Assembly (NCBI GenBank): GCA_040235515.1
Contig: JBECKX010000172.1
Location: 1-21,932, forward strand
Reading direction: 5' to 3'
Length of the DNA stretch: 21,932 nucleotides
Origin: Candidatus Zixiibacteriota bacterium
Lineage (GTDB): Bacteria; Zixibacteria; MSB-5A5; CAIYYT01
A program made the position numbers and the translations under genes. The notes below the pieces were generated by a model. That model saw nothing but the letters and a program-made list of their open reading frames with translations, ran no database searches and was not told the DNA's origin. Below, in pieces: positions 1 to 21,932 of the stretch; the first letter of the stretch is position 1, and each line of letters starts with the position of its first letter.

Positions 1-933
1 ATCGTTGGGCTGGCATTCCTGCTGACCCTGATGATCGGTCCCGCCGCAATGGCCCAGATGTACAAGTTCTCCGGCGGACCCTCGGGCGGAACATTCCAAT
101 ACTACGCCAGCGCGATTTCAACAATCGCCAAGAAGGAAGGTTTCAAGGTCCTGGCGGCGTCCTCCGGTGGCGCCATCGAGAATATCCGCACCGTCAACAG
201 CGGCAAGTCGGCATTCGGTGTTACCTACTCCGGTAACGTTTATGCCGCTCGCAACGGTGGTTTGCGCAACGACGACGCCAAGTATGAAGATGTCCTGGTG
301 GTCTCGTTCCTCTATGGCGCACCGGCACAGCTGGTCGTGAAAGAGGGATCCGACATCATGACCCCGAAACAGCTCGAAGGCAAGCGCGTCGGAGTCGGAA
401 ACGCCGGGTCTGGCGCCGCGGCGAACGCCGAGATTTTCTTCCGCCAGATCGGTATCTGGGACAAGATGGAACGCGAGAACCTCGGCTATCGGGCGGCCGC
501 TGATGCGTTCAAGAACGGTCAGCTCGATGCCTTCTGGGTTTTCGTCGGTTTCCCGAACGCGTCGGTGCTTGAAGCTGCACTGCAAACAGATGTACGCCTG
601 CTCGACACCTACAAAGCTGGTGCGGAAGCGGGCTTATTCGAAAAGCATCCTTATTTTGGCAAGGTCATCATCCCTGCTAACACTTATAACGGCCAAACTG
701 AGGATGTCACAACTTTCCAGGACGCTGCTGTCTGGATCGCGAACAAGGATGTCTCCGAGGATGTTGTTTACAACTTGCTCAAGGCAGTCTACAGCGAAGA
801 GGGCCTCAAGTACATGGTTGAGGTTCACAAATCCGCCAAGGCTATGAGCATCGAAAGCGGTACAACGGGAGTAGTGACACCGTTCCACCCGGGAGCGATA
901 AAGTTCTGGAAAGAACACGGCGTTATGGAGTAG
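1..933 (+). CDS. TRAP transporter solute-binding protein, TAXI family (5'-truncated at window edge)
   Basis: The frame is open from base 1 (IVGLAFLLTLMIGPAAMA, the end of a signal peptide). TAXI motifs GGPSGGTFQYY, SSGGAIEN, LEGKRVGVGNAGSG and PFHPGA are present. A fused TRAP permease follows. Confidence 0.92.
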   Translation: MVGLAFLLTLMIGPAAMAQMYKFSGGPSGGTFQYYASAISTIAKKEGFKVLAASSGGAIENIRTVNSGKSAFGVTYSGNVYAARNGGLRNDDAKYEDVLVVSFLYGAPAQLVVKEGSDIMTPKQLEGKRVGVGNAGSGAAANAEIFFRQIGIWDKMERENLGYRAAADAFKNGQLDAFWVFVGFPNASVLEAALQTDVRLLDTYKAGAEAGLFEKHPYFGKVIIPANTYNGQTEDVTTFQDAAVWIANKDVSEDVVYNLLKAVYSEEGLKYMVEVHKSAKAMSIESGTTGVVTPFHPGAIKFWKEHGVME

Positions 934-956
934 GCTGCTTTTGAATTTGCATCCGA

Positions 957-978
957 GGGAGGCCCGTTTGGGTCTCCC
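957..978 (+). terminator. Intercistronic stem-loop (mRNA stabiliser or partial terminator) between binding protein and permease
   Basis: GGGAGGCCC-GTTT-GGGTCTCCC is a 9-bp stem with one G-U pair, 23 nt after the stop codon and followed shortly by ATTTTATT. Confidence 0.5.
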
Positions 979-1055
979 GCGCCATTTTATTCGATGAGTC
1001 AAGATGAGAAACGGACTTCAGCACTGAACCTCAAACTAATCGGGTAGAGTTAGCC

Positions 1056-2798
1056 ATGTACGACACATTACATCGTTTCGAGAAATTCGCATTCTCAGTT
1101 ATGTCGGTAATCTTGGTGTTGTTCTATTCGATCTCAGCAGTCTGGATCCCGGCATCGACGCAGTATCACCGCGGCATCTATGTGCTCATCACCTATATCG
1201 CCGTCTTCCTGATCTATAAATCAAAAAGCAAAATCGGGCGGGTCGTTGACTATCTGCTCATGACCCTCTCGGCAGTATCGATCGCCTACTGGATCTACAA
1301 TTTCGAAACCATCAGTTACCGCGCCGGCGCCGAGACGATGATGGACAAGTACATCGCGGTGATTGGAGTGCTGCTCGGAATCGAAATCGCGCGACGGGCG
1401 GTCGGCAACGTTTTTGTCGGCATCGGCGTGTTGATGCTGATCTACGGTGTCTATGGTGAGTATGCACCACTCCTGATCGCACACCCAGGCGATACTTTTC
1501 TTGGGGTGTGCACGACCATCTTCTTCCGCGAAGATGGCGTATTCGGAATCATGGCGAACGTGCTGGCAACTTACGTTCTCTTGTTCGTGCTGTTCGGCGC
1601 CTATCTGGAGAAGTCGGGGGCGCAGAGGTTCTTCATCGACTTCCCCCTGGCGGCGGTAGGGCATCGTACCGGCGGTCCGGCTAAAGTTGCCGTGATCGCC
1701 AGCGCGCTCTTCGGCTCGATCTCCGGCAGCGCCATCGCCAATACCGTTAGCACAGGTTCATTCACGATTCCTTTGATGAAGAAGGCGGGCTTCAAACCGC
1801 ACGTTGCGGGGGCGGTTGAGCCTGCGGCATCGATCGGCGGGATGTTCATGCCACCTGTGATGGGGGCCGGTGGGTTCATCATGGCGGAGCTGACCGGCTT
1901 CCCATATTCCTACATCATGCTTGTCGCGATCTTCCCGGCTCTGATGTACTTCTTCAGCGTGTTCGTGATGGTGCACTACGAAGCAAAGGTGCACAACATC
2001 AAGGGTGACAAGTCGCCGATTCCCGCATCGCAGATCCTTAAGAAAGAATGGTACTATATCGCGCCACTGGTCTTGATCACCGCGCTGATGCTCTTCGGTT
2101 TCTCGGCGGGCTTCGCTGCGGTCGCGGGACTCGTCAGTTGTATCGCCGTTAGCTGGGTCAAGAAGGATACTCGCATGAAGCCGAAGGAGATGGTCGAAGC
2201 GGCGCGTATGGGTACCGAGAGCAGTCTCAAGATCGGTGCGACGGTAGGTATCATCGGTATTATCATCTCAATGCTCACGTTCAGCGGGCTGATTCTCACC
2301 TTCGCCGACATCGTGATCGAACTCGCCAGCGGCAACCTGGTCCTCACGATTCTCTTCATTGCGCTAGCGTCGCTGGTTTTGGGTATGGGGGTTCCGGTGA
2401 CTGCTGCCTACCTGATTACCGCCGTTGTCGCGGTCCCTGCGCTAACGCACCTCAACGTCAACCCGTTGGCAGCACATATGATCGTCTACTGGCTCTCGCA
2501 GGACTCCAATATCACTCCTCCCGTTTGTATCGCCGCCTTTGCCGGCGCAACTATCGCCGATGCTCCGATGTGGCGTACCGCGTTCACGTCATTCAAGTTT
2601 GCCAAATTCCTCTACCTCGGTCCATTCCTCTTCGGATTCGTCCCCGGGTTTACTCTGCAGGGCGACGTCTGGGATATCGTGAAGGCTTTTGGGTTGATTA
2701 TCGTCGGCAACTACCTCTACTCGTATTTCCTCAGCTTCGCCTGGTGGCACAATCTCAAAGCGTGGCTCAACCGCCGTCGCGGCGATGTACCCGCTTAG
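1056..2798 (+). CDS. TRAP transporter fused permease subunit (DctQM, 4TM/12TM fusion, TAXI-associated)
   Basis: 580 aa and highly hydrophobic. Motifs GGPAKVAV, FGSISGSAIAN, GSFTIPLMKKAGF, PPVMGAGGFIMAE, LGMGVPVTAAY and ITPPVC are present. Confidence 0.93.
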   Translation: MYDTLHRFEKFAFSVMSVILVLFYSISAVWIPASTQYHRGIYVLITYIAVFLIYKSKSKIGRVVDYLLMTLSAVSIAYWIYNFETISYRAGAETMMDKYIAVIGVLLGIEIARRAVGNVFVGIGVLMLIYGVYGEYAPLLIAHPGDTFLGVCTTIFFREDGVFGIMANVLATYVLLFVLFGAYLEKSGAQRFFIDFPLAAVGHRTGGPAKVAVIASALFGSISGSAIANTVSTGSFTIPLMKKAGFKPHVAGAVEPAASIGGMFMPPVMGAGGFIMAELTGFPYSYIMLVAIFPALMYFFSVFVMVHYEAKVHNIKGDKSPIPASQILKKEWYYIAPLVLITALMLFGFSAGFAAVAGLVSCIAVSWVKKDTRMKPKEMVEAARMGTESSLKIGATVGIIGIIISMLTFSGLILTFADIVIELASGNLVLTILFIALASLVLGMGVPVTAAYLITAVVAVPALTHLNVNPLAAHMIVYWLSQDSNITPPVCIAAFAGATIADAPMWRTAFTSFKFAKFLYLGPFLFGFVPGFTLQGDVWDIVKAFGLIIVGNYLYSYFLSFAWWHNLKAWLNRRRGDVPA

Positions 2799-3130
2799 CC
2801 ATTCCGAGCGATCACAACCCCCCGGGCGGAAGCAGCAAAAATGGCAGTTGCCCAAATTCCCGAGGAACACCCCTGCAGTTCGCCCTGTAAGCCATTGTCT
2901 GACAGCACCCTATGATGTTCGCGGCGAATGCCGCTCTGGAGCCGCTCGCGATCACAAAGCCAAAATAAACCTCTCATATCCATAATAATTGTAGGAATCT
3001 CTCGTCTGAGCCGATATATTGGGTGAGTAAACTAATTTGAGTTCGAACTTATCGTAGTCTTGTCCTAATCCACAACTCTCCGCTAAATCGCTATCTCGAA
3101 TTGAAAGCGCAATGGTGCGCAAACAGCTTT

Positions 3131-3196
3131 TTGTCCCGAGGACCCTATATCCGGTTCGACTGAATCCAGTTCGACTGACGGTTCTCGCCCGGACAA
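3131..3196 (+). promoter_or_regulatory. Candidate structured 5' leader of the RRM gene, with a tandem 15-nt repeat in its loop
   Basis: TTGTCC-CGAGGACC (3131-3144) pairs with GGTTCTCG-ccc-GGACAA (3180-3196). The loop contains ATCCGGTTCGACTGA and ATCCAGTTCGACTGA (3149-3178). Confidence 0.45.
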
Positions 3197-3214
3197 CCAA
3201 CTATGGAGTGTAGA

Positions 3215-3514
3215 ATGAATATCTACATCGGCAACATGTCGTTTGATACGACAGAAGATCAGCTTCGTCAGGCCTTCGCCGGTTTTGGCACGGTTTCGAC
3301 AGTCAACATCATCACAGATAAGTTCAGCGGTGACTCACGTGGATTCGCGTTCGTGGAGATGTCAACAAAGGAAGAAGCAGCCGCAGCAATCAGCGGGCTC
3401 AATGGCCAGGAGTTGAATGGCCGCACGCTGACTGTCAACGAGGCCAAACCACGCACCAACAGTGGTGGTGGTGGTAGCCGCGGTGGCAACAAGGGCTTCC
3501 GCAGATCATATTAA
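3215..3514 (+). CDS. RRM-domain RNA-binding protein with Gly-rich tail
   Basis: RNP2 (IYIGNM) and RNP1 (RGFAFVEM) motifs, LNGRTLTVNEAKPR and a GGGGSRGG tail. I moved the start to ATG 3215 because GGAG lies at 3205-3208. Confidence 0.95.
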   Translation: MNIYIGNMSFDTTEDQLRQAFAGFGTVSTVNIITDKFSGDSRGFAFVEMSTKEEAAAAISGLNGQELNGRTLTVNEAKPRTNSGGGGSRGGNKGFRRSY

Positions 3515-3590
3515 TGATCATCGAAGCGGCGTAAACTGGCAGGTAAGGATCGGTTCTGATCCATCTACTTCCAGAAAGCCATTGACAATC

Positions 3591-3623
3591 AAAGACCGGT
3601 CGTCAAACCGGTCTTTTTTTTTT
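3591..3623 (+). terminator. Rho-independent terminator
   Basis: The hairpin AAAGACCGGT-CGTCAA-ACCGGTCTTT runs into a 10-T tract downstream of the RRM gene. Confidence 0.88.
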
Positions 3624-3754
3624 GCATACCACAAAGACTGCCTGCGTTCGACAACAATCACAACGGTTCGGCTCGCCTCAGGAGTCACTTCAGGTTGCTG
3701 GCCAACCAAACAGCCACGAACGCAGAGAGTACTCAGATAACACTTAAAGAGCAC

Positions 3755-4483
3755 TTACCTGTCGGATCGATCCAGTCGCTTCCGAATCGGGTCCCACACT
3801 TTCTTGCTCAGAAAGCTCAACGGCACATCCTCCTCCATCTCGAGATATGTCTTGTAAGGCACAGTGAAAGTGAGGATATCTGCCGGCAATACCTTGCGCG
3901 CCGCCAGATCGATGTTTCCGATGATACCGCGCGGTTGTTCTTTGAGTGATTCATTGTAGGGAATGACACAAACCGACTGACAACCCGCACCGAAGGGTGC
4001 AGCAACATGGTCGTTGCCGCGCCGGCGAAAATTGATGAGGGCAGCGAGAGCCGAAAGTTGATCGGCATTGACCGGAAACGACACCAGTACCGGTTCCTCT
4101 ACAGCCGGATCTACATCGATGAGTGGCTTGAAGATCACGTTTTTCTCCGGTACGTCGACATACCCGAAATTATCCATAAAGTCGTCGACCAACTCGCGGC
4201 TCTTGAAGTAGCCCTCTTCGTCAGCCAGCAGGTTCTCCATGAACTCACGAGCCGGTGTGTAAGTATCCCCGAGACAAAGACCTACTCCGGCGCCCACGCA
4301 GCCATAACTTGTGCGGTCGAAGGCAACGCACTTGCCCTGTTTCATCGTGAGCACGTACAGCGCCATCGCGCACCCCCATTTTCCTTCTCCAAGCTGGTGA
4401 GCATCCTCCGGCTTGCTGTCGGAGAAAAGAATCGCGACGACATTGTGAGTAAGCTTCAGTTGATCGGCCAGTAGGCTCTGCAT
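3755..4483 (-). CDS. DUF169-family protein
   Basis: 242 aa with the family's Cys pattern (WGCAM, YGCVGAGVGL, PFGAGCQS), VNADQLSAL and LTFTVP. A GGAG RBS is present. Confidence 0.8.
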   Translation of the reverse strand: MQSLLADQLKLTHNVVAILFSDSKPEDAHQLGEGKWGCAMALYVLTMKQGKCVAFDRTSYGCVGAGVGLCLGDTYTPAREFMENLLADEEGYFKSRELVDDFMDNFGYVDVPEKNVIFKPLIDVDPAVEEPVLVSFPVNADQLSALAALINFRRRGNDHVAAPFGAGCQSVCVIPYNESLKEQPRGIIGNIDLAARKVLPADILTFTVPYKTYLEMEEDVPLSFLSKKVWDPIRKRLDRSDR

Positions 4484-4677
4484 GGCGACACTCCGTGAGT
4501 CAAATTCTCATCTATGCATCCTGCGCATACTCGACAATCTGGTGCCGAGAGTCAACTATAATAGAGTCTTTACGCGCTATTCAATCCGTCGCAGCAACAA
4601 AATAGTTGGAATCATTTTCTCCGATTCTGAATCCAACTGATAGCAATGAATAACAATCGACTGAGAGGCTTAAATTT

Positions 4678-5565
4678 ATGGCGAAGGTACATACGCGTGG
4701 TCTGACATCGTTCTTTACACTCTTCGGATTCCTGATCATGTCGATTTCAGGTCTGGTGCTCTACGTTGTTCCGGCCGGGCGAGTCGCCTACTGGACGGAC
4801 TGGGCGCTGATTGGACTTGATAAAGATGGCTGGGATAACATCCACATACTCTCGAGCATTCTGTTCGTCATCGCCGGTGGTTTCCACACCTATTTTAACT
4901 GGAAACCGCTCATGAATTACTTCAAGGACAAAGCCAGGCGAGGTGTCAAACTGCGGCGTGAGCTGGCCCTCTCATCCATCCTCTCGCTGCTGATTGTCAT
5001 CGGGGGAATCATGCCGTTTCCGCCGCTCTCCTACCTGCTCGATTTCAATGCCTGGTTGAAGGAGACCTGGATTGTTGCCGCCGACTACGAGCCTCCGTTC
5101 GGACATGCCGAGCTCCTCTCGCTCAAATCTTTCGCACAGAAAATGGATATCGACCTGTCGCTCGCGGTCGCGGAGTTGAATACCCGGGGTCTGGTCTCGA
5201 TTGACCCGGAGTTGACCCTCGCGGAGTTGGCAGAGGCGAACAAAATGTCACCCATGAGCTTTTATCTGCTGATCAAGCCGTTTGAGGCGAAACCGACGCA
5301 GGAGGACTTGCAAGCATACACGCCCGAATCGGTGGAGGTAGAGTTCGGGGGAACCGGCATCGGTAATCAGCCGATCGGCGCTGTTTGCGATAAACTCGGT
5401 CTGGATCCAGACCTCGCCCTGGGACGTCTTTCCGAGGCGGGGCTTTCCGCTCGCCTGGATTCGACGGTGAAAGCTGTAGCTGCGGAGGGTGGCGTGGCGC
5501 CGCTGGAAGTAATGAAGGTGATGCTGGTCGAGGGCTACTCACCCATGCCCGATCAATCGGAATAA
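4678..5565 (+). CDS. DUF4405-domain membrane protein (probable heme-b cytochrome domain) with soluble C-terminal extension
   Basis: SGLVLY...WDNIHILSS...FHTYFNWKPL gives two His residues in one TM helix. A third TM follows, then PPFGHAELLSL and repeated T/S-L-x-E-L-A-like helical units. GAGG RBS. Confidence 0.8.
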   Translation: MAKVHTRGLTSFFTLFGFLIMSISGLVLYVVPAGRVAYWTDWALIGLDKDGWDNIHILSSILFVIAGGFHTYFNWKPLMNYFKDKARRGVKLRRELALSSILSLLIVIGGIMPFPPLSYLLDFNAWLKETWIVAADYEPPFGHAELLSLKSFAQKMDIDLSLAVAELNTRGLVSIDPELTLAELAEANKMSPMSFYLLIKPFEAKPTQEDLQAYTPESVEVEFGGTGIGNQPIGAVCDKLGLDPDLALGRLSEAGLSARLDSTVKAVAAEGGVAPLEVMKVMLVEGYSPMPDQSE

Positions 5566-5570
5566 ATGAT

Positions 5571-5598
5571 CGGCGGATACCCCTTTGGATATCCGCCG
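5571..5598. terminator. Hairpin between convergent genes (probable terminator)
   Basis: A 9-bp perfect inverted repeat CGGCGGATA/TATCCGCCG lies 5 nt after the DUF4405 stop. On the minus strand it is followed by ATCATTTATT. Confidence 0.6.
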
Positions 5599-5675
5599 TA
5601 CAAGGTAGTGTTGAAGGTTTGGGTTGAGTAGTGTGTAACCGCGGGTTGTCTTGTCAACTCCGTTGGACTACCGGC

Positions 5676-6959
5676 TTAGAAATCGTGAATAATCCCGGCC
5701 CGCAACATCACCGCATCAAGATCGGGGAAGAGGCTGAATGCCAGCAGCGGACCGAACGCTTCCGGCGGACTTCTGTCGCCGCGCTGCGAATACCATTCGA
5801 GCGTCAGTGATAGTTTCGTCTGTGGACTCGTTGGAACCATGTATGAGACACCAGAAGTAATCGCATCGAACTTCGCCAACCTGCTATCGGCTGACACATA
5901 TTCCGGAAGTGGTTCACCCTGGAGCAAGAACGGCCTCGAGAAGTCTGCGCGGTTCTGATGATACCAGCGCAGATGCGGCCTGATCGCGCCGATCTCATGC
6001 ATGTCGAGTTTGATCGCCAGGTACGCCGTGTGCGAGGTCACACCCCAGTCATCCCAGAAAAAGCGGTATTCGGATTCGGTAAAGAGACCGAGTGTGTATG
6101 TGCGAATCTCACAGGAGACGGCATTGCCGATTCGCCGATCTGGTCGCTTCTCGAAGAGGGCCTCAACCGGCTCACCGGGATCTTCACCATCGGCCGGCTG
6201 TACGACACTGATTACCTTGTATGGATCAGTCAGGTATCCAGCGGCGTAGTCGAGCGAATAGCCGATCCGCGCCAGCACCCGTGGACTCAGCACCCTGGTG
6301 AGACTGATCGCCGCATCGACGACATTCTTATTGCGTCCGCCGTTGGTGATCCGCCTGCCGTACTCATCCTCCTCGACTTCGGCGGTGGTCGACGCGAACT
6401 CGGTCGGGACACCATCGATTGGCTTGATCGCATCACGATTTATTGAAACCGAGATACCCAGTGATGTCATCGTACTGTCGAGTCCCTTGGTAATGCTTCC
6501 ACTGAGACCCACCGACTTGTAATCGTGTTCCCGTGACAGGTGAATTCCACCACTGATGTCGGTACCGAAACTAACGGTTCGCGACAGCGAAGCGTCGAGA
6601 GCAAAACGCGTGTCGGCAAACCCATCGTCGGTCGGAATCTCACCGGCGGGGACAACGGTTCTGGAACCACCCGAGGGTCGTGTCACGGTCTGCGCGCGTT
6701 TGGAAGGCGACTCCCCGGTGGGAGAAGCGCCGGTCAAACCATCGTAGGTGAAGCGCAAACCGAGGAGATCCCCACTCTGCATTCGCTTCTCGAGGCTGAA
6801 CATCGCCTCGGTGGCACGCACGCGATTACTCTCGGAGTAAATCAGCAGTGAGGTCTCAGATTGGTTGAGACCAGCCCCGCCTGCAGGGGAGGAACCCACC
6901 AGTACCGCAGTCACGGCGGTCAGCGCCTCTCCAATGGGACGTAGCTTCTTTAGTTGCAC
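5676..6959 (-). CDS. DUF3570-family outer-membrane protein
   Basis: GTG start (MQLKK) overlaps the end of the DUF4266 gene, with GGAGG upstream. Motifs YSESNRV, YDGLTGASPTG, GYLTDPYKV, YRFFWDDWGVTSHT, SADSRLAKF and a C-terminal Phe. Confidence 0.88.
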   Translation of the reverse strand: MQLKKLRPIGEALTAVTAVLVGSSPAGGAGLNQSETSLLIYSESNRVRATEAMFSLEKRMQSGDLLGLRFTYDGLTGASPTGESPSKRAQTVTRPSGGSRTVVPAGEIPTDDGFADTRFALDASLSRTVSFGTDISGGIHLSREHDYKSVGLSGSITKGLDSTMTSLGISVSINRDAIKPIDGVPTEFASTTAEVEEDEYGRRITNGGRNKNVVDAAISLTRVLSPRVLARIGYSLDYAAGYLTDPYKVISVVQPADGEDPGEPVEALFEKRPDRRIGNAVSCEIRTYTLGLFTESEYRFFWDDWGVTSHTAYLAIKLDMHEIGAIRPHLRWYHQNRADFSRPFLLQGEPLPEYVSADSRLAKFDAITSGVSYMVPTSPQTKLSLTLEWYSQRGDRSPPEAFGPLLAFSLFPDLDAVMLRAGIIHDF

Positions 6960-7183
6960 CCGCAACCTCCACCACCCACTCCCTGGCCGCCGCTGGTGGC
7001 TTCCTTGGAGAAGTAAACATGATCGTCGAAGAGATCACGGTGTGCCGTATCATCGAACCTCATCTCCGGACGTTCCAGCGGATCTCGAACACATATCTGC
7101 GAATTCGAACTCGCGCAGCCGGCCAGCAGAGCCAGCAATGTCAGCGCGAGCACGAAACAGGTAATCACGTTAGACCTTCTCAT
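6950..7183 (-). CDS. DUF4266-family lipoprotein
   Basis: Lipobox LLAGC and the hallmark C-terminus HVYFSKEATSGGQGVGGGGCGCN. GGAGGTG RBS. Confidence 0.9.
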   Translation of the reverse strand: MRRSNVITCFVLALTLLALLAGCASSNSQICVRDPLERPEMRFDDTAHRDLFDDHVYFSKEATSGGQGVGGGGCGCN

Positions 7184-7254
7184 GGTGCACCTCCCGGTTC
7201 TCGCTTGAGTCGGTCGACCATTCAGTAAGACCAGACTTAACGGTTCGTTGGCTG

Positions 7255-7968
7255 CTAAAAGTGATAGGCAAGGCCCACCATCAGTCGGGTCAAAACATCC
7301 GGCTGAGCAATCGCCTTGTCGGCATCGGCATAGGTATAATCAGCGATCGGATGCGTGTGATCACCGTCAGGACGATAGTAGGTATCGTGCCCGGAGAGCG
7401 TACTCTTGAAGTAGTAGTCGGCGCCAAGGGTGAACACCATGTCAACCACCGGGCTTAACGCAAAGGCGCTCTCAAGTCCACCACCGAGACCCCACTGCTT
7501 CGATATCACGGAAAACGTCTCGGCGCCACCGATATACTCGAAGAAGGCATCGAAATCGGAACGTCTCGGGCCGAAGTAGAGCTGCGACCGCTCGAGCTGC
7601 AACAGCTTGATCGGGTAGATCAAATCCATCCGCACATCCCACACGTGGGCGTCCGAGCGTGCCGTTCCATTGCGGTTGTTGTCGATGAATATCCGACGGG
7701 CGGCCCACTCATCACCGGAGTCAACTCGTGAGTAGCCAAGCCCAACTCTTACTGCAAACGGAAATCCTCTGGCGAAATCCTGCGCGGTTGCGCTCATGTG
7801 GAATCCGACGCCGGAGTAATAACCCATCTTCATCTCGCCTACCAGCCAGTGCCTGCCGTTGTCAGCTTTCTCACCCATCATCGCCGGTGATTCCTGGGCG
7901 AACGCACTCGCTGAAACCGTAGTCAGCGCCATCACAAGGATGACAGCCCTTAAAATTGTTCGTTGCAT
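7255..7968 (-). CDS. Outer-membrane beta-barrel protein, function unknown
   Basis: Sec signal peptide (..ASAFA-Q), alternating amphipathic strands and C-terminal GLAYHF. ATG 7968 is 6 nt from GAGGAG; ATG 7974 is the alternative start. Confidence 0.72.
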   Translation of the reverse strand: MQRTILRAVILVMALTTVSASAFAQESPAMMGEKADNGRHWLVGEMKMGYYSGVGFHMSATAQDFARGFPFAVRVGLGYSRVDSGDEWAARRIFIDNNRNGTARSDAHVWDVRMDLIYPIKLLQLERSQLYFGPRRSDFDAFFEYIGGAETFSVISKQWGLGGGLESAFALSPVVDMVFTLGADYYFKSTLSGHDTYYRPDGDHTHPIADYTYADADKAIAQPDVLTRLMVGLAYHF

Positions 7969-8418
7969 GGTCATCTCCTCACAACAGAAGTGTTACTTGA
8001 CTGAGTAGGCGGTCCTAACGAACGGAAGTAAGGAAGCGAAGGTTTACCGCCTAACTCTACGTTTCGGTGTTCCAATTTGGAATCTTTAATTTCTTCTTGA
8101 GAAAATCGTAAGCTGCTGGGCAGCAGCAACTAAACTGTGGTGGAGCGCGAGTGCGGGGGGCTATTGCGGCCCTGTTTCGGCCCGAAACAGCCGGATCGAT
8201 CCTCCCTGAACCACCCTGATTGACACCGCGGCCTGCGCGAATCGCCGGGCAGAACCGGCAACCATACCGCCCCGCCGAGGTGATTTCACTCCCGCGCCGC
8301 GAGCGAACTGGTCAGAAACTCCCTTCTCCCTGTACGATATTCACCTATATAGACCTCTGATGTTGAGTAGGACTTGCAGGTACCACGCTGGACCACCAAC
8401 TCTGATCCGGGAGATTAG

Positions 8419-9573
8419 ATGATTTCGAACCATCGTTACTTGATAGCCATTACGACCCTGCTGATCTCACTGGCAGCTCCAGTCAAGGCGGACCCGGTAT
8501 GGAGTAGCCTCCCTGTCTTACGTCCCACCGGTATCGCGAAAGACACGGCGGGGGTACTGTTCACCTGTAGTGCGGGGAGCATCTCTCGTTCCAGCGATCA
8601 CGGTGAGACCTGGGCGGTGGTGGAGGATTCATCGCTGTTCCAGGACGGTTTCGCCATGACGGTCAATCCGGTCACCAACGATCTCTTCGTCGCCGTCGAA
8701 GCCGGTGTGTTCCGCACTCATGATGAGGGAGAGACCTGGACCAAGCTGACGAACGACATCGTCGGCACCTACGCCATCGCTGCCCGGATCGATGGCTTGA
8801 TAATCGCGGGTGGATCACCGGGGGTTTGGAAGAGCACCGACAATGGTGACAACTGGACCAAGGCGAACGAGACCCTCGGGCCGCTGCATGATGCGATAAC
8901 GTTTTCGCGCGAAGGCACCATCTTTACCGGCTCGATACTCGACGGACTCTTTCGCTCGACCGATGATGGCGTTACCTGGCAGAATTTCAGCAGTGTCTTC
9001 GGGGATACCAGCAACGTGCAGGATGTTGTCGCGGACACAACGAACGGTTACGTCTACGTCACCGCGTACCACCAATTCTTCAACGAACCCACCTACAACA
9101 AAGTGTTTCGATCTTCCGATGATGGACTGACCTGGGAACTGGTCGACAGCACGGGTGGAATCGGATTGGGGATCGGCATCGACGCGCTCGGCAACGTCTT
9201 TACTGGCAGGCACCCGACAGCCTATTCAACCGATCATGGTAACACCTGGACTGAATTCACCGGCGGGATCGACTCCGGCGATCGTCTGGTGGATTTTCTC
9301 GATACCGATGATGGCAATATGCTGATCGCCGATATGGATGACAGCCTTAAGGTGTCAAACGTGATTCAGAGTTTTCTCTGCGGGGATGCCGATGGCAGCG
9401 GCATAATCTCGATTGGTGATGCGGTGTTCCTGATCAGTTTCATCTTCGGTGGCGGGGCGGCGCCTGATCCGATCGGTGCCGGTGACGCTGATAGTAGCGG
9501 GGGCATCAGCATTGCGGACGCGGTCTTTCTGGTTACCTTTATCTTCGGTGGTGGTCCTGCACCCTGTAGCTGA
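8419..9573 (+). CDS. Secreted BNR/Asp-box beta-propeller protein with C-terminal dockerin-like domain
   Basis: Signal peptide and six Asp-boxes (SSDHGETW, THDEGETW, STDNGDNW, STDDGVTW, SSDDGLTW, STDHGNTW). The C-terminus has a duplicated GDADxSGxISIxDAVFL Ca-loop. Confidence 0.88.
   Translation: MISNHRYLIAITTLLISLAAPVKADPVWSSLPVLRPTGIAKDTAGVLFTCSAGSISRSSDHGETWAVVEDSSLFQDGFAMTVNPVTNDLFVAVEAGVFRTHDEGETWTKLTNDIVGTYAIAARIDGLIIAGGSPGVWKSTDNGDNWTKANETLGPLHDAITFSREGTIFTGSILDGLFRSTDDGVTWQNFSSVFGDTSNVQDVVADTTNGYVYVTAYHQFFNEPTYNKVFRSSDDGLTWELVDSTGGIGLGIGIDALGNVFTGRHPTAYSTDHGNTWTEFTGGIDSGDRLVDFLDTDDGNMLIADMDDSLKVSNVIQSFLCGDADGSGIISIGDAVFLISFIFGGGAAPDPIGAGDADSSGGISIADAVFLVTFIFGGGPAPCS
9379..9570 (+). 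repeat. Two 33-aa dockerin-type repeats
   Basis: CGDADGSGIISIGDAVFLISFIFGGGAAP and AGDADSSGGISIADAVFLVTFIFGGGPAPC, with a 99-nt period. Confidence 0.85.
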
Positions 9574-9643
9574 GTTCGTCCTTCGCAAAACGAAAACAGC
9601 CGGCGCGACGAGCCGGAGAGACCTTGCCTGAATAACAGGGAGG

Positions 9644-9673
9644 AGACCGAGAGCCGCAACAGACTCCCGGTCT
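9644..9673 (-). terminator. Possible terminator hairpin for the minus-strand lipoprotein gene
   Basis: Minus strand AGACCGGGAGTC-TGTTGC-GGCTCTCGGTCT is a 12-bp stem with two G-U pairs. The tail is only weakly U-rich. Confidence 0.4.
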
Positions 9674-9745
9674 ACGTGAATGCTTGGTCTGTAGTCGCCG
9701 TTCAGCTACACTGATCTATAGCTGCGGCTGATAATCGCTCCTGCT

Positions 9746-10342
9746 CTAACTGATCCCATACTTCGAAAAGTGGTGAATCTTGAATGTGACGTAACCGTCA
9801 TCATTCCGTTCGGTGTCTTCCAGTTGCCAGAAGTAGGAGTAATCACCGAGATAGAACAACCCGGACATGTCACCACCGGGGCGACTGAGGGGATGATACA
9901 CCTCAAGCGGGCGCTCGAAATGAATGCCGGTAGGCTGGCAGTCATACACGAAGACTTCGCCGAAGCCAGACTTGAACTTGAAGCCCCAGATTTCGATCTT
10001 GGTACCGACAGGCACGGCGCCGGCAGGAATCGTGAAGATGATTTCCTGGTCGTCGATTTCAAGGGTCAGAACGCCACCCTCTTCGTCAGCGACAACGCTA
10101 CCCTTGTCGTCGTCGACATAGTCGGGGTCATTCAACAGAGCATCTGCTTCCGCTCCCGAGATAGCTGTAGCTCCGGGACCGGCCACATTGCCCTGCAGCC
10201 ACTCAAGTGCCGCGTCGAGTCGATCCGGCTGCGGTGCAGTGCCGTTGTCGGCGCAACCGGTAAGAAGGAGCGCAACGAGTCCTAACGAACTGAGGAGCGT
10301 CATACTCCAGAACGTTAGCTGCTTAAAGATTTGCTTACCCAC
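9746..10342 (-). CDS. Lipoprotein with ZU5-like beta-sandwich domain
   Basis: I reassigned the start to GTG 10342 (AAGGAGG 8 nt upstream). Lipobox LLTGC. The pattern GGVL...FTIPAGAV...QPTGIHFERPLEV...W...IHHFSKY is typical of ZU5-like domains. Confidence 0.68.
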   Translation of the reverse strand: MGKQIFKQLTFWSMTLLSSLGLVALLLTGCADNGTAPQPDRLDAALEWLQGNVAGPGATAISGAEADALLNDPDYVDDDKGSVVADEEGGVLTLEIDDQEIIFTIPAGAVPVGTKIEIWGFKFKSGFGEVFVYDCQPTGIHFERPLEVYHPLSRPGGDMSGLFYLGDYSYFWQLEDTERNDDGYVTFKIHHFSKYGIS

Positions 10343-10557
10343 AGACCATTCCTCCTTCCCAGCTCCGTTCGGGAGGCTGGGATAAAATTCGTGATTCAGT
10401 ATGGAGCAAAGTTGTTGCCGAACTGAACGGCTGCGCTGTACCACTCTGAGCCGTCGAGCTAAGCCGCTTGAAGGTAAGCACTTCTGGAGTTGAGATTCTG
10501 CTCAGCGCCGCTGCGCAAACCGTGAACAGCTGGAATTTTCGGGGAAAATTATTGGAT

Positions 10558-13338
10558 TTAAACTATATGCTGTAGGCTGACGCCAGCAGTTGAAGCCGCC
10601 AGGACGGCATCGATCGACTTCCTGAAGAAGCGAAAATAGCGGGATGACCTGATGATCTCGATCGCAGTTTCGCCGTTATCCTCCACGAATTGCTTCAAAA
10701 GCGCGCTGGTCTCGGCAGTTGCCCAATTACGTTCCTGCGGGCTGTTTTCGAATATTCGCAAAGATGACTTGAGCGCCAGCTCGAACTGGTGCTCTCTGCG
10801 GCCGAACTGGTAGCACTCGCGAAACTTTTCGATCGCCTGCTGAGGTTCACTGCGCAGACGACAGATTTCTCCACCGATAAAGAGGGATTCGAACTTCAAC
10901 CTGTCAGAATTCAAGTCTGCTGCGACCGCGTCGAGTTGCCGACGGTAGCCGGAGGCAGCATCGGCGTTCTTGGCGCCGATCGCCATACGCGAAAGCCCTA
11001 TCAAGCCACGAATCTGAAATTCCCGCGAGCCGATCTGCTCTGCGAGCTTTACCCCCTGCAGGTAAAGCACCTCGGCTTTGGCAGGCTCACCGTAGTAGAA
11101 CTCGAATTCACCGAGGCGGATGGTCGATTCCGCTTCAAGCTCCTTGTCTCCCACACGGGTGGCGAATTCCATCACCTGGGCGTAACGCCCGGCCGCGTCG
11201 CCGGCATCCCCCAGGATCAACTTGAGATCAGCGATATTACCTACTGTATAATAGTGTGGATGCTCCTCCCCGAGCGACAGGAAGACTCGGTCCGCCGATT
11301 CGAACAACTCAAGGGACTCCTGGTATTTCCCGAAGTAGCTGACGATGTTCGCCAGGTTTCCGGCACAATAGGATGCGTTGCGGCGATCGCCAAGTTCGAT
11401 GAAGATTGCCCTGCTCTGCTGCAGCAACTCCTCTGCCCGGAGATAATTGCCGGATTCCTCGGCCAATATCGAGAGATTGTTGAGAGCCCGTGCTTCCATA
11501 CTCTTGGTCACCGAGTAGTGAGCCCGATCAAGACTGGCAGTGAACGCCTCCGAAGCCTGTTCCAGCTTGCCCGCACCCCAGAGCGCGAGGCCGAGGTTGT
11601 TGCACGCTGAGGCGCGCTTCTCCCAGTCTCCGAGCGCCTCCGAGAGCTTGACCGCTTCCTGCGCCAGCTTGATCGCCGCACCAAAATCCCCCTGGCGCCG
11701 ACAAAACTCTGCCTGGATCGCTGAAAAATCTGCCTTCAATTCGCGGAACCTCTCGGGCAGAGCAGCGCCAAGAACCTCAAGAACTCGTTTGAGCCGCTCG
11801 AAGCGTGACTTGAGCCAGAGCAATCTCGCCTGCTGGATGACAGAATCGAAATACTCTCGGTCATCTGCCTTCGACCTGGCGTAGCGACGAAACTGTGAGG
11901 TAATCTGCAGAGCACTATCATAATCGCCCTCTTGAATCGCGAACTTGCTCGATAAACGAAAATGGCTGTAGCGCATCTGGTTCTCGAGTTGATTGTCAGC
12001 GATTGCGGTGATAATCTCGTTACAGCGCTCGTTGTAATTGCCTGCCTCAACCAGCATATGCCTCTTGAGCGCGGCATCCAGACCCGAGAGTGCGTAATTC
12101 AGAGCGGTCGCCGGATCATCACAGCGCGAGAAGTGATAGACGATTCGGGGATCGCTGTCATCCAACTCCTTCCGCTTCAGGTGTTCGCCTATCCTGCGGT
12201 GCATACGCCTGCGGGAATCGAGCGGCAAACAACGATAGAGAGCGTCGCGCGATTGCTGACGCCTGAACCGGTAACTCCCGTGGCCAACAGGCATCAATAT
12301 GTCAGCTTGAAGCAGCTCCTCCAGCTGGCCGCTCAATGCAGTTTCATCCTGCTGCTGAGACAGCGCACTCAGATCGGAAATCGTGAAGTCATCGGCGTAC
12401 ACCGAAGCGAGCTTGAGCAGGTTGCGCTGCTGCTCGGGAAGGGCATCGATGCGCGACAGCTCGAGGTCCTCGAGACGCGCGGGTAGTTCAACATCAGTCA
12501 GTGACCGGGTAACTTCGAGGAGATTGGGATCGCTCAGCGGAGCGATGACTCCCTGCGAGGAGAGTGAGCCCAGCAGCTGACGCAGGTGAAGTGGATTTCC
12601 TCCCGAACTGGTCTTGAGCATACCTATCAGCTCACGCTCGCGCGCCCCATCGAGAAACACTCCATCCAGTACTTCATCAAGTTCAGCATCTGCCAGTGGC
12701 GTGAGTTTGAGCAGGTTTGAGTCATGACCCGCAGCGGTTCCCTTGCCGAAGGCGCCCGCAATGAGCAGAAGCATCCCCTCCGGAAGCCGCGATTGTTCGA
12801 ACTGATTGATCACCGCCAGCGAATAGGAGTCGGCCTGTTCCATATCATCGAGGATGACTATTCTGCTGCCGGGGGATTGCGATTCGATGATGCCAAGCAG
12901 GATCTCAGCCGCTTTTGCCACGCGCAGCTCGAAGCTCAGGTTGCGGGTCCATTCGTTGTCTTCCACTTCGGCACCGAGGATTTCAGCCACGATTGGTGTC
13001 CATTGCTGTTCAACGACTCCTTCATCGCACAACCGGGATAAGAGTTCAGCCGGCTCGGCGCGACCTCGAATCACACCCCAGGCATCCTCCAGCAGTTTGA
13101 GCAGAAGCCGTTGCAGCACGAATCCGGGTGCGTGGAGTTGTGATCCGGATGCGGAGAGGTAGAGCGCGCTTGCAGCTTCCACGCGATGCAGCAACTCGGC
13201 GCAAAGGGAGGTTTTTCCGATTCCGGGATCGCCGGTGACGACGACCGTGGCGGCATCCTGATGCTTACAACGCTCCCACGCTGCCATCAGAGTTTCAAGC
13301 TCGCGTTGCCGTCCCACGAACTTGTCCGCCGGCTGCAA
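10558..13338 (-). CDS. STAND-class AAA ATPase plus TPR repeats (C-terminal part of the sAC-like cyclase; in frame with 13360-14634)
   Basis: FVGRQREL, Walker A GDPGIGKT, Walker B IVILDD, SGGNPL, a winged-helix region (LLKLASV...YRFR) and several TPRs (ACNNLGLALW, ALNNLSIL, AGNLANI). There is no SD before the TTG. Confidence 0.85.
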   Translation of the reverse strand: MQPADKFVGRQRELETLMAAWERCKHQDAATVVVTGDPGIGKTSLCAELLHRVEAASALYLSASGSQLHAPGFVLQRLLLKLLEDAWGVIRGRAEPAELLSRLCDEGVVEQQWTPIVAEILGAEVEDNEWTRNLSFELRVAKAAEILLGIIESQSPGSRIVILDDMEQADSYSLAVINQFEQSRLPEGMLLLIAGAFGKGTAAGHDSNLLKLTPLADAELDEVLDGVFLDGARERELIGMLKTSSGGNPLHLRQLLGSLSSQGVIAPLSDPNLLEVTRSLTDVELPARLEDLELSRIDALPEQQRNLLKLASVYADDFTISDLSALSQQQDETALSGQLEELLQADILMPVGHGSYRFRRQQSRDALYRCLPLDSRRRMHRRIGEHLKRKELDDSDPRIVYHFSRCDDPATALNYALSGLDAALKRHMLVEAGNYNERCNEIITAIADNQLENQMRYSHFRLSSKFAIQEGDYDSALQITSQFRRYARSKADDREYFDSVIQQARLLWLKSRFERLKRVLEVLGAALPERFRELKADFSAIQAEFCRRQGDFGAAIKLAQEAVKLSEALGDWEKRASACNNLGLALWGAGKLEQASEAFTASLDRAHYSVTKSMEARALNNLSILAEESGNYLRAEELLQQSRAIFIELGDRRNASYCAGNLANIVSYFGKYQESLELFESADRVFLSLGEEHPHYYTVGNIADLKLILGDAGDAAGRYAQVMEFATRVGDKELEAESTIRLGEFEFYYGEPAKAEVLYLQGVKLAEQIGSREFQIRGLIGLSRMAIGAKNADAASGYRRQLDAVAADLNSDRLKFESLFIGGEICRLRSEPQQAIEKFRECYQFGRREHQFELALKSSLRIFENSPQERNWATAETSALLKQFVEDNGETAIEIIRSSRYFRFFRKSIDAVLAASTAGVSLQHIV

Positions 13339-13359
13339 CTCTGAGTCGCCGACTTCAAT

Positions 13360-14634
13360 TCAGTCAAGTCGATAGACCGGCACGTTGTCGCCGACACCCT
13401 TCAGCGCAAACCGCAATTCTGTCAGTTGATAAAGTGTCCTGACCCCCGAGGCAAATTTTTCATCCATCAACACAGTACCGGCAGCGGCTTTCGACATCAG
13501 GCGTGCCGCCAGGTTGACGGCTTCCCCGATGATTGTGTACTCACGGCGCCGCTCAGACCCAACCTCGCCGCAATAAACATAACCCGAAGTCAGGCCCGCC
13601 TTCACTACCGCGTCAGCCTGATTGAGCGCCGCGATCTCACGCGCCACCTGCAGGGCATTGGGATCATCATTCACATTCTTGACCAGCGCGCCGAACAGAA
13701 TCAGGAACTTGTGGGATGTCCCGAACGGATCAACGCGGGCAACGGTGGCGCCACGCTCCGATACAAGTCGAAACACTTCGTTGGCGACGTCGTTGAGCGG
13801 CGTGTTGCTGGAATCATCCGCCGACACCGCCTCCGCCTTAACCGAGACAAAGAGCACCGTTACGCGGCGATGCTCGCTCGAGACTGCCTGAAGTTCCTGC
13901 GACTCTTTGAGACGCTGGTTGATTGCTTCCGGAATATACTTTTTGAGGGTTTGCGGACACGTTGAGGCATCACGGGCCTCGGCAATACGGCGCTGTGGAA
14001 TCTCCGCGGAATCCGGGATGGCCAGATAGTGATAGCCAGCATCCTCGGTTGGGCTGAGCGCGGCGGCCGGAAAACTGCCAGCGGCGGATTCATGTATCAC
14101 CAGTTCGTTCGACTCGGCGATCTCGGCTCCCTGATATGCCTGCATAACCGAATCACCGACGATTTCGAATTCGAGCCTTGTCGATTGGGAGCCGAGGCTG
14201 ATCAGTCCGATCATGCCCGCCGCCGCTCCCGCGTGCAGGGTAATCGGGTTCTCGCGACAAATCTCCTCGGTCTGATTGAGCGAATCTATCTGGTTGAGCA
14301 TCTGGCGGTAGCAGTGCGGCAGGTCACAGGAATCGGGCAGATAGCACCAGATCGCGTCCCCGGCGAACTTGAGGATGTCACCGTTCCACTGGACAACGAC
14401 GTCATCCAGCGAGGAAAACATTCTGTTGAGGAAATTGGTGAGCAATTCCGCGCCTTCGATGCCCCTGGCCGCCAGCCGGGCGGTCAACGCGGTAAAGCCG
14501 CTGGCGTCAACAAACAGTAGATAACCGGCCAGTTGAGAATGTCGATGGAGGGCCGAGTCGCCTTTACCTGCATACCAGTCGATCAAGGCATTCGGCAGGT
14601 AGCGAGTAGCGACTCGCGTTGTACTCTGCGCCAT
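13360..14634 (-). CDS. Tandem class III adenylyl cyclase (C1+C2), soluble-AC/ADCY10-like
   Basis: C1 has both metal-binding Asp residues (FVDASGFT, ILKFAGDA). C2 has SHKF and REYTIIGEAVNLAARLM (Lys/Thr specificity residues, Asn/Arg catalytic residues). It ends LKGVGDNVPVYRL. Confidence 0.9.
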   Translation of the reverse strand: MAQSTTRVATRYLPNALIDWYAGKGDSALHRHSQLAGYLLFVDASGFTALTARLAARGIEGAELLTNFLNRMFSSLDDVVVQWNGDILKFAGDAIWCYLPDSCDLPHCYRQMLNQIDSLNQTEEICRENPITLHAGAAAGMIGLISLGSQSTRLEFEIVGDSVMQAYQGAEIAESNELVIHESAAGSFPAAALSPTEDAGYHYLAIPDSAEIPQRRIAEARDASTCPQTLKKYIPEAINQRLKESQELQAVSSEHRRVTVLFVSVKAEAVSADDSSNTPLNDVANEVFRLVSERGATVARVDPFGTSHKFLILFGALVKNVNDDPNALQVAREIAALNQADAVVKAGLTSGYVYCGEVGSERRREYTIIGEAVNLAARLMSKAAAGTVLMDEKFASGVRTLYQLTELRFALKGVGDNVPVYRLD

Positions 14635-14643
14635 CTGTACTAC

Positions 14644-14988
14644 CTAGAAGAATATCCTGATCACATATAGAGTCGCCACATGAATCGCCTGGTCAGCGTA
14701 GTAGCTCTGCTTGCTTCCATTCAACCACTTCGACTTAAGAAAGTCCTGCAGCCAGTGAATCACATAGACGACTACAAGGACTCCCAGCATGGTCAGAGTA
14801 CAGAGCGGAGTAATCTCGTGCAATGCCCTGCCGAAGCACCAGAAAACTCCGACCGTGATCGTATAGACCAGAACATGACTGGTAAGAACCAGCTTCGACT
14901 TGCCCTTGGTCTGTGCCATGTAGTCGGTTTGCAGGGCGTAATCGCCTACGAAATGCCCCAGGAGTAAGAAAAAGAGAATATCCGGCAT
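14644..14988 (-). CDS. DUF3307-family membrane protein
   Basis: 114 aa and hydrophobic, with GHFVGDYALQT, HVLVY, IHWLQD and DQAIH motifs. Confidence 0.85.
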   Translation of the reverse strand: MPDILFFLLLGHFVGDYALQTDYMAQTKGKSKLVLTSHVLVYTITVGVFWCFGRALHEITPLCTLTMLGVLVVVYVIHWLQDFLKSKWLNGSKQSYYADQAIHVATLYVIRIFF

Positions 14989-14998
14989 TGCATCCCCC

Positions 14999-16441
14999 TC
15001 AGGCTGGCAGACTTATGATGAACTTCGAACCGACGTCAGGAGTGGACTCGACGACGACGTTGCCGCCATGAGCCTCGATGATCTTGCGTACCGTGATCAG
15101 GCCGATGCCATGACCGCGCTTTTTGGTGGTGATCTTCTTGTGGAAGAGATTCTTAAGCAACTCCGGTTCGATACCACAGCCATTGTCGCTGATTACCAAG
15201 ATCACTCGCGCTTGCTGGCTGTCATGGTGAAGCTCAACTTCAATCACCTTCCCACGGTCATCTGATACACGTTGCAGCGCGTCGGCCGCATTCATCAGAA
15301 TATTGAGCAGGGCGCGATGTATCTGCGCTTCGTCCAATTGCAGCGCCTTCGGGAAATCCGGGTCTAGCTTCGTTACGAAGTCGATATCCGCGAATCTGGT
15401 CTGCGGCTGCAGGAAGCGTGTGAGGGCGTCAATCGTCTGCACCAGGTTGCAGGAAGTGACGGTCGCGGTATCTGGACCGCCCGACATCACACTCTCGACG
15501 TAATCGCTCATGTCGGCGATCGCCTTATCGATCATGCTGATATGCTTGGTGTGCCGGGCGCGGAACTCCTCGCTGTAGCCATTCTGCAACAACTCGAAGT
15601 AGCCTTGAATCGCAGCCAGATAGTTCTTGATGTCGTGCGCGATTTCTGAAGCAACTCCATACGCTGTTGACACGCGCTCCAATCTCAGGATCTGTTCATT
15701 GAGTCGCTTGATTTCGGAGATATCCTCGCAGATCAGGAGGTACTCGTTGCTGTTGTCCTTCGACTGGAGTCGCGAAACCGAGGCAAAGACGCTGCGTTGT
15801 TTCTTGCCGTTAACGATCACACATTCACCCGACCAGCGTGTCGACATCGACCGCCACATTTGGTGGATTGGATTCATGTTGGTGAACAGCTCGAAAATCG
15901 ACCGTTTGGTGTCGCGGTTTTCGAGCCAGAAGATCTTGTCTGATGCGGGGTTGCTCCGCCGGATGCGACCATGCTCATCAACGATCAGGATCGCGGCCGA
16001 AGATTGAGAGATCAGCTCTTCAAGGAACGAGTTGATCTCCGAAAGCTGCTTATTCTTTACAGTAAGGGTGAGGTTCTTATGCTCGAGCTCTTCGAGACGA
16101 ATAATATCGGACTCGCGTAGTTTCTTGCTCAGATTCTGCATCACCGTCAACGCGAGTTCCGGGGTCTCCTGAATCGCGCTGGCAAACTCCTCGCGACTGA
16201 ATTCACGAATCTCGCAATCTGTCTCTGCGACAACTGAGGCCGAGCGTGGTTCGCTCTCGAGCAGCGACATTTCACCCACCAACTCACATGCTTCGCGGCG
16301 CGCAATCTCTATCCCTTGTTTGATGATCTTGACACTGCCGGAGATAATGTAGATGAGGGAGTTGCCGTCGGAGCCCTCCGCGAAGATCTCGGTTCCTGCA
16401 GGATATGTAGTCGTATTGCCTGTTTTCGAATCAGCAAGCAT
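14999..16441 (-). CDS. Cytoplasmic sensor histidine kinase with N-terminal cyclic-nucleotide-binding domain and PAS domain
   Basis: cNMP cassette GEMSLLESEPRSASVVA, a coiled coil, PAS (AILIVDEHGRIRRSNPA), H-box EIAHDIKN, N-box NILMNAADA, G1 DNGCGI and G2 GHGIGL. ATG 16441 has GAGGG 7 nt upstream. Confidence 0.92.
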   Translation of the reverse strand: MLADSKTGNTTTYPAGTEIFAEGSDGNSLIYIISGSVKIIKQGIEIARREACELVGEMSLLESEPRSASVVAETDCEIREFSREEFASAIQETPELALTVMQNLSKKLRESDIIRLEELEHKNLTLTVKNKQLSEINSFLEELISQSSAAILIVDEHGRIRRSNPASDKIFWLENRDTKRSIFELFTNMNPIHQMWRSMSTRWSGECVIVNGKKQRSVFASVSRLQSKDNSNEYLLICEDISEIKRLNEQILRLERVSTAYGVASEIAHDIKNYLAAIQGYFELLQNGYSEEFRARHTKHISMIDKAIADMSDYVESVMSGGPDTATVTSCNLVQTIDALTRFLQPQTRFADIDFVTKLDPDFPKALQLDEAQIHRALLNILMNAADALQRVSDDRGKVIEVELHHDSQQARVILVISDNGCGIEPELLKNLFHKKITTKKRGHGIGLITVRKIIEAHGGNVVVESTPDVGSKFIISLPA

Positions 16442-16674
16442 GCAGCGACCCTCAGTCTGAAGCGTAGTTCGCGCCAAAAGTTTTACCCGTTATCAGTTTA
16501 GTTATCGGCAAGAGGGACAATGAGTTTATGGATTGAATCCCGCGACGCAAACCTTTCGGCGACCTTCCGGCGAAGACACGAGTTGCCGGGCTGGTTTGCT
16601 CCCGATTGCTGTTTCAACCTGAATCAAATTGTTGTGAAATCCCCGTTTTTATCAACGCCGTTGCAGCCAACGGC

Positions 16675-17652
16675 TTATCGCTTCATATCGATCACGACTT
16701 TGGCGCGCGCATGTCCCTCTGCGACATAACGTACGGCATCGGGGACCTCCGCCAGAGAGTAGCGACGTTCTATGACAGGTTTGACCTGGCCCGATTCGAG
16801 CAAATCTCTCAATGTCAACAGATCCTTCTGGTTCGGACTTGCCACGAACCCCTTGAACTCCATCTTCCCTTTTCGCGAATAGAGCGGGGCAAGCAACGAG
16901 AACTTGAGGAACTGACTCACCGTACCTCCAATCAAGACCATTCTCCCCGTCGGGATCAACGCCCGCTTGAAATCCCGAAGCGATCGGTTGCCGTTGACCG
17001 CCAGAATCAGGTCGTACTTCTTGCCGCTGTTCGCGAAATCATCCTTGCTGTAGTCGATCACGTGGTCAGCCCCGATCTGCCGCGCCGTTTCGACGTTGCG
17101 GGCGCTGCACACCGCGGTCACTTCAGCACCGAACGCCTTCGCGATCTGAACCGCAAACGTCCCCACTCCCCCGGACGCACCATTGATCAGCACCTTTTGT
17201 CCAGCCTCGATCTTCCCGTGCTCTCGTAACCCCTGAAGCGCCGTCACTCCCGCCAGTGGTGTGGCCGCAGCCTCCTCCATCGTCACGTTTTTCGGTTTGA
17301 TCACCGCGGCACTCTCGCGGACGACAGTATATTCGGCGAACGCACCATTGAAGAACGCCGTGACATCTCCGAACACTTCATCGCCCGGTTTGAGTTGCGT
17401 GACAGCGGCGCCGACCGCCTCTACGCGCCCGGCAAAATCTGCGCCGAGGATTTGTCGCTTCGGCTTGAACATTCCCTCCCCCATCAGCCGAACGAAGAAT
17501 GGGTCCGCTTGCAGGATATGCCAGTCAAATGCATTCACTGACGCCGCATGCACCTCAACAAGAACCTCATTCTCCCGCGGAACCGGCTTCTCGATCTCCC
17601 GCAATTGCATGACGTCGGGAGTTCCATATCTGGTATTGACTATAGCCTTCAT
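16675..17652 (-). CDS. NAD(P)-dependent MDR-family oxidoreductase (zinc-independent, quinone-oxidoreductase/RTN4IP1-like)
   Basis: MKAIV start, VEVHAASVN, ILGADFAGRVEAVG, VLINGASGGVGTFAVQIAK, GADHVIDY and GHARAKVVI. No Zn-ligand Cys residues. Confidence 0.92.
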   Translation of the reverse strand: MKAIVNTRYGTPDVMQLREIEKPVPRENEVLVEVHAASVNAFDWHILQADPFFVRLMGEGMFKPKRQILGADFAGRVEAVGAAVTQLKPGDEVFGDVTAFFNGAFAEYTVVRESAAVIKPKNVTMEEAAATPLAGVTALQGLREHGKIEAGQKVLINGASGGVGTFAVQIAKAFGAEVTAVCSARNVETARQIGADHVIDYSKDDFANSGKKYDLILAVNGNRSLRDFKRALIPTGRMVLIGGTVSQFLKFSLLAPLYSRKGKMEFKGFVASPNQKDLLTLRDLLESGQVKPVIERRYSLAEVPDAVRYVAEGHARAKVVIDMKR

Positions 17653-17785
17653 TTTGACACCAGCCTTCTTAGTGACACCGCCCACACGATTATATTCAGA
17701 TCCCGCAGATGTCGCACAACGGGGTCACCTGCTCTTACGTTTCGATGGCTCTGCAGGTTGTCGATTACTTCTCCACACGATCTGA

Positions 17786-18646
17786 TCAACGTGCAGTTGC
17801 GACGACTGCCATCTCGGTGCAAGTCTCAGTGAAGCTGTCGCCGGCAACATTGGCATAGAAATCATCGACTGCAAACCCACCCGCCGTCAGTTCACCACTC
17901 AAGCTCTCCGGACTGAAATACTGCAACCAGTTGTACACTACCCGCAGACCCGACTCATCAACTATCGTGTACTTGTCGAGAGCGACCTTTACATCGTCAT
18001 ACTTGAATTGATTGACGAAACAATAGTAGTCATTGGGAGACCAGAAGCCGTCAAGGTGATTGAACGCAAGCTGCGCCGACTCCCGCCTCTCCTCAAAACC
18101 CCTCAGCGTATAGACATCGAATAGCAACTTCCCCCCCGGCTTCAGGAAACGCAGGAAGCTGGAGAGCAGCAGGTTGCGCTGCTCAGGGCTGAGGGCGCAG
18201 TAGTCGCACATAATCATGATGATCAGATCAAACCGTTTGTCGGTGTCGAAGTCGAGATAGTTTGCCTCGACATACTCAATTCGCAACCCCTTCTCTGCAG
18301 CGACTTCTCGGGCGTAGCGCAATGAATTGCCCGAGAAATCGATCCCCGTTACGCTTGCACCCCGCTCAGCCAGCGGTGTCGCGTAGAGACCGGGACCGCA
18401 ACCGAAGTCCGCGATGCTGAATCCGGTGCCTACCTTGAATCGTTCCACCAGCCATGCGACCGAGCGCGCTATGAATGGCCGCCTTCTCGATGCAGCATCA
18501 ACCGTATCATCGAGATGATACTGAAGCATCCTGTGACTGGTGTGTTGGTTTGTCCAAAGCTCGGGCGCGGTGTAACGCTCAAATGGCTCTGGCTTTCTGC
18601 AGATTTCTTCGAGTGTAGTGAACAGGTAATGTTCGTTAGTGGCCAT
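17786..18646 (-). CDS. Class I SAM-dependent methyltransferase
   Basis: Motif I IADFGCGPGLY, then VTGIDFS, FDLIIMI and LKPGGKLLFDV. Confidence 0.92.
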   Translation of the reverse strand: MATNEHYLFTTLEEICRKPEPFERYTAPELWTNQHTSHRMLQYHLDDTVDAASRRRPFIARSVAWLVERFKVGTGFSIADFGCGPGLYATPLAERGASVTGIDFSGNSLRYAREVAAEKGLRIEYVEANYLDFDTDKRFDLIIMIMCDYCALSPEQRNLLLSSFLRFLKPGGKLLFDVYTLRGFEERRESAQLAFNHLDGFWSPNDYYCFVNQFKYDDVKVALDKYTIVDESGLRVVYNWLQYFSPESLSGELTAGGFAVDDFYANVAGDSFTETCTEMAVVATAR

Positions 18647-18861
18647 AGTTGCGTTATCTGCCTCCGAATCGGTCGCTCGTCTTTTGCAGTGCAGGGAACC
18701 GTTAATGACAGGTTTGTCAGACTATTCCCGCATACCCGTCGCTGTGTGATCTCAGAGCCCGCTGAATGATTTATTCCCTTCTCTTGAGCGAGCTGTGTTG
18801 CTTCAGGCGAGTTATAGAGCTCGGTAACTGAAGGAACAGAGATGAACTTATGCGCAAGCGA

Positions 18862-19383
18862 TCACAGGCGCGCCAGTGAGGATTCCATTCCAAACGCGCG
18901 GCGCCAGGCGGCGAGTTGAGCGAGATGCATTGCCTCGTGAGAGACACACATGAAGATCAACATATCGCCAAACGTAGGATAGTAGTTTGAGAATCGCCAT
19001 TGGCACGGTTCGAAGAATCGGTCGTTATCCAACTCCTCGATTCTGCCTTCAACTATTCGGTGCCTGTCAGTCAGTTCCTGCAACAAAGCAGCTTTTCCGG
19101 GCAGATCGGGTGCATCATTGGTTGGCAGCCTCGGATCACCGGGCCCCCTGCGCAGGAAGAAATCGTCCCAACCCTGCGGCAGGCTGCAATTCTCTCCCAG
19201 ATCTTGCGCAATCAGGGTCGAGCCGGTTACCAGATGCCCCAGCGTGAAGCCCGGCGTGTTCTCCAATCCGGGCGCCGGCACCGAGTAAAGCAGATCATCC
19301 TCGATATCTGCAACCAGGTCGGCAGCGTACTTCAAATTGAAGCGGTACGACTTCAGCAATATCTCACGATCAAATTCCATCAT
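18862..19383 (-). CDS. DinB/YfiT-family four-helix-bundle protein
   Basis: NTPGFTLGHL and HEAMHLAQL provide the His triad, followed by WRRAFG. Confidence 0.85.
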   Translation of the reverse strand: MMEFDREILLKSYRFNLKYAADLVADIEDDLLYSVPAPGLENTPGFTLGHLVTGSTLIAQDLGENCSLPQGWDDFFLRRGPGDPRLPTNDAPDLPGKAALLQELTDRHRIVEGRIEELDNDRFFEPCQWRFSNYYPTFGDMLIFMCVSHEAMHLAQLAAWRRAFGMESSLARL

Positions 19384-19635
19384 GCCTATTTAGCGTGTCA
19401 GCAGTGGCTGGCGCAAACGGTTTCTAAAAACATGGATGTATTGTGACTCCCCATTCGTCTGGAGCCGGCTCAGCAATGATCCTATAGGTTGATATTCAGC
19501 AGCACGCGCCATCATAGAACGGGCTGATCTATGTTATCCTTTTCACAAACAATGTGCGCAGCAGCCATGACAACCTATAATGACACCAATATTCACAAAT
19601 GCCGACATGGCACCACTGCACAAAGTGCACTCTTT

Positions 19636-19653
19636 TTGTGATAATTTTCACTT
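19636..19653. promoter_or_regulatory. Rex- or CRP-type operator overlapping the -35 element
   Basis: TTGTGA-TAATTT-TCACTT matches TTGTGA-N6-TCACAA (Rex) and TGTGA-N6-TCACA (CRP). A second copy, ATGTTA-TCCTTT-TCACAA, lies at 19531-19548. Confidence 0.6.
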
Positions 19654-19680
19654 GACAAACATAGAATGAATAGTTAATGT
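19652..19680 (+). promoter_or_regulatory. Sigma70-type promoter of the decaheme cytochrome operon
   Basis: Perfect TTGACA (19652-19657), a 17-nt spacer, then TAATGT (19675-19680), in an AT-rich intergenic region. Confidence 0.65.
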
Positions 19681-19841
19681 TAACTAAAGCGTTTGTTAGT
19701 GTTCACTAACTTCATCTCGCGGCGAATCATAATGTTTGCCGATCTGGCTGCAAGCGCGCGGTGATTCAGGTCACCTCAATCTCGGAATTGGAAACTTAGA
19801 GATAACTGAACAGGATGCTCAGAGGGTCCTGAAGGAGAGTT

Positions 19842-20789
19842 ATGGTTCACTTGAGAAGAAACCTCGCAGAGCCGCTCGCTTGTTTGTTTCTAGGTGGATT
19901 GTTGATTGCAGCCTTCCTCCTGCCGGCACCACTACAAGCTTCAGAGAATGATGAAGCTTGCCTGGTCTGTCACGAGGAGATGGAAGAAACATTCACCCGC
20001 ACCGCCCATGGTATCTACTTCAAGAACGACAACAAAACGGGCAACTACGGTTGCCAATCATGCCATCTCGATGGAACGGCTCACATCGAGAGTGGTGACC
20101 CCGCGTTGATCTACAATCCGGCCAGGATGCACGATTTCGACGAGGCCGAGAGTTGTCTGAGTTGCCACCGAGGTGGGATGTTCAGCGACTGGGAATTCTC
20201 GGTTCACTCAGGCAGTGAGGTCAGTTGCGCGACCTGCCACAAGGTGCATGTACCGGCAACTGAGTTTGCAACTCAATCCGCTACCGAGCTTTGTTACGGG
20301 TGCCATAGCAACGTGCGCTCTGCAAGCTATATGCCCTCGCGCCATCCGATTGCCGAGGGCGACCTGGTTTGCCAGGATTGCCATGCAATTCACGGCGGGG
20401 ATAACCGGCTGGCAGCCGACGGCAACATCTCACAACTCTGCTTCAGTTGTCACGCCGACAAGGAGGGTCCGTTCATCTACGAACACGCTCCTGTTGAAGA
20501 GGATTGCATGATCTGCCATACGCCGCACGGGTCGGTTGCAGATAATCTCCTGAAACAGCAGGAACCAAACCTCTGCTTGAGCTGTCATCCGATGCATTTC
20601 CACGCGACGGTGGAAGGAGTCGATGGCGAATTCGACGTCCCACAGGCGCCGGAACGCTCCGGCATATCCACCCCGGATGGCTTTAAGCGCGCGATGCTCA
20701 CCAAATGTACCCAGTGCCACACGCAGATACATGGCAGCGACCTGCCCGGGCAAGCGATAACCTCTGGCGGCGGAACGCTGGTTCGATAG
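19842..20789 (+). CDS. Periplasmic decaheme c-type cytochrome, MtrA/DmsE/PioA/MtoA family
   Basis: Ten CxxCH motifs (CLVCH, CQSCH, CLSCH, CATCH, CYGCH, CQDCH, CFSCH, CMICH, CLSCH, CTQCH), the family signatures KEGPFIYEHAPV and QIHGSD, a signal peptide and an AAGGAG RBS. Confidence 0.95.
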   Translation: MVHLRRNLAEPLACLFLGGLLIAAFLLPAPLQASENDEACLVCHEEMEETFTRTAHGIYFKNDNKTGNYGCQSCHLDGTAHIESGDPALIYNPARMHDFDEAESCLSCHRGGMFSDWEFSVHSGSEVSCATCHKVHVPATEFATQSATELCYGCHSNVRSASYMPSRHPIAEGDLVCQDCHAIHGGDNRLAADGNISQLCFSCHADKEGPFIYEHAPVEEDCMICHTPHGSVADNLLKQQEPNLCLSCHPMHFHATVEGVDGEFDVPQAPERSGISTPDGFKRAMLTKCTQCHTQIHGSDLPGQAITSGGGTLVR

Positions 20790-20800
20790 GAGTACTGATC

Positions 20801-21932
20801 ATGATTAAGAAACTGATTCAAATCTCGGCGGTACTTATCGCACTCACCAGTTGGCCGCTGCTCGCACAGGAAACGGACCCGGCATTCTATAAGTATTCCC
20901 TCTGGCTCGGCTCCCACTACACATCCTTCAACGATAACGCAAAGAAGGTGGGTGAATACAACCTAGGGAATGATGAAATCCTGCCCGAGCTGAAATTCAA
21001 TCTGGTCGCCACCAAGGAGAACAGGAGATTCACCGCCAACCTGCACTACTACGATCAGAAGAATATACTGACGGTGCTGCAGGGAAACGTCGGCAACCGG
21101 CTTAATGCGCGTGTGCGCTACCGGTCTCTGGTGCGGCAACGCGCCCAGGATATGCTGACGAACCTGTCGACTCGCGAGTGGCTCACTGACACTCCCGGCG
21201 GCAAGATGATCACGCACGAAATAGAGAATCCCGATGCTGATTTCAACACCCACCGCAACGAGGTGGAAGCAGAACTTGAGCTGCTGCTGTCGAAGAAAGG
21301 CAATCTGCGGGTCATGGCCGCCCACCGCAGCATCATCGAGACCGGCACCGAGCAGAAAATCGCATCCGATCACTGCTTCAGTTGCCACATGCAGTCAAAG
21401 TCGGTGGATGTTGATAAGCGCACCTACATCGTAAAAGCCGGCCTTGAAGCCAACAACGACAAGATCGATGGTGGCTATACGGTCGGCTATTACAAATTCC
21501 ATTCCAAAGAGCCTGACCCGACCGCGTATTTCGATCCCGCGAAACACCCCGTCAATGGCGGCTCAGCAGAGGAATTCGGCTCGCGTGTGATCTATGACGA
21601 TGCGACCCTGCCCTATGCGGTCTATCCGGAAACGGAGAAGTTCTCTCACAAAGCACGCTTCGGCGCCGAAGTGGGAAAGGGCAGACTCTCAAGCAGCGTC
21701 AGCTACGTGATGAGTGAGAACAAGCGTTCTGATCTCAACACCGATGCCATCACCGGAATCGCTCAGTACCGCGTGCCGCTGTCACCCAGAACGCGACTGA
21801 CCGCCAGGGCTTCCGCGCTGAAACTCACCGCGGATGATCCCTTCATCGATCTCCCGGACTGGCGCGAAGGACGCCCCGGAACGCCCGTAGATTTCGACTA
21901 CACCAGGTACTCCGCGCTCGACCGCGTGGAGT
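20801..21932 (+). CDS. Outer-membrane porin partner of the decaheme cytochrome (MtrB/PioB-like, CxxCH-containing); 3'-truncated and absent from the ORF track
   Basis: Manual translation from ATG 20801 (AGGAG at 20788-20792) is open to the window end: MIKKLIQISAVLIALTSWPLLA-QETD...KKVGEYN...DHCFSCHMQ..., with amphipathic beta-strands. Confidence 0.85.
   Translation, partial: MIKKLIQISAVLIALTSWPLLAQETDPAFYKYSLWLGSHYTSFNDNAKKVGEYNLGNDEILPELKFNLVATKENRRFTANLHYYDQKNILTVLQGNVGNRLNARVRYRSLVRQRAQDMLTNLSTREWLTDTPGGKMITHEIENPDADFNTHRNEVEAELELLLSKKGNLRVMAAHRSIIETGTEQKIASDHCFSCHMQSKSVDVDKRTYIVKAGLEANNDKIDGGYTVGYYKFHSKEPDPTAYFDPAKHPVNGGSAEEFGSRVIYDDATLPYAVYPETEKFSHKARFGAEVGKGRLSSSVSYVMSENKRSDLNTDAITGIAQYRVPLSPRTRLTARASALKLTADDPFIDLPDWREGRPGTPVDFDYTRYSALDRVE

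Follow-up and report, generated by a model that had tools for sequence, protein, structure and literature searches.

Bacterial proteins that join a cyclase, a STAND NTPase and TPRs are reportedly members of the SWACOS clade, as Leipe and colleagues are said to have set out in 2004, and mammalian ADCY10 follows a similar plan, in which tandem class III catalytic domains (C1/C2, with D47, D99, K95, T405, N412 and R416) precede a STAND P-loop domain. In Pycsar, too, a class III cyclase is encoded next to a receptor that binds cNMPs, and most of the cAMP receptors known from bacteria are CRP-type factors, channels or defence effectors. In the RRNPP peptide receptors, such as Rap-Phr, the TPR is switched by the exported peptide that it binds, an Asn ladder being typical of peptide-binding TPRs. 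On the side of the output, the kinases AtoS, ZraS and NtrB partner sigma-54 activators. Finally, SatD, a protein of cyclase-like fold, forms a pair with DUF3307.

The locus studied here lies on the minus strand of a window (the whole stretch of DNA analysed) of 21,932 nt, and consists of three co-oriented genes with intergenic gaps of 10 and 9 nt, as the first-pass annotation had read them and as the coordinates bear out: a histidine kinase, a DUF3307 protein and a cyclase-STAND-TPR protein. The operon is real and conserved. That annotation had proposed a survey of gene neighbourhoods, and among 88 loci from 285 genomes of the uncultured phylum Zixibacteria this order is kept at 85, the other three being contig ends, with one locus per genome, although these and all the conservation counts below include related genomes, which are not independent. 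The DUF3307 subfamily and the cyclase each occur in 88/285 genomes, with 86 common to both, so that the module is present, in a patchy manner, in about one third of the genomes of the phylum. The unit also reaches beyond the trio to a co-conserved fourth gene, also on the minus strand, for a predicted surface lipoprotein (9746-10342). In the literature searched, this gene set was without description, and supplementary neighbourhood tables of comparative-genomics papers may contain such a set.

We give a probability of about 0.5 to an inherited Zixibacteria circuit in which the sAC-like cyclase, controlled by its STAND and TPR regions, would likely make cAMP, the co-encoded NtrB-type kinase would likely bind it and be activated, this kinase would phosphorylate a sigma-54 activator encoded elsewhere, the gene of the ZU5 lipoprotein would likely be among the targets of this activator, and the released tail of the lipoprotein would be a candidate ligand of the TPRs. 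We infer all these functional steps from what was observed, namely gene order, co-occurrence, motifs, vertical inheritance, the linkage of the lipoprotein, its fold and HFS motif, and the promoter with its boxes.

In 65 relatives the effector, the NTPase and the repeats form a single chain, putatively of the SWACOS type. The first-pass annotation had taken this chain to be one gene here too, but in this genome, and in this genome only, it is split by an in-frame TGA (positions 13360-13362, read from 13362 to 13360; codon 425) in the cyclase-STAND linker, just after the complete cyclase core, leaving a tandem C1/C2 cyclase of 424 aa (13360-14634) and, in the same phase, an open frame of 933 codons (10558-13359) with the STAND NTPase (AAA_16 in Pfam) and a TPR array with an Asn ladder. 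If the codon is real, the coupling of TPR to cyclase is cut in this genome, and unless it is an assembly error the TGA would leave only the catalytic core of the cyclase, with no link to the sensor, similar to mammalian sACt, which also consists of C1 and C2 only and for which a higher specific activity is given in the available text of PMC12802110. The chances are evenly balanced that this is either a freshly broken allele heading to loss or an error of sequencing or assembly that conceals a full-length protein. Such a view agrees with the fact that 9 of 74 assessable cyclase genes are broken, this one included, the other eight at different places, and that a genome of the same genus (G001, 99% complete) has no match. 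The downstream half shows no decay, which fits a recent mutation or an error alike: Walker A and B and the GxP motif are intact (Walker A is kept in 56/66 members and lost in 10/66), and 6/6 STAND and 24/27 TPR conserved columns are retained, together with 49/51 of those of the cyclase. Against it, four DNA runs over 10000-17000 list no other letter at 13360-13362, though no contig piece listed spans the site, and the stop lies just past the C2 domain without cutting into it, the point at which sACt ends as well. Programmed readthrough or selenocysteine insertion was considered and rejected: TGA is a normal stop in this genome (573/1714 long frames), which does possess a tRNA-Sec; the alignment column is variable, with Cys absent from its eight commonest letters (covering 61/66 rows); the downstream fold is unremarkable (z -1.8); and no relative carries a stop at this position.

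The kinase (14999-16441, ATG at 16441, 480 aa) has the domain order cNMP-PAS-HisKA-HATPase in Pfam, with a coiled coil after the cNMP-binding domain, and is NtrB/AtoS-like, its top NCBIfam matches including AtoS (the best, E 1.5e-57, below the cut-off), ZraS and NtrB. Its phosphate-binding cassette (GE...PRSA) is intact and no hydrophobic 19-mer exceeds a KD of 1.2, so both the cassette and the absence of TM helices noted in the first-pass annotation stand, and the protein would be cytoplasmic. The G, E, R and A of the cassette, including the G-E...R of canonical cNMP receptors, are kept in 83/83 members of the alignment; the H-box His, in 74/83, accompanies the N, G1 and G2 boxes of sensor histidine kinases. 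Moreover, this is the only canonical GE...PR cassette among the four cNMP domains of the genome, and the cyclase is its sole class III cyclase; with the conserved trio, this gives good support to the idea, put forward at the outset, that the operon both makes and senses its signal, and it is very probable, judging from these motifs and this company, that the kinase is gated by the product of the co-encoded cyclase. The literature searched contained no cAMP-gated histidine kinase. The genome holds two further orphan kinases with the same type of H-box, one of them beside a Ser/Thr-kinase-TPR protein.

The description of the operon as self-contained holds for the making and sensing but not for the output. 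As was first noted, none of the window proteins scanned with Pfam is a response regulator, nor is any of 51 proteins scanned from the loci of relatives; therefore the output lies elsewhere, and the fourth gene is also part of the unit. This lipoprotein gene has a sigma-54 promoter (-24/-12, GG-N10-GC; 10405-10420, minus strand) preceded by two boxes: box A (10550-10567, 14.4 bits), a palindrome TRTGGGA-N4-TCCCAYA that overlaps the stop codon of the STAND-TPR frame and lies 147 nt before the -24 site, and box B (10511-10529, 15.8 bits), TGTTCA-N5-TGAACA, at 109 nt, both within the interval of about 80-150 nt usual for sigma-54 activators. The sigma-54 site is found at 67/73 adjacent lipoprotein genes, in contrast to 13/81 regions upstream of the kinase and 19% of shuffled sequences, with 64 of the sites located 130-215 nt before the lipobox, and the boxes are fixed in position, with medians of 15.5 and 13.5 bits (about 6 when shuffles are trained in the same way). 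No sign was seen that the operon regulates itself through sigma-54: upstream of the kinase box A appears in 2/81, box B in 6/81 and sigma-54 in 2/81. Scans for sigma-70 promoters and terminators remained at chance level.

Box A is a candidate sigma-54 activator site, and it accompanies sigma-54 sites in 198/285 genomes, among them the module-less G001 and G009; it is therefore a phylum-wide regulator mark which alone does not tie it to the kinase, and by itself, searched genome-wide at 12 bits, it is not enriched (57 matches versus 47-73 shuffled). Possible partners in this genome are to be sought among 50 matches to receiver domains and about 17 activators of sigma-54. A comparison with G001, G009 and part of G006 (8 regions) gave no activator specific to the module, the motif filter having caught 9 of the about 17, of which 7 have reciprocal orthologues in both module-less genomes. 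We put even odds on an NtrC-type activator, working at either of the two boxes, as the partner of the kinase. The NtrB/NtrC-type and PrsK/PrsR systems, in the available text of PMC1569441, have the same class of kinase and a -24/-12 promoter, and the PrsR site resembles box B, a 17-nt motif; however, the kinase here is an orphan and cytoplasmic, with a cNMP input, two boxes and an unlinked regulator, and PrsR has an adjacent kinase of its own, PrsK, which counts against tying box B to the module kinase.

The lipoprotein (198 aa; lipobox LLTG-C; probable start at a GTG that follows a strong ribosome-binding site) ends in HFSKYGIS. Its model (pLDDT 93.7) resembles the ZU5 domain of ankyrin-B in Foldseek (4d8o, E 3.2e-4, probability 1.0, TM 0.71), Pfam ZU5 giving E 0.002, below the cut-off. 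HFS is invariant in 16/16 lipoproteins, and the model, a ZU5-type beta-sandwich, puts it between the last two strands, so that the predicted fold has an H-x-S/T in its last turn. The ankyrin ZU5 domains that are the best fold matches are not known to self-cleave. Exported MAIN/GAIN and ZU5 autoproteolytic domains share the beta-sandwich with HFS in the last turn (PMC3482391 and bioRxiv 10.64898/2026.05.12.724683, in the parts available), and cleavage between HF and S is shown in that preprint for bacterial MAIN domains, its main text containing no occurrence of ZU5, lipoprotein, TPR or cyclase. It is probable, on these resemblances, that the lipoprotein self-cleaves between HF and S. In contrast to MAIN/GAIN proteins, it is anchored at its N-terminus and has no cargo domain, and therefore cleavage would free only about 6 residues.

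That this six-residue tail, or the C-terminus, is the ligand of the TPRs is a rather doubtful proposal, and a possible competitor maintains the same relay from cyclase to kinase but with the TPRs sensing another cytoplasmic protein or peptide, the lipoprotein being no more than a co-regulated output or a neighbour kept for shared sigma-54 control. The latter accords with a lipoprotein gene that is provided with a promoter of its own and is also found outside the module genomes, with a box A spread throughout the phylum, and with the fate of the covariation between peptide and TPR (column 1016, L versus I/V), which was discarded as ligand evidence because clade confounds it. In the opposite direction, the linkage survives four gene arrangements and 1-5 tandem copies, and what follows HFS is a short, conserved tail; against the tail as ligand, 17/73 copies have longer tails or are broken. 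The lipoprotein adjoins the module in 50/71 loci and is not adjacent in 21/71 (0/13 adjacent in three families), and a strong homologue (E<=1e-16) is present in 84/88 module genomes versus 16/197 others. The TPR groove is conserved, not diversifying (N1052, N1053, W1019 and E1169 in 66/66; R1085 and N1093 in 65; N1012 in 64). As in Rap-Phr systems, a TPR with an Asn ladder is encoded here next to an exported protein whose C-terminus is a short, conserved peptide; in contrast to them, the TPR is fused to cyclase-STAND, the host is diderm, and the candidate peptide would come from self-cleavage. In its fullest form, the inherited circuit would be a peptide loop of a two-membrane bacterium, in which the lipoprotein would cut off its own six-residue tail in the manner of the adhesion-GPCR Stachel, the TPRs of an NLR-like sAC would read the peptide, cAMP would act through the kinase and a sigma-54 activator to raise the lipoprotein and pilin genes, and DUF3307, as a hitherto unrecognised enzyme family, would end the cNMP signal; taken whole, this is improbable.

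As to the signal itself, the best solved relative of the cyclase is human sAC/ADCY10 (E 2e-32), and its D43, D93, T367, N374 and R378 correspond to human D47, D99, T405, N412 and R416. In the full-length members the D, K, D, R, N and R of the site are invariant (66/66), which includes the metal-binding D43 and D93 as well as N374 and R378, as expected of a tandem C1/C2 cyclase, and the T is kept in 64/66. The claim that the catalytic residues are retained is thus correct for these five, but Lys334, which in sAC recognises the base and together with the Thr specifies adenine, is replaced by Arg in 66/66. We consider cAMP the probable product on these residues. A product such as cGMP, cCMP or cUMP, with the kinase matched to it, is considerably less so: the Arg at Lys334 and a cassette of the form PR-F, in place of PR-S/T/A, in 70/83 kinases would allow it, but the sAC-type Thr and the closest structural relative speak against it, as does the fact that guanylyl cyclases have Glu at the Lys position. 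At the position of Arg176, 53 of 66 members have Y (34), M (11) or F (8) and no R is listed, and thus the enzyme is probably not activated by bicarbonate, a ligand bound in sAC by K95, kept here in 66/66, and by R176 (PMC12867704, available text). These two substitutions set it apart from ADCY10, as does its constant place in an operon beside DUF3307 and a kinase that binds cNMPs.

The DUF3307 protein (14644-14988, 114 aa; Pfam E 6e-15) is a predicted four-helix bundle (pLDDT 92.6). The His/Asp motifs first seen in it are a real conserved cluster (H12, D16, H38, H78, D82, D99 and H103), which in 59 distant members persists as H12 in 57, D16 in 58, D99 in 51 and H103 in 52, and genes of the family tend to lie near those for proteins of cyclase fold: SatD adjoins it in 17/30 Bacillota loci, DUF3307 being about 230-300 aa in that pair versus the single-domain form here. 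Within 1.5 kb of 17 Pseudomonadota loci, SatD appeared twice as a neighbour and cyclases were absent apart from the seed locus, 80/177 neighbouring frames having been scanned overall. Foldseek gave no match at E<=0.001, the Atlas matches were all <0.9, the best VIA score (Z 7.8) was to unrelated helical bundles, and there was no clear structural match that would liken it to a known phosphoesterase, nor a further Pfam family matching more than 2/16 members. An apparent DUF3307-cyclase fusion was discarded, the N-terminal extensions in L045 and L046 being overlapping frames, and a search among longer proteins found no fusion, which is weak evidence. Tentatively, DUF3307 could be an enzyme that depends on a metal, associates with the membrane and removes or tunes the signal, an effector being the other role first proposed for it.

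The kinase tree needs 15 changes of family label (minimum 12; shuffled mean 58) and thus tracks the host families; therefore the module is a resident signalling circuit and not a Pycsar-like defence. Housekeeping genes are its fixed neighbours within a genus, and 4/5 module-less genomes tested had no class III cyclase match. An anti-phage role of the Avs/Pycsar type, in which the TPRs would detect a phage protein, the cyclase would make a cNMP and DUF3307 or the kinase would execute, and which had coloured the first interpretation, is very improbable, since the STAND-TPR architecture, the patchy distribution and the weak, domain-level PADLOC matches to PycC and PycTIR models are outweighed by the single copy per genome, the kinase tree, the fixed neighbours, the conserved groove and the lack of any defence family among the 51 neighbours scanned with Pfam. 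Pycsar itself is a mobile two-gene cassette of PycC and a TIR or transmembrane effector that makes cCMP or cUMP and protects against phage, whereas here the receptor output is a histidine kinase and not a TIR or pore, the sAC-like cyclase carries STAND-TPR, inheritance is vertical, and the PADLOC matches are partial.

The question of what the STAND and TPR regions of sAC-type cyclases sense extends to human ADCY10, in which the nucleotide tests in the available text of PMC12802110 did not separate the full-length from the truncated form. Here the operon would serve as a soluble model from bacteria, in which a candidate ligand can be named, a truncation of the sACt kind occurs naturally and the read-out is defined; if the peptide loop were true, a ligand would be named for an sAC-type STAND, along with a cAMP-gated bacterial histidine kinase. 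For DUF3307, scarcely covered in the literature searched, a role in cyclic-nucleotide signalling can now be put to the test, and for Zixibacteria two sigma-54 boxes are defined. Across the third of the phylum that carries the module, a putative cAMP-gated histidine kinase would be wired directly to the cyclase encoded with it.

The kinase, DUF3307 and cyclase-STAND-TPR genes form a unit that recurs across the phylum: among its 285 genomes surveyed, the DUF3307 subfamily gives 88 strong single-copy matches and 3 weak ones, the cyclase is present in 88 genomes (86 common to the DUF3307 set), and the order kinase-DUF3307-cyclase is kept in 85 of 88 loci, the other 3 stopping at a contig edge, a favourable answer to the check on conservation proposed in the first-pass annotation. 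In the window, all three genes lie on the minus strand with intergenic gaps of 10 and 9 nt, the tight, co-oriented arrangement previously described, and Pfam assigns to them cNMP-PAS-HisKA-HATPase, DUF3307 (the 114 aa protein within the trio), and two Guanylate_cyc domains with AAA_16 and TPR. On a quick tree of 83 kinases there are 15 changes of family label, against a minimum of 12 and a shuffled mean of 58, which suggests, as far as such labels can tell, that the module was inherited mainly vertically and lost in some lineages. No module match was found in G001, a genome of the same genus (99% complete), or in G009 (100% complete).

The cyclase-STAND-TPR protein, formerly read as a single gene, is divided in the window into two frames by a TGA at codon 425 (13362-13360), past which a STAND-TPR frame of 933 codons stays in the cyclase phase. 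The catalytic core would be left whole, because cyclase residue 422 pairs in alignment with residue 461 of human sAC, the best solved relative (E 2e-32), whose C2 ends at residue 462 according to Table 1 of PMC12867704. The window copy keeps 49 of 51 family-conserved columns in the cyclase, 6/6 in STAND and 24 of 27 in the TPRs, and thus the stop is, by this comparison, a recent mutation or an error; if real, it would break the coupling between cyclase and sensor in this genome. Across the 88 loci the gene is whole in 65, cut by a contig end in 14 and broken in 9, the window copy counted; apart from the latter, the breaks are one in-frame stop elsewhere in the gene and otherwise frameshifts. 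That second in-frame case, L032 of genome G004, is a lone TAG inside the STAND domain.

The statement that the cyclase retains its catalytic residues holds for the equivalents of both metal Asp, N412 and R416 (66/66 full-length proteins) and of Thr405 (64/66), but not for Lys334, which is Arg in all 66; cAMP is the likeliest candidate for the product. The K95 equivalent is invariant (66/66) and that of Arg176 is not kept among the full-length members aligned; since bicarbonate activation of sAC requires both, according to the accessible part of PMC12867704, such activation of the module cyclase is unlikely. Walker A is intact in 56/66 full-length proteins, and an Asn/Arg/Trp/Glu set is almost invariant in the TPR region. 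Family f9 (L045, L046 and others) has lost Walker A in 9/9 full-length proteins while retaining the cyclase site and the TPR ladder, and its proteins would be pseudo-NTPase switches.

The kinase (480 aa, minus strand) starts at ATG 16441 behind a GAGGG site. Two earlier observations on it stand: no transmembrane-like segment is seen in its sequence, and the phosphate-binding cassette is intact, with GE...R invariant in 83/83 kinases. In the window's genome the module cyclase is the sole class III cyclase, and the three further cNMP domains all lack the canonical cassette; at G000:C78:11384-13270, a degenerate-cassette cNMP-binding domain is fused to an aspartase/fumarase-type lyase. Two more orphan kinases there share the H-box type of the module kinase (229 and 216 bits; the rest ≤143), and the three may have one regulator in common. 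One, a GAF-PAS histidine kinase (L370, G000:C121:23299-31206), is co-encoded with a 1111-aa Ser/Thr kinase-TPR protein, the pair adjoining an M50 peptidase fusion; the arrangement parallels the module in joining a TPR enzyme to an orphan kinase. The other (L371, G000:C126:3068-4858) carries a receiver at its N-terminus and has close orthologues also in the module-less G001 and G009.

The predicted structure of the DUF3307 protein, a four-helix bundle, has no clear match among solved structures, and H12, D16, D99 and H103 are kept in 51–58 of 59 distant members. Among 17 distant loci from a pattern search, many of them close kin, a class III cyclase lies within 7 kb in 14 and a cNMP-domain protein in one more. 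Of 30 Bacillota loci from 201 genomes, 17 long forms adjoin SatD, and 5/6 intact short forms adjoin a CHASE2 cyclase, a cNMP protein or a GAF-HD protein; Pseudomonadota loci showed little SatD, cyclase or cNMP company, with 80 of 177 neighbouring frames scanned in the whole neighbour survey. Our guess for its function is a metal-dependent part in turning over cyclic nucleotides. In cyanobacterial-type loci (L123-L125, L128, L129, L309) the short DUF3307 is accompanied by a CHASE2 cyclase and by MscS-cNMP, glutaminase-cNMP, CHAT or GAF-HD genes; Oceanococcus-type loci (L116-L122, L127, L131) have an MMPL-cNMP fusion and one or two cyclase-STAND genes in divergent orientation to DUF3307.

Downstream of the module lies a lipoprotein gene (9746-10342, minus strand) whose product is modelled with a ZU5 fold (pLDDT 93.7; ankyrin-B ZU5 match, TM 0.71) and a C-terminus reading HFSKYGIS. 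Strong homologues occur in 84/88 module genomes versus 16/197 others, and, of the 71 loci where enough sequence is available, 50 have the gene next to the module, with up to five copies in tandem and placed downstream, convergent, divergent or upstream. The HFS site lies ≤11 residues from the C-terminal end in 56/73 copies; bacterial MAIN domains are cut at HFS between F and S (bioRxiv 10.64898/2026.05.12.724683, accessible part). In the 5′ leader of the lipoprotein gene (~10351-10377, minus strand) a G+C-rich hairpin directly precedes the ribosome-binding site. Convergent with the lipoprotein gene is that of a secreted BNR/Asp-box propeller protein with a dockerin-like C-terminal repeat (8419-9573, plus strand), whose place next to the module is not conserved across the 30 loci compared; at 19842-21932 (plus strand) a multiheme cytochrome c precedes a long frame that the contig end cuts off, possibly a porin-cytochrome pair.

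A GG-N10-GC site scoring ≥4/8 precedes 67/73 lipoprotein genes, versus 13/81 kinase upstream regions, 9/73 reverse strands and 19% of shuffles. Two palindromes recur in 64 aligned lipoprotein promoters; counted back from the −24 site, box A sits at ~150-130 nt and box B at ~110-80 nt, with matrices trained on that same 64-promoter set and shuffled training as control. Box B, present too ahead of a PEP-CTERM-like gene and the paralogue of the lipoprotein gene, is similar to the 17-nt PrsR motif described in the accessible part of PMC1569441, and PrsK/PrsR matches above cut-off exist in the window's genome. Box A and a sigma-54 site are also found together there ahead of a GspH-like pilin gene, itself upstream of pilM, and ahead of an operon whose prepilin-like frames have no Pfam match. 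The combination occurs in 198/285 genomes, module-less ones among them (reversed-pattern control mostly 0), which counts against the reading that the module kinase acts on box A; it marks an apparently undescribed core regulon across the phylum, and box A belongs to a core regulator to which the kinase could be one input at most. At L372 (G000:C152:24069-33551), PrsK and PrsR converge with a further NtrC-like activator, an orphan, on the prepilin-like operon, and a box-A site lies near tandem activators likewise in G001, G009 and G006. Candidate partners of the kinase, and no more than that, are PrsR and the orphan NtrC-like proteins at G000:C152:28534-29997 and C49:19500-20981; one such orphan, of 488 aa, adjoins PrsR and the box-A operon.

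The mechanism proposed would comprise: (i) a ligand in the TPR groove, relieving a STAND-mediated inhibition of the cyclase, as suggested by the difference between full-length sAC and sACt in the accessible part of PMC12802110; (ii) cAMP binding to the kinase and phosphotransfer from the latter to an NtrC-type activator; (iii) activation of envelope genes, the lipoprotein included; and (iv) self-release of the lipoprotein tail, the candidate TPR ligand. Full-text literature searches gave no account of this gene combination, of what DUF3307 does or of a histidine kinase gated by a cNMP; SWACOS, cNMP cyclases or ZU5 appear only in other systems in the accessible parts of PMC8195603, PMC7159879, PMC3482391 and bioRxiv 10.64898/2026.01.04.697583. 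All parts of the module are from known families, and cyclase-STAND-TPR proteins are common. A peptide-signalling loop of a new kind is doubtful, with roughly one chance in five; as its gene content reads, the module would be a previously undescribed variation on cyclase-plus-receptor signalling.
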